Origin: an uncultured Sutterella sp.
GTDB taxonomy: Bacteria; Pseudomonadota; Gammaproteobacteria; Burkholderiales; Burkholderiaceae_F
Reading direction: 5' to 3'
DNA length: 64,000 nt
Assembly: GCA_900770335.1 (NCBI GenBank)
Contig: CAAGKD010000094.1
Span: 33,789 to 97,788 of the forward strand
Both the position numbers and the translations under genes were made by a program. The notes below the pieces were generated by a model that was not told where the DNA came from, made no database searches, and saw nothing but the letters and a program-made list of their open reading frames with translations. Every line of letters starts with the position of its first letter. The stretch's first letter is position 1. Below, in pieces: positions 1-64,000 of the stretch.

Positions 1-1169
1 AGAACGGAGACGCGTTCACGCTCTTCGCTCCCTCCGAAGGCTCGACGCTCACCGTCAGCTCGGACATCAAGACCGAAGTCCGCAATCCGTTGCTCGCGGC
101 GACGCTCCAGAACGGCGTCCTCTCCGTCGGTCTGAGCGATGCGGCCGAAGCGCAGACCTCCGAGATTCAGGGCGGTCTTCCGCTTCTCTCCGCCGCGCTC
201 TCGGATCAGTCCGCGGCGAACTTCCTCGAATCCGTCTACATGGGCGCCTCGTCCGCCGAAGCCTCGCGCACGGTTGACGTCGCATCGCAGATCGCCGCCG
301 CCGCCGGCGCGCAGCGCATGGCCGTGCAGGCGATGAACGACCAAGTCGATGCGATCTATGACGCGCTCAACGCCTCCGCCGACGGCATCCGCGGCTGGGC
401 CGCAATCACCGGCTCCCGCGTCAAGGTCGACGACCTCTCCGCCGGCTCGAGGGATTACGGCGTCAAGACCGAAATGGGCGGAGCCTCCTTCGGCGCCACC
501 TGGACCGCCGGCGACTTCTCGCTCGGCGCGGCGCTCCATGCAGGCACCGGCACGTCGCGCGGGCAGGGCCGCTTCAGCGGTGCCAAGGCAGAGGCCGACT
601 ACTGCGGCATCTCCGCCTACGGCGCCTTCCAGCTTCCGTTCGAGACCGTCCTCAAGGGCGTCGTCGGCTGGTCTTCGTCCGACAACGATTATTCGTTCAA
701 GGGCCTCAAGGCCTCCGGCGACACGGACGTAATCTATGCGGGGCTGCGCGCCGAGAAAGCCTTCGCGCTTTCGCTGAACGCCTCCGTGACGCCCTACGTC
801 GGCTTCACGTACGCCCGCGTGGAGGCCGATGCCGTCACGATGGGCTTCGCGAACGACAAGACCACGCAGGACATCGTTGAGATCCCCGTCGGCGCCCGCT
901 TCGCCGCGACCTTCAATCAGAACGGCTGGAAGCTTTCTCCGATCCTCGACGTGAACTTCACCCCGACGGCGGGCGACCGCGACGTCGAGACGAAGAGCTA
1001 CGGCGCGGCCGTCACGACCGACGTGCTGACGAAGGGCGTCGCGAACGTCCGGGCGGGGCTTGACGCTGAAAACGGCGCCTTCCGCGTCGGCCTGGATCTC
1101 GGCGGCTCTTTCGGCACCGAGGACACACGCGGATTCTCGGGCCGCATCCGCGTGGGCTATGCGTTCTGA
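1..1169 (+). CDS. C-terminal part of an autotransporter outer-membrane protein (linker plus beta-barrel translocator domain); the 5' end lies upstream of the window
   Basis: The ORF frame is open from the window edge. Gly/Ala/Thr-rich beta-strand pattern ends in RVGYAF, with the C-terminal aromatic residue typical of OM beta-barrels and autotransporters. Confidence 0.6.
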   Translation, partial: NGDAFTLFAPSEGSTLTVSSDIKTEVRNPLLAATLQNGVLSVGLSDAAEAQTSEIQGGLPLLSAALSDQSAANFLESVYMGASSAEASRTVDVASQIAAAAGAQRMAVQAMNDQVDAIYDALNASADGIRGWAAITGSRVKVDDLSAGSRDYGVKTEMGGASFGATWTAGDFSLGAALHAGTGTSRGQGRFSGAKAEADYCGISAYGAFQLPFETVLKGVVGWSSSDNDYSFKGLKASGDTDVIYAGLRAEKAFALSLNASVTPYVGFTYARVEADAVTMGFANDKTTQDIVEIPVGARFAATFNQNGWKLSPILDVNFTPTAGDRDVETKSYGAAVTTDVLTKGVANVRAGLDAENGAFRVGLDLGGSFGTEDTRGFSGRIRVGYAF

Positions 1170-1446
1170 GCGAATTCCCTGAGGCCCTGACCTTCCTCCC
1201 GGCTTTCGCAGTCTTCCAGCTGCGAGGGCCCTGAAGAAGCTGAAGCGAACCCCCTCCCAGTCGAAAGGCTGCGAGGGGGTTTTGCATTTTCCCGCCTTTC
1301 GGTTACAAATTTAACCGCATCCCTACAGGCTTTACGGCCGGGTTTCCGCCGCCGCCATGCCAGTCGGATAGAGTCTTTCCCATCGCAAGAAAAGAGGAAA
1401 CCTCCGTCCGGCTGCGTCCGGCGCAGGCCAACAGGAGTCCACAAAA

Positions 1447-2892
1447 ATGAAGAAGACCTTCACCCAGACGGCGCTCGTCGCCTCGATCTGCGCCGCGCTG
1501 CTCGCCGCCCCGATCGCCCAGGCCGCCGATTCCGCTCCGGCCGCCGAGACCGCGGCCGTCCGCTCGCAGCTCCCTGACTTCGTCAAGCTCGTCGAGGACA
1601 ACGGCGCCGGCGTCGTCAACATCGCCATCACGAAGAACGCCCGCACGGTGGCGTCGCCCTTCGGCTTTCCCGGCATGGACGAGCAGTCCGCCGAGATCTT
1701 CCGCCGCTTCGGCTTCCCGATGCCCTTCGGCGGCGCCGAGGAGATCCCCGAGCAGCACGGCACGGGCTCGGGCTTCATCATCTCGAGCGACGGCCTCATC
1801 ATGACGAACGCCCACGTCGTCGAAGGCGCCGATCAGATCACGGTCCGCCTCACCGACAAGCGCGAGTTCACGGGAAAGGTGCTCGGCACGGACAAACAGA
1901 CCGACATCGCCATCGTGAAGATTGACGCCAAGGACCTGCCCGTTCTCAAGATCGGCAAGTCCGACGCCCTGCGCGTGGGCGAATGGGTGGCCGCGATCGG
2001 CAGCCCCTTCGGCTTGGACAACACCGTGACAGCCGGCATTGTCTCCGCGCTCTCGCGCAACCTCCCGACCGACCAGTACGTTCCGTTCATCCAGACCGAC
2101 GTCGCGGTCAATCCGGGCAACTCCGGCGGCCCGCTCTTCAACATGGCCGGCGAGGTCGTGGGCATCAACTCGCAGATCTTCTCGACCTCGGGCGGCTTCA
2201 TGGGGCTCTCGTTCGCGATTCCGATCGACCTCGCGATGCAGATCAAGGACCAGCTCGTCAAAGACGGCCGCGTGACGCGCGGGTACGTGGGCGTGTACAT
2301 CCAGCAGCTCACGCAGGACCTTGCCGACAGCTTCGGCCTCAAGACCCCCGAGGGCGCGCTCGTGACGAAGGTCGAGAAGGACAGCCCCGCCGAGAAGGCC
2401 GGCCTCAAGGAGGGCGACGTGATCACCGCCTTCAACGGCAGCAAGATCACCTCCTCGGTTTCGCTGCCGATGCTCGTCTCCTCGGTCGCCCCGGGCACGA
2501 AGGCTGAGCTCACGGTCATCCGCGACAAGAAGGAGCGCACGCTTGACGTCACGGTCGGCACGAACCCCAATTCCGAAAAAGCCGGCGCCGACGGCGCGGG
2601 CAAGGCCTCGCACCGCCTCGGCATCGAGGGCCGCATCCTCACCGAGGACGAGAGCCGCGAAGCCGAGACCACCGGCATCCTCGTCACGAAGGTCGGCAAG
2701 TTCGCCGCCTCCGCGGGCCTGCGCACGGGCGACATCATCGTGAGCGCCAACGGCAAGCTCGTCAAGAGCTCGGCGGACCTGCAGAAGGCCTGCCGCGACG
2801 ACCAGGTGCTCCTGCTCGTGCAGCGCGGCGGCGGCCGCATCTTCATCCCCGTCCGCTTCAAGGACGGCAAGGACGCCCGCACCGAACGCTGA
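1447..2892 (+). CDS. Periplasmic serine endoprotease of the DegP/DegQ/MucD (HtrA) family with two PDZ domains
   Basis: Signal peptide MKKTFTQTALVASICAALLAAPIAQAA. Trypsin-like motifs TNAHVV, D-IAIVKI and GNSGGPL, followed by PDZ-like segments. Confidence 0.85.
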   Translation: MKKTFTQTALVASICAALLAAPIAQAADSAPAAETAAVRSQLPDFVKLVEDNGAGVVNIAITKNARTVASPFGFPGMDEQSAEIFRRFGFPMPFGGAEEIPEQHGTGSGFIISSDGLIMTNAHVVEGADQITVRLTDKREFTGKVLGTDKQTDIAIVKIDAKDLPVLKIGKSDALRVGEWVAAIGSPFGLDNTVTAGIVSALSRNLPTDQYVPFIQTDVAVNPGNSGGPLFNMAGEVVGINSQIFSTSGGFMGLSFAIPIDLAMQIKDQLVKDGRVTRGYVGVYIQQLTQDLADSFGLKTPEGALVTKVEKDSPAEKAGLKEGDVITAFNGSKITSSVSLPMLVSSVAPGTKAELTVIRDKKERTLDVTVGTNPNSEKAGADGAGKASHRLGIEGRILTEDESREAETTGILVTKVGKFAASAGLRTGDIIVSANGKLVKSSADLQKACRDDQVLLLVQRGGGRIFIPVRFKDGKDARTER

Positions 2893-2946
2893 TCCGCCTT
2901 CCGGCAAAAGCTCCGGGCCGCCCTGCTGCGGCGGCCCGCCCGGGAG

Positions 2947-2993
2947 AAAAAAATCCCTGTCCGTCATCACGATCCGGACAGGGATTTTCTTTT
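2947..2993. terminator. Bidirectional rho-independent terminator between the convergent degP-like and tetR-like genes
   Basis: An A-run, then stem atccctgtccg/cggacagggat, then a T-run (aaaaaaatccctgtccg...cggacagggattttctttt). Confidence 0.6.
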
Positions 2994-3016
2994 GCGCGGG
3001 CACTGACCCCGGCGGA

Positions 3017-3775
3017 TCAGCCTTCGCCCAGGATGGGGAAGATCTCCTCGATCGTCCTGCCGCGGGCGCTCGCCTCATCGAAGAGCCAGAGCACGCGCAT
3101 GCGTTCGATCGCGGTCCGCCTCACCGCCTCCCGGCTTGCGCCGGGATTGAAGAGAAGCGCGCCGCGCATCCCCTCGAGCGAGGCGCGAATCAGGATGATC
3201 TTCGCCTCGAGCTGCTCGTCGGATTCGCCCTGAATGCGGCAGGACGAGCTCCGGCGGATGAGCTCGATCACGTGGCGGCAGATGTCCGCGTTCGCCTCGG
3301 ACTCGATCTCCAGGACGCGGGGGTTCACGAGCGCCTCGCTTGCAATGAAGATCGAGAGGCGCATCGCCTCGGGGTCCATGTACGCGTCGACGAGCTCGGT
3401 GATGTGGCGCGTCATGCGCTCCGCATCGCTCTCGCCGGGCAGCTCCGCCGTAGAGTTCGTCACCATCGCAAGGAAGTTCTGCGTGCGGCGCCTCACGAGC
3501 GCCTCAACGATCGCCTCCTTGTTCTGGAAGTAGTTGTAGAGGTTCCCGAGGCTCTTGCCGCTCTCGCTCGCGATGTCGCGGAGCTTGAGCTGGTGAAGGC
3601 CGTTCCTGAGCACGCACCGCTCGGCCGCGTCAACGATCTCCTCGCGGCACTGCTCGACATCGCACGAGGGGCGCCAGCCGCGGCGCCTGGCGGCGGCCGG
3701 AGCCTCATCGAGCGCCTCGGCCCCGTCCGCGCCCGAGGCGCGGGCGGGATGCCTCGCTTCCTTCACGGGGCTCAC
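3017..3775 (-). CDS. TetR/AcrR-family transcriptional regulator at the 3' end of the RND operon
   Basis: HTH region LRDIASESGKSLGNLYNYFQNKEAIVEAL. Apparent GTG start overlaps the outer-membrane-factor stop as GTGA. The Ala/Arg-rich N-terminal extension leaves the true start uncertain. Confidence 0.7.
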   Translation of the reverse strand: MSPVKEARHPARASGADGAEALDEAPAAARRRGWRPSCDVEQCREEIVDAAERCVLRNGLHQLKLRDIASESGKSLGNLYNYFQNKEAIVEALVRRRTQNFLAMVTNSTAELPGESDAERMTRHITELVDAYMDPEAMRLSIFIASEALVNPRVLEIESEANADICRHVIELIRRSSSCRIQGESDEQLEAKIILIRASLEGMRGALLFNPGASREAVRRTAIERMRVLWLFDEASARGRTIEEIFPILGEG

Positions 3776-5205
3776 TCGGCGGCCTTCGCGTCGGCCGCTC
3801 CGGTCTTTTCAGCAAGCGTCGTGCCGCCGCCGAGGACCTTGTAGAGCGTCACGAGGCTCGAGGCGCGGGAGAGCTCGGCGCTGATCAGCTGCTGATCGGC
3901 GGCGACCTTCGCGCGCTGCATCTCGAGGACCTCGGTGAAGGCCGCGGCGCCCGCCTTGTAGCGCGAGCTCGAGAGCTCGTAGGCCTTCTCCGCGGCGTCG
4001 GCGTAGTCGCGGCGGGCGGCGAGCTCGCGCTCGACGGTGCCCTCGGTCGCGAGCGCGTCGGCGACCTCGCGGAATGCGGTCTGGATCGACTTCTCATAGG
4101 TGGCCGCGGCGATCTGCTGCGAGGCCTCGGCCGAACGGAGGTTCGCTAGGTTCGCGCCGCCCGTGAAGATCGGCAGCGAGATGCTCGGCGCAAAGCTCCA
4201 CACGCCCGTGCCACGGGCGAAGAGGTCGTCCAAGTGCATCGCGCCCCCGGTCGAGCCGGCGGCGGCGGTGAGCGAGACGCTCGGGAAGAAGGCCGCGCGC
4301 GCGACGCCGATGTTGGCGTTGGCGGCGATCATCCCGCGCTCGGCGGACATGATGTCGGGGCGGTTGAGCAGAACCTCGCTCGGCACGCCCTCGGGGAGCG
4401 TAGCGGGCAGGGTCGCGCCAAGGACGAGCGCCTCGGGCAGAAGCGCGTCGTCGACCTTCGCGCCGACGAGCAGCTCGATGGCGTTGCGGTCCTGCGCGAC
4501 GGCGCGAACGTACGAGGCGATCTGCGCGCGCGCGGAGGCGACGGTCGTGCGGGCCTGCTCGTAGTCGAGCTGGCTCGAGGCGCCGTACTTGTAGGAGTCC
4601 TCGACGAGGCGGAAGCTCTCCTCCTGGCTTGCGAGCTCCTCCTGCTGGAGCTTGAGCTGCGCGCGGTCGGCGCCGAGCGTGAGCCAGGCCATGGCGACCT
4701 CGGCGATGAGCGAGCCCTGCGCGGAGCGCTGGGCGTCCTCACTCTGGAGGTACGACTGCAGGGCGGACTCGGTGAGGTTCCTCACGCGGCCGAAGAAGTC
4801 GATCTCATAGCTCGCCATCGCAAGCTGGGCGGTGTACTGGTGCGTCGTCGATCCGCCGCGGGTGTCCGCGGCGGCGTTGCTCGCGCGGGCGGCGACGGTC
4901 GGGAAGAGATCGGCGCGCTGCACGCCGTAGAGGGCACGCGCCTTCTCGACGTTGAGGGCGCTGATGCGCAGGTCGCGGTTGTTCTCGAGCGCGGCGCCGA
5001 TCACCTGGCGAAGGCGCTCGTCGCGGAAGAACGACTGCCACTCGGGCAGCGCCTCGCGCTTGAGCTCGCTCTGCTGATAGGCCTCGCCCTGAGGCCACGC
5101 CTCGGCAACGGGCGAAGCGGGTCGCTCGTAGTCGGGCGCGAGATTCACGCAGCCCGTGAGCGCCAGAGCCGCGGCGAGCGGCAGGATGGGCAGAATTTTC
5201 TTCAT
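3772..5205 (-). CDS. Efflux transporter outer-membrane factor lipoprotein (NodT/OprM family)
   Basis: Lipobox LALTGC after the signal peptide; length 477 aa; characteristic helix-rich OMF sequence with YxxQ repeats. Confidence 0.85.
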   Translation of the reverse strand: MKKILPILPLAAALALTGCVNLAPDYERPASPVAEAWPQGEAYQQSELKREALPEWQSFFRDERLRQVIGAALENNRDLRISALNVEKARALYGVQRADLFPTVAARASNAAADTRGGSTTHQYTAQLAMASYEIDFFGRVRNLTESALQSYLQSEDAQRSAQGSLIAEVAMAWLTLGADRAQLKLQQEELASQEESFRLVEDSYKYGASSQLDYEQARTTVASARAQIASYVRAVAQDRNAIELLVGAKVDDALLPEALVLGATLPATLPEGVPSEVLLNRPDIMSAERGMIAANANIGVARAAFFPSVSLTAAAGSTGGAMHLDDLFARGTGVWSFAPSISLPIFTGGANLANLRSAEASQQIAAATYEKSIQTAFREVADALATEGTVERELAARRDYADAAEKAYELSSSRYKAGAAAFTEVLEMQRAKVAADQQLISAELSRASSLVTLYKVLGGGTTLAEKTGAADAKAAE

Positions 5206-5291
5206 GGCGATTCCCGTCCCCGTTGGGACGGGCCTAGGTTGATCTGTTCTCTTGGGAGCCGCGCCCGGCCGGGCGCGGCTCCCGGGATGCG

Positions 5292-8200
5292 TCAGGCCTG
5301 AACGGACCCCGTCTTCACGGGCTCGACGTTCGCCTCATCGGCTCCGGCCGCCTTCTCCGCCTCAGGGCCCTTCGGGGCCTCGGGAGCGGGATGCTTCGGA
5401 CCGAAGAGGTTCGAGGCGCGGGTGACGAAGACGAAGAAGGCGGGCACGAAGAGCACGCACAGGAGCGTGCCGGTGACCATGCCGCCCAGGACGCCCACGC
5501 CGATGGCGTTCTGCGCGCCCGAGCCGGCGCCGTGCGCCACCGTGAGCGGCAGCACGCCGAGGCCGAAGGCGAGTGAGGTCATCAGGATCGGACGCAGGCG
5601 CAGCTGGACCGCGTGGAGCGCCGCGCGGACGATCTCCTCGCCCTTGTCGTGCAGGTCCTTGGCGAACTCGACGATCAGAATCGCGTTCTTGCTCACCAGG
5701 CCCATCGTCGTGAGCATGCCGACCTTGAAGTACACGTCGTTGCTCATGTTGAGGATCCAAGTGAGGCCGAGGGCGCCCACGATGCCGCACGGAATAACGA
5801 GGAGGACGGCGATGGGCACCGACCAGCTCTCATAGAGGGCCGCAAGGCAGAGGAACACCACAAGGAGCGAGATAGCGTACAGCGCCATCTCCTGCGAGCC
5901 GGCCTGGCGCTCCTGATAGGACACGCCGTTCCAGGAGATGCCGTAGCCCTCCGGGAAGACCTTCTGCGCGATCTCCTCGACGGCCGCCATCGCGACGCCC
6001 GAGGAGACGCCCTTGGCCGGGCTGCCCTGGATGTTCACGGAGGCGAGGCCGTTGAAGCGCTCGAGGTTCGGGCTGCCGTAGTTCCAGCTCATCGTCGTGA
6101 AGGCCGAAAGCGGCACCATCTCGCCGCGGCTGTTGCGGATCTTCCAACGCTTGAGATCCTCGGGCTGCATGCGCGAGGACTCCTCGCCCTGCACCCAGAC
6201 CTCCTTGATTCGACCGCGGTCGAGGAAGTCGTTCACGTACGAGCCGGCGAGCGCCGTCGAGATGGTGGAGTTCACCGTCGCGATGTCCAGGTCGAGCGCG
6301 GAGAGCTTCTCGTAGTCGAGCGTGAGCTTCATCTGCGCGGTGTCGTCCATGCCGTTGTGGCGGACCATCGTGAGGCGCGGATCCTGGTTGGCGGCGGCGA
6401 GGAACTTGTTGCGGACCTCCATGAGCTTCGCATGGCCCTGGCCCTTCTGGTCCTGGATGAAGAAGTCGAAGCCGTCGGCGACGCCGAGCTCAGGCACTGA
6501 GGGCAGCGGGAACACGAACGTGCTCGCGTTCTTGAAGTCCGGAGCCATCATGAAGGCGCCCATCGAGCGGCCCTGGAGGGCCTCGACGCTCTGCGCGGGG
6601 CTCGGACGCTCCTCCCAGTCCTTGAGCTTGAGGAAGCCCAGGGCCATGTTCTGGCCCGAACCGGCGAAGGAGAAGCCGCGCACGGCGAAGAAGCTGTCGA
6701 GCGTGTCCTTCTCGGCCTTCTCGAGGTACCCCTCGACGCGCTTGATCTCGCGGTCCGTGCGCTCCATGGTCGCACCCTGCGGCAGCTGCATGGTGAGCAG
6801 CGCCACGCCCTGGTCCTCGGCCGGCATGAAGCCGGTGGGGAGCTTCATGAAGCCCCAGATCATGCCGCCGAAGACGATGCCGTAGCAGACGACGAGCAGG
6901 AGCGGATGGTGAACGAAGGTGCCCACGAAGGCGCTCACCCCGTGGGTGAACTCTTCAAAGCCGCTGTTGAACCAGCCGAAGAAGCCCCCCTTGCCCATGT
7001 GGGCGTCGTGGTCGATCGGCTTGAGCATCTTCGCGCACAGGGCCGGCGTGAGCGTCAGGGCAACGACGACCGAGAGCACCATCGCCGAGACGATCGTCAC
7101 GGAGAACTGGCGGTAGATGACGCCCGTGGAGCCGCCGAAGAAGGCCATCGGAACGAACACGGCCGAAAGCACCATCGCGATGCCCACAAGCGCGCCCGTG
7201 ATCTGCCCCATCGACTTGACCGTCGCGTCATGCGGGCTCGAGCCGTCCTCGCGCATCACGCGCTCGACGTTTTCCACGACGACGATCGCGTCGTCGACGA
7301 GCAGGCCGATCGCAAGCACCATGGCGAACATGGTGAGCATGTTGATCGAGAAGCCCGTAATCGAGAGCATGCCGAACGTGCCGAGCAGCACCACCGGAAC
7401 GGCGATGGTCGGAATGATCGTGGCGCGCCAGTTCTGCAGAAAGAAGAACATCACGCACACGACGAGCACGATGGCCTCGACGAGGGTCTTGATGACCTCG
7501 TGCAGGGCCGCGCGCACGAACGGAGTCGTGTCGAACGGAATCACCGCCTCGACGCCCTGGGGCATGAGGTGCTTGAGGCTCTCGACGCACTCCATGACGT
7601 TCGCCTGCGTCTCAAGGGCGTTCGCGCCCGAGGCGAGCTTGACGGCGATGCCCGAGGAGGGATAGCCGCTATACGTGGCGAAGGCCGAGTAGGACTGCTG
7701 GCCGAGACTCACCTCGGCGACGTCGCGCAGGTACACGTTGGCGCCCGCGTCGGTCACCTTGAGGAGGATGTTGCGGAACTGCTCGGGAGTCTGCAGGAGG
7801 CTCGCCGAGGAGATCGTCGCCGTGTACTCCTGCTTGCCGTTCGTCGGCTGGCCGGCGAGGCTGCCCGAGGAGACCTGGGCGTTCTGCGCGGAGATTGCGC
7901 CGGTGACGTCGGAGGGGTTGAGCCCGTACTTGACGAGCTTGTCCGGGTCGAGCCAGACGCGCATGGCGTAGGAAGCGCCGAACACCTGCACTTCACCCAC
8001 GCCGCTCACGCGCGAGAGCGGCTCCTTGACGCTCGAGACGAGGAAGTCGCCCAGGTCGCCCGAGGTGAGCGCGCCGTCGCGGCTGATGAAGCCCACGACC
8101 ATCAGGAAGTTGGCCGAGGTCTTCTGAATCGTCACGCCGAGCTGCTGCACGACCTGCGGCAGGCTCGTGAGGGCGGTCTGGATCTTGTTCTGGACCTGCA

Positions 8201-8516
8201 CCTGCGCCATGTCGGGGTTGGTGCCCGCCTCGAACGTGACCGTGATGCTCACGCGGCCCGACGAGTCGGAGGTCGAGTTCATGTAGAGGTACCCGTCAAG
8301 ACCCGTGAGGTTCTGCTCGATCACCTGAGTGACGGTGTTCTCGATGGTCTCGGCCGAGGCGCCGGGGTAGTTCGCGGTGATGCTCACCTGCGGAGGCGCG
8401 ATCTGCGGATACTGGCTCACGGGCAGCGTCGAGATCGACAGCAGGCCCGCAAGCATGATCACGATCGCGATAACCCACGAGAAGATGGGGCGATCAATGA
8501 AAAAACGCGAAAACAT
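5292..8516 (-). CDS. RND multidrug efflux permease (AcrB/MexB-like)
   Basis: 1074 aa; N-terminus MFSRFFIDRPIFSWVIAIVIMLAG; twelve-TM RND architecture. Confidence 0.9.
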   Translation of the reverse strand: MFSRFFIDRPIFSWVIAIVIMLAGLLSISTLPVSQYPQIAPPQVSITANYPGASAETIENTVTQVIEQNLTGLDGYLYMNSTSDSSGRVSITVTFEAGTNPDMAQVQVQNKIQTALTSLPQVVQQLGVTIQKTSANFLMVVGFISRDGALTSGDLGDFLVSSVKEPLSRVSGVGEVQVFGASYAMRVWLDPDKLVKYGLNPSDVTGAISAQNAQVSSGSLAGQPTNGKQEYTATISSASLLQTPEQFRNILLKVTDAGANVYLRDVAEVSLGQQSYSAFATYSGYPSSGIAVKLASGANALETQANVMECVESLKHLMPQGVEAVIPFDTTPFVRAALHEVIKTLVEAIVLVVCVMFFFLQNWRATIIPTIAVPVVLLGTFGMLSITGFSINMLTMFAMVLAIGLLVDDAIVVVENVERVMREDGSSPHDATVKSMGQITGALVGIAMVLSAVFVPMAFFGGSTGVIYRQFSVTIVSAMVLSVVVALTLTPALCAKMLKPIDHDAHMGKGGFFGWFNSGFEEFTHGVSAFVGTFVHHPLLLVVCYGIVFGGMIWGFMKLPTGFMPAEDQGVALLTMQLPQGATMERTDREIKRVEGYLEKAEKDTLDSFFAVRGFSFAGSGQNMALGFLKLKDWEERPSPAQSVEALQGRSMGAFMMAPDFKNASTFVFPLPSVPELGVADGFDFFIQDQKGQGHAKLMEVRNKFLAAANQDPRLTMVRHNGMDDTAQMKLTLDYEKLSALDLDIATVNSTISTALAGSYVNDFLDRGRIKEVWVQGEESSRMQPEDLKRWKIRNSRGEMVPLSAFTTMSWNYGSPNLERFNGLASVNIQGSPAKGVSSGVAMAAVEEIAQKVFPEGYGISWNGVSYQERQAGSQEMALYAISLLVVFLCLAALYESWSVPIAVLLVIPCGIVGALGLTWILNMSNDVYFKVGMLTTMGLVSKNAILIVEFAKDLHDKGEEIVRAALHAVQLRLRPILMTSLAFGLGVLPLTVAHGAGSGAQNAIGVGVLGGMVTGTLLCVLFVPAFFVFVTRASNLFGPKHPAPEAPKGPEAEKAAGADEANVEPVKTGSVQA

Positions 8517-8532
8517 GAATCAGCGTCTCCGG

Positions 8533-9729
8533 TTAGAAGAGGGGCTTGCCCTCGGGAGCCGTCTTGGGGTCGAACTCCTTGGCCGAGACGACGGCACCCG
8601 GCGCCGTGCGCTGGAAGCCCTCGTACATCACGCGGTCGCCCGCCTTGACGCCGCTCGTGACGAGCCAGTGCTGGCCGATCGTGCGCTCGACCTCGATCGC
8701 GCGCTGCTCGACCTTACCGTCCTCGCCGACGACGTAGACGTAGGGGTTGCCGCGCAGGTCGCGCATGACGGACTGCATGTGCACGAGGATGCCCTCGGGG
8801 CGGACGCCCTCGACGAGGCTCGCGCGCACGAACATGCCCGGGAGGAGCTGGCGCTGCGGATTCGGAACGACCGCGCGGAGCTTGACCGTGCCGGTGCTCT
8901 CGTCAACCTGGGCGTCGGTGAAGGTGAGCTTGCCGATCTCGGAGTAGGACGAGCCGTCCGAGAGCAGGATCTTCACCGCGGCCGAGCCGTCGGCGTCGGT
9001 GCGAAGCTCGCCCGAGGCGATCTCGCGCTGCATGCGCAACAGGTCCTCGGCGGTCTGCGTCACGTCGACGTAGATCGGATCGAGCTGCTGGACGGTCGTG
9101 AGCGCCTGGCTCTGGTAGGCCGAGAGGAGCGCGCCTTCGGTGAACTCCGAGCGCGAGACGCGGCCGGAGATCGGGGAGCGGACCTTGGTGTAGTCGACGT
9201 TGATCTGGGCGGTGAGGACGGCGGCCTCGCCGGACTTTACGGAGGCCTGCGCGGTGCGCAGCGCCGCCTGGGCGGCGTCGTCGGACTGCTTGGAGACGGC
9301 CTTGACCTTCACAAGCTCGGAGGAGCGCTTCGCGTCGGCGACGGCCTTCGTGAGGCTCGCGCGGGCCTGGGCGAGCGTCGCTTGGGCGGTCTTGAGCTGG
9401 GCGTCATAGAGCGCGGGATCGATCTGGTAGAGCTGGTCGCCGGCCTTGACCTCCTGGCCCTCGGTGAAGAGGCGCTTCTGGAGAATGCCGTTCACCTGCG
9501 GGCGGATCTCAGAGACGTTGTAGGCGCTCGTGCGGCCCGTGAGAACCGAGTCGATCTGAACCGCCTCGGGCTTGACCGTGACGACGACGACCTCGACGGG
9601 GGGCCTGCCCTGGGCCTGCACGGCGCCCTCGGCGGCCTGCGCGGCGGGAATGACCGCCCCGGTCGCGAGCGCGGCGGCTCCGATGGCGAGGACTGCGGCC
9701 GCATGGATGGATTTCTGAGTGAACAGCAT
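8533..9729 (-). CDS. RND efflux periplasmic adaptor (membrane fusion protein, AcrA/MexA family)
   Basis: 398 aa with signal peptide, coiled-coil and lipoyl-like segments. Sits immediately upstream of the pump gene with a 17 bp gap. Confidence 0.85.
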   Translation of the reverse strand: MLFTQKSIHAAAVLAIGAAALATGAVIPAAQAAEGAVQAQGRPPVEVVVVTVKPEAVQIDSVLTGRTSAYNVSEIRPQVNGILQKRLFTEGQEVKAGDQLYQIDPALYDAQLKTAQATLAQARASLTKAVADAKRSSELVKVKAVSKQSDDAAQAALRTAQASVKSGEAAVLTAQINVDYTKVRSPISGRVSRSEFTEGALLSAYQSQALTTVQQLDPIYVDVTQTAEDLLRMQREIASGELRTDADGSAAVKILLSDGSSYSEIGKLTFTDAQVDESTGTVKLRAVVPNPQRQLLPGMFVRASLVEGVRPEGILVHMQSVMRDLRGNPYVYVVGEDGKVEQRAIEVERTIGQHWLVTSGVKAGDRVMYEGFQRTAPGAVVSAKEFDPKTAPEGKPLF

Positions 9730-9781
9730 TCTCAGTACAACCTTGGTTGTGGATTAATTCAAAGCGTTTGGAATCTTTTCA

Positions 9782-9815
9782 GTGAACAATCGTTCACCGC
9801 TGAACAAGGGTTCAG
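9782..9815. promoter_or_regulatory. Tandem inverted-repeat operator candidate in the divergent RND/marC promoter region
   Basis: GTGAACAATCGTTCAC (9782-9797) and CTGAACAAGGGTTCAG (9800-9815). Five alternating TGAAC/GTTCA half-sites sit about 55-85 bp upstream of the adaptor start codon. Confidence 0.5.
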
Positions 9816-9981
9816 TTTATAGCACAAGACTGAGGGTTGAATGGGGCCGCAGAAAAGCGTTTTTTTGCCATTTCGCACATGCATGCGACTAAAATTCTCC
9901 GGTTCGGGAAGGCCCGGCGGACCGCTCGTCCGACGCCTCGCCGCGCCCCGCTCACTCCGCTTCCTTCCGGACTCCGGAACC

Positions 9982-10629
9982 ATGCTCGAAGCCATCCACT
10001 TCCAATACTTCCTCGGCGGCCTGGTCTCGCTCATCACGATCACCAACCCGCCCTCCAAGATTCCGCTCTTCATCAGCCTCACGCAGGGCATGAGCGAGGA
10101 GCGCCGCATCCAGCAGGCCAACTGGGCCTGGATCTACTCGGCGGCGATCATGCTCGTGTCGCTCGCCTGCGGAAACGTCCTGCTCGCGTTCTTCGGCATC
10201 TCCTACGGCGCGATGCGAATCGCCGGCGGCCTCGTCGTCTCGGCGATCGGCTACCAGATGCTCTTCGGCGGAAGCTCCCCGAACAAGGCTCCGATCGTGC
10301 GCCGCGACCGCGACGACTACGCGTTCTTCCCGATTGCGATGCCCGGCATCGCCGGACCGGGCACGATCGCCGTCGTGATCGGCTTCTCCACGGAGATCGC
10401 CGAGCTCACCGACTACGTCGACATGGCGATCGCCTTCGCCTGGACGGCGCTCGCGATCATCTGCGCCACGGCCGCCTCCTGGTTCGTGATGCGCTACTCG
10501 GACTTCATCTCGAACCGCCTCGGCCCCTCGGGCACGCTTGTGCTCGGCAAGCTCATGGGATTCCTGCTGATCTGCATCGGCGTGCAGTTCGTGGGCTCGG
10601 GCATCCGCACCTTCATCGCGGGGAGCTGA
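9982..10629 (+). CDS. MarC-family (UPF0056) integral membrane protein
   Basis: MLEAIHFQYFLGGLVSLITITNPPSKIPLF and multiple TM segments. Start taken at the internal ATG at 9982, in frame with the longer ORF that begins at 9841. Confidence 0.75.
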   Translation: MLEAIHFQYFLGGLVSLITITNPPSKIPLFISLTQGMSEERRIQQANWAWIYSAAIMLVSLACGNVLLAFFGISYGAMRIAGGLVVSAIGYQMLFGGSSPNKAPIVRRDRDDYAFFPIAMPGIAGPGTIAVVIGFSTEIAELTDYVDMAIAFAWTALAIICATAASWFVMRYSDFISNRLGPSGTLVLGKLMGFLLICIGVQFVGSGIRTFIAGS

Positions 10630-10675
10630 CCGGACCGCGCCCGCCCGCCTGCGGCATCAGGACTTCAGGGCCTCA

Positions 10676-10810
10676 GGCAGGTGAGCGGAACCACCAGCAC
10701 GCCGTCCCTGCGCCGCCAAGCTTGATCTCAATGAGGCCGTATGAGCCATCCTTGCGATGGAGAACGGCGTCGCACTCGAGCCCCGTCTTGTCGCGACAAT
10801 GGAAAAGTTT
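10676..10810 (-). pseudogene. Possible C-terminal relic of a DUF4143/AAA+ ATPase gene
   Basis: The translation KLFHCRDKTGLECDAVLHRKDGSYGLIEIKLGG resembles, from memory, the conserved C-terminal motif of DUF4143 ATPases. There is no upstream ATPase body, and the ORF overlaps the glmS stop. Confidence 0.25.
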
Positions 10811-10971
10811 CGGCTCCCTATTTGGCCGAGCTTTGCCTCCCTGTCTGGCCATCCGCACTTGAAAGTCGAACATGCGGCCGCTCAAGGACGTGAAGCGCCT
10901 TCGGCCGCACCCCCAGAACCCGCCGCTCCGCCGCCTCCGAAACTTCCGAGGGCGGCGGGCGCCGGCCGCGA

Positions 10972-12795
10972 TCATTCGACCGTGACGCTCTTGGCGAGAT
11001 TCCTCGGCTTGTCGACGTCCGTACCGCGCACAAGCGCAGCGTGATAGGCGAGCAACTGCAGCGTCACGACGTGCAGGATGGGCGAGAGCGCGCCGTAGTT
11101 CTCCGGCAGACGGATGACGTGCGTGTGCTCGTCGGGGGTGATGAGGCTGTCGCCGTCGGCGAAGACGTAGAGCTCGCCGCCGCGGGCGCGAACCTCGGCC
11201 ATGTTGCTCTTGAGCTTCTCAAGGAGCTTGTCGTTGGGCGCCACCGTCACGACGGGCATGTTTGCGTCAACGAGCGCGAGGGGACCGTGCTTGAGCTCGC
11301 CAGCCGGATAGGCCTCGGCATGGATGTAGCTGATCTCCTTGAGCTTCAGAGCGCCTTCGAGGGCGATCGGATAGTGCACGCCGCGCCCGAGGAAGAGCGC
11401 ATGCTCCTTCGTGGCGAAGCGCTCGGCCCAGTCCATCACCTGCGGTTCGAGCGCAAGCACCGCGGAGAGGGCCGCGGGCACGTGCCTCAGGGCGCGAAGC
11501 TCCTCGGCCTCGGCCTCGAGGGAGAGGCGGCCGCCAAGCTTGGCGAGCGTGAGAGCGAGCAGGTAGATCGCCGCGAGCTGCGTCGTGAAGGCCTTCGTGG
11601 ATGCGACGCCGATCTCGACGCCCGCCCGCGTGATGTAAGCGAGCCGGCTCTCGCGCACCATCGCGGAGGTCGCGACGTTGCAGATCGTGAGCGTGCGGCG
11701 CATGCCGAGGTCGTCGCGCGCGTGGCGCAGCGCCGAGAGCGTGTCCGCGGTTTCGCCCGACTGCGAGATCGTCACGACGAGCGTGTCCGGATCCGGGACG
11801 GACGTGCGGTAGCGGTACTCGCTTGCAATCTCGACGTCGCAGTGCACGCCCGCGATCGACTCGATCCAGTAGCGCGCGGTGAGCGCGGCGTAGTACGAGG
11901 TGCCGCAGGCGAGAAAGAGCAGGCGCCTCACGCCCGAGAAGACCTCCGCGGCGTCCGAGCCGAAGAGCGTCGGAGTGATGCCTTCGACGCCCTCGAGCGT
12001 CTCGCCGATGGCGCGGGGCTGCTCGAAGATCTCCTTCTGCATGTAGTGGCGGTAGGGGCCGAGGTCGATCGCGCCCGAATAGGTCTGCACGACCCGCACC
12101 TCGCGGGTTACGGGCGTGAAGCCGTCGCCCTCGCGCGCCCAGACGCGGGCGCCGTCGGGCGTGATCTCGCAGACGTCGCCCTCGGCGAGATACATGATGC
12201 GGTCCGTCGCGCCGGCGATCGCCATGGCGTCCGAGGCGGCGAACATCTCGCCCGAGCCCTCCCCCACGACGAGCGGCATGCCGCTGCGCGCAAGGACGAC
12301 CCGACCGGGCTCGTCGCGGCAGACGACCGCGATCGCGTAGCTGCCGCGGAAGGCCTTCACCGAGGTCTTGACGGCCTCGACGAGGTCGCCCCGGTAGTTG
12401 CGGTGGACGAGGTGGGCGATCGCCTCGGAGTCCGTCTGGCTCTCAAAGGCGTAGCCCTCGGCGGCGAGCTCGTCTCGGATGGCCTCGAAGTTCTCGATGA
12501 TGCCGTTGTGCACGACGCCGATCATGCCGTGCGAGAAGTGCGGGTGCGCGTTGCGCACCGCGGGCGCGCCGTGCGTCGCCCAGCGGGTGTGCGCGATGCC
12601 CGTGGGGGCGTCAAGCCCCGCGGCTTCCTCGGCAAGCTGCGCCACGCGCGCGGTCGAGCGCGCGCGCCTGAGCTCTCCGTTCATGACGACGGCGACGCCG
12701 CAGGAGTCATACCCCCGGTACTCGAGGCGCCTCAGTCCCTCAAGCAGCAGCGGGACGATGTTCCGGCGGCTTGCGGCCGCGACGATTCCACACAT
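10972..12795 (-). CDS. glmS: Glutamine--fructose-6-phosphate aminotransferase
   Basis: MCGIV N-terminus with catalytic Cys2; two SIS domains; C-terminal KSVTVE; 607 aa. Confidence 0.95.
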
Positions 12796-12808
12796 TCTTC
12801 GGATTCCT

Positions 12809-14170
12809 TCATTTCTTCACGGGGCGCGTCCAGCCCTCGATCGTGGTCTGGCGCGAGCGCGCGAGCGTGAGCATGTTCTCCGGGGCGCGGCGGGTGATGG
12901 TGCTGCCCGCGCCGATCGTGGCACCCGCGCCGATCTCGACGGGCGCGACGAGCTCGGTGCCCGAGCCGATGAAGGCGTCGTCGCCGATTCTCGTGCGGAA
13001 CTTGTTCACACCGTCGTAGTTGCAGGTGATCGTGCCCGCGCCCACGTTGACGCGCGCACCCACGTCGGCGTCGCCGATGTAGGTGAGATGGTTGATCTTC
13101 GTGCCCGCGCCGACGGTCGACTTCTTCACCTCGACGAAGTTGCCGATGTGATTCCCACCGGCGAGCTCGGCGCCCGGCCTCAGGCGCGAGTAGGGGCCGA
13201 TGCAGCCGGCTGCTCCGATCCGCGCCCCCTCGATGTGGCAGAAGGGCAGGATCTCGACGTCCTCGTCGACCTGCGCGTCGCGCAGCACGCAGTTCGCGCC
13301 CACGCGCACGCCGTCGGCGAGCCGCACGCGGCCTTCGAAGACGCAGTTGACGTCGATCGAGACGTCGCGCCCGCACTCGAGCGAGCCGCGGATGTCGATC
13401 CGCTCCGGATCGGCGAGCGTGACGCCCGCTTCAAGAAGTCGCCGCGCGAGCTCGCGCTGCCACTCGCGCTCGAGCGCGGCGAGCTGAACCTTGGAGTTGA
13501 CACCCTCAACCTCGCGCACGCTCCCCGGGCGGACCGTCGTGATCCGCGCGCCCTCGCGGGCCGCGAGTCCGATGACGTCCGTGAGGTAGTACTCGCCCTG
13601 GGCGTTGCCGGCGGTGAGCGCCGAGAGCCAGGTCTCGAGCCGCTCGGTCGGCAGGCACATGATGCCGGTGTTCACCTCGCGGATGCGACGCTCCTCGGGC
13701 GTCGCGTCCTTCTCCTCGACGATGCCGAGGACGGCGCCCTCGGCGTCGCGCAGGATGCGGCCGTACCCGGTCGGATTCTCGAGGTCGACGGTGAGGAGGA
13801 CGAGGTCCGCCTCCCGGGCCGCCTCGCGGATCCGCTCGATCGTCTCGCGCGCGAGAAGCGGCACGTCGCCGAGGCACACGAGCGTGCGCGGATCGGACAT
13901 GTCGAGCGCGGGAAGGGCCTGGCGCAGGGCGTGGCCCGTTCCGAGCTGCGGCTCCTGCAGGGCGAACGCCACGTCGCTTCGACCGGCAAGATGCGCCTTC
14001 ACGTCGCCGGCGCCGTGGCCGACGACGATGACCCGCGGCGAGTCCGAGAACCCTTCGGTCGCATCAAGGACGTGGTCAAGCATGGGGCGCCCGGCCAGGG
14101 GCTGAAGCACTTTGGGCAGGCGCGAGCGCATGCGCTTGCCCATGCCCGCGGCGAGAATGACGATGTTCAT
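12809..14170 (-). CDS. glmU: Bifunctional UDP-N-acetylglucosamine pyrophosphorylase / glucosamine-1-phosphate N-acetyltransferase
   Basis: [30 protein letters not shown] with a C-terminal left-handed beta-helix hexapeptide region. The ATG at 14170 is chosen as start over the upstream extension. Confidence 0.9.
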
Positions 14171-14225
14171 CTTTGTCTGAAGCGAAAAGCGCCGCGCCGG
14201 CGGGGATGCCGGCGCAAAGATGAAC

Positions 14226-14270
14226 AAAATTGTAAGAGAAGAGGCTCCGCATCCGCGGAGCCTCTTTCAT
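14226..14270 (-). terminator. Rho-independent terminator downstream of the SSS transporter gene
   Basis: Stem gaggctccgc/gcggagcctc with an atcc loop, followed by a T-rich tract on the minus strand. Confidence 0.5.
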
Positions 14271-14332
14271 TTGGTTGCCTTGAGATCCGTCCTCACGAGG
14301 CCTCACCGCTCGGGCGAGTCCTCGGGATCCCT

Positions 14333-15847
14333 TCAGGCCGAGGCGCTCACCGGCGTGACGGCGGGAACCGGGCTTTCGGAGGCCGCGTCCTCGTCGTCGG
14401 GGCGGCGCATCGTGCAGCGGCTGCGCTCCTCGAGGAAACGCTTGTTGTCCGCCGTCGGCAGCAGGGAGCCGGCGACCATGCCGAAGCCCGCGGCGATGAA
14501 GCCGCCGAGAACGTTCGGGAAGACCTCGCCCGCGGCGGTCCAGGTGAGGAACACCCAGACGGCGCTGCCCATGAGGATCGAGACGAAGCAGCCCTGCCGC
14601 GTCGCCTTCCTCCAGTAGAGCCCGCAGACGAGCGGCCAGAACGCACCGACGACGGGGAACTGGTAGGCCATGGCGACCATGTCGTAGATCGGAGCGCCTT
14701 CAAGAGCGATCGAGTAGCAGAGCACCATGACGGCGAAGCAGGCGACCGTGGCGCGCATCGCGAGAAGCATGTGGCGGTCCTCGATGCGGGCAAAGTGGCG
14801 CAGCACGTTCTCGACGAAGATCGTCGACGGGGCGAGCATCGTGGCCGAGGCCGTGGACATCACCGCCGAGAGCACGGCGCCGAAGAAGAGTACGCGCAGC
14901 CACATCGGCATGTAGTCGCGAACGAGCGTCGGCAGGAGTTGCTGAGGATCCTCGGCGAGCATCTTCTGCGCGACCTCGGGCATGACGAGCACGGCGGCGA
15001 CGACGATGAACATCGGCACGAACGCGAAGAGGATGTAGAACGACCCGCCGATGATCGGGCCGGCGACGGCCGTCTGGACGTTCTTGGCGGACATGACGCG
15101 CTGGAAGACGTCCTGCTGCGGGATCGAGCCGATCATCATCGTCATGGCCGACGAGATCCAGAAGAGCCAGCCTGAAGTCGTCTGCTCGGGAAGCGCGTGG
15201 AAGAGGTCCTTGCCGCGGGCGTACTCGACGACGTTGCCGAAGCCCCCGGCGAGGTCCGAGGCGAACCAGAGGATCGCGACAAGGCCGAGCACGATGATGA
15301 TCATCTGCACGAAGTCCGTCACGGCGACCGACCACATGCCGCCGATCATCGTGTAGGCGAGAACGATGCACGCGCCGATCACCATGCCTGCGGTCATGGA
15401 GATCGCGCCCTCGGTGATGAGGTTGATGACGAGGCCGAGAGCCGTCACCTGGGCGCCCACCCAGCCGAGGTACGAAAGGACGATCGCAACCGAGCAGAGC
15501 AGCTCGACGCCCCTGCCGTAGCGGTCGCGGTAGTAGTCGCCGAGCGTGAGGATCTTCTGCTTGTAGAGCTTCTGCGCGAAGAAGGTGCCCACGAGGACAA
15601 GCGCCATGCCCGAGCCGAAGGGCTCCTCGATGACGCCTGCGATGCCGCTTTCGATGAAGCGCCCGGGCAGGCCGAGGATGGTCTCGGAGCCGAACCAGGT
15701 GGCGAAGGTCGCGGTGATGACCATCGGAAGGGGAAGGCTGCGGCCGGCGAGGGCGAAATCGCTCGTGCTCTTGACGCGCGTGGCGGCCCAAACGCCGATT
15801 CCGACGGTGGCGGCAAGATAGAGCAGAACAAAACCAGTCAGCGTCAT
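14333..15847 (-). CDS. Sodium:solute symporter (SSS) family transporter; substrate unknown (PutP/PanF-like)
   Basis: 504 aa with about 13 TM segments. N-terminal SSS signature SDFALAGRSLPLPMVITATFATWFGSETILGLPG. Confidence 0.8.
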   Translation of the reverse strand: MTLTGFVLLYLAATVGIGVWAATRVKSTSDFALAGRSLPLPMVITATFATWFGSETILGLPGRFIESGIAGVIEEPFGSGMALVLVGTFFAQKLYKQKILTLGDYYRDRYGRGVELLCSVAIVLSYLGWVGAQVTALGLVINLITEGAISMTAGMVIGACIVLAYTMIGGMWSVAVTDFVQMIIIVLGLVAILWFASDLAGGFGNVVEYARGKDLFHALPEQTTSGWLFWISSAMTMMIGSIPQQDVFQRVMSAKNVQTAVAGPIIGGSFYILFAFVPMFIVVAAVLVMPEVAQKMLAEDPQQLLPTLVRDYMPMWLRVLFFGAVLSAVMSTASATMLAPSTIFVENVLRHFARIEDRHMLLAMRATVACFAVMVLCYSIALEGAPIYDMVAMAYQFPVVGAFWPLVCGLYWRKATRQGCFVSILMGSAVWVFLTWTAAGEVFPNVLGGFIAAGFGMVAGSLLPTADNKRFLEERSRCTMRRPDDEDAASESPVPAVTPVSASA

Positions 15848-16153
15848 CTCTGTTGTCCTTGTTAAAAACGACGTTGAGCGGAAAAACCGCTTGGAGCAGT
15901 TGTTTGACGGCGCGAATTGTAGGAATCAACGCCCCCGGAGCACCCCCCCGGGGTGAAGTTTTTGCCCCTCGCCCCCCTCAATCGGGCAATGTTTCATCGA
16001 AATCAAGAAAAGCCCCCCTTCCGGGCATTCCCCTTTGTAGGCATGTTCCAAGGAGCCTGCCTCCTCCGGATGAATTATCCATCATCCAACAATTTGATTT
16101 AAAAGATTTTTTATGGATATCCGACGAGGACCGGCTCCCCCTTACCGCAGGCA

Positions 16154-16182
16154 TAAAAAAAGCGCCCGAAGGCGCTTTCTTC
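16154..16182 (-). terminator. Rho-independent terminator after the Tim44-like gene (bidirectional-capable)
   Basis: aaaaaaagcgcccgaaggcgctttctt: a GC stem with a cgaa loop, flanked by an A-run and a T-run. Confidence 0.65.
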
Positions 16183-16236
16183 AACTGGCCGAACGGCCGC
16201 GGATCCTGCGAATCCGGGCCGTCGATTCCGTCAGCT

Positions 16237-17265
16237 TCAGGCGGCCGGACCGTTCTGGCGAATGCCGCAGAGCAGCCACCCGCCCTCGCCCGCCTCGGGC
16301 TTCCTGAGGATCCAGGTCTCGTCGAGCGTCTCGGCCTCTCCGTTGATCTCGAGCTCGCCCTCGAAACGCACGCTCGCGAAGTAGGCGCCGCCCTCGAGCG
16401 CGATGCCGAGGAGCTCGTTCTCAAGGCGCTTGACGACGGTGTGGTAGACCTCGCCCTTGCGCTCGCGCAGCTGGTGCGTGACGGCGGTGAAGAGGTCGTT
16501 GTCAGTGAAGTCGGAGATCTCGATCACGTTGCCCGTGTCCCAGGCCTTCTGAAGCTTGACGTAGTTCTCGCGGGCGGTGCGCAGGAACCCCTCGCGGTCG
16601 AAGTCCGCGGGCGTGACGTCGACCGGCCCCTCCTGGGCCGCTTCGGCGGCCGGCGCCGCGGCGCCGCCCATGAACTGATCCATCACGCTGCCCGAACGAG
16701 CGCCTTGAGCGCCCGCGGCGCCGCTCTGCCGCCAGGAGGGGGCGGCGGACGCCTCGCGTGCGGCGACGGGCTCCTCGGGACGGCTCTGCTCCCTGGACGC
16801 GGCCCAGGGATCGGCCTGGGCGGTCTGCCCGGCCTGGGCGCCTGCGGTCTGCATGCGGCGGCGCGCAAAGTAGCCGAGGAGCACGCTCACGGCGAAGAAC
16901 GCCACGACGGCGAGAAGAAGACCCGTGACCATGCTCGCAATGCCCGACCCGGACAAGCCGAAGAGCGAGAGCAGCGCCGAGATGCCGAGCGCGGCGGCAA
17001 TGCCGCCGAGGATGCTGCGCATCATCGAGGGCTTCTGCACGGGCGCGGGGGCGACGGCGGGCTTGGGCGCGCTCTGCGAGGGCTGCGCCTTGGGCTGGGC
17101 CTGGGGCCGCGGAGCGGCGGCCGGCGCCGCAGGCGCCTTCTGAGAGAACGTCGGGGCGGGACCGCCGAGGTTCATGCCGCCGCCAAAGCGCTTCGCGGCC
17201 TCCGCGTCAACGGAGGCGCATGCGAGCGTGACGCAGACGGCGAGAACGGCGAGGAGATTCTTCAT
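16237..17265 (-). CDS. Tim44-like domain protein, the betaproteobacterial UbiE-associated protein
   Basis: Signal/TM N-terminus, Ala/Pro-rich low-complexity middle, and a C-terminal Tim44-like domain (FDREGFLRTARENYVKLQKAWDTG...). Lies immediately upstream of ubiE, as in Neisseria and Burkholderia. Confidence 0.7.
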   Translation of the reverse strand: MKNLLAVLAVCVTLACASVDAEAAKRFGGGMNLGGPAPTFSQKAPAAPAAAPRPQAQPKAQPSQSAPKPAVAPAPVQKPSMMRSILGGIAAALGISALLSLFGLSGSGIASMVTGLLLAVVAFFAVSVLLGYFARRRMQTAGAQAGQTAQADPWAASREQSRPEEPVAAREASAAPSWRQSGAAGAQGARSGSVMDQFMGGAAAPAAEAAQEGPVDVTPADFDREGFLRTARENYVKLQKAWDTGNVIEISDFTDNDLFTAVTHQLRERKGEVYHTVVKRLENELLGIALEGGAYFASVRFEGELEINGEAETLDETWILRKPEAGEGGWLLCGIRQNGPAA

Positions 17266-17285
17266 TGCTTGGGTCCTTTTCTGGC

Positions 17286-18059
17286 TCAGCCCTTCCTAGC
17301 GGGCTTCGTGCCGATGTGAAGCGCACAGACGCCGAAGGTCAGGTTGTGCCACCTGACGTCGTCGAATCCGGCGTCCCGCATGAGGCCGGCGAACGTCGGC
17401 TGGTCGGGATGCATTCGGATCGACTCGGCGAGATATCTGTAGGAGCTGGCGTCCGAGGCTATCAGACCTCCGAGCCAGGGCATGAAGTGGAACGAGTAAA
17501 AGTCGTAAAAGGGCTTTACGAACCCGACGCACTTCGAAAACTCGAGAACGAGAAGCCTTCCGCCCGGCCGGAGGACCCGGAGCATCTCCGAGAGCGCGCG
17601 ATCCTTGTGCGTCATGTTGCGGATGCCGAAGGACACCGTGACGACGTCGAAGGCGTCGTCCTCGAAGGGCAGCCGCTCGGCGTCGGCCTGGACCACGTCG
17701 CAGTCGAGCCCGCGCTCGACGAGGCGGCCGCGCCCGTAGGCGAGCATCTCGCGGTTGATGTCCGTCGCCGTCACGCTCCGCGCGCCGGCGAGCTTCGCAA
17801 AGGCGATGGCGAGGTCGCACGTGCCGCTCGCGATGTCGAGGACGCGCGTTCCCTGACGCACGTTCGCCTCGGCGATGCAGCGGCGCTTCCAGAGCCTGTG
17901 CATGCCGAAGCTCAGGAGGTCGTTCATGAGGTCGTACTTGCGCGCAACGCTGTCAAAGACCTCGCGGACGCGCTCCTCCTTCTCGCTCTCGCGGACGTGG
18001 CTGTAGCCGAAGTCGATCTCACGATCCGCCGCGCTCTTGCGCTCGTTGCTCTTCGTCAC
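17286..18059 (-). CDS. ubiE: Ubiquinone/menaquinone biosynthesis C-methyltransferase
   Basis: N-terminal UbiE signature ...VREVFDSVARKYDLMNDLLSFGMHRLWKRR, and SAM-binding motif VLDIASGTCD. Confidence 0.9.
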   Translation of the reverse strand: MTKSNERKSAADREIDFGYSHVRESEKEERVREVFDSVARKYDLMNDLLSFGMHRLWKRRCIAEANVRQGTRVLDIASGTCDLAIAFAKLAGARSVTATDINREMLAYGRGRLVERGLDCDVVQADAERLPFEDDAFDVVTVSFGIRNMTHKDRALSEMLRVLRPGGRLLVLEFSKCVGFVKPFYDFYSFHFMPWLGGLIASDASSYRYLAESIRMHPDQPTFAGLMRDAGFDDVRWHNLTFGVCALHIGTKPARKG

Positions 18060-18077
18060 CGTTCTCTCCTTGTCCGG

Positions 18078-18491
18078 TCAGTGTCCGCAGCTCTTCTTCG
18101 GATGCATCTTCGCGAGGAAGGGGGCGTTTGCCGGATCCTTCGGATCGCGCGACGCGCCGGCCTCGGCAAGCTCGTCGAGATAGGCGCTCCAGAGCGCGTC
18201 CTTCCTCTCGCCGAGCGTCTCAAGGTAGTCCCAGCTGTAGAGGCCCGAGTCATGCCCGTCGTCGAAGATCAGGCGCAGGGCGTACTGTCCGACGGGCTCA
18301 ACGCCCTTGAGGCTCACGTCGCGGCAGCCGACCTGCAGCACGGCCTCGGAGGGCGAATGCCCCTGCACCTCGGCCGAGGGCGAAAGCACGCGGAGGAATT
18401 CGAAGGGCAGGACGGCGCGCGCGCCGTCTTCATAGACAAGCTCGAGCGTCCTCGCCTTCTGGTGGACGAGCACTTCGACGGGTACTTTCAT
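18078..18491 (-). CDS. DUF971 (gamma-butyrobetaine hydroxylase-like N-terminal domain) protein
   Basis: MKVPVEVLVHQKARTLELVYEDGARAVLPFEFLRVLSPSAE...LYSWDYL. Internal ATG at 18491 chosen; the upstream extension is Arg-rich junk. Confidence 0.65.
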   Translation of the reverse strand: MKVPVEVLVHQKARTLELVYEDGARAVLPFEFLRVLSPSAEVQGHSPSEAVLQVGCRDVSLKGVEPVGQYALRLIFDDGHDSGLYSWDYLETLGERKDALWSAYLDELAEAGASRDPKDPANAPFLAKMHPKKSCGH

Positions 18492-18560
18492 GGATGTGCA
18501 GCCTGAGGATGAAAAAAATCCCGCGCCGACGGATTCGACACGGGACCGCATGAAATTCTG

Positions 18561-18635
18561 TGGTCCTCGCGTCAGGAATCGAACCTGAACCACGGCCTTC
18601 GGAGGGCCGTATGATATCCATTTCACCACGCGAGG
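18561..18635 (-). tRNA. tRNA-Arg (anticodon CCG)
   Basis: Hand-folded cloverleaf: 7-bp acceptor stem CCTCGCG/CGCGAGG, discriminator A, D-loop with GG, anticodon stem CGGCC/GGCCG with loop CUCCGAA (anticodon CCG), T-stem TCAGG/CCTGA with loop TTCGATT. The genomic copy appears to encode CCA. Confidence 0.8.
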
Positions 18636-18657
18636 AAGGCTTCTGATTATACAGAAC

Positions 18658-20688
18658 TCAGGTCTCGAGTGGATCGACCTCCAGGGTCCAGGCAAGCTTC
18701 GAAGGCGCCCGAATCTCCTGCAGGCTTCGGCTCCAGAGCGCAAGGAAGCGATGAAGCGCCCTGCGGTCCGGGCTCTCGACAAGAAGCTGCCCGCGCTCTC
18801 GGTTCATGAGCCGCACGAGCGGCATGGGGACCGGGTCGTAGACGAGCACCTCCGGCGCATTGATCCCGGCTGCGGCTCGCGCGGCCTCCTCGAGGAAGCG
18901 GATCGCGTCCGCAAGGAGGTCCGCCTCGGCGGTGAGAAGCGCCTGGCGCACGAAGGGCACGCACCCGCTCTCGCGACGCTCCTCGAGCGTGTCGTCCGCA
19001 AAGGCCTCGTAGCTCTGGCTCGCGAGCGCCGCGAAGAGCGGCTCCTCGGGAAAGCGCGTCTGGATGAGGACGCGCCCGCGCGGCCCCGCGCGGCCCGCGC
19101 GACCCGCGACCTGCATGAGCGTGTCGAAAAGCCGCTCGCGCGCCCGCATGGAGGGGCTGAGAATCTGCGCGTCGGGATTGAGCACGACGACGAGCCCCAC
19201 CTTCTGGAAGTCATGACCCTTGGCGATCATCTGCGTGCCGACGAGGATGTCGACCTCGCCGCGGTGGACCTTTTCGAAGGCCTCCTCGGCGGCGCGCTTT
19301 CTCGCGGCGCTGTCGCGGTCAACGCGGATCACGCGGCGCCCGGGGAAAAGCGCTGCGATCTCCTCCTCGATGCGCTCCGTTCCCGTCCCCTTCGGGAGAA
19401 TGTCGACGCTCCCGCAGCCCGGACAGACCTCGGGAACGGACCGGCGCCAGCCGCAGTGGTGGCAGATGAGCGCGTTCTCGCGCTTGTGGTACACGGTGAA
19501 GGCCGAGCACCGGACGCACGAGCTCACCCAGCCGCAGGAGGGGCAGGAGAGAACCGGGGAGTAGCCGCGCCGATTGAGAAAGACGAGCGCCTGGCGCCCT
19601 TCGGCGAGGCAGGCCTCGATCGCGGCGCGCGAAGTCTCCGAGATCATCACGCGCGAGCCTCTCGGCGGAGGGGGCGTGAGCTCGACTTCCGGCAGCTGCG
19701 CGTTCGCCTGCGCCCGCTCCCGGAGCTCGAGGAGCCCGTAGGCGCCCTCCTTCGCCCGCTGCCAGCTCTCGAGCGAGGGCGTGGCCGAGCCGAGCACCGC
19801 GGGGCAGCCGATCCTCGAGGCGCGCCAGACGGCGAGATCACGCGCGCTGTAGCGCATGCCGTCGCCCGCCTTGTAGGAGAGATCGTGCTCTTCGTCGACG
19901 AGGATGAGCCGGAGGTTGCGGAAGCTCGCGAAGATCGCCATGCGGGTGCCGACGAGGATGCGTGCGCCGCCCTCGTGGACTGCAAGCCAAGCCGCCGCGC
20001 GCTCACGGTCCGTGAACTCGGAGTTGAGCGCCGCCACGGCCTCGCGCGGAAACCTCGCCCTCACCCGTCCGACGAGCTGCGGCGTCAGATTGATCTCGGG
20101 CACGAGAAGGAGCACCTGCGCGGAGGAATCCGCGGCGAGCGTGCGCTCAATGAGATGCAGGTACACCTCGGTCTTGCCCGACCCCGTGACGCCGAAGAGG
20201 AGCCACGCCCTGAAGCCCGGCTCGGCGAGCACGGCCTCGACGGCCGCCCTCTGCCCGGCGTTGAGCTCCGGCGCGGGCGCCGCCTCGGGCGCCCGCGGGT
20301 CCGCGACGGGCATCGCCGCGCGAATTCCCTCCATGCGTTGCGCCTGGCGCGGCGTCGGCGTCTTCCTCAGGGCCGACGGAATCGTCGGCAGCGCCGCCTC
20401 GCCCCAGCCGCGCGCGTAATAGACGGAGGCGAAGCGCGTGAGCGCGAGCCATTCCGCTGAAAGCGGCCGGGAGACCCTCAGCACCGACGAGAGGCTCCTC
20501 AGGCGCCGCCCCTCGATCCCGGTCGAGGCCGCGAGCTCCGCGATGACGCCGATCACCTTCCGGGGCCCGAGCGGAACGAGCACGAGGTCTCCCGCCGCCG
20601 CGAGCATGTCCTCGGGCACGCGGTAGTCGAGCGGCGGCAGACCCGGCGCATCAACGAGCACCTTCGCAAACTGTTCGGCCTTTTCCAT
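18658..20688 (-). CDS. priA: Primosomal protein N' (replication restart helicase)
   Basis: 676 aa; Walker A GVTGSGKTEVY; DEEH box; Cys-rich zinc-binding region CPSCGWVSSCVRCSAFTVYHKRENALICHHCG. Confidence 0.9.
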   Translation of the reverse strand: MEKAEQFAKVLVDAPGLPPLDYRVPEDMLAAAGDLVLVPLGPRKVIGVIAELAASTGIEGRRLRSLSSVLRVSRPLSAEWLALTRFASVYYARGWGEAALPTIPSALRKTPTPRQAQRMEGIRAAMPVADPRAPEAAPAPELNAGQRAAVEAVLAEPGFRAWLLFGVTGSGKTEVYLHLIERTLAADSSAQVLLLVPEINLTPQLVGRVRARFPREAVAALNSEFTDRERAAAWLAVHEGGARILVGTRMAIFASFRNLRLILVDEEHDLSYKAGDGMRYSARDLAVWRASRIGCPAVLGSATPSLESWQRAKEGAYGLLELRERAQANAQLPEVELTPPPPRGSRVMISETSRAAIEACLAEGRQALVFLNRRGYSPVLSCPSCGWVSSCVRCSAFTVYHKRENALICHHCGWRRSVPEVCPGCGSVDILPKGTGTERIEEEIAALFPGRRVIRVDRDSAARKRAAEEAFEKVHRGEVDILVGTQMIAKGHDFQKVGLVVVLNPDAQILSPSMRARERLFDTLMQVAGRAGRAGPRGRVLIQTRFPEEPLFAALASQSYEAFADDTLEERRESGCVPFVRQALLTAEADLLADAIRFLEEAARAAAGINAPEVLVYDPVPMPLVRLMNRERGQLLVESPDRRALHRFLALWSRSLQEIRAPSKLAWTLEVDPLET

Positions 20689-20803
20689 GGCGACTCACTA
20701 CTCCTTGTGTCTGCCCGCATTTTTCCAAAGCCTGCGCCCCGCGGATCCCGCGAAGCGTTCCCGGGGAATCCCGGCCGCGCGGAAGGCGCGCTTTCCCCCG
20801 AGC

Positions 20804-20824
20804 TGTGGATAACTTTGTGGATTC
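20804..20824. promoter_or_regulatory. DnaA-box pair in the hemE-priA intergenic region, upstream of priA
   Basis: TGTGGATAA (a perfect reverse complement of TTATCCACA) at 20804-20812, and TGTGGATTC at 20816-20824 in the same orientation. Confidence 0.45.
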
Positions 20825-21017
20825 TTTCGCTCTCCCGGCCCGAGCCCGCCGGACCGCCCTCCGAAACGTTCTGAAATCAGTAATCGCTCATCTTAACTTC
20901 CCTACTGCCGCAATGGAAGACAAGAAACGCGGGACCCGCCGATCATGGCGAATCCCGCGTTCCGATTCCGTCGCCTCCTCAGGGGAAGCTGTGAATAAGT
21001 CCGGCAGGGAAAAACGC

Positions 21018-22091
21018 TCAAGCCGCGTGGAAGCGGCGGCTGTAGCTGTGGACCTCGTCAACGAGGATCCGGACGTTCTCCACCGGCGTGAACTGGTTGA
21101 TGCCGTGGCCGAGATTGAAGACGTGGCCGCCCGTCCCGACGGGACCGTAGGCATCCATCACCTTCCTCGCCTCGCGGCGGATCGTCTCCTCGTCGCCGAA
21201 GAGCGCGAGCGGGTCCATGTTGCCCTGCAGGGCGACGCGGTCGCCGACGACCTTCCTCGCGCGGGCGAGGTTCGTCGTCCAGTCAAGGCCGAGCGCGTCG
21301 CAGCCGCTCTGCGCGCACTCGGCGATCCACTCGCCGCCGCCCTTCGTGAAGACGATGGCGGGAACCCTGCGGCCCTCGGAGACGCGCGTGAGCCGGTCGA
21401 TGACCTTCTTCGTGGCCGCGAGCGAGAAGCGCTGGAAGTCGCCGTCGGCGAGCATGCCGCCCCAGGTGTCGAAGATCTGCACGGCCTGAGCGCCCGCCGC
21501 GATCTGCGCGTTGAGGTAGTCCGCAACCGCCTGCGCGTTGATGTCAAGGATCCGCTCGAAGAGGTCCGGACGGCGGAACATCATCGTCTTGGCGGTCCGG
21601 AAGTCCCGGCTGCCGCGGCCCTCGACCATGTAACAGGCGAGCGTGAAGGGCGAGCCCGAAAAGCCGATGAGCGGAACGCGGTTGTTGAGCGCGCGGCGGA
21701 TGCTGCGCACGGCGGCCGTGACGTAGCCGAGCTTGTCCTCGGGATCGGGGACGAAGAGGCGGTTCACCGCCTCCTCGTCCTGCACGGGATGCGCAAAGAC
21801 GGGGCCCTCGCCCTGAACGAAGGAGAGGCCGAGCCCCATGGCGTCCGGAACGGTGAGGATGTCCGAGAAGAGGATCGCCGCGTCGATGCCGTAGCGGTCG
21901 ATCGGCTGGAGCGTCACCTCCGTCGCGTAGTCCGGATTCTGAGCGAGGTTCATGAAGCTGCCGGCCTTCGCGCGGGTGTTGCAGTACTCGGGCAGATAGC
22001 GCCCTGCCTGACGCATGAGCCAAACCGGCGTGAAGTCGGTGTGTTCGCGCAGGAGCGCACGCAGGAAGCAGTCATTGTCAGGAGTCGTCAT
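21018..22091 (-). CDS. hemE: Uroporphyrinogen decarboxylase
   Basis: N-terminal [28 protein letters not shown] signature; 357 aa. Confidence 0.95.
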
Positions 22092-22166
22092 TTCGGGCTT
22101 TTCCGGGAGGTTGGGGTGGGAGCCGCGGTCTTCGCCGCGTGCAGGAGAAAAGGTGGTCTGCGGACA

Positions 22167-22200
22167 AGAAAAAACCGCGCCGTAGGGCGCGGAGTTTTCT
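22167..22200 (-). terminator. Rho-independent terminator downstream of the usp gene
   Basis: aaaaaaccgcgccgtagggcgcggagttttctt: stem ccgcgcc/ggcgcgg. Confidence 0.6.
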
Positions 22201-22227
22201 TCAGGGCCGAAAGTCCGTCGCGCAGCG

Positions 22228-22632
22228 TCAGCGAACGACCAGCACGGGGCGGTCAGCCTGGCTGAGGACCTTCTGGGTCTCGCTGCCGAGCAGGAGCGCG
22301 CCGAAGGTGCCGAGGCCGCGGCTGGCCATCACGATGTAGGTGGCGTTGCAACGGGCCGCGCAGGCGAGGATGCCCTGGGCGACGGTCTCGGCGTGCTCGG
22401 CGACGAGCTCGCACGGCACGCCCGCCTCCTCGGCCTTGCGGGAGATGGCCTCGAGGCGCTCGCGCACGACCGGCTCCTCGTTGGCATAGCCGCCCTCGGG
22501 GGCGGGCGCGAGCACCGAGGTCATGCCGACCACGGAGCCGCCGACCTGCTCGGCAAGGCCGATCGCGGTCTCAACCGCCTTGTCACTCAGATTAGAACCG
22601 TCAGTGGTTACGAGGATCTTAACTGCGCTCAT
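22228..22632 (-). CDS. Universal stress protein (UspA family)
   Basis: [27 protein letters not shown]...[36 protein letters not shown]. Internal ATG chosen. Confidence 0.8.
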
Positions 22633-22750
22633 GCATGTCTCCTTGTTGTATTTTCGAGTAGCCGGCAGTTCCGCCAGAAAGAGTTCGCAGGTCAGCCGCA
22701 GGCCCTGCAATCGTACCGCCGGCGGCGATTCCCTGCCGTCGGCCCGGCGG

Positions 22751-23170
22751 TCAGACGCCGCCCTTGATCCGCCGGATCGCCGCGAGTTCGGCGGCGAGCC
22801 CCGAGAGCTCCGCCTCAAGACTCGCGATCTCAAGCTCGCCCGTGGCGTTGCGGCGCGCCTCCTCGAGCGCGGCCATGGCCTCCTTCGCGCGCGCCTCGTC
22901 AAGATCCCGGCTGCGAACGACCGTGTCCGCGAGGACGGTCACCGAATCGGGCTGAACCTCAAGAACGCCGCCTGCGACGAAGATCCGCTCGACCTCGGAC
23001 TCACCCGGCCTTCTCACGCGCACGAAGCCCGGCTTGACGAGCGTGATGAGCGGCAGATGCCCGGCCATCACGCCGAGCTCGCCCGCCGCGCCGGGAAGCG
23101 TCACGAGCTCCGCCTCACCGCTGAAGACGCTCTCGCACGCGCTGACGACATTCACTTTGATCGCTGCCAT
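22751..23170 (-). CDS. atpC: Second tandem paralog of the F1 epsilon subunit of ATP synthase
   Basis: 139 aa, [52 protein letters not shown]..., roughly 65-70% identical by eye to the upstream copy. Separated from it by 130 bp that contain a terminator-like hairpin. Confidence 0.8.
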
Positions 23171-23235
23171 GTCGGGAACCTCCGGAAAGCCTGTGGGGGA
23201 AAACAATCGTATCGCCCGAAGCGCTTCGAGCGGGC

Positions 23236-23274
23236 ATGAAAAAAGCGGATGGGCCCGAAGGCTTCTCCGCTTTC
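23236..23274 (-). terminator. Terminator-like hairpin between the two atpC copies
   Basis: On the minus strand, stem aagcgga/tccgctt is followed by TTTTTT. Confidence 0.45.
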
Positions 23275-23300
23275 GAAGACGTCGTGCAGACCTCTGTGCG

Positions 23301-23720
23301 TCAGAGGTTGTTGCGAAGCTTCTTGATCGCCGCGAGCTGGGCGGCCAGGGCCGAGAGCTCCGCCTCGAGGCGGGCGATCTCGAGATTGCCAGTGGCATGC
23401 TTGCGCGCCTCTTCGGCGGCAGCCATGGCGTCCTTGGTGCGGGCCTCGTCGAGGTCCTTGCTGCGAACAGCCGTGTCCGCAAGGACGGTCACCACATTCG
23501 GCTGAACCTCAAGGATGCCGCCCGCGACGAAGATCTGCTCGACCTCCGTCTCACCGGGCTTGTGCACGCGGACGAAGCCCGGGTGCACGAGGGTGATTAG
23601 CGGGAGATGCCCCGGCATGATGCCGAGTTCGCCAGACGTTCCGGGCAGCGACACGAGTTCGGCCTCGCCGGTGAAGATATGTTCTTCGGCGCTGACGACG
23701 TCGACTTTGATGGTAGCCAT
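23301..23720 (-). CDS. atpC: ATP synthase F1 epsilon subunit (operon copy)
   Basis: [45 protein letters not shown]...; lies directly downstream of atpD. Confidence 0.9.
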
Positions 23721-23786
23721 ATAGGTTGCTCCGTATGTCGGGCGCTCGAACCGGCGGCCCGCTGGGCGGACCGCCTGTTCAAAGCA

Positions 23787-25199
<1,413 letters not shown>

Positions 25200-25223
25200 T
25201 CAGTTATCGATTTTTGTATTCGA

Positions 25224-26108
25224 TTAAGAAGACACGGCGGCGGCACCACCGACGATCTCGGTGATTTCCTTCGTAATGCCGGCCTGGCGAGTCTTGTTGT
25301 AGACGAGCTGCAGATCGTCGATGAGCTTCTTCGCGTTGTCAGAAGCGGCCTTCATGGCGACCATTCGAGCGCTCTGCTCGGAGGCCATGTTTTCTGCAAC
25401 CGCCTGGTAAATCAAAGCCTCGACGTAGCGGCGAAGCAATTCGTCGAGAACGGTTTGGGCGTCAGGCTCGTAGATGTAGTCCCACGAGAATTTGCGCTGA
25501 GGCTCGTCGGCCGAAAGATGCTCGTCCGTGAGGGGCAGGATCTGCTCGACGACCGGGATCTGCTTCATCGCGTTCACAAAGCGGCTGTAGCAAAGGTAGA
25601 CCTTGTCGACCTTCCCTTCGCGATAAGCCTCGATCTGCACGCGGATGGCCCCGATCAGGCGATCGAGCGACGGATGGTCGCCAAGCTGCACAGCCTGGCT
25701 GACGACCGTCGCGCCGAGTCGCTGAAGGAAGCCGAGACCCTTGTTGCCGAGGGCGGAAGCTTCAATCGTGATGCCCTGAGCCGACCACTCCTTGATGCGC
25801 TGCAAAAGCACGCGCTGAATGTTCGTGTTCAGGGCACCCGCGAGGCCCTTGTCGGTGGACACCAGAATGACGCCCACCTTGTTCGAGCCCTTGTTCTGGA
25901 TCAGGAACGGATGCTGATAGTCCGTCACGTTGGCACGGGCAAGATGCGAGCAGATCACTCGAATCATGTCACCGTACGGACGGGCCTCATGCATCCGATC
26001 CTGCGCCTTGCGCATCTTCGAGGCCGCAACCATCTCCATCGCTTTGGTGATCTTGCGCGTGTTCTGCACGCTCTTGATCTTGCCGCGAATTTCCTTTGTA
26101 CTGGGCAT
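25224..26108 (-). CDS. atpG: ATP synthase F1 gamma subunit
   Basis: [36 protein letters not shown]. Confidence 0.95.
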
Positions 26109-26131
26109 GGAATTGGGTCCTCGATTAAACG

Positions 26132-27673
26132 TTAGATGGCGCCGTTCTTCTTGAACTCAGCGATTGCACCCTTCAGGCGAGCCTCATCCTCCTTGGAGAG
26201 GGCCTTGTTGGTCTCAATCGAGTCGACGAGGTCGGCGTAGTGCGTCTTGAGGTAGTCGCGCATGGCGCGCTCGACCTTCATGGCGTTGGCCACGTTGACG
26301 TCGTCGTAGAAGCCGTTGTTCACGGCGTAAAGAACGAGAGCCTCCTCCCAGACCTGCAGCGGCTGATACTGGGGCTGCTTCATCAGCTCGGTGACGATGC
26401 GGCCGCGCTCGAGCTGCTTGCGGGTGACCTCGTCCAGATCAGAGGCGAACTGGGCGAAGGCCGCGAGGGCGCGATACTGGGCGAGAGCCAGACGGACGCC
26501 GCCGCCGAGCTTCTTGATGACCTTCGTCTGGGCTGCGCCGCCGACTCGGGACACCGAGATGCCCGGGTTGATGGCGGGACGGATGCCGGCGTTGAAGAGG
26601 TCCGTTTCAAGGAAGATCTGACCGTCGGTGATCGAGATCACGTTCGTCGGAACGAACGCGGTCACGTCGCCGGCCTGCGTCTCAATGATCGGCAGAGCCG
26701 TCATCGAGCCGGTCTTGCCCTTGACTTCGCCCTTGGTGAAGCGCTCGACGTAGTCGGGGTTCACGCGGGCGGCGCGCTCCAGGAGACGGCTGTGCAGGTA
26801 GAAGACGTCGCCAGGATAGGCCTCGCGTCCCGGCGGACGACGAAGCAGCAGGGAGATCTGGCGATAGGCCCAGGCCTGCTTGGTAAGGTCATCGTAGACG
26901 ATCAGGGAGTCCTGGCCGCGGTCGCGGAAGTACTCGCCCATCGTGGCGCCGGCGTACGGCGCGATGTACTGCATGGCGGCGGACTCGGAGGCCGTGGCGG
27001 CGACGACGATCGTGTAGTCCATGGCGCCGTGCTCCTCGAGCTTGGCGACAACGTTGGCGATCGTGGAGGCCTTCTGGCCGATGGCCACGTACACGCAGAT
27101 TAGGTCCTTGCCCTTCTGGTTGATGATCGTGTCGAGCGCGACGGCGGTCTTGCCGGTCTGGCGGTCGCCGATGATCAGCTCACGCTGGCCGCGTCCGATC
27201 GGAACCATCGAGTCGATGGACTTAAGGCCGGTCTGGACAGGCTGGGAGACCGACTGACGGTCGATCACGCCCGGTGCGACCTTTTCAATGACGTCGAACG
27301 TCTTGGCCTCGATCGGGCCCTTGCCGTCGATCGGCTGGCCGAGGGCGTTGACGACGCGGCCGATCAGCTCAGGGCCGACCGGGACGGAAAGGATGCGGCC
27401 GGTGGTCTTCACCGTGTCGCCTTCCGAAATGCCTTCGTAGTCGCCGAGAATGACGGCGCCGACGGAGTCGCGCTCGAGGTTCAGAGCAAGGCCGTAGACC
27501 TCGCCCGGGAACTCCAGCATTTCGCCCTGCATCACGTCGCTCAGACCATGAATGCGGGCGATGCCGTCGGACAGCGAGACCACGGTGCCCTGCGTGCGAA
27601 GATCAGCGGAAACGCCGAGGCCTTCGATACGCTTCTTCAGCAGTTCGCTGATTTCACTGGGATTGAGTTGCAT
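26132..27673 (-). CDS. atpA: ATP synthase F1 alpha subunit
   Basis: P-loop GDRQTGKT; 513 aa. Confidence 0.95.
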
Positions 27674-27689
27674 CTTACAGCTCCGAATT

Positions 27690-28241
27690 TTATGCGGTGA
27701 GCGCCGTCTTCATTGCACTGAGACGGGCGCGGATCGAGGCGTCGAGCAGCTTGTCGCCGACATGCACACGCACGCCGCCAATCAATTCCTTCTCGACCGA
27801 GACGACCGGGTGAAGCTTCACTCCCGGGAACTTCTTCGCCAGCGCATCCACCAACGCCTTCAGCTCATCATCGGTGAGCGGGAAGGCAGTCTCGATGAGA
27901 GCGTCAGCAACGCCCTCGGACTGGTTCTTCAGGATACGGAATTGACGCGCGACCTCAGAGAGGGCCTCGGTGCGGCCGTTCTGGATCACGACGCGAAGCA
28001 GATTCTTGACCTCATCGGGCAGATCGGCGCCGAACATGCCCTCGAGCACGCCGTAAAGCTGATCATCCGAGAGTCCGGGATCACCCGCAAGCTGACCGAC
28101 CTGGGGATCACGGGCGATCTGCGCGAGCTGCGTGACCGACTCCAAAACCCGGGTCATTTCCTGTGCGCTGGCTTTACGTTCCTGAAGAGCCTCCATGAGG
28201 CCTTCGGCGTAAGGGCGCGCTATCGTCGAAAGTTCCGCCAT
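27690..28241 (-). CDS. atpH: ATP synthase F1 delta subunit
   Basis: [18 protein letters not shown]...; 183 aa (OSCP-like). Confidence 0.9.
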
Positions 28242-28243
28242 AG

Positions 28244-28714
28244 TTAGAGCTTCGCCTTCAGTTGATCAAGCAGTTGGGCATGAACGGTCTTGTCGACTTC
28301 GCGAGCAAGAATCTGTTCGGCGCCCTGGACGGCAAGCGCAGCCACCTGATCGCGGAGCTGATCGCGAGCTTGCTGAACCTGAGTAACAGCTTCAGCCTTG
28401 GCGGACTCGATGATGCGGTCGGCTTCGGCGGTGGCCTGAGCCTTGGCATCCTCGACGATCGCGAGGGCGCGCTTCTCACCGTCAGCGACGATGGTGGAGG
28501 CGCGAGCACGGGCGGCCGCCTCAATGGCCTTGCCCTGCTCGGTCGCGACGGCAAGGGCCTTCTCGCCCTTGTTCGCAGCGGCCAGGCCGTCAGCAATCTT
28601 CTTCTGCCGCTCTTCAATCGCGTGAATCAGCGGTGGCCAGATGTACTTCATGGTGACCCAGGCACCAAGTAAGAACACGACCATCTGTACAAACAGAGAG
28701 GCATTAATGTTCAT
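28244..28714 (-). CDS. atpF: ATP synthase F0 b subunit
   Basis: A single N-terminal TM segment followed by a long charged Ala/Glu/Lys-rich helix; 156 aa. Confidence 0.9.
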
Positions 28715-28811
28715 TGTTGAACCCCGTTATGTCAGCAGCGCCGCGCAAGTCCTCGGGCAGCGCTGCGGACAGCGTCATTGAAAAGAAAGACGTTTGTCGT
28801 ACGGCTTCGAA

Positions 28812-29066
<255 letters not shown>

Positions 29067-29119
29067 CTAAATACTAAAAAGGGAGTTGACAAAGTTGATG
29101 AAAGAAAAGGAATTGTCTG

Positions 29120-29950
29120 TCAGTGGCTGCTGTGGGCTTGTCCGATATAGACCAGCGTCAGCATCATGAAGATGAATGCCTGCAACAGAACAATAAGCAC
29201 ATGGAAGAGCCACCAGACCATGCCGGCGATGGCTTGTCCAAGTCCAGCAGCCGCAGCACCGGGAAGCGAGAACTCAAGCATGTAGCCGCCCAGGAGCGCG
29301 ATGAGGAAGAACACGAGCTCGCCGGCGTACATGTTGCCGAAGAGTCGCATACCGAGCGAAACGAACTTCGCGCAGTATTCAATCATGTTCATGAGGAAGT
29401 TGATCGGCCACAGGAGCGGGAACTTGCCGAACGGAGCTGTGAAGAGCTCGATGATGAAGCCCGAGAGGCCCTTGACCTTGATGCCGTAGTAGAAGAGCAG
29501 GACCAGGACGCCGAAGGACAAGCCGAGCGTGCCGTTGAGGTCGGCGGTCGGAAGCGGACGGAGGTGATCGAGGCCGACGCCCTTGGCGAGCCACGGGAAG
29601 AGGTCGACCGGAATGAGGTCGATCATGTTCATCATCGCGACCCAGCAGAAGACCGTGAGCGCTAGCGGGGCGATGTAGGTGCGATCGCCGTGGACGATGC
29701 TCTTCGCCTGATTGTTCACCATCTCGACGAGCATCTCGACGGCGCACTGCATCTTGCCCGGAACGCCGGAGGTCGCCTTCTTGGCGCCCATGCGGAGCAG
29801 GAAGAACACGATGAGGAGGCAAAGGACCGCGAAGAAGATCGTGTCGTAGTTGAGGACCGAGAAGTCAATGATCCCGTTCTGGTGCACCGACTGAAGGTGC
29901 GCCATGTGGTGCTGAATGTACTCGGTAGCGCTAGGGCTCTCTACTGTCAT
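29120..29950 (-). CDS. atpB: ATP synthase F0 a subunit
   Basis: 276 aa; conserved Arg in the LRLFGNMYAGELVF region. Confidence 0.9.
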   Translation of the reverse strand: MTVESPSATEYIQHHMAHLQSVHQNGIIDFSVLNYDTIFFAVLCLLIVFFLLRMGAKKATSGVPGKMQCAVEMLVEMVNNQAKSIVHGDRTYIAPLALTVFCWVAMMNMIDLIPVDLFPWLAKGVGLDHLRPLPTADLNGTLGLSFGVLVLLFYYGIKVKGLSGFIIELFTAPFGKFPLLWPINFLMNMIEYCAKFVSLGMRLFGNMYAGELVFFLIALLGGYMLEFSLPGAAAAGLGQAIAGMVWWLFHVLIVLLQAFIFMMLTLVYIGQAHSSH

Positions 29951-29962
29951 GAGGACCTATCC

Positions 29963-30394
29963 TTAGTTTTTCTTAAGGAGCAGTACGAAATAGCTGTTCA
30001 CCACCGCGATCAGTGCAATGAGAAAAGCCGGCCAGTTCAGTTCGCCGTAAAGCCGGCTCGCGAGGAGGAGCAGCAATATGACGCACATGATTTTTACAAA
30101 TTCACCGAGCAGCATCACCATGACGCCGGCGCTGGCACTCAGATGCAGCTGTCTTCTAGCAAGAAGAATGGCCGCGAGAATCGTGGTCATCAAGGCGTAG
30201 GGCAGACCGCCCAGAAGGGCGGACCATCCCGCGTGCTCCCCGAAGAACAGGGCGCCCAAAAGGGCTGCCAGCACCGCGATGGCGTACTGCGCAAGAACGA
30301 CGCGCATCATATCAGAACAGCCGTGCATTCTTTCGCATACCACTGTGAATTTAGGATTGGGGGAAAGTTTACTTCCTGTAGTAACTCGCAACAA
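29963..30394 (-). CDS. atpI: ATP synthase protein I; start codon uncertain
   Basis: Small hydrophobic protein directly upstream of atpB; the likely start is an internal Met near 30310. Confidence 0.55.
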   Translation of the reverse strand: MLRVTTGSKLSPNPKFTVVCERMHGCSDMMRVVLAQYAIAVLAALLGALFFGEHAGWSALLGGLPYALMTTILAAILLARRQLHLSASAGVMVMLLGEFVKIMCVILLLLLASRLYGELNWPAFLIALIAVVNSYFVLLLKKN

Positions 30395-30456
30395 TCTACC
30401 AAAGCACTACCGGGTTCTATCCCTTACGAGGTAGATGCGCACCGTCCGGGTGCGGT

Positions 30457-31344
30457 TCAGAGCGGCTTGCGCTGGATGTGGTCGACGATGCCCTGGAGCT
30501 GGTCGATGCTCGAGAACTCGATGACGATCCGGCCCTTGCCCTGGCGGGTTGCGGAGAGCTTGACGACCGCTCCGAGGGTCTCGGCGAGCGATTCCTCGAG
30601 CCGCTCGCCGTCCCTCGTCCGGACGATGACCCGGCCGGACTTGCCCGATTCGGGCCTTCCGGCGGCGAGGCGCCTCACAAGGTCCTCGGTCTGGCGGACG
30701 GAAAGTCCGCGGGAGGCGACGGTCTTGGCCGCGGTGATCTGCTCAGCGCCCTCAAGTCCGAGGAGCGCGCGGGCGTGCCCCATCTCGAGCTCGCCCTCGC
30801 TCACCATGCGCCGCACCTCCTCGGTGAGGTCAAGCAGCCTCAGAAGATTGGTCGTCGCAGGGCGCGAGCGCCCGATCGCGCGGGCCGCGGATTCATGCGT
30901 GAAGCTGAACTCGTCGATGAGCCGCTGCACGCCCTGAGCCTCCTCGATGGGATTGAGGTTCTCGCGCTGGATGTTCTCAATGAGTCCGATCACAAGGGCG
31001 TGCTCGTCGTCGACGTTCTCGACGATGACCGGCACAGACTCAAGGCCGGCGAGCCTTGAGGCGCGCAGGCGCCGTTCGCCGGCGAGGCATTCGTACTCCC
31101 CGTCTCCGAGCTCACGGACGAGGATCGGATTGAGCAGGCCCTGCTCGCGGATGGAGTCGGCGAGCTCGGCGATCGAGGCTTCGTCCATCTTCGTGCGGGG
31201 CTGGTAGCGCCCGGCGCGAATCCGGTCGACGGCGACCGTCTCCAGGCGCTTGCCGCCGACGGCCTCGTCAAAGGCGTCTCCGCCCATCTCGCCCATGAAG
31301 AGCGCGTCAAGTCCGCGGCCGAGACCCTTTTCCCTTCCCTTCAC
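30457..31344 (-). CDS. parB: Chromosome partitioning protein ParB
   Basis: GRGLDALF...; ParB-box and HTH region; 295 aa. Confidence 0.9.
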   Translation of the reverse strand: MKGREKGLGRGLDALFMGEMGGDAFDEAVGGKRLETVAVDRIRAGRYQPRTKMDEASIAELADSIREQGLLNPILVRELGDGEYECLAGERRLRASRLAGLESVPVIVENVDDEHALVIGLIENIQRENLNPIEEAQGVQRLIDEFSFTHESAARAIGRSRPATTNLLRLLDLTEEVRRMVSEGELEMGHARALLGLEGAEQITAAKTVASRGLSVRQTEDLVRRLAAGRPESGKSGRVIVRTRDGERLEESLAETLGAVVKLSATRQGKGRIVIEFSSIDQLQGIVDHIQRKPL

Positions 31345-31359
31345 TTCGCTCCCCCTCCG

Positions 31360-32139
31360 TCAGGCGGCCTTGCCGGGCTCAAGCCGGCTGATGATCTCGT
31401 CGGCGAAGGCCTTGTAGGCCATGGCTCCCTTGCTCGACGGATCGTAGACGACGCCGGGCTTGCCGTAGCTCGGAGCCTCGGCGAGCCGGACGTTGCGCGG
31501 AATGATCGTGTTGAAGACCTTGTCGCCGAAGTGCTTCTTGAGCTGGGCGCTCACCTGCTGCTGCAACGTGATCCTCGGATCGAACATCACGCGCAGGATG
31601 GAGATGATGCGCAGACGGGGGTTCTTCTCGGAGTGCACGCGGCGGATGGATCCGACGAGGTCCGTGAGACCCTCGAGCGCAAAGTACTCGCACTGCATCG
31701 GCACGATCACGCCGTCGGCGAAGCACAGGGCGTTGAGCGTGAGCATCGACAGGCTCGGCGGGCAGTCGACGAGAACGTAGTCGTAGCGATCGAGCAGGGG
31801 ACCGAGCGTCTTCTTGAGGCGCTGGTCGCGCTCGCGGATGCTGATGAGCTCAATCTCCGCGCCGGAGAGCTCTCGATTCGCCGGCAGCACGTCGAAGCCC
31901 CCGCACTCGCTGCGCCGGACGACGTCGTCAAAGGACTTCAGTCCGAGAAGCAGCTGATAGACGGAGCACTCCACCTCGCGCTTGTCGATGCCGCATCCCA
32001 TCGTTCCGTTGCCCTGGGGATCAAGGTCCACGAAGAGCACGCGGCGGCCGCGCAACGCCAGAGCGGCGGCGAGGTTGACGGTGGTGGTGGTCTTGCCGAC
32101 ACCGCCCTTCTGATTGGCAATGCAAAGAACCTGAGCCAT
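31360..32139 (-). CDS. parA: Chromosome partitioning ATPase ParA (Soj)
   Basis: Deviant Walker A IANQKGGVGKTTT. Confidence 0.9.
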   Translation of the reverse strand: MAQVLCIANQKGGVGKTTTTVNLAAALALRGRRVLFVDLDPQGNGTMGCGIDKREVECSVYQLLLGLKSFDDVVRRSECGGFDVLPANRELSGAEIELISIRERDQRLKKTLGPLLDRYDYVLVDCPPSLSMLTLNALCFADGVIVPMQCEYFALEGLTDLVGSIRRVHSEKNPRLRIISILRVMFDPRITLQQQVSAQLKKHFGDKVFNTIIPRNVRLAEAPSYGKPGVVYDPSSKGAMAYKAFADEIISRLEPGKAA

Positions 32140-32200
32140 GGAGTGCAGCCGAAGAAAAACGGGGAATGTGAGGTGAATTCTAACGAATGCGTCCGGCCGG

Positions 32201-32860
32201 TCAGGCTCCGAGGCTGAGCCAGAGCTCCGAGAACCCCTTCCAGAAGACGGAGAAGCCCAGGCAGATCAGGATGAACGCGAAGATTCGCGCGAGCGCGTCC
32301 GCGCCTGCAGCGCCTACGGAGCGACTGAAGCGGTCGCTGTAGCGGAAGCACACCCAGATGACGATGACCGTGGCGACGATGGCCGCGAGCGTTCCGCCGA
32401 GATTGGTCACCGTGTAGGGCAGGCTCGTGCCGAGAGCCACCGTGACGGCGATCGCGCCCGGTCCCGCGACGAGCGGAAGCGTGAAGGGATAGAAGGCCAT
32501 TGACTTGAGGCGCGTGCGCGAAAGGCGCGGCGGCGCCTCCTTCTTCTGCGTCTCGTCCTGCGAGGGCGCGTTGAGCGCGTTCCAGCCCGCGGCGAAGAGC
32601 ACGACGCCGCCCGCGCAGCGCAGCACGCCGACGGAGATTCCAAAGAACCCGAGGATCAAGTGGCCCGCGAAGAGGCACACGAGCAGGATGATGAGCGAGA
32701 AGATCGCAATGCGGCCCGCGACGTACGCCCTGTCGGCGTCCGCAAGGTCGCGCGTCATCGTGACGAAGAAGAGCGCCGCGCTGAAGGGATTGATGACCGG
32801 CACCAGCGTGGTGAAGGTGTAGACGAAGGCGCTCAGGAAGGTGGCCGAGAGGATGTCCAT
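32201..32860 (-). CDS. MarC-family (UPF0056) membrane protein, second paralog
   Basis: MDILSATFLSAFVYTFTTLVPVINPFSAALFFVTMT...; TM-rich, 219 aa; inserted between rsmG and parA. Confidence 0.75.
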   Translation of the reverse strand: MDILSATFLSAFVYTFTTLVPVINPFSAALFFVTMTRDLADADRAYVAGRIAIFSLIILLVCLFAGHLILGFFGISVGVLRCAGGVVLFAAGWNALNAPSQDETQKKEAPPRLSRTRLKSMAFYPFTLPLVAGPGAIAVTVALGTSLPYTVTNLGGTLAAIVATVIVIWVCFRYSDRFSRSVGAAGADALARIFAFILICLGFSVFWKGFSELWLSLGA

Positions 32861-32874
32861 GATTCTCTTCTCCT

Positions 32875-33510
32875 TCAGTTGTCGTCGCGAAGGACGATGA
32901 GATGGCGCCTCTCGGCGAGGCCCGGGACGGTCATGGGCTCAATGCGCTCGACGGCGACGCCCGCGGGGAGCGCCGCGATCTCATCGTCCGGGATGACGCC
33001 CTTCATCGCGAGCCAGCGCCCGCCCGGAGCGAGCAGGGGGCGCGTGAGGGCGGTGAAGTCCGCGAGCGAGGCGAATGCCCGGCTCGTGATGAGCTCCCAC
33101 GCGCCCTTGAGCCTCTCGACGCGGCCGTGGACGGCGTGGAGATTTCTCAGGCTGAGCTCGATCGCCGCCTGATTGACGAAAGCGGCCTTCTTGCCGACGG
33201 CGTCGATGCCGGTCACCTGAAGGTCCGGGCGCAGAATTGCGATCGGCACGCTCGGGAGCCCTCCGCCGCAGCCGACGTCCAGGATGCGCGTTGCGTCCGC
33301 ATCGATGCGAGGCACGAGCGCGGCGGAATCCAGAAGATGGTGCGTGAGCACCTCCTCGGGCCGCCGGATGGCCGTGAGGTTGTAGACGCGGTTCCATTTG
33401 AGAAGGAGCTCCGCGTAGCCCGCGAAGGCGTCGAGCGCGCTCTCGTCGGAGCGCACGCCGAGGGCGGAGAGCCCTTCGGCCAGGGTCTTTCGGTCAATGA
33501 TGTCGTTCAT
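32875..33510 (-). CDS. rsmG: 16S rRNA (guanine527-N7)-methyltransferase
   Basis: SAM-binding motif ILDVGCGGGLP; 211 aa; immediately downstream of mnmG. Confidence 0.9.
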   Translation of the reverse strand: MNDIIDRKTLAEGLSALGVRSDESALDAFAGYAELLLKWNRVYNLTAIRRPEEVLTHHLLDSAALVPRIDADATRILDVGCGGGLPSVPIAILRPDLQVTGIDAVGKKAAFVNQAAIELSLRNLHAVHGRVERLKGAWELITSRAFASLADFTALTRPLLAPGGRWLAMKGVIPDDEIAALPAGVAVERIEPMTVPGLAERRHLIVLRDDN

Positions 33511-33525
33511 GGTGTTTTCTCCGGC

Positions 33526-35448
33526 TCAGTCTTCCGCGGCCCGGGCGGCGCGCGCCCCGCCCCTGCGCTTGAGGTGCACGAGAAGAAGCGCGATCGCCGC
33601 GGGCGTGACGCCCGAGATGCGCGAGGCCTGTCCGACCGTCTCGGGCCGGATCGTCCTGAGCTTCTGCCGGACCTCGAAGGAAAGGCCCGTGACGGCGTCA
33701 TAGTCCATGTCGGCGGGGATCGCCAGCGTCTCGCCGGCGAGGTTCCGCTCGATCTCGTCCTTCTGGCGGGTCACGTAGCCCGCGTACTTGACCTCGACCT
33801 CGACGCGGGTGCGCTCGGGAGCGTCAAGATCAGCGAGGTCGAGCGCAGCCGAGCCGTCCGTGCGGCGCATCGTGGCGAGCGCGTCAAGCGTGACGCCAGG
33901 CCTTGCAAGCAGGCTGCACATGGCGTACTCGCGCTCGATCGGCGTTCCGAGCACGCGCTCGGCCTCGGCGCGCTCGACGATTCTCGGATTCACCCAGGTT
34001 TCGCGAAGCGCCTGCATGGCCCGCTCGATGCGCTCGGTCTTCCTGCAGAAGTGCTCCCAGCGGGCGTCGTCGACGAGGCCGAGCCTGCGGCCGGTCTCCG
34101 TGAGGCGGGCGTCGGCGTTGTCCTCGCGCAGGGAGAGGCGGTACTCCGCTCGGCTCGTGAACATGCGGTAGGGCTCGGTGACGCCCTTCGTCGTGAGGTC
34201 GTCGACCATGACGCCGATGTAGGCCTCGTCGCGGCGGGGCGTCCAGGCGTCCTTCCCGGCGCTCAGGAGCGCCGCGTTGACGCCCGCGAGAATGCCCTGC
34301 GCGGCGGCCTCCTCATAGCCCGTGGTTCCGTTGATCTGCCCGGCGAAGAAGAGTCCGGGAAGCGCCTTCGTCTCGAGCGAGCGCTTCAGACCGCGCGGAT
34401 CGTAGTAGTCGTACTCGATCGCGTAGCCCGGACGGATGAGATGCGCGTTCTCCAGGCCCGGCATCATCCGGACCATCCGGTACTGCACGTCAAAGGGCAG
34501 GCTCGTCGAGATGCCGTTCGGATAGAACTCGCGCACGTTGAGGCCCTCGGGCTCGAGGAACACCTGATGGCTGTCCTTCGAGGCGAAGCGCTTGACCTTG
34601 TCCTCGATTGAGGGGCAGTACCGGGGGCCGACGCCCCGGATGACGCCCGCGTACATCGGCGAACGGTCGAGGTTCGCGAGGATGAGCTCATGCATCTCCG
34701 GGGTCGTGCGCGTGATCCAGCAGGGGACCTGCCTCGGATGCTCGATCGCCGGCCTCATGAGGGAGAAGACCGGAACGGGATCAAGGTCGCCCCACTGCTC
34801 CTCGCAGCGGCTGAAGTCGATGGTCCGTCCGTCGATGCGCGCCGGCGTGCCCGTCTTGAGCCGCCCCTGCGGCATGCCGAGCTCCTTGAGGCGCTCGGCG
34901 AGCCGAACGCTCGCGGGATCCCCCATGCGGCCGGCCTCATAGTGCTCAAGGCCAATATGCACGAGGCCGTTGAGGAAGGTGCCCGAGCAGATCACGACCG
35001 CGTCCGCATGGAAGCGGACGCCCGTTTTGACGACGACGCCCGCGGCGCGGCCGTTCTCGACGATGAGATCGTCCGCGGCCATCTGGAACACCGTGAGGCC
35101 GCGTTGCCCCTCGATGCGCTCGCGCATGGCCTGCCGGTAGAGCTGCCGGTCGATCTGCGCGCGCGTGGCGTGCACGGCCGCGCCCTTGGAGGCGTTGAGG
35201 ATGCGGAACTGGATGCCTGCGGCGTCGGTGACCTGCGCCATGGCGCCGCCCAGGGCGTCGAGCTCCTTGACGAGATGTCCCTTGCCGATGCCGCCGATTG
35301 ACGGATTGCACGAAAGCTGGCCGATCGTGTCGAGGTTGTGCGTGATCAGAAGCGTGCGCCGCCCCATGCGGGCGGCGGCAAGAGCCGCCTCGGCGCCTGC
35401 GTGTCCGCAGCCGACGACGATGACGTCAAAGCGTTCTGGATATTCCAT
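33526..35448 (-). CDS. mnmG: tRNA uridine 5-carboxymethylaminomethyl modification enzyme
   Basis: FAD-binding N-terminus [16 protein letters not shown]; 640 aa. Confidence 0.95.
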
Positions 35449-35475
35449 TCGATGTCCTTTCCGGGAGAGCTGCGG

Positions 35476-36861
35476 TCACTTGCCGATGCAGAACCGGCTG
35501 AAGATGATGTCGAGCAGCCCCTCGGCGTCCGTCTCCCCGAGGATCTCCCCAAGAGCGCGGCCGGAGAGCCGAAGCTCCTCGGCGAGGAGCTCCATCATAC
35601 CGAAGCCGTCATGCGCGATTCCGAGCGCCCGCCTCAGGTGAATCCCGGCCTCCTCAAGACACTTGAGATGCCGCTCGCGGGCGAGAAAGAGCTCCTCGGC
35701 GCCTCCCGTCATGTCGACCGCATCGAGCACGCGCGAGCGAAGCTCGCCCAGGCCTTCGCCCGTCCGGGCGGAGAGAACGACGAACCCTCTTCGGGCGAAC
35801 GCCGCCCGCGCGGCCTCGTCCGCCTTGTCGGCCTTGTTCGCGACGCGGATGAGCGGCACGTCTGGGCGCGCGACCGCGCGCACCTGCGCGAGCGCGTCCT
35901 CGTCGTCTCCGACGTCGCCCGAGGCGTCCGTGAGCACGAGCACGATGTCCGCGTCGGCGACGGCCCTGAGCGTGCGCTCGATGCCCTTGCGCTCGACGAC
36001 GTCGTCCGTTTCGCGCAGGCCCGCCGTGTCGACGATCCGGACCGGCACGCCGTCAAAGGCCGTCCAGTGCTCGATGCGGTCGCGGGTCGTTCCGGCGATG
36101 TCCGTGACGATCGCCACCTCCTCGCCGGCGAATGCGTTGAGAAGGCTCGACTTTCCGACGTTCGGAGAGCCGACGAGCGCAACCGTGACGCCCTCGGAGA
36201 GCACGACGCCGCGCCGCGCCGTGCGCATGAGCGCGTCGATGCCGTCCGCGGCGCGCTCCATCCTCGAGACGATCTCGCCCGAGCGGAGGTCGTCGAGCTC
36301 CTCCTCGGGGAAGTCGAGCTCCGCCTCCGTGAGCGCGCGGGCCTCGTCAAGCGCCGAGCCGATCGTCGCGACGCGCCTCGAGAAGTCGCCCGAGAGGGAC
36401 CTCGCAGCGGCGCGCGCTGAAGCCTCGCTCATCGCATCGATCATGCCGCTCACGGCCTCGGCCTGCGCGAGATCGATCCGTCCGTTGAGATAGGCGCGCT
36501 TCGTGAACTCTCCGGGCTCGGCGATCCGCAGTCCGCAGAAGGCGAGCTTCGCGAGGGCAGCGCGCAGGATGAGCTTGAGCACCATGGGGCCACCGTGCGC
36601 CTGGATCTCGAGCACCGTCTCGCCCGTGTAGCTGCGGGGCGCGGGAAAGAACAGGGTGATCGAGCGGTCAAGGAGCCGCCCCTCGGCGTCCGTCACGTCA
36701 AGAAGATGCGCGTGCCGCGGCTCGAGCGTCCTGCCGGGAAAGAGCGCGGCGATAATGGCCTGTGCCGACTCCGCGGGGAAGGAGAGGCGGACGATGCCCA
36801 CCGCGCCCCGGCCCGCCGCCGTCGAGATGGCGATGATCGGAGTCTTGTCATTCATCTGCAT
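35476..36861 (-). CDS. mnmE: tRNA modification GTPase
   Basis: G-domain motif GSPNVGKSSLLN and C-terminal CIGK; 461 aa. Confidence 0.9.
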   Translation of the reverse strand: MQMNDKTPIIAISTAAGRGAVGIVRLSFPAESAQAIIAALFPGRTLEPRHAHLLDVTDAEGRLLDRSITLFFPAPRSYTGETVLEIQAHGGPMVLKLILRAALAKLAFCGLRIAEPGEFTKRAYLNGRIDLAQAEAVSGMIDAMSEASARAAARSLSGDFSRRVATIGSALDEARALTEAELDFPEEELDDLRSGEIVSRMERAADGIDALMRTARRGVVLSEGVTVALVGSPNVGKSSLLNAFAGEEVAIVTDIAGTTRDRIEHWTAFDGVPVRIVDTAGLRETDDVVERKGIERTLRAVADADIVLVLTDASGDVGDDEDALAQVRAVARPDVPLIRVANKADKADEAARAAFARRGFVVLSARTGEGLGELRSRVLDAVDMTGGAEELFLARERHLKCLEEAGIHLRRALGIAHDGFGMMELLAEELRLSGRALGEILGETDAEGLLDIIFSRFCIGK

Positions 36862-36902
36862 GTGGTTTTCTCCCTGCGGATCTTTCTTTCAAAGGAGCAT
36901 CG

Positions 36903-37220
36903 ATGTCACTTCAGTCGCCCGGCTCCCCCGGGCGGGGGCGCTTCTTCGGCCCCGCCCTGGTGGGGGCCTGCACGGCCGTCATTCTCTCCGTTCCCGCCGC
37001 GGCCTGGACGGCGAGGCTTCTCGGAGACACATACTCGGTGCGCGCCGCCATCTACTGCGGCTTTCTGCTCTGGGTCGTCTGCGGCGCCGTCTGCGTCTTC
37101 ATGAGAACCTGGCGGGGCGAGCAGGGCCGGCTCACCGGCGGCCGCATTCTGCTCTGGTTTCTCTCCGTCTGGCTCTGGCCGCTTCTGCTTGCCGCGAGCC
37201 TTCTCTCCGGGAGGAAATGA
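36903..37220 (+). CDS. Hypothetical small membrane protein, antisense-oriented between mnmE and yidC
   Basis: 105 aa with two or three hydrophobic segments in a 457 bp mnmE-yidC spacer. No recognisable family; could be spurious in GC-rich DNA. Confidence 0.3.
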   Translation: MSLQSPGSPGRGRFFGPALVGACTAVILSVPAAAWTARLLGDTYSVRAAIYCGFLLWVVCGAVCVFMRTWRGEQGRLTGGRILLWFLSVWLWPLLLAASLLSGRK

Positions 37221-37318
37221 GAGAAGGCCGGGGCCCCGCCGCCTGCGCGGAGAGCTCCCGGCCTTCCCGATCAGTCCGTCCGCGCGCCTTCAGGGACGCG
37301 CGGGCTGACGGATCCGCG

Positions 37319-39013
37319 TCACTTCTGCCTGGCGAGACGCTCGGCGCGCTCGGCGGCGATCGTCTTGTTGATCCACCACTGCTGGGCGATCGAGAGGACG
37401 TTGTTCGTGAGCCAGTAGAGCACGAGGCCGGCGGCGAACACGAAGAACATCACGGAGAACACCAGCGGCATGATGTACATGACCTTGGCCTGGGTCGGAT
37501 CGGTGGGCTTGGGGTTGAGCAGGATCTGCAGGAACATCGTCACGGCCATCAGGATCGGCAGGACGAACCAGGGATCGGGCATGGCAAGGTCATGCACCCA
37601 GAGGAGCCAGTCCGCGCCGCGCAGCTCGACGGAGCCCTGAAGCACCCAGTAGAGGGCGAGGAACACCGGAATCTGCAGGAAGATCGGCAGGCACCCGCCG
37701 ACCGGGTTGATCTTCTCGTTGCGGTAGAGCTCCATCATCGCCTGATTGAGACGCTGCTTGTCATCCTTGTACTTCTCCTGAAGCGCCTTCATGCGCGGCG
37801 TGACCTCCTTCATCCTCGCCATCGAGCGGTAGCCCGCGGCGGAGATCGGGTAGAGGACGGCCTTCACGAGGCAGGTGAGCAGGACGATGGCCCAGCCCCA
37901 GTTCCCGACAATGCCGTAGAGGAACGACAGCAGCCAGTAGATGGGCTTGGCGAGGAACGTGAGCCAGCCGTAGTCGACGACGAGCTCCAGGCCCGGAGCG
38001 AGCTGCTCAAGGCGGTTCTGCTCCTGCGGGCCGGAGTAGAAGACCGCGCGGTCAGTCTCCTCGGCGCCCGGAGCGAGGGACTTCATCGAAACGATCGTTC
38101 CGACGGAGTACAGATCCTTGGAGACCTCGCGGGCGTAGTTCTGGCGGCTCTCGCCCTGGGCGGGGATCCAAGCGCTCACGAAGTGGTGCTGGATCATCGC
38201 GAGCCAGCCGTTGTCCGTGTGCTCGACGTAGGAGGCGTCCTTCTTGCGGATGTCCGAGAAGTCAAGCTTCTGGAAGTTCTCCTCGCTCGTGTAGAACGCC
38301 GGGCCGGTGAAGGTCGAGTACATCGAGCTCTCGCCGGCGGGCTTGGAGGAGTCGCGCGTGATCTGGTAGTAGATCTGCGGCGTGACGGACTCGCCCGAGA
38401 CGTTCTTCACGGTCGTGGCGACCTCGATGCCGTAGTTGCCGCGCTTGAAGGAGTAGGTCTTGGTGACCTTGACGCCGCCCTTCTCAGCCTCGAAGACGAC
38501 CTCAAGGTCGTCGGCGCCGTCCATGCTGAGCTTCTGGCTCACGAGGCGGAATTCGTCGGCGTGCGTCGGCCAGGCGCCGCCCACGAGGCCGCTCTGAGCG
38601 ACGTAGGTGTGCTCGCCCGCGACGTCGAGCAGCTTCACGTTGCCGAGGTCGTCGGCGGGCTTGCGGCCGAGGATCATGCCGGCGAGGCCGACCTCCGTCC
38701 AGTCCGCCTGCTGCGGGAAGAGAAGCATCTCGGTGCCGACGATGCGGGCGCCCTGCAGGTCAAAGGTAACCTTGAGGCGGTCGGTCGTCACAACCACGGG
38801 CTCCCGGGCGGGAGCGGCGGCCATGACGGGAGCCTCCTGCTTCGCGGCGGCGGCCGGAATGTCCGCGACGCCGCTCTCATTCTGAACGACGGCCTGCTCG
38901 GCTCCGCCGAAGAAGGACTTTCCACCCTTGTAGACCTGATAGTTGTCCCAAAGCATGAAAAGCGAGCCGAAAAGAATCACCCACAGAAGGGCGCGCTGAA
39001 CTTCTCTTCCCAT
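37319..39013 (-). CDS. yidC: Membrane protein insertase
   Basis: 564 aa with a large periplasmic domain and C-terminal TM bundle; positively charged tail ...ERLARQK. Confidence 0.9.
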   Translation of the reverse strand: MGREVQRALLWVILFGSLFMLWDNYQVYKGGKSFFGGAEQAVVQNESGVADIPAAAAKQEAPVMAAAPAREPVVVTTDRLKVTFDLQGARIVGTEMLLFPQQADWTEVGLAGMILGRKPADDLGNVKLLDVAGEHTYVAQSGLVGGAWPTHADEFRLVSQKLSMDGADDLEVVFEAEKGGVKVTKTYSFKRGNYGIEVATTVKNVSGESVTPQIYYQITRDSSKPAGESSMYSTFTGPAFYTSEENFQKLDFSDIRKKDASYVEHTDNGWLAMIQHHFVSAWIPAQGESRQNYAREVSKDLYSVGTIVSMKSLAPGAEETDRAVFYSGPQEQNRLEQLAPGLELVVDYGWLTFLAKPIYWLLSFLYGIVGNWGWAIVLLTCLVKAVLYPISAAGYRSMARMKEVTPRMKALQEKYKDDKQRLNQAMMELYRNEKINPVGGCLPIFLQIPVFLALYWVLQGSVELRGADWLLWVHDLAMPDPWFVLPILMAVTMFLQILLNPKPTDPTQAKVMYIMPLVFSVMFFVFAAGLVLYWLTNNVLSIAQQWWINKTIAAERAERLARQK

Positions 39014-39037
39014 AAAGCGCTCTTGAGTCCTGAGTAA

Positions 39038-39367
39038 TTAGAAATTGTGGAAGAGGGACCGTCCGCCGTTGCCGCGGCGCTCCCCGTCATCACGATCCTG
39101 AGCCCTGTCGTCCGGACACCCTCCGCAGAGGCACCGCCAGCCGAAGCGCGCAGGAACGGGATCATAACCTCTGCCGCCGAACGGATGGCACCGCAATATG
39201 CGACCGAGTGCGAGCAGACTTCCGCGGATCGCTCCGTGTCGCTCGACCGCCTCCATGGCGTACTGCGAGCAGGTGGGCAGATAGCGGCATTCGCGCCCGA
39301 CCCAGGGAGAGAGCGTGAGCTGATAGAGCCGGATGAGCCCCTTGAGCGCCGCCGTCGCGAGACTCAT
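39038..39367 (-). CDS. yidD: Membrane protein insertion efficiency factor
   Basis: [54 protein letters not shown]. Confidence 0.85.
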
Positions 39368-39825
39368 GAGGCGGTCCCGCCTTCGCGGGCGCGCCGACGG
39401 CGGCCGGCCCGGCGAATCGTCTCGCGCATGAGCGCGCAGGCGTCCTCGTGAAGGGTCTTCTTCAATGCGCTTCTTGACTGCGCTTCGAGCGAGCGAAGCG
39501 CGACCTTGAGGCGAAGGGAGACGTCAAGCCCGGCGTCCGGACCGATCTGCTCGCGCAGCTCCGCAAGCGCCTGCCTCGCGGCCTCCCTCAGGGCGCGCTT
39601 GACGATCGCGCGGTCGACGGAAAGCGGCGAATTGCGCTTTCCGACCGTGATTCCCACGCGCACGCGGCCCTTCTCCGCATTCTCTAGGCATCCGGCGCTG
39701 AAGCATGCAGAATGAACGCGGAACGAATTGTCGCCCCGCGTTCTCAATATGACCCCGAAGTCCTCCGTCCTGATGAGGCGGCTCGTTCGGGGAAAGCCGA
39801 ATTTCTTCGTCTGCCTGTCGGACAC
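39364..39825 (-). CDS. rnpA: Ribonuclease P protein component
   Basis: [18 protein letters not shown]... RNR-like motif region; overlaps the yidD start by 4 bp. Confidence 0.85.
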
Positions 39826-39857
39826 GGCACTGTCCCGCCGTGACGTCAGCCCGCCGA

Positions 39858-39998
39858 TCAGAGGGCGAGAACGTGACGGCCCTTGGCGCGACGGCGGGCG
39901 AGGACACGGCGGCCGCCCTTGGTGCGGCTGCGGACGAGGAAGCCGTGCGTGCGGGCGCGCTTGGTCTTGGAGGGCTGATAGGTACGCTTGGTAGCCAT
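39858..39998 (-). CDS. rpmH: 50S ribosomal protein L34
   Basis: [46 protein letters not shown] (46 aa). Confidence 0.9.
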
Positions 39999-40205
39999 GA
40001 TTGTTTCCTTTGTCTCGAGGGAGAAGCCTGCGGGGAGAGGGCTCTCATCCCTGCGGCAATGAAGAATCCAGAGAAGCGGCGCATCCGGCCGCTCTGACGC
40101 ATTCCTCTTGGTCTCCAACGCCCCCCTGAAGGGAGCCGGACTGGAGGAAGCCTAGAAAAGTTCGCTATTACACATCAATCGGCTGACCTTGTCAATCGAC
40201 AGGCC

Positions 40206-40498
40206 TGTGGAAAATTTCGATTTCCCTCAGGTTCTTCGCGAGCCTGGGACGGCTCCCGAAACGCATGGGCTTGTTGCGTCACCCGCCGCACCACAACATA
40301 TAGCGTTCTTACTTGAGGAAAACACTCCTCTTGGTATCCCGCCGCCGAATGAAAGCGGATGCTCTCCTATCTTGCCTAGCGGCAGTGGCGATCCAATTGA
40401 GCCTCCCCCGACGGACCCTCGTCCGGCGCCGCGAAGACCTCCTCCATTGTGGATAACTTTTTCACTTATAATTCAATGAAATACGGAGTTGTCCACAC
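40206..40498. promoter_or_regulatory. DnaA boxes in the rpmH-dnaA intergenic region (dnaA promoter, possibly oriC-associated)
   Basis: TGTGGAAAA at 40206-40214, TGTGGATAA (perfect) at 40448-40456, and TTGTCCACA at 40490-40498. Confidence 0.55.
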
Positions 40499-40616
40499 GG
40501 AACGCACGCCTTCCGCGCTTCCCCACGCAGGGTTTGAAGCTACAATCAAAGGTTCCGCCGACCGAAACGCTCCTGATATATCGGCCATTTCCTTCGTCAA
40601 TCCTCCGCTTCCCGCT

Positions 40617-41984
40617 ATGCAAGAATTCTGGCAACAGTGCCTGGACAGCCTCAAGAAGCTCGTCCAGAGCGCGCCCAAGATCTACGACACCTGGTTCAAG
40701 GTGATCAGCCCGGTTTTCTGGGATCCGGAGACGGGCGTCCTGACGCTTGAGGCCCCGGCCTCGAAGGTCCGCTTCATCCGGAGCGCGTACCTGAAGAACA
40801 TTCAGACGATCGCCACGCATGTGAACGCAGGAAAGGCCGTCACAGTTTCTCTCGTCCCGGCCAAGGGGCAGGGGACGGATCCCTCCGCCGAGCCCGGCCC
40901 CGGACCGGCGGTCCCCGCGGACCAGAGGCGGCGCGAGGAGACGGGGCTTCTCCCCGGCCTCACTTTCGAGAACTACGTCAACGGCAACGCCAACCAGCTT
41001 GCCGTCGCCGCCGCCGAGCACGTAGCCACGACGACGGGCACGCAGTACAACCCTCTTTACATCTACGGCGGCGTCGGCCTCGGCAAGACGCACCTCATGC
41101 AGGCGATCGGCCACCGCTATCTTGACCTGCACCCCAAGGCGCGCGTCCGATGCGTCTCCGCGCAGGACTTCATCAACGAGTACACGGCCGCCGTTCGCGA
41201 ATCGGCGAACAAGTCGCACGCAAGCCTCGAAAAGTTCGACGAGCGCTACCGCAACCTCGACCTCCTGCTCATCGACGACGTGCAGTCGCTCTCGGGCGCC
41301 AAGGGCTCGCAGGGACAGTTCTTCCGCGCGTTCGAGGCGCTCGTGCCGCACAACAAGCAGCTCGTCATCACGTCGGACACCTACACGCGCGGCCTCAAGG
41401 ACATCGAACCGCGCCTGATCTCGCGCCTCTCACAGGGCCTCTCGGTCGCGATCGAGCCGCCTGAGTTCGAGATGCGCACGGCCATTCTGCTCAACAAGGC
41501 CAAGGCGATGGGCGTGGATCTGCCCGACGAGGTCGCGGCCTTCATCGCCAAGCGTCTCAAGAGCAATGTCCGCGAGCTCGAGGGAGCGCTCCAGCAGGTC
41601 GTCGCCTACCAGCAGTTCCAGCCCGCCGCCTCCCGCGAGATCACGATCGACATCGCCAAGCGCGTGCTCAGGGACCAGTTCCAGGTCGTCAACAGCCTGA
41701 TCACGATCGAGAGCATCCAGAAGACGGTCGCCGACTACTACAAGATCAAGGTAGCCGACATGCACTCCAAGCGCCGCCCGGCGCACATCGCGCTGCCGCG
41801 TCAGATCGCCATGTACCTCACCAAGGAGCTCACGCAGCACAGCCTGCCCGAGATCGGAGAGAACTTCGGCGGACGCGACCACACGACCGTGATGCATGCG
41901 GTTCGTAAAATTACGCAGGAACGCCAGAGCAACGCCGAGCTCAATCATGAGATTCACGTTCTCGAGCAGATGATCCGGGGCTGA
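40617..41984 (+). CDS. dnaA: Chromosomal replication initiator protein
   Basis: N-terminus MQEFWQQCLDSLKK; AAA+ Walker A GGVGLGKTHL; C-terminal DNA-binding helix with DHTTVMHA. The ATG at 40617 is chosen over the upstream extension. Confidence 0.95.
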   Translation: MQEFWQQCLDSLKKLVQSAPKIYDTWFKVISPVFWDPETGVLTLEAPASKVRFIRSAYLKNIQTIATHVNAGKAVTVSLVPAKGQGTDPSAEPGPGPAVPADQRRREETGLLPGLTFENYVNGNANQLAVAAAEHVATTTGTQYNPLYIYGGVGLGKTHLMQAIGHRYLDLHPKARVRCVSAQDFINEYTAAVRESANKSHASLEKFDERYRNLDLLLIDDVQSLSGAKGSQGQFFRAFEALVPHNKQLVITSDTYTRGLKDIEPRLISRLSQGLSVAIEPPEFEMRTAILLNKAKAMGVDLPDEVAAFIAKRLKSNVRELEGALQQVVAYQQFQPAASREITIDIAKRVLRDQFQVVNSLITIESIQKTVADYYKIKVADMHSKRRPAHIALPRQIAMYLTKELTQHSLPEIGENFGGRDHTTVMHAVRKITQERQSNAELNHEIHVLEQMIRG

Positions 41985-42025
41985 CACAGCACCCGCCGGA
42001 AGGATTTTTTCACGCCACAGATACC

Positions 42026-45791
<3,766 letters not shown>

Positions 45792-45858
45792 TTGCGTTCA
45801 CATCATGCGGGGCGTCCGGGACTCACCGGACGCCCCTTCAATTTTTGGGGAGCCCGTC

Positions 45859-46791
45859 ATGACCAATCCCTCCGAACAGCTTGTCGTCGCAGTCTCCTCG
45901 CGCGCGCTCTTTGATCTCGAGAGCGAGCACCGGCTCTTCGAGGAGCAGGGATACGAAGCCTTTCGGGAGCATCAGGAGCTGAACCGCGACAAGCCGCTGC
46001 GCCCCGGCGTCGCCTTTCCCTTCGTGCGGCGTCTCCTGGGCCTGAACCGGCTTTTCCCCGGCAGGGAGCCCTTCCGCGTTGTCGCGCTCTCGCGCAACTC
46101 GCCTGAGACCGCCTGCCGGTTCTTCAGCTCCTGCCGTCATCACCGTCTTCCCGTCAACGCCGGCGCCTTCACGTCCGGCCAGTCGACCTTCCCCTACATC
46201 TCCGCCTTCGGCGTGTCGCTCTTTCTCTCCGCAAATCCGGAGAGCGTGACAAGCGCGATCGAGGCGGGACTGCCCGGCGGCCTCGTCCTGTCCGGAGCAG
46301 GCGCGGGCGACGATGATGTGGATCCGACGCTGCGCATCGCTTTTGACTTCGACGGCGTGCTCGCGGACGATGAGTCCGAAAGGTGCTTTCAGAAGGAGGG
46401 ACTCGCCGCCTTCGAGCGCCTCGAGACGGAGAAGGCCTCGACGCCCCACGAGCCCGGCCCCCTGCGCGACCTCTTCGCGAAGCTCTCCTTCTTCCAGCGG
46501 CTTGACCGGGAGGAACGCGGCAAAGGGAATCCCTACTTTAAGCCGGCCATCCGGATCTCCATCGTGACCTCCCGGGGCGCGACAAGCGAGGAGCGGCTCA
46601 TCACCACGTTGAGAAGCTTCGGCATGAGCGCGGCAGAACTCTTTCTCATGGACGGCCTCGACAAGCGGAGCGTCCTTGAGACCCTTCGCCCCCACATCTT
46701 CTTCGACGACCAGCTCAGGCACCTTGAACGCACCCAGGGCTCCATACCGAGCGTTCTCATCCCATTCGGAATCCATAACACTCCAAATTGA
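45859..46791 (+). CDS. 5'-nucleotidase-family (HAD-like) protein
   Basis: MTNPSEQLVVAVSSRALFDLESEHRLFEEQGYEAFREHQ... and HAD motif IAFDFDGVLADDESE. Start taken at the ATG after the gyrB stop. Confidence 0.65.
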   Translation: MTNPSEQLVVAVSSRALFDLESEHRLFEEQGYEAFREHQELNRDKPLRPGVAFPFVRRLLGLNRLFPGREPFRVVALSRNSPETACRFFSSCRHHRLPVNAGAFTSGQSTFPYISAFGVSLFLSANPESVTSAIEAGLPGGLVLSGAGAGDDDVDPTLRIAFDFDGVLADDESERCFQKEGLAAFERLETEKASTPHEPGPLRDLFAKLSFFQRLDREERGKGNPYFKPAIRISIVTSRGATSEERLITTLRSFGMSAAELFLMDGLDKRSVLETLRPHIFFDDQLRHLERTQGSIPSVLIPFGIHNTPN

Positions 46792-47202
46792 CGATTTATC
46801 CAAAAATATCAATGAATTCACGCTATTCTATGCACAGGAAACCCACGATCAATCCACTGGTTATGCACAGGCAATCCACAGGCTGAGAGAGGGGTTTTTC
46901 CTTCCAAGAAACTTTTCCCTGTTCAATAACTCTTTTTTATTCTTAAATAGCAGTAGTTTGTAGTAGGTGAGTGCAATTTCTGTGGACAACCAGCTTTCTC
47001 CCATATAAATCTGTAAGATGCGATGTTGAACATCCTGTGGATATGTGGCGTGGCAATCTGTGGAGAACGCGGGAGAGGATGGGGATGAAATCAGGCCTTT
47101 TCGGGCGACCCCGCAAGTTGTCCACATTTCGTGCACAGCAACACTAAAGTTGCTCACAGCACTTATGCACAAACCTAACAGCATTTTTGTTGTCATCCTT
47201 TC
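46792..47202. promoter_or_regulatory. Dense DnaA-box cluster with an AT-rich tract; candidate oriC or DnaA-titration/regulatory locus
   Basis: At least nine 9-mers within one or two mismatches of TTATNCACA, including: TTATCCAAA 46796-804; CTATGCACA 46828-836; TTATGCACA 46861-869; CAATCCACA 46872-880; TGTGGACAA 46981-989; TGTGGATAT 47037-045; TGTGGAGAA 47059-067; TTGTCCACA 47118-126; TTATGCACA 47163-171. AT-rich stretch aataactcttttttattcttaaatagcagtagtttgtagtagg at about 46925-46968. Confidence 0.6.
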
Positions 47203-48009
47203 ATGTCTTCCGCAGTTCCCTTTCTGCCGTGGTTTGCGCCGAAGCTCTCCCGCGCGATGCGCGGCGTTCTGAGCAACATCGGCCACAAGGCCGTCTTTTC
47301 GCGCGGCGAGCGGATCTATGAGTCCCCGGGGTTCTTTCACAAGCTCATGCTCGTCGAGCGCGGCATCGTCGCCAAGGCGCTGATGGATCCCTTCCACGCG
47401 GATCCGCTTCTGCTGGCCCTCTCCGGACCGGGAGCGCTCTGCGGCAGCTACGAGACGCTTTATCTGCAGGATCGGATGGAGCGCAGCCACTGGTGCATGA
47501 CGAGCACCTCGGTGATCATCGTCAACGCGGATCTGCTGCTGCGCATCTGCGATCAGAACCCCGTGTGGCAACGCGAGCTCACGCACTACTGCTCCGTGAG
47601 CGCGATCAGCGACCGCCTGGGGCTGCTCGTCGTGCACTCAGCCTCCGCCGAGGAGCGACTGGGCATGTTCCTCATAGCCTCGTCCGCCGTCGTCTGCGAG
47701 GACTTCCTCGAGCGGTTGCTCAATCCGAACGTGCAGTGGGTCGTCATGGAGGCCCTGCCGTCCATGAGGGTGGTAACGAGCGCGCTCAGCATGACGCCTG
47801 CCGAGGTGAGAGGCGTTCTTCACGTCTGGGCCGCCGAGGATGTCATCCGCCGCCGTCCGCACAAGGTGCTGCTTTCGCGCAGGCGCTTCGTTCAGTACTG
47901 GAGCCGCATGGAGCCGATTCTCAGCACCGCCGGGGCGAAGGGCGCGGAGAGCGCGCGCCGGTCCGTGATGCCCGTGCGCGACTGCCCTTTCCCGGATCCC
48001 ATGTTCTAA
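47203..48009 (+). CDS. Crp/Fnr-family transcriptional regulator (cNMP-binding-like domain plus C-terminal HTH)
   Basis: Beta-roll region KAVFSRGERIYESPGFFHKLMLVERGIVAKAL...SGPGALCGSYETL, and C-terminal HTH ALSMTPAEVRGVLHVWAAEDVIRR resembling the Crp DNA-binding helix. Confidence 0.6.
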   Translation: MSSAVPFLPWFAPKLSRAMRGVLSNIGHKAVFSRGERIYESPGFFHKLMLVERGIVAKALMDPFHADPLLLALSGPGALCGSYETLYLQDRMERSHWCMTSTSVIIVNADLLLRICDQNPVWQRELTHYCSVSAISDRLGLLVVHSASAEERLGMFLIASSAVVCEDFLERLLNPNVQWVVMEALPSMRVVTSALSMTPAEVRGVLHVWAAEDVIRRRPHKVLLSRRRFVQYWSRMEPILSTAGAKGAESARRSVMPVRDCPFPDPMF

Positions 48010-48057
48010 ACTCCTTGAATGAACTTGCCTCATTCAAAGACCGCCGGATTCAGATCC

Positions 48058-48717
48058 ATGCAGCACAACACCATCAGAAAGTTCTCTCTTCTCGCCTCCG
48101 CCACCGCGTGCGCGGCTATGCTCTCCGGATGCATCGCACCGATCCTGATGGGCGGCGCCGTGATGACGACCGCCACCGTGGCGACGGACCGCCGGACGGC
48201 CGGCTCCATCGTGAGTGACGAAGTGGTGGAGAAGCGCCTCTCCTATGAGATCGAGCAGGCGCTCAAGGATCAGAAGCAGCACATCACGGTGACGGCCTAC
48301 GACGGCCGCGTGCTGCTCTCGGGCGAGGCGGGGAGCGCCGATCTGCGCGCCCGCGCCGAGCAGATCGCCAGAAACAGCACCGACGTGCGCGAAGTGATCG
48401 ACGAGATCGCCGTCATGGAGCCCGTCTCGGTCTCGCAGCGCCTCTCCGACTCGCTTCTTGCAACGCGCGTGCGCACGGCGATCATCGGCGAGAAGGATGC
48501 GACGCTCAATCAGATGAAGGTCGTCGTTGAGCGCGGCGTCGTCTATCTGATGGGCTTCGTCACCGACTCTGAGGCTCGGGCCGCCGCAGCCAAGGCCGCG
48601 GCGGTCTCCGGCGTGAAGCAGGTCGTCATGTGCTTCAGCATCGCCACGGCCGAGGAGATCGAGCAGCGGATGCGCACCGACAAGCCGGCGAACGCCGGCG
48701 CGCAGTCCGGCGACTGA
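48058..48717 (+). CDS. BON-domain lipoprotein (DolP/YraP/OsmY-like)
   Basis: Lipobox MLSGC; two BON-like repeats (VTAYDGRVLLSGEAGSADLRARAEQIA... / VVVERGVVYLMGFVTDSEARAAAAKAA). Confidence 0.75.
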   Translation: MQHNTIRKFSLLASATACAAMLSGCIAPILMGGAVMTTATVATDRRTAGSIVSDEVVEKRLSYEIEQALKDQKQHITVTAYDGRVLLSGEAGSADLRARAEQIARNSTDVREVIDEIAVMEPVSVSQRLSDSLLATRVRTAIIGEKDATLNQMKVVVERGVVYLMGFVTDSEARAAAAKAAAVSGVKQVVMCFSIATAEEIEQRMRTDKPANAGAQSGD

Positions 48718-48722
48718 CCGTC

Positions 48723-49637
48723 TCAGGCCCAGGCCGCGGCGAGCGCGCCAGCGGAGAAGAGCATCGCGAAGAGCCCCTCGAGCCTCACGCAGCCGAACAT
48801 GACAGCGTTGAGCTCCTCGTGGCGCTTCTGGGTGAGCTCGCCGACGAGCCGGAAGGCCTTCGGAAGGCTGCCGAGCGTCACGATGCACGGCCAGAGGGCC
48901 GGCTCGAGGATCACCATGGCGACGATCGCGGCGTAGGGAATGAGCATCAGCCCGGCGAAGAGATTCACGAAGACGCTCGGGCCGACGGTGACGGCGAGCG
49001 TCCTGCGGCCGATGCTCGCGTCGTGCTCGACGTCGCGGAAGTTGTTGACGGCGAGCACGCCCGTGGCGACTGCGCCGAGTCCGGCGCCGAGCAGGACAGC
49101 GTTCGCCGAAACCGCGCCGGTCTGCAGGTAGTAGGTGCCGCAGACGGCGGTGAGGCCGAAGAAGATGAGCACGGTGATCTCGCCGAAGGGCGTGTAGGCG
49201 ATGGGCTTCGGTCCGCCCATGTAGCAGTAAGCCGCGACGAGCGACGCGAGGCCGACGGCGAGAAAGCCCCATCCGCCGAAGGCGATGAGGACGGCCGTGT
49301 TGAGAAGGGCGAGCGCCGCGCCGATCCGGATCGCGGTCTTTGCCGCGGAGCGGCTGATCCAGCCGCGCGTGGTGGCGCGCGGCAGTCCCCTGCGGTTGCC
49401 CGTCTCGGCGTTGCGCTCGGTGTAGCCGAGGTCGTTCTCCATGTTTGTGATCGCCTGCATCAGCACGGCGATCGTGATTGTGAAGAGCGCGACGACGGGA
49501 CGGAACTCCCGCGTGTCAAACCAGGCGAGCGAGAGCGCCGCGATGACGGGCGAGGCCGCAAGCAGCCAGGTCTTGGGACGGGTGAAGGCGAGCCAGGCCC
49601 CGACGAGCCCGGGGTGTTGCGAATTGTCTGCGGACAT
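48723..49637 (-). CDS. menA: 1,4-dihydroxy-2-naphthoate polyprenyltransferase (UbiA superfamily)
   Basis: UbiA-family TM protein with MenA-like motif NNFRDVEHDASIGRRTLAV; internal ATG at 49637 chosen. Confidence 0.75.
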   Translation of the reverse strand: MSADNSQHPGLVGAWLAFTRPKTWLLAASPVIAALSLAWFDTREFRPVVALFTITIAVLMQAITNMENDLGYTERNAETGNRRGLPRATTRGWISRSAAKTAIRIGAALALLNTAVLIAFGGWGFLAVGLASLVAAYCYMGGPKPIAYTPFGEITVLIFFGLTAVCGTYYLQTGAVSANAVLLGAGLGAVATGVLAVNNFRDVEHDASIGRRTLAVTVGPSVFVNLFAGLMLIPYAAIVAMVILEPALWPCIVTLGSLPKAFRLVGELTQKRHEELNAVMFGCVRLEGLFAMLFSAGALAAAWA

Positions 49638-49659
49638 GGCGCTCCTTTCCTGATTCGGA

Positions 49660-49995
49660 TCAGAGAACAATCTTCACCATCGGCGAAGCGGTGAGGGCGC
49701 GGTAGACGTCGTCGAGCTGCTCGCGCGAGCGGGCGCGGACGGTGATCGTGACGCATTGGTACTTGCGGGTGCGCGAGAAGCTCACCTGCGTGAGCGAGTC
49801 GTCGAAGTCCTCGAAATGCGCCCGGGCGATCGCAGCGACCTCCTTGGGCAGCGCGGGAACCGTGAGGCCCATCACCTTGATCGGAAAGTCCATCGGGAAC
49901 TTCATGACGGACTCGGCCTGGTCGACGGCCTTCGCCTCCTCGGTGAGGACGGGGGCGTTCGCCTCCGGGACGGCATTTTCTTTGCTTTCAGTCAT
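49660..49995 (-). CDS. ybeD: YbeD/UPF0250-family protein (DUF493)
   Basis: KFPMDFPIKVMG signature; 111 aa; lies downstream of the dacA-like gene, as in E. coli dacA-ybeD. Confidence 0.8.
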   Translation of the reverse strand: MTESKENAVPEANAPVLTEEAKAVDQAESVMKFPMDFPIKVMGLTVPALPKEVAAIARAHFEDFDDSLTQVSFSRTRKYQCVTITVRARSREQLDDVYRALTASPMVKIVL

Positions 49996-50031
49996 TTTTC
50001 TGGCGGCTCTTCAGTGGAAAAAAGGAATCGG

Positions 50032-51258
50032 TCAAGGGCTGGCGGGAGGCGGGGCGGCCTCGTCGGAGGCGCCGAAGGCGGCCGAGAGCCTGTCCATGAA
50101 GCGCGTCCGGAGGTCGCCCTCGGGCACGTCTTCGGCGGCGAGCAGCCCGCATGACGCGATCTCCCGGCCGTCTTCGAGGACGACCGCCTCTCCGAGGCGG
50201 TCGCCCGAGCGAACCGGGGCGATGATCGGGGAAGAATAGCGTACGCGGTATTCGAATGCGCCGGCCCCAAGCTCGAACATGCGCTCGCGCGAAAGCGTCG
50301 CGAAGACGCTCCGGTCGGCGAGCGCGGAAACGGTCCGCTTAGCTCCCATGAGGACGGGGAGCTCCGCGACCCGGGCGCCCTCCTCGTAGATGAGGAGCGT
50401 CTCAAAGTCGCGCCAGCCGCGAAGCAGGAGCGAGGAGACCCGGTCGCGCAGGGCGCCGCGGCCTTGCGCGCCGAGCGCGACGACGAGGAGCTGCCGCACG
50501 CGCGGGCCGCTCCGGCGCGGATTCTCCGCAAGCACGGCGGCGCACGACGCGTCGGCGCTCACGAAGACCCCGGAGATCGCCGTGCTCCTCTTCATGAAGA
50601 GGTTCGATGTCTCCTGTTCGGGAACGCCGGGAAGCTCAATGCTCGTCGAGGACATCCACATTCTTGTCTGCGGGTGGCGCGTGATCAGGCTCCGGGCGAG
50701 CAGCGTTACGTCCCGCGCGCTCGTCCGGCAGGGGGAGGCCGCGCCGCAGGCGAGGGAGAACTCAGCGCTCCGCATGCCGGCGCCGCGAGCGGCGTCCGTC
50801 ATGCGCGCGTCGAACGATTCCGGGCTTTCGCCGAGCGCCTGCGGGAGCGCGTCAAGGGCGGGCCGGGAGCCGTTCATCAGGACGATGCGTACGAGGTCCG
50901 CAAGACTCACGCCGGGGCCGTTCGCGTCCCAGGGGTTCGGGACCGCAGCGTTCGGGGAGACGCCTTTTTCGCGGGCCGTCTCAAGCGCCGTGAACGCGGC
51001 CAAGAGAGGAAGAAGTCCCGAGGCCTCTTCCGGGACGTCGGCATCCTCCGCGAGCAGCGTCCGGCCGCTTTCAAGATCCATCAGCAGCGTGGAGGCGGGG
51101 ACGGGCGCGGACGCGAGGAGCGCGGCGCACAAAGCCGTCCCGAGGACGGCGCGGAATCTGCTGGAGCCGGACAAGGCCTCTCCTTCTCTTGGCGGGCGGC
51201 GGAACGGCCCGGAGCCGTCGGACGGGCGCGGCGGGCCTTCGTTCCTGCCGCACGGCAT
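50032..51258 (-). CDS. D-alanyl-D-alanine carboxypeptidase (PBP5/DacA)-like protein whose catalytic motifs appear degenerate
   Basis: Signal peptide. By-eye similarity to PBP5: SGRTLLAEDADV aligns with SGKVLAEQNADV, and ARDVTLLARSLI with ARDMALIGQALI, plus the C-terminal domain. At the expected catalytic positions SxxK reads SGLL, SGN reads NGS, and KTG reads KRS. Confidence 0.6.
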   Translation of the reverse strand: MPCGRNEGPPRPSDGSGPFRRPPREGEALSGSSRFRAVLGTALCAALLASAPVPASTLLMDLESGRTLLAEDADVPEEASGLLPLLAAFTALETAREKGVSPNAAVPNPWDANGPGVSLADLVRIVLMNGSRPALDALPQALGESPESFDARMTDAARGAGMRSAEFSLACGAASPCRTSARDVTLLARSLITRHPQTRMWMSSTSIELPGVPEQETSNLFMKRSTAISGVFVSADASCAAVLAENPRRSGPRVRQLLVVALGAQGRGALRDRVSSLLLRGWRDFETLLIYEEGARVAELPVLMGAKRTVSALADRSVFATLSRERMFELGAGAFEYRVRYSSPIIAPVRSGDRLGEAVVLEDGREIASCGLLAAEDVPEGDLRTRFMDRLSAAFGASDEAAPPPASP

Positions 51259-51336
51259 GTGTCACAATGGAACGCTTCTCGCGGCGCCCTGGCGGCGTGC
51301 GCGGGGAATTTAAAAAATTCTAAACGCTCCGTCTCC

Positions 51337-52152
51337 ATGTCCGCCGATCTCTTTCTCCATGCGCTTCGAGGCGCGCTGACGCACGAACTGGACGTCGAGT
51401 GGGTGCCCGAGACGGGATCCACGAACGACGATCTGAAGCGACGCGCGCGGCGCGCTCCGCTGCAGGCGCCGCTTCTGCTCATCGCGGATCGGCAGAGCGC
51501 CGGGCGCGGCACGCACGGCAGGACCTGGCGCACCGCGGCGCTTGCGCTCATCTTCTCGCTGGCGGTGCCGGTCACGAAGGTAGCGGCCTCGGCGATGCCC
51601 GGGTTGCTGAGCCTCGCCGCGGCGATGGCCGTGGCGAGGGGTGCCTCGCGCGCGACGCGCGAGAAGATCCTCGTCAAGTGGCCCAATGACGTGTGGGCCG
51701 CGTCGGGCAAGGCCGGCGGAATTCTCAACGAGCTCGTGACAGACGCCTCCGGGAGCGGCGCGCTCATCATCGGCGTCGGGCTCAACCTCGAGGTGGAGCC
51801 GGGCGGCGTCACGACGGCCGGCTGGCCCGTGACGGCGATCCCGACGCGCGTGAGCATGCGTGATCCCGCGATGCGCGGAGAGTTTCTCGCGGGCATCGTC
51901 GACGAGCTGCTCGATGCCTTCGGACGGCTGATCATGAGGCCTGACACAACCGAGGAGATCATCCGGGAGTGGCCGCTCTACGACGCCTTCTACGGACGCA
52001 GGATTCTCTGGCGCGAGCTCGACGATCCGGCGAGGAGGACCGAAGGGGAGGACCTCGGGATCGACGCCTCCGGACGACTCCTCATGCGCGAGCGGCGCGG
52101 AGAGACGCGGGCGCTCTCGGGCGAGCTCGTGTCGCTGCTCAACCAGGACTGA
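51337..52152 (+). CDS. birA: Biotin--[acetyl-CoA-carboxylase] ligase; ligase-only form with no N-terminal HTH
   Basis: Motifs QSAGRGTHGRTW and KWPNDV; 271 aa beginning directly in the catalytic domain. Confidence 0.85.
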   Translation: MSADLFLHALRGALTHELDVEWVPETGSTNDDLKRRARRAPLQAPLLLIADRQSAGRGTHGRTWRTAALALIFSLAVPVTKVAASAMPGLLSLAAAMAVARGASRATREKILVKWPNDVWAASGKAGGILNELVTDASGSGALIIGVGLNLEVEPGGVTTAGWPVTAIPTRVSMRDPAMRGEFLAGIVDELLDAFGRLIMRPDTTEEIIREWPLYDAFYGRRILWRELDDPARRTEGEDLGIDASGRLLMRERRGETRALSGELVSLLNQD

Positions 52153-52185
52153 ATCACTGAAAGTCACCGCAACGGAGCCCGCCTC

Positions 52186-52974
52186 ATGAAGACGCTTCTC
52201 ATCGATCTCGGCAACACCGCGCTCAAGTGGGCGCTACTGGGCGACGAGCTCAGTCCGCGCACGGTCGTTCATCGCGGGCGGAGCGGCTTCAAGGAGGAAC
52301 TCTACGCTGAATGGCTCGCTCTGAGGCCGGACCGCGTGCTCGGCTGCACCGTCGCCGCGCCCGATCTGGCGTTCTCCATCACGAAGTTCTTCAACGAGAA
52401 CGGGATTCCCTGGAACTGGGTGCGCTCGCAGGCTACGTTCGAGGGCGACGGGCTGACGCTCCGGAACGCCTATGACAACCCCATGCAGCTCGGTGCGGAC
52501 CGCTGGTGCGCCGCGCTCGGGGCGATCGACGTTGCGCCGGGCGAGTCGCTTCTCGTCGTGCAGATGGGAACGGCGACGACCGCGGACGCGATCCTCTGCG
52601 AGGGGCGGGACCGGTACGTCTTCCTGGGCGGGCGCATCGCGCCGGGGCCGGCCCTCGTCAAGCAGTGCCTTGAGGCGGGGATTCCCTCCCTGCAGGGAGC
52701 GCTCGGCCAGTGGCGGGCGTTTCCGACGAACACGCGCGACGCCATCACGACGGGAATCCTCGACCTGCAGGCGAGTCTCGTGAGGACGGCCCGGGAGGAG
52801 CTTCTCCGCCGGGCGGGTACGGGCGGCGTGAAGGTCGTGCTCGCCGGCGGTGCCGCGGGCTTCATTGAGCCGCGCCTGCGCGAGCTCGTTCCCGAGGGCG
52901 TGATGCGCCGCCACAACCTTGTTCTTCTCGGCCTTGCCGCGCAGGCGAGGCACGGCCGGCTTCGGGAGGCGTGA
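52186..52974 (+). CDS. coaX: Type III pantothenate kinase
   Basis: MKTLLIDLGNTALKWAL... ASKHA fold; the birA-coaX (baf) adjacency is typical of Betaproteobacteria. Confidence 0.85.
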   Translation: MKTLLIDLGNTALKWALLGDELSPRTVVHRGRSGFKEELYAEWLALRPDRVLGCTVAAPDLAFSITKFFNENGIPWNWVRSQATFEGDGLTLRNAYDNPMQLGADRWCAALGAIDVAPGESLLVVQMGTATTADAILCEGRDRYVFLGGRIAPGPALVKQCLEAGIPSLQGALGQWRAFPTNTRDAITTGILDLQASLVRTAREELLRRAGTGGVKVVLAGGAAGFIEPRLRELVPEGVMRRHNLVLLGLAAQARHGRLREA

Positions 52975-53699
52975 TGAGGCTTCTTTTCGCTCTGTCGCTG
53001 ATCCTTGCCGTTTCGCTCGCGGGACTGCTGCTTCTCCGAAGCGGCGAGCCTCCGGCTCGGGTGATTCCGCAGAATGCGGAGGTGACGCTCGAGTCCTTCT
53101 CCGTTCCGAAGGCCGTGCCCGTCCGGGCCCAGCCTGTCGCGGCTCCGCATCCGGAAGCGCCTGAAGCCGTCCCGTCCGGGCTCCGGCCGGCCGCTCCGCC
53201 CGTCTTCGAGGAGCCCCGCAGCGAGGCGATTCCGCTCGAGGAGGCCGGGTGCCTTCTCTTCGGGCCCGTCGGCGAGCGGCGGCTGACGAAGCTGCGCGGC
53301 CGGCTCGAGCGCACGGGAATGCTCGGCCGCATGCTCATCGAGCGCGACGACAGCGCGCTCAGGACCGTTTACGCGGGGCCCTATCCCGCAAGGGCGAAGG
53401 CGGCAAAGGCGCTTGCGGACCTCTCCGAGCGCGGCCTTTCCAACGGCGCGCTCATCGATCTCGGCGAGGGGCGCTGGGGCGTGTGCATCGCCTCGACGCG
53501 CAGCCGCGCCACGGCGAACCGTTGGGCTCGGGAGGCCGCGGCCGCCTGGGCGCTCACGAACGTGGTCGTGAGCGACGCCGACGCGCAGAAGGGCATGCTG
53601 AGGCTCGTCTTCCCCGGCCTCACCCCGCAGGAGAGCCGCCGCGTGCGCGAGGCGCTCTCGGGCGCCGAGGGCGGGACGTTCGAGGCCTGCGGCCGATAG
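52971..53699 (+). CDS. SPOR-domain membrane-anchored protein
   Basis: N-terminal TM; Pro/Ala-rich linker; SPOR-like repeats (...RTVYAGPYPARAKAAKALADLSERGL...). Start overlaps the coaX stop (ATGA). Confidence 0.6.
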   Translation: MMRLLFALSLILAVSLAGLLLLRSGEPPARVIPQNAEVTLESFSVPKAVPVRAQPVAAPHPEAPEAVPSGLRPAAPPVFEEPRSEAIPLEEAGCLLFGPVGERRLTKLRGRLERTGMLGRMLIERDDSALRTVYAGPYPARAKAAKALADLSERGLSNGALIDLGEGRWGVCIASTRSRATANRWAREAAAAWALTNVVVSDADAQKGMLRLVFPGLTPQESRRVREALSGAEGGTFEACGR

Positions 53700-53718
53700 C
53701 GTCCGCAGGCCCTGCTGC

Positions 53719-54156
53719 TCAGAAGCTGCTCGCGGTCTCCTCGAGACGCGCCGCAAGACGCGGCAGAAGTGCCGTCATGAGGCGGCGCCGGGCTTCGGTT
53801 GTCTCCTTCGGGACGGTCCTCTGACGCGGCCCCCAGGGGCATTCGGGATACCAGCCGTCGTCGCGCCAGCGCGCGATGAGGTGCCAGTGCAGGTGCGGCA
53901 CCATGTTGCCGAACTGCGCCCAGTTCATCTTGTCCGGATGGAGCGCTGCGATCATTTCTTCCTCTGCGGCGTCAAGGAGCGCGCGCAGCTCCGCGCGCCG
54001 CTCCGGCGCGAGGGCGCTCATCTCCGGGACGTGGTCGACGGCGACGATCCGGATGAAGGCCGGGAAGTCGTCGCTTCCCGCGTCGATCGCATAGAAACGG
54101 CGGCCTCGCCAGAACGCTCCCTCGGGACGCTTCGCGCAAAGCGGGCATTCGTTCAT
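53719..54156 (-). CDS. HIT-family hydrolase
   Basis: Histidine triad HLHWHLI and N-terminal CPLC. Confidence 0.8.
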   Translation of the reverse strand: MNECPLCAKRPEGAFWRGRRFYAIDAGSDDFPAFIRIVAVDHVPEMSALAPERRAELRALLDAAEEEMIAALHPDKMNWAQFGNMVPHLHWHLIARWRDDGWYPECPWGPRQRTVPKETTEARRRLMTALLPRLAARLEETASSF

Positions 54157-54177
54157 CTCGTTCTCCTCCCGTTCGGA

Positions 54178-54393
54178 TCAGTCGGCGAGCCGGATCCGGC
54201 CTTCCTCGTCCTCGACGATCCGGTAGTCCCACTTCTTGCGGCCGGACATGTCCTCAAGCCAGGCCGCGAGGGGCTCGCCAAGGTCGTCGAGCATGTAGTT
54301 GATGTAGTTCTCGGCCTCAAAGGGCGTGGCGAAGTTGTCCTCCTCGCCGTCGCTCCAGCGGACGATCACCTGCGTGACGCAGTCGCGGCGCAT
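54178..54393 (-). CDS. Small hypothetical protein (about 71 aa)
   Basis: MRRDCVTQVIVRWSDGEEDNFATPFEAENYINYMLDDLGEPLAAWLEDMSGRKKWDYRIVEDEEGRIRLAD. Compact acidic protein; overlaps the 3' end of the M20 gene by a few bp; family not recognised. Confidence 0.45.
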   Translation of the reverse strand: MRRDCVTQVIVRWSDGEEDNFATPFEAENYINYMLDDLGEPLAAWLEDMSGRKKWDYRIVEDEEGRIRLAD

Positions 54394-54397
54394 GTCT

Positions 54398-55810
54398 TCA
54401 GTCCTCCTTCGGGTCCGAGGGAACCGCGGCGATGATGCGCGCGAGCGCCTCGGTGAGGCGCTCGACGTACTCGAGCGGCAGCGACTCGTCGGGCGCATGG
54501 GCGTTCTCCGCGGCGCCCAGGACGCCGGTGTTGAGGAAGGACGCGTGCGGAAAGGCGTTCGAGAAGTCCTTCATCGTGCCGATCGTGGCGCCCTCGAAGC
54601 AGAACTCGAAGGGATTGCCCCAGAGCGCCTCGCTCGCCTCGCGGGCCGCGCGCTCGAGCCAGGGCGCGAGCGCGGGAGCCTCGAAGCCGGCTTCGGCGTG
54701 CTCGTCCCAGACGGTGACGTGCGCCCTCGAGGGAACGTTCTCCGTCACGGCCCGGACAGCCGCGGCGAGCGCCGCCTTCGGATCCACCCGGGGCGGAATG
54801 CGGAAGGAGAGCGCGAGGGTCGTGCTCGCGCGCAGAAGCGCGCTCGCCTCGCTCGTCGGGGGCAGGCCGTCGGCGCCGAGAATCGAGAGCGAGGGCTCCC
54901 AGGTGTTGCGGCGGACGGCTCCGGCCGGATCGAACACGCGCGGCTCGGTGTCGCCGGCGAAGGGGAAGTCGATGATGCTCCAGCCGAGAATGGACGCGCA
55001 CCGGTCGAACGAGGCCTCGAGCTCGGCGGGGATGGCGGTGTGGAACTCAGGAAGCTTCACGCGGCCCGTGGCGGGGTCCTCGAGCCGGTCAAGAAGCTCC
55101 CGCATGACGGCGAACGAGCTCGGGACGATGCCGCTCGAGATGCCCGAGTGCACGGGGCGTTCGAGCACCTCGACGCGCAGCTTGAAGCAGACGACGCCGC
55201 GCAGGCTGCGCGTGAGCCAGAGCCGGTCGTAGTCGCAGACGCCGAGGTCGAGGATGCCGAGCACGCAGGGGTCGCCCGCGCGCGGAGCGATCTCCGAGAG
55301 GTACGCGCTGAGATCCTTCGAGCCGGATTCCTCGTCGGACTCGAAGAAGCCCGTGATGCGCGGATGGGGCGTTCCAACGGCCTCGAGCGCCTTCACCGCG
55401 GTGAGTGCGCTGTAGAAACTGTAGCCGTCGTCCGAGGCGCCGCGTCCGTAGAGGCGCCCGTCCCGAACGACCGGCGTCCAGGGGCCGAGCCCTTCGGACC
55501 AGCCCTCGGTCTCGGGCTGCTTGTCAAAGTGTCCGTAGAAGAACACGGGGCGCCCCGAGTGGCCGCCCGTCGCCGGCAGATCGATGAAGAGGGCCGGCGT
55601 CACGCCCGGGCGGGAGAGCACGTCGAACGTCCCCGCGGGGAAGCGCTCGCGCCCCCAGCGGGCGGCCTCCTCGATCGCACGCAGCAGAAAGCCGCTGCGC
55701 TCCCAGTCGGCGTCGAAGGCCGAGCTCTTCGCGGGGATTCTGATGAAGGCCTTGAGCGCGTCGAGCGTTTCGCCGCGCCAGGCCTGGCGGATGTATTCCT
55801 GAATGGTCAT
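54398..55810 (-). CDS. M20-family metallo-dipeptidase/hydrolase (Dug1/PepV/YgeY-like)
   Basis: FFYGHFDKQPE metal-binding motif region; 470 aa with M20 catalytic and dimerisation-domain pattern. Confidence 0.7.
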   Translation of the reverse strand: MTIQEYIRQAWRGETLDALKAFIRIPAKSSAFDADWERSGFLLRAIEEAARWGRERFPAGTFDVLSRPGVTPALFIDLPATGGHSGRPVFFYGHFDKQPETEGWSEGLGPWTPVVRDGRLYGRGASDDGYSFYSALTAVKALEAVGTPHPRITGFFESDEESGSKDLSAYLSEIAPRAGDPCVLGILDLGVCDYDRLWLTRSLRGVVCFKLRVEVLERPVHSGISSGIVPSSFAVMRELLDRLEDPATGRVKLPEFHTAIPAELEASFDRCASILGWSIIDFPFAGDTEPRVFDPAGAVRRNTWEPSLSILGADGLPPTSEASALLRASTTLALSFRIPPRVDPKAALAAAVRAVTENVPSRAHVTVWDEHAEAGFEAPALAPWLERAAREASEALWGNPFEFCFEGATIGTMKDFSNAFPHASFLNTGVLGAAENAHAPDESLPLEYVERLTEALARIIAAVPSDPKED

Positions 55811-55856
55811 GATCTCTTTGTCCGATGGGCGCGCGGCGTCCGCGCGCGAGAGAAAG

Positions 55857-56726
55857 CTACTTTGCGATGGAGAACGCGTTCACGCCGAGCGTCGCGCCGA
55901 TGCTCTTCGCGCTCTCGGCGGCTGCCGCGCGCGAGAGGCCGCTGCCGGCGATGATGCGCCAGAGCGCACCGTCGCGCACGATGCGCACCGTCTGGCTTGA
56001 GTCGGCCGCGGCGAGCACGGCCTGCGCATGCGCGGCGAAGGCGCGCGCGTTGGACTCGAGCGAGAAGGAGCCGATCTGCACGCCCCAGCCCGCGGCGGCC
56101 GCGCTGATGCCGGCGTTCTTCGCGGGAGCGGTCCATGAGGGCTGCGTCACGGGCGTCGAGGAGGTCTCGCCCGCAGAGGCCTTCCAGGATCCCGAGCGGA
56201 TCTCGTCCCAGGTGAGGCGCGTCACCTCGACCTGCGCGGTGCCCGCGCTCGAGTAGCCGAGCGTCTTGGCCGCGGCGTACGAGAGGTCGATGATCCGGCC
56301 GTGCAGGAAGGGGCCGCGGTCGTTGATGCGCACGATGATCGTCTTCCCGTTGCTGAGGTTGCGCACCTTCGCGTAGGAGGGCAGGGGCATCGTCGGGTGC
56401 GCCGCCGTGGGCTTGTACATGTCGTACGTCTCGCCGATCGAGGTCTTCTTGCCGTGGAACTGCTTGCCGTACCAGGAGGCGACGCCGCGCTGGCGCAGAG
56501 GCGAGTCGGTCGTCATCGGCGTGTAGCGCGATCCGAGCACCGTGTAGGGCTTGTTGGCGGCGCTCCGGAAGGCCTCCACGCGCGGCACGGCGTTCTCCGC
56601 GGCGGAGCCGGTGAAGACGGCGGGCGGACCGTCGTTGTCGTAGTAGGGCGTGTGCGTGCTGCAGCCCGAGAGAAGGGTGGCGACGGCCGCGGCGAGGAGG
56701 GCGGCGGAGAGCTTCAGGCGCTTCAT
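55857..56726 (-). CDS. rlpA: Septal ring lytic transglycosylase RlpA (DPBB plus C-terminal SPOR domain), lipoprotein
   Basis: Lipobox LLSGC; DPBB motif GVASWYGKQFHGKKTSIGETYDMY...IVRINDRGPF; C-terminal SPOR-like region. Confidence 0.85.
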   Translation of the reverse strand: MKRLKLSAALLAAAVATLLSGCSTHTPYYDNDGPPAVFTGSAAENAVPRVEAFRSAANKPYTVLGSRYTPMTTDSPLRQRGVASWYGKQFHGKKTSIGETYDMYKPTAAHPTMPLPSYAKVRNLSNGKTIIVRINDRGPFLHGRIIDLSYAAAKTLGYSSAGTAQVEVTRLTWDEIRSGSWKASAGETSSTPVTQPSWTAPAKNAGISAAAAGWGVQIGSFSLESNARAFAAHAQAVLAAADSSQTVRIVRDGALWRIIAGSGLSRAAAAESAKSIGATLGVNAFSIAK

Positions 56727-56736
56727 GTTGTGCGGG

Positions 56737-57849
56737 CTAGTCCTTCGATTCCGCGGAGATGGCGAGCAGAATTCCCGTTGACGTGCCGAGGATCAGGAGC
56801 GCCGTGCCGCCGTAGCTCATAAAGGGCAGGGGCACGCCCACGACGGGAAGGATTCCGCTCACCATGCCGATGTTGACGAACGTGTAGGTGAAGAAGATTA
56901 CGCCGATCGAGCCCGCGAGGAGCCTCGCGAAGCGCGTGGGGGCGCCTGCGGCGATGTAGAAGCTCCGGGCGATGAGCGCAAGGTAGAGCAGGAGCAAGAG
57001 CGCCGCGCCCACGAAGCCGAACTCCTCGCCGAAGACCGCGAAGATGAAGTCCGACGTGCGCTCGGGGATGAAGTCGAGATGCGCCTGCGTGCCCTCCATC
57101 CAGCCCTTGCCCGTGACGCCGCCCGAGCCGATGGCGATGAGCGCCTGCAGGATGTGGAAGCCCTTTCCGAGCGGATCGAGCGTCGGGTCGAGCAGCGTGA
57201 GCACGCGCTCGCGCTGGTAGTCGTGCATGAAGGTCCAGAGCAGCGGCATCGAGAGCACGAGCGCTCCGGAGCAGAGGGCGACGATGCGCGCGCTCACGCC
57301 CGCGAAGAAGATGACCGAAAGCCCTGCGATCGAGACGAGGGTCGCCGTGCCGAGGTCGGGCTGCTTGAGGATGAAGCCCGCCGGAATCAGCAGCAGCCCC
57401 AGGGCGGCGGCGTGGTCCCAGGCGGAGAGCGCTTCGCCGCGCTTCCAGTAGTACCAGGCGAGCATCATCGGCACGGCGAGCTTCATGATCTCCGAGGGCT
57501 GGATGCGCACGCCCACGTTGAGCCAGCGCGTCGCTCCCTTGACGGTGACGCCGAAGAGCGCCGTGGCGAGCAGGAGCAGGCAGCCTATGACGAAGCAGGG
57601 CACGGAGATGCGCCGGATCCAGCGCACGGGCACGAGCGCCGTGGCGAACATCGCGCCGGCCGCGACGATGAGGTTGCGCACCTGGTCCTCGATGCGCCAG
57701 GGGAAGGAGTATCCCGCCGAGAAGAGCGTGATGAAGCCCACCGTGACGAGGCACATCACGATGGCGAGGAGCATGAGGTCAAGGCGCAGGATGCGCGAGA
57801 TGAGCCATCCGCCCGCGATGCGCAGCATGCGCTCAAGCTCTCCTATCAT
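56737..57849 (-). CDS. rodA: Peptidoglycan glycosyltransferase of the SEDS family (rod shape-determining)
   Basis: 370 aa FtsW/RodA-family TM protein immediately downstream of mrdA (4 bp overlap). Confidence 0.85.
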   Translation of the reverse strand: MIGELERMLRIAGGWLISRILRLDLMLLAIVMCLVTVGFITLFSAGYSFPWRIEDQVRNLIVAAGAMFATALVPVRWIRRISVPCFVIGCLLLLATALFGVTVKGATRWLNVGVRIQPSEIMKLAVPMMLAWYYWKRGEALSAWDHAAALGLLLIPAGFILKQPDLGTATLVSIAGLSVIFFAGVSARIVALCSGALVLSMPLLWTFMHDYQRERVLTLLDPTLDPLGKGFHILQALIAIGSGGVTGKGWMEGTQAHLDFIPERTSDFIFAVFGEEFGFVGAALLLLLYLALIARSFYIAAGAPTRFARLLAGSIGVIFFTYTFVNIGMVSGILPVVGVPLPFMSYGGTALLILGTSTGILLAISAESKD

Positions 57850-59798
57850 CTTCCTCCTCCCGCGCTTCTCGCCGGGCGCTGGCGCTTCGCGTCGATGAGC
57901 GTGACGCCCTTCGGGGGCGCGAGCCCGAGCGCGTTCTCGCCCGTGAGCCAGTAGTCCATCATCTCGCGCGCGACCGGGGCGGCGGCCTTCGCGCCGAAGC
58001 CGCCGTTCTCGACGAGCACCGCCAGGGCGATCCTCGGATTGCGCGCGGGCGCGAAGGCGATGAAGAGCGCGTGGTCATGGAGCCTGCGCGAGAGCTTCTT
58101 CGCGTCATATTTGGCGTCCTGCGCGATGCCGACGACCTGGGCCGTTCCGGTCTTGCCCGCGACGCTGTAAGGAGCGTCGGCGAAGATCGAGCGGGCCGTG
58201 CCCGTACGCGTCACGTCGGTCATGCCCGCCGTGACCACCTCGATGCTCGAGGGCTTGAGCGGAATCGCTCCCGTCGATTCAGTGAAGAGCCGCTCCTCCT
58301 CGCCCGTCATCGGGTTCTCGATGCTCTTGACGAGGTGCGGCGTCATGATTTTTCCCCGGTTGGCCAGGGTCGCCGTGGCATGCGCGAGCTGCAGGAGCGT
58401 GAAGGCGTTGTAGCCCTGTCCGATGCCGAGCGAGGGCGTGTCGCCGAGCACCCAGGGCTTGCCGAAGCGCTTCTCCTTCCATTCGCGGCTCGGCAGGATG
58501 CCGGTCTGCTCGCCGACGAGATCGATGCCGGTGCGGTCGCCGAACTTCCACTGCGCCATGAAGTCATGGATGCCGTCGACGCCGATGCGCGTGGAGAGCC
58601 AGTAGTAGTAGATGTCCGAGGAGACGGCGATCGACTTGCGCAGGTTGAGCGGCCCCTTGGGCGAGCCCGTAACGTCGCGGAACCTGTGGTTGCCGACCTG
58701 GAAGACGCCGGTGTCGTTGAGGATGTAGTCGGCCGTCACCGCGCCGGTCTCGAGGCCTGCGAGCGCCATGAAGGGTTTGTAGGTCGAGCCGATCGGATAG
58801 AGCCCGCGCATGGCGCGGTTGAGCAGGGGCTTCTCGGGCGAGGTGTTCAGGAAGTTCCACGACTCCGGATCGATGCCGCCCGGGAAGAGGTTGAGGTCGT
58901 AGGTCGGCATCGACGCGAAGGCGAGGATCTCGCCCGTCCTGGGCTCGATCGCGATCACGGCGCCTGTTCGGCCGGCCATGGCGTGCTCGGCGACGCGCTG
59001 CAGGCTGAGGTCCACCGAGAGGCGCAGGTTTCGGCCCGGTGTGGCCGGGACGACCTCGAGCGTGCGCACCGAGCGGCCGTCCGCAGTAACCTCGAAGGTC
59101 TCGCGGCCCGGCGTGCCGTGAAGAACCGTCTCGTAGCTGCGCTCGACGCCGACCTTGCCGATCTCGCGCTCGCCCTGGTAGAGTGCGAGCATCCCCTCGG
59201 ACTCGATGCGCTTTCTGTCGCCCGCCGAGAGCGATCCGACGTAGCCGATGAAGTGGCTTCCGACGGCCTGCTGCGGATAGATGCGATGCTCGCGCTGGTT
59301 GACGTCCACGCCCTGGAAGCGCCAGCGCTGGGAGAGAAAGCGCGCGACCTCCTCCTCGGAGAGCTCCATGCGGATGGGAATACCGTCGTAGCGGTTGAGG
59401 TCCTCGCGCAGCCGACGGAAGCGCCGGCGGTCCGCCTGGGTGATCTCGACGACCTTGCCGAGCCGGTCCATGAGCCGGTCAAGGGGTTCGGCGGTCTGAT
59501 CGATCGTGATCTCGAGCGCCCAGCTCAGGCGGTTGCCGGCGAGCAGCGTCCCGTTGCGGTCGAAGATGAGGCCGCGCGAGCCCTGGTTCGTCGTCGTGAC
59601 CGTGCGGTTCTGCTCGGCCTTCTGCTGATAGGCGTCCTGCTTGACGACCTGCAGCCATCCGAGCCGCAGCGCGAGGATGAGAAAGCAGAGCATGACGAGG
59701 CAGAAGGCGAAGCCCAGGCGCCGCCTGAAGCCGCCGACGTCCGCGTCCTCTTCCTTGAAGTCGAGGGATTCGAGCGCCATCCGGATCGTCCCCTGCAA
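57846..59798 (-). CDS. mrdA: Penicillin-binding protein 2 (elongasome transpeptidase)
   Basis: 650 aa; N-terminal TM; active-site STYK (IGSTYKPF); PBP dimerisation domain. Confidence 0.9.
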   Translation of the reverse strand: MQGTIRMALESLDFKEEDADVGGFRRRLGFAFCLVMLCFLILALRLGWLQVVKQDAYQQKAEQNRTVTTTNQGSRGLIFDRNGTLLAGNRLSWALEITIDQTAEPLDRLMDRLGKVVEITQADRRRFRRLREDLNRYDGIPIRMELSEEEVARFLSQRWRFQGVDVNQREHRIYPQQAVGSHFIGYVGSLSAGDRKRIESEGMLALYQGEREIGKVGVERSYETVLHGTPGRETFEVTADGRSVRTLEVVPATPGRNLRLSVDLSLQRVAEHAMAGRTGAVIAIEPRTGEILAFASMPTYDLNLFPGGIDPESWNFLNTSPEKPLLNRAMRGLYPIGSTYKPFMALAGLETGAVTADYILNDTGVFQVGNHRFRDVTGSPKGPLNLRKSIAVSSDIYYYWLSTRIGVDGIHDFMAQWKFGDRTGIDLVGEQTGILPSREWKEKRFGKPWVLGDTPSLGIGQGYNAFTLLQLAHATATLANRGKIMTPHLVKSIENPMTGEEERLFTESTGAIPLKPSSIEVVTAGMTDVTRTGTARSIFADAPYSVAGKTGTAQVVGIAQDAKYDAKKLSRRLHDHALFIAFAPARNPRIALAVLVENGGFGAKAAAPVAREMMDYWLTGENALGLAPPKGVTLIDAKRQRPARSAGGGR

Positions 59799-59805
59799 CG
59801 CGCGG

Positions 59806-60327
59806 TCAGAGCGCTGCGTCCGCGCGCGAGCGCGGCCGCAGCACGCGGATCCAGAGCGGCCAGGCGAGCGCGCCGGCGAGGCTGCTCAGGAACCACTCCC
59901 AGCCCGGCCAGAGGCCGTCGAACCACAGGCGCGCGAGCATCACGAGGACCTGCGAGAAGACGAGGATCGGCAGGATGTGCAGCGCCTGGCCGGCCGGACC
60001 GAAGAGTGGCAGGCGGCGCGACAGGACCGTCGTCAGGTAGCAGATCGTGACGTAGGCGAGGGCGTGCTGGCCGAGGACGGCGCCGTTGATCGCGTCCATG
60101 AGGATGCCGCAGACGAAGGCCGCGGCCATGCCGGAGCTCTCGGGCTGGCGGAGCGTCCAGAAGATGATCGTGAGCGAGAGGAAGCTCGGCGCCCAGAAGA
60201 ACTCCGAGGTTGCGATGTTGAGCGCCATCGACGCGGCGAACGTGAGCGCGACCCACGAGCCCGGAGACGCGTGCTCGATGCGGGCGGCCTCCTCGGGATC
60301 GGGCAGGCGGATGTCCTTTTCGGTCAT
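59806..60327 (-). CDS. mreD: Rod shape-determining protein MreD
   Basis: 173 aa polytopic membrane protein between mreC and mrdA. Confidence 0.8.
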   Translation of the reverse strand: MTEKDIRLPDPEEAARIEHASPGSWVALTFAASMALNIATSEFFWAPSFLSLTIIFWTLRQPESSGMAAAFVCGILMDAINGAVLGQHALAYVTICYLTTVLSRRLPLFGPAGQALHILPILVFSQVLVMLARLWFDGLWPGWEWFLSSLAGALAWPLWIRVLRPRSRADAAL

Positions 60328-61217
60328 CGACGGGACCTCCTCTCGAAGCGCGAGGGCGAGGGCGTGTCATCGAGCGCCTGCGCGGGGGCCGGATCGGCGA
60401 GCACGACCGTCGCGAAGTCGACGTTCTCGATGTCCGCGGCGAGCGCGGCCGAGACGGTTTGGTAGGGCTCGCCCTGGCGGTAGCCCGAGTCGGTCACGCG
60501 CGCGGCGAGCACCTCGCGCGGAAAGACGTTGTCCAGACCCGACGTGATGAGCTCGTCGCCGGCGCGGACGTCCTGCGAGGGCGACACGAAGAGCACCGAG
60601 AGCGCGTCGCCGCCCGTTCCGGCGAGCACGTGGAAGGTGCCGGTGCGGCGGTTGATGACGGGCAGGCGAATCGTGTGGTCCGTGAGTAGCGTCACCTCCG
60701 AGAGGCGGTTGACGACGCGCGAGACCTGGCCGAGGACGCCGAAGGGGCCGATGACGGGCATGCCGACGCGAACGCCTTCGTTGGCGCCCACGTTGATCTG
60801 GATGCGGCGCGAGAAGGGGTCGGCGATGCGCCCGATCACCTCTCCGGTGACGGTCTTGCTTGACGAGCGCGCGACGGCGTTGACGAGGCTGCGCAGCTCG
60901 TCGTTCTCCTGCTGAATGCCGGCGAGCCGGGCGGCCTGCAGCTGCAGGAGCTGGTTCTCGGTGGAGAGCCGCTGCACCTCCTCGTTGAGGCGGCGCTTGC
61001 TCATGAAGTATCCCTCGCCCTTGCCGAGGAGGCTCCCGGGCAGGTGTATGAGCTCGACCACGGGCGAGGTGAAGCTCACGATGGTGCTTCTGAGGTCGTC
61101 GAGCGCGCGCAGGCGTCCGTCGACGAGCATCGCCGTGAGCGAAAGCATCAGAAAAAAGAGGAAGCGCGCCTTCGCGGACACGCCCTGGCGAAACAGCGGA
61201 GGAGGTCCGTAGGCCAT
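60324..61217 (-). CDS. mreC: Rod shape-determining protein MreC
   Basis: N-terminal TM, coiled-coil LQLQAARLAGIQQENDELR, beta-rich C-terminus. Confidence 0.85.
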   Translation of the reverse strand: MAYGPPPLFRQGVSAKARFLFFLMLSLTAMLVDGRLRALDDLRSTIVSFTSPVVELIHLPGSLLGKGEGYFMSKRRLNEEVQRLSTENQLLQLQAARLAGIQQENDELRSLVNAVARSSSKTVTGEVIGRIADPFSRRIQINVGANEGVRVGMPVIGPFGVLGQVSRVVNRLSEVTLLTDHTIRLPVINRRTGTFHVLAGTGGDALSVLFVSPSQDVRAGDELITSGLDNVFPREVLAARVTDSGYRQGEPYQTVSAALAADIENVDFATVVLADPAPAQALDDTPSPSRFERRSRR

Positions 61218-61236
61218 CTCAAGCGAGCCTGCGGCG

Positions 61237-62331
<1,095 letters not shown>

Positions 62332-62527
62332 TCATTCCGGGCGGCCCGCGTCGGGACGGAATGAAGGCATGCATAACCTGCCAATGATAAACTAACCGCC
62401 TACTTTCAAAGGGGAGGGAGCAGCGCGCGCGCAATGAATCCTCGTGAAGGATTGTTACGGAAAATTTTCGCTTCCGGACCGCCTCCCGCACCCTCTTTCC
62501 GAACCCTTTTTTCCCGAAGACGTCACT

Positions 62528-62815
62528 ATGCCTCTAAGCGCTGGCGATATTCGCCGCATCGCAGATCTCGGTCGAATTGACATTTCCGAAGAGCAGATCC
62601 GGGTCATGCAGGGCGAACTCAACGACATTTTCAAGATGATCGAGGAGATCCGCTCCGTGGACACCGACGGAGTCGAGCCCATGCCCAATCCTCACGACGG
62701 CGTCGAGCGCCTGCGCGAAGACCGCGTCTCTGAGGGCGACAACCGCAGCGAGAACATGAAGAACGCCCCCGAGAAGTCCGAGGGCTACTTCCTCGTCCCC
62801 CAGGTCATCGAATGA
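62528..62815 (+). CDS. gatC: Glu-tRNA(Gln)/Asp-tRNA(Asn) amidotransferase subunit C
   Basis: [41 protein letters not shown]...; 95 aa; internal ATG chosen. Confidence 0.85.
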
Positions 62816-62842
62816 CGTTTTCCGGAAGAGAAGCAGAAAAAA

Positions 62843-64000
62843 TGGACAGCAAATTCGTCTCCGTCGCCGAGCTCTCCCGGCGTCTCCAGAGCCGCGAGGT
62901 GAGCGCGGTCGAGCTCGCCCGCGGCTTCCTTGAGCGAATCGAGGCCGCGAAGGGCCTGAACGCGTTCCTTGACGTCCGTCCCGAGGAGACGCTCCGCCAG
63001 GCCGAGGCCGCCGACAGGCTGCTCGCCGCGGGCGGCGCCTCGCCGCTCACGGGCGTTCCGATCGCTCACAAGGACATCTTCGTCACCAAGGAGTGGGCCT
63101 CCACCGCCGCGAGCCGCATGCTCGAGGGCTACATGAGCCCCTTTGATGCGACGGTCGTGCGCCAGCTCAAGGCCGCCGGCATGGTCTGCCTCGGCAAGCT
63201 CAACTGCGACGAGTTCGCCATGGGCTCGGGCAACGAGAACTCCGCCTACGGGCGCGTGGGCAACCCCTGGGACGCCAATGCGGTCCCGGGCGGCTCCTCG
63301 GGCGGCTCCGCCGCCGCCGTCGCGGCCGGCCTCGCGCCGATCGTCACCGGCACCGACACGGGCGGCTCGATCCGCGAGCCCGCCTCCTTCTGCGGCGTCA
63401 CGGGCATGAAGCCCACCTACGGCCGTCCCTCGCGCCTCGGCATGATCGCCTTCGCGTCCTCGCTCGACACGGCCGGCCTGCTCGGGCAGTCCGCCGAGGA
63501 CTGCGCGCTCGTGCTCGGCTCCATGGTCGGCCACGACCCCTGGGACTCGACGAGCGTGGACATGCCCGCGGAGGACTTCACGCGCGATCTCGGCAAGTCC
63601 GTGAAGGGCCTGCGCATCGGCGTGCCTCGCGCCTGGCTCGGCGAGGGCCTTGACGGCGAGGTGCGTGCGTCGATCGAGAAGGTGCTCGACTTCTACCGCT
63701 CCGAGGGCGCCGAGATCGTCGACATCGACCTGCCCATGGCCCGTCTCGGCGTGCCGGTCTACTACGTCGTCGCCTGCGCTGAGGCGAGCTCGAACCTCTC
63801 GCGCTTTGACGGCGTGCGCTACGGCCATCGCGCCGCCGAGTACGCGGACATCATCGACATGATGAAGCGTAGCCGCAACGAGGGCTTCGGCCCCGAGCCC
63901 AAGCGCCGCATCATGATCGGCACGTACGTGCTCTCGCACGGCTACTACGACGCCTACTACCTCAAGGCCCAGCGCGTCCGCCGCCTGATCGCCCGCGAGT
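62843..64000 (+). CDS. gatA: Glu-tRNA(Gln) amidotransferase subunit A (partial; continues past the window end)
   Basis: [15 protein letters not shown]...; amidase signature [14 protein letters not shown]...[12 protein letters not shown]. There is no stop codon inside the window. Confidence 0.9.

Follow-up and report, generated by a model that had tools for sequence, protein, structure and literature searches.

A probable replication origin downstream of dnaA-dnaN-gyrB in a Sutterella-like betaproteobacterium

Introduction

Does the chromosome of a Sutterella-like betaproteobacterium begin to replicate in front of dnaA, or does it do so several genes away, in a short intergenic region crowded with DnaA boxes? 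The question is raised by a stretch of DNA of 64,000 nucleotides (the 64-kb window), which is from a high-GC Sutterella relative (Sutterellaceae, Burkholderiales). A first-pass annotation of the window had taken the crowded region to be the true oriC, displaced from dnaA. Of the readings compared below, this one, which puts oriC about 6.5 kb away from the start of dnaA, has the best support. We regard it as quite likely, judging from sequence comparison, that the 411-bp region at 46792–47202 is the chromosomal oriC of this organism. This reading is preferred because the box cluster is conserved in position, because its modules have an order and orientation of a known type, and because the skew minima of related genomes lie mostly there.

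If the region is oriC, the replication origin is thereby located for a family of gut betaproteobacteria that is common but has been little studied. A known origin serves metagenomic growth-rate estimates (peak-to-trough ratios), genome start conventions, and the construction of replicating vectors.

Location and gene neighborhood

The region is intergenic and has a G+C content of 44%. It lies between a 5'-nucleotidase gene (PF06189, Pfam; referred to here as nt5), which ends at 46791, and an open reading frame that starts at 47203. Coordinates of the neighboring genes and of the parts of the region are collected in Table 1. Further to the left of yidC are mnmE, gidA, parA, and parB, all on the minus strand (Pfam). 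The open reading frames at about 23.3–30 kb are read as the atp operon, and that at 32875–33510 as gidB, in both cases by size and order. Together, yidC, rnpA, rpmH, dnaA, dnaN, gyrB, and the mnmE, gid, par, and atp genes make up the classical origin-proximal gene set. The GTG at 40449, which had been listed as the start of dnaA, was replaced by the ATG at 40617, the true start. An Rfam search of the 64-kb window returned one tRNA and nothing else.

Table 1. Genes around the candidate origin and sequence elements within it, from left to right. Conservation is given as a fraction.
Feature	Position	Strand	Basis or remark
yidC	37319–39013	minus	Pfam
rnpA	39364–39825	minus	Pfam
rpmH	ending at 39999	minus	read from sequence
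Small DnaA-box group, rpmH-dnaA spacer	40206 (minus), 40448 (minus, perfect), 40489 (plus); span 40206–40497		at most 1 mismatch each
dnaA	start ATG 40617	plus	Pfam and sequence
dnaN	42026–43147	plus	Pfam
gyrB	43233–45791	plus	Pfam
Outermost left DnaA box TTATCCAAA	46796–46804	plus	1 mismatch; conservation moderate, 0.57
Left array, five head-to-tail 9-mers with 11-bp phasing, facing the AT tract	46828–46880	plus	sequence
G-rich 14-nt spacer GGCTGAGAGAGGGG, left array to AT tract	46881–46894		sequence
T-rich and AT-rich tract, candidate DNA-unwinding element	about 46895–46944		G+C, duplex stability
DnaA-trio-like repeats AAA TAG CAG TAG tttg TAG TAG	46945–46966	plus	conservation 0.85
14-nt spacer including degenerate box TGAGTGCAA (46968–46976, 4 mismatches)	46967–46980		sequence
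Box nearest the AT tract, TTGTCCACA (TGTGGACAA on the plus strand)	46981–46989	minus	conservation 0.89
DnaA box ATATCCACA (TGTGGATAT on the plus strand)	47036–47044	minus	conservation 0.83
DnaA box TTCTCCACA (TGTGGAGAA on the plus strand)	47059–47067	minus	conservation 0.84
Weak box TCATCCCCA	47080–47088	minus	2 mismatches; conservation 0.70
DnaA box TTGTCCACA, opening the R4-type group	47118–47126	plus	best conserved element, 0.95
Box-like TTGCTCACA	47150–47158	plus	3 mismatches; TTGTTCACA in relatives; conservation about 0.79
DnaA box TTATGCACA	47163–47171	plus	32 nt 5' of the ATG of the 47203 gene; conservation 0.83
5-6-5 palindrome ACAGC-ATTTTT-GTTGT	47178–47193		just 5' of the 47203 start codon; arms covary
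BON-domain lipoprotein gene	48019–48717		3' of the 47203 open reading frame; Pfam

Clustering of DnaA boxes

Scored against the DnaA box consensus TTATCCACA, the window contains 13 sites with at most one mismatch, and 7 of the 13 fall within 46796–47171. Three others are in the spacer between rpmH and dnaA, and two are near 20.8–21.0 kb. At a limit of two mismatches the region holds 10 sites, which confirms the earlier count of at least nine DnaA-box-like 9-mers in about 380 bp. The motif inventory given with that count was also correct: TTATGCACA was found again twice (46861 and 47163), CTATGCACA once (46828), and TTGTCCACA twice (46981 on the minus strand and 47118 on the plus strand).

The chance level was obtained by shuffling the 411-bp region itself 5000 times with its dinucleotides preserved, a procedure that controls for its low G+C. 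The shuffled sequences contained on average 0.14 sites with at most one mismatch and never more than 3, and none of the 5000 reached the observed 7. Elsewhere in the window, a 411-bp frame holds at most 3 such sites, these being the three of the rpmH-dnaA spacer. A box cluster well above chance, as is expected of an oriC, is thus found in the region. The DnaA protein encoded in the window retains the PRQ and GGRDHTTV motifs in its domain IV (alignment to B. subtilis DnaA, 8btg), and from these motifs it is predicted to recognize TTATCCACA-type boxes.

Other elements were sought as well. Scans of the region for promoter and terminator consensus sequences gave matches at chance level. The IHF consensus has no exact match in the region and a single match in the window, at 16087. 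There are no GATC clusters in the region, and no match to the parS consensus was found within three mismatches.

The hemE-priA box pair at 20.8 kb was considered as an origin by analogy with the hemE-linked origins of alphaproteobacteria, and it was rejected. Its flanks are GC-rich and carry neither an AT tract nor a trio array, and the genes keep their orientation across it.

The AT tract and the candidate unwinding module

The AT-rich tract of about 45 bp reported earlier beside the boxes is borne out: 46906–46950 has 24% G+C, the second lowest value of any 45-mer in the window. In terms of nearest-neighbor free energy, no 80-bp duplex in the 64-kb window is less stable than 46901–46980 (z = 4.8), and an AT-rich tract occupies the equivalent place in most of the relatives mapped. 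At the sequence level, therefore, the boxes have beside them the easily melted AT-rich element that is expected of an oriC.

On the right of the tract, a core order of elements is conserved: the AT-rich tract, TAG/TAA repeats, a spacer of 13–14 nt, TGTGGAnAA, two boxes in the same orientation, and then boxes in the opposite orientation. On the left is the array of five phased 9-mers, which are, in order, CTATGCACA, AAACCCACG, CAATCCACT, TTATGCACA, and CAATCCACA, with 2, 4, 3, 1, and 2 mismatches. Units 3–5 of this array are kept in the sub-clade of the window (L081, L083, L087, and L088; designations of this form denote loci of relatives) and are not kept in Sutterella wadsworthensis.

The core resembles the basal unwinding system (BUS) of B. 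subtilis incC, which consists of DnaA-boxes 6/7, DnaA-trios, and an AT-rich 27-mer, and which has served for BUS predictions across DoriC (PMC8287927, PMC6669920). The B. subtilis BUS is written 3'-AATAGGTGT-TTAGGTGT-TCGG-GATGATAATGAAGATGAT-5' (PMC8287927 supplement). Read 5' to 3', its trio strand runs from AT-rich DNA through TAG repeats and a spacer to TGTGGATAA, and the region has the same order and orientation. The 5'-TAG-3' repeats of the region correspond to the 3'-GAT-5' trio consensus, their orientation having been compared with the B. subtilis entry, and it is also that of the DoriC-derived betaproteobacterial entries (both PMC8287927 supplement).

The published rule for a BUS calls for at least three consecutive in-frame NAN trinucleotides that are correctly oriented, lie within 16 nt of a box (two mismatches at most), and are followed by AT-rich DNA. 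The trio element of the window misses this strict rule: counted from the box, two in-frame trios at 14 nt are followed by a break of 4 nt and by four more trios. The break is a conserved TTTG, and across 9 species the element with its break has a conservation of about 85%. Among the relatives, arrays that follow the strict rule are present in the corresponding intergenic regions of L002, L004, L005, L006, L008, L011, L013, L015, and L021. Uninterrupted arrays with a 13-nt spacer are present in L002, L004, L005, L008, and L011, whereas the best module match has another spacer length in L006, L013, L015, and L021. The window and L001 have 14 nt between box and trios. The commonest BUS spacer is 13 nt (PMC8287927), a value that the Sutterellaceae spacer of 13–14 nt (13 in five relatives) matches.

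Two differences from the B. subtilis BUS are seen in the module itself. The trios of the window and its closest relatives are split by the TTTG, and the box adjacent to the trios is degenerate (4 mismatches). In L002, L007, L013, and L015, a good box is found at the position of the degenerate one, 3 nt from a second box and beside the trios; two boxes 3 nt apart by the trios are likewise present in the Bordetella entry (PMC8287927 table). In L002 and L015 the whole origin module is duplicated in tandem.

Conservation in Sutterellaceae

Relatives were found by scanning species-representative genomes with the nucleotidase. The best match is S. wadsworthensis, with 69% identity in the nucleotidase, 85% in DnaA, and 87% in GyrB. 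The order yidC-rnpA-dnaA-dnaN-gyrB-nt5, the intergenic region, the homologue of the 47203 gene where present, and the BON gene is kept in 16 Sutterellaceae loci. The space that follows nt5 is usually the largest box cluster of the locus: sites with at most one mismatch number 7 in the window, 15 in L002, 12 in L008, 9 in L011, and 16 in L015.

Seven closer metagenomic relatives, fetched with the 47203 protein, have the same layout, and their intergenic regions align well with that of the window. Conservation is 0.79–0.95 in the trio repeats and in the boxes at 46981, 47036, 47059, 47118, about 47150, and 47163. Across 9 aligned species, all box and trio columns taken together have a conservation of 0.70 and the remaining columns one of 0.52 (Mann-Whitney p = 7e-9). 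In S. wadsworthensis the left-hand boxes are weak, and L004, L005, L006, and L021 have none; therefore, these boxes appear to be accessory.

A conserved box cluster could in principle be a set of DnaA operators that serve only the 47203 gene, which has a predicted CRP/FNR fold (see below), and the BON gene, with the origin elsewhere in the genome. The boxes at 47118–47171 do lie within 90 nt of the start codon, and in loci rearranged by insertion or inversion (L007, L010, and L013) the cluster still stands 5' of the BON gene or of the 47203 homologue. There is also a precedent for a distant origin in Cupriavidus metallidurans, whose skew switch is 90 kb from dnaA (PMC2864759). However, the cluster persists where the 47203 homologue is missing (L003–L006, L008, L011, and L021), and a set of at least 10 boxes, an AT tract, and a trio array is more than an operator requires. 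As the flanking genes are, moreover, the typical origin-proximal set and the skew minima of the relatives coincide with the cluster, a role restricted to gene regulation seems very improbable.

GC skew and replication direction

Within the window, skew says little about where replication begins. The cumulative GC skew has its global minimum at 3.8 kb and merely a local minimum at 47–48 kb; a C-rich coding strand dominates the profile, which offers no usable global switch. A switch model fitted to gene-wise GC3 skew places the switch best at 47 kb, with residuals falling from 169.5 to 158.7, which is barely better than no switch. KOPS sites (GGGNAGGG) are few in the window and show no polarity. 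Gene orientation is more telling on one side: about 30 consecutive genes at 3–40 kb, including atp, parAB, gidAB, mnmE, and yidC, are on the minus strand, and therefore the origin is expected to their right. Against an origin at 46792–47202 count the skew of the window and the missed trio rule, and also two features of the genes. Many minus-strand genes are found to the right of the region as well, and an origin there would place dnaA, dnaN, and gyrB head-on to replication.

The relatives are more informative. In 11 lower-GC relatives, the segment to the left of dnaA has negative skew and the segment to the right of the region positive skew, with no exception (11/11). The block from dnaA to nt5, whose genes are on the plus strand, has negative skew in 9 of the 11, about zero in L008, and slightly positive skew in L010. 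Of 14 relatives, 8 have the local minimum of the cumulative skew no more than 150 bp from the post-nt5 region, and three more have it within about 500 bp; in the remaining three (L006, L010, and L011) it lies elsewhere. In L013, the minimum (16826) and the cluster have both been relocated together with the inverted BON gene.

The strand asymmetry of the dnaA block was followed further in four-fold degenerate sites. In 13 genomes, which are related and so not independent samples, the coding-strand GC skew at these sites averages -0.21 for dnaA, dnaN, gyrB, and nt5; yidC, at -0.055 (p = 0.002), and the BON gene, at -0.009 (p = 0.008), differ from this. The values of the dnaA block resemble that of the lagging-strand PBP5 gene. 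The dnaA-dnaN-gyrB genes belong to the leading strand in E. coli, and their values there are +0.10 to +0.22; therefore, the negative values in Sutterellaceae are not intrinsic to these three genes. The E. coli control is only partly helpful, as E. coli yidC has +0.25 though it is on the lagging strand, and gene-specific effects are thus sizeable.

The rpmH-dnaA spacer

The spacer between rpmH and dnaA (40000–40616) had been described as having three scattered boxes and no comparable AT-rich tract. The first half of this description stands, with three boxes of at most one mismatch against 0.06 expected. The second does not: 40446–40490 has 27% G+C, a comparable AT content over a shorter length, and at the 30-bp scale this tract is as unstable as that of the downstream region. 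An origin could accordingly be sought here, in which case the downstream cluster would be a datA-like titrating or a DARS-like reactivating locus. A spacer origin would have in its favor the box group with its one perfect member, a tract of 30–45 bp that melts as readily, and the co-directional placement of dnaA-dnaN-gyrB with replication; L010 has its local skew minimum in the spacer, and S. wadsworthensis has four spacer boxes.

The geometry of the spacer argues for a different function. The boxes at 40448 and 40489 diverge and face away from the AT-rich, TATAAT-containing segment between them. An unwinding module would be arranged otherwise, and the arrangement seen is typical of dnaA promoters that DnaA autoregulates. 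When the rpmH-dnaA spacers were scanned for the module described above, matches were at chance level only, and no correctly oriented trio-plus-AT module was found. The number of spacer boxes with at most one mismatch in the relatives is 0–4 and mostly 0–1, with none in L008 and L014, and in an alignment of the spacers across the family, a short element near rpmH was the only conserved architecture. The skew of the relatives, furthermore, puts the dnaA block on the left replichore. As for the downstream cluster, a titration site would need no conserved AT tract and trio array, yet both are present there, and the skew switch of the relatives maps to it. An origin in the spacer is for these reasons highly unlikely, and we infer from its sequence that the spacer is the site of the dnaA promoter and its autoregulation and is not an unwinding site.

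The two clusters might instead act jointly or in alternation, as a bipartite origin that forms a loop around dnaA-dnaN-gyrB-nt5 or else as dual origins. Two significant box clusters do flank the dnaA operon. In B. subtilis and H. pylori, bipartite origins are known whose two parts lie on either side of dnaA. Dual origins (oriC1/oriC2) about 5 kb apart have been reported for Pseudomonas aeruginosa and predicted for Halomonadaceae. Here, however, the clusters are 6.3 kb and four genes apart, far above the dnaA-sized gap of the known bipartite cases, and the upstream cluster is not conserved: it comprises no box in L008 and L014 and a single one in most other relatives, in spacers that are not alignable. 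With the unwinding module present in the downstream region only, we give little credence to a joint or alternating use of the two sites.

A model for initiation and the bilateral layout

Taking the downstream region as oriC, initiation may proceed as follows. DnaA, with its domain IV recognition motif as in B. subtilis, would bind the conserved boxes on the right-hand side of the AT tract, of which those at 46981, 47036, and 47059 have the orientation of E. coli R1, and those at 47118, 47150, and 47163 are of R4 type. From the AT-proximal box, a DnaA-ATP filament would spread over the TAG repeats (46945–46966) and open the AT/T-rich tract (about 46895–46950), where the helicase would be loaded. 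Forks would set out both ways; the leftward fork would then pass head-on through nt5-gyrB-dnaN-dnaA and would subsequently be co-directional with yidC, mnmE, gidAB, parAB, and atp. The three boxes of the rpmH-dnaA spacer would autoregulate dnaA.

In the sub-clade of the window, the extra array of inward-facing, 11-bp-phased sites (46828–46880) would make the layout bilateral, and it probably aids unwinding or the loading of a second helicase. A bilateral class of origins has been defined, with T. tengcongensis as the only experimentally validated example named (PMC13643167). Boxes that face inward from either side of the AT tract, as in this class, are seen in the sequence of the window (46796–46880 on the plus strand and 46981–47171) and in many relatives, including L081, L083, L088, L003, L008, and L011. 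It is conceivable, and we offer it tentatively, that the Sutterellaceae origin is functionally bilateral, with convergent DnaA arrays located 3' of gyrB, dnaA-dnaN-gyrB oriented head-on, and the module duplicated in L002 and L015.

The bilateral layout and the tandemly duplicated modules of these two relatives are the most interesting leads. Bilateral and multi-module architectures have so far been based on a single thermophile and on constructs engineered in E. coli, and if the bilateral reading is true, the family would provide a natural proteobacterial test case for them. Sutterellaceae also form a well-conserved natural series of layouts: boxes beyond the DUE are present in some members and missing in others, and the module occurs once or twice. 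Such a series could test models of DnaA-trio-mediated unwinding and helicase loading.

Comparison with known origins

In E. coli oriC, the DUE is followed after 12 nt by TGTGGATAA (R1), and TTATCCACA (R4) is at the far end. The region has the same polarity, with a gap of 12–14 nt. Its weak sites with 11-bp phasing are reminiscent of the low-affinity sites that E. coli has in arrays with 2-bp spacing. Unlike E. coli oriC, it has extra boxes beyond the DUE and is devoid of GATC clusters and of an exact IHF consensus. The flanking genes differ as well, being nt5 and the CRP/FNR-fold gene in the window and gidA and mioC in E. coli. In contrast to the B. subtilis BUS, the locus is not between dnaA and dnaN.

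The position of the region had been called non-canonical, a description that holds only in a relative sense and is to be read modestly, because predicted oriC positions already vary within Burkholderiales. For example, the predicted origin is upstream of dnaA in Ralstonia, it is at about 1.65 kb in Polaromonas and Herminiimonas (probably the dnaA-dnaN gap), and its position in B. cenocepacia is uncertain (PMC8287927 supplement, PMC2864759, PMC4948915). In C. metallidurans, an origin about 90 kb from dnaA has been suggested (PMC2864759). Other predicted oriCs of Burkholderiales share the box consensus and the dependence on DnaA. A literature search found no description of an oriC of Sutterella or Sutterellaceae, nor of an origin located after gyrB and a PF06189 gene, although DoriC may list automatic predictions. 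Most likely, the region is a DnaA-dependent oriC of the ordinary kind in a family-specific position, and not a new kind of system.

The gene at 47203 and its upstream palindrome

The gene that follows the region had been labeled as a Crp/Fnr-family regulator. At the level of fold the label is upheld. An AlphaFold model of the protein built from 15 homologues (pLDDT 86) was matched by Foldseek to structures of the CRP/FNR family, among them GlxR, M. tuberculosis CRP, FNR, and NtcA, with a probability of 1.0 and TM-scores of about 0.6–0.7, so that a CRP/FNR fold is predicted. At the level of sequence the label finds no such backing, as searches of Pfam, NCBIfam, and PDB sequences gave no significant match; one homologue with 63% identity is named Crp/Fnr by NCBI.

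Between the last DnaA box and the start codon of this gene is a short palindrome (Table 1). Its arms change together among the relatives, reading ACAGC/GCTGT in L001 and ACAAC/GTTGT in L083. The palindrome is probably an operator of the flanking gene or a hairpin, and not part of the origin proper.

Probable origin module in related species

The core of the probable origin, which consists of an AT tract, DnaA-trio-like TAG repeats (trios) and DnaA boxes, is complete and doubled in tandem in two related species (loci L015 and L002; see table), and the single module of the window aligns with each copy in both. In a third Sutterellaceae locus, L013 (15549–16826), the module has moved. There the BON-domain lipoprotein gene (BON) is inverted, with 4.4 kb between it and the 5'-nucleotidase gene nt5. 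The DnaA-box cluster and trio module (16398–16808) are relocated together with BON, as is the local cumulative GC-skew minimum (16826).

The lower-GC relatives contrast with the high-GC genome of the window, in which C exceeds G at the third codon positions of nearly all genes on either strand (GC3 skew about -0.2). As a result, replication-associated skew is hidden there.

Genes flanking the candidate origins

The 365-aa ORF of nt5 is probably over-extended (window 45694–45850). It overlaps the gyrB 3' end by 98 nt, homologues are called at 310–314 aa, and its Pfam match begins at residue 59. The dnaA start in the ORF list, GTG 40449, lies within a perfect DnaA box. Alignments with homologues, like the N-terminal domain of DnaA, begin at ATG 40617, so that the rpmH-dnaA spacer, the rival origin position, is 617 bp long.

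On the side away from nt5 the probable origin is flanked by a gene (47203–48009) whose product has a predicted CRP/FNR fold and no match by sequence in Pfam, NCBIfam or PDB. The palindrome preceding this gene, a candidate for its auto-operator or for a 5' hairpin, has arms that covary among relatives (ACAGC/GCTGT, ACAAC/GTTGT).

Features of the probable origin module and of other sites
Feature	Locus	Position	Strand	Details
Tandem origin cores	L015	11900–12728		period ~436 bp
Tandem origin cores	L002	11810–12606		period ~403 bp
5-6-5 palindrome	window	47178–47193		ACAGC-ATTTTT-GTTGT; ATG of 47203 gene 10 nt downstream
Tandem DnaA-box pair	window	20804–20824		TGTGGATAA-ctt-TGTGGATTC; 3-nt spacing, one box perfect
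Third DnaA box near pair	window	20990–20998		
IHF consensus, exact match	window	16087–16099	minus	sole exact match in window

Other DnaA-box and AT-rich sites

Another group of DnaA boxes lies between hemE (21018–22091, minus) and priA (18658–20688, minus), where three are seen against 0.03 expected from shuffling. The hemE linkage is similar to that of alphaproteobacterial origins; however, gene orientation does not switch there. Both AT tract and trios are absent, and the flanks are GC-rich. The boxes could represent a priA promoter under DnaA control or, alternatively, act as a titration site.

The 45-mer of highest AT content in the window (20% G+C) lies at 16070–16120, between two minus-strand genes, and the IHF match falls inside this site.
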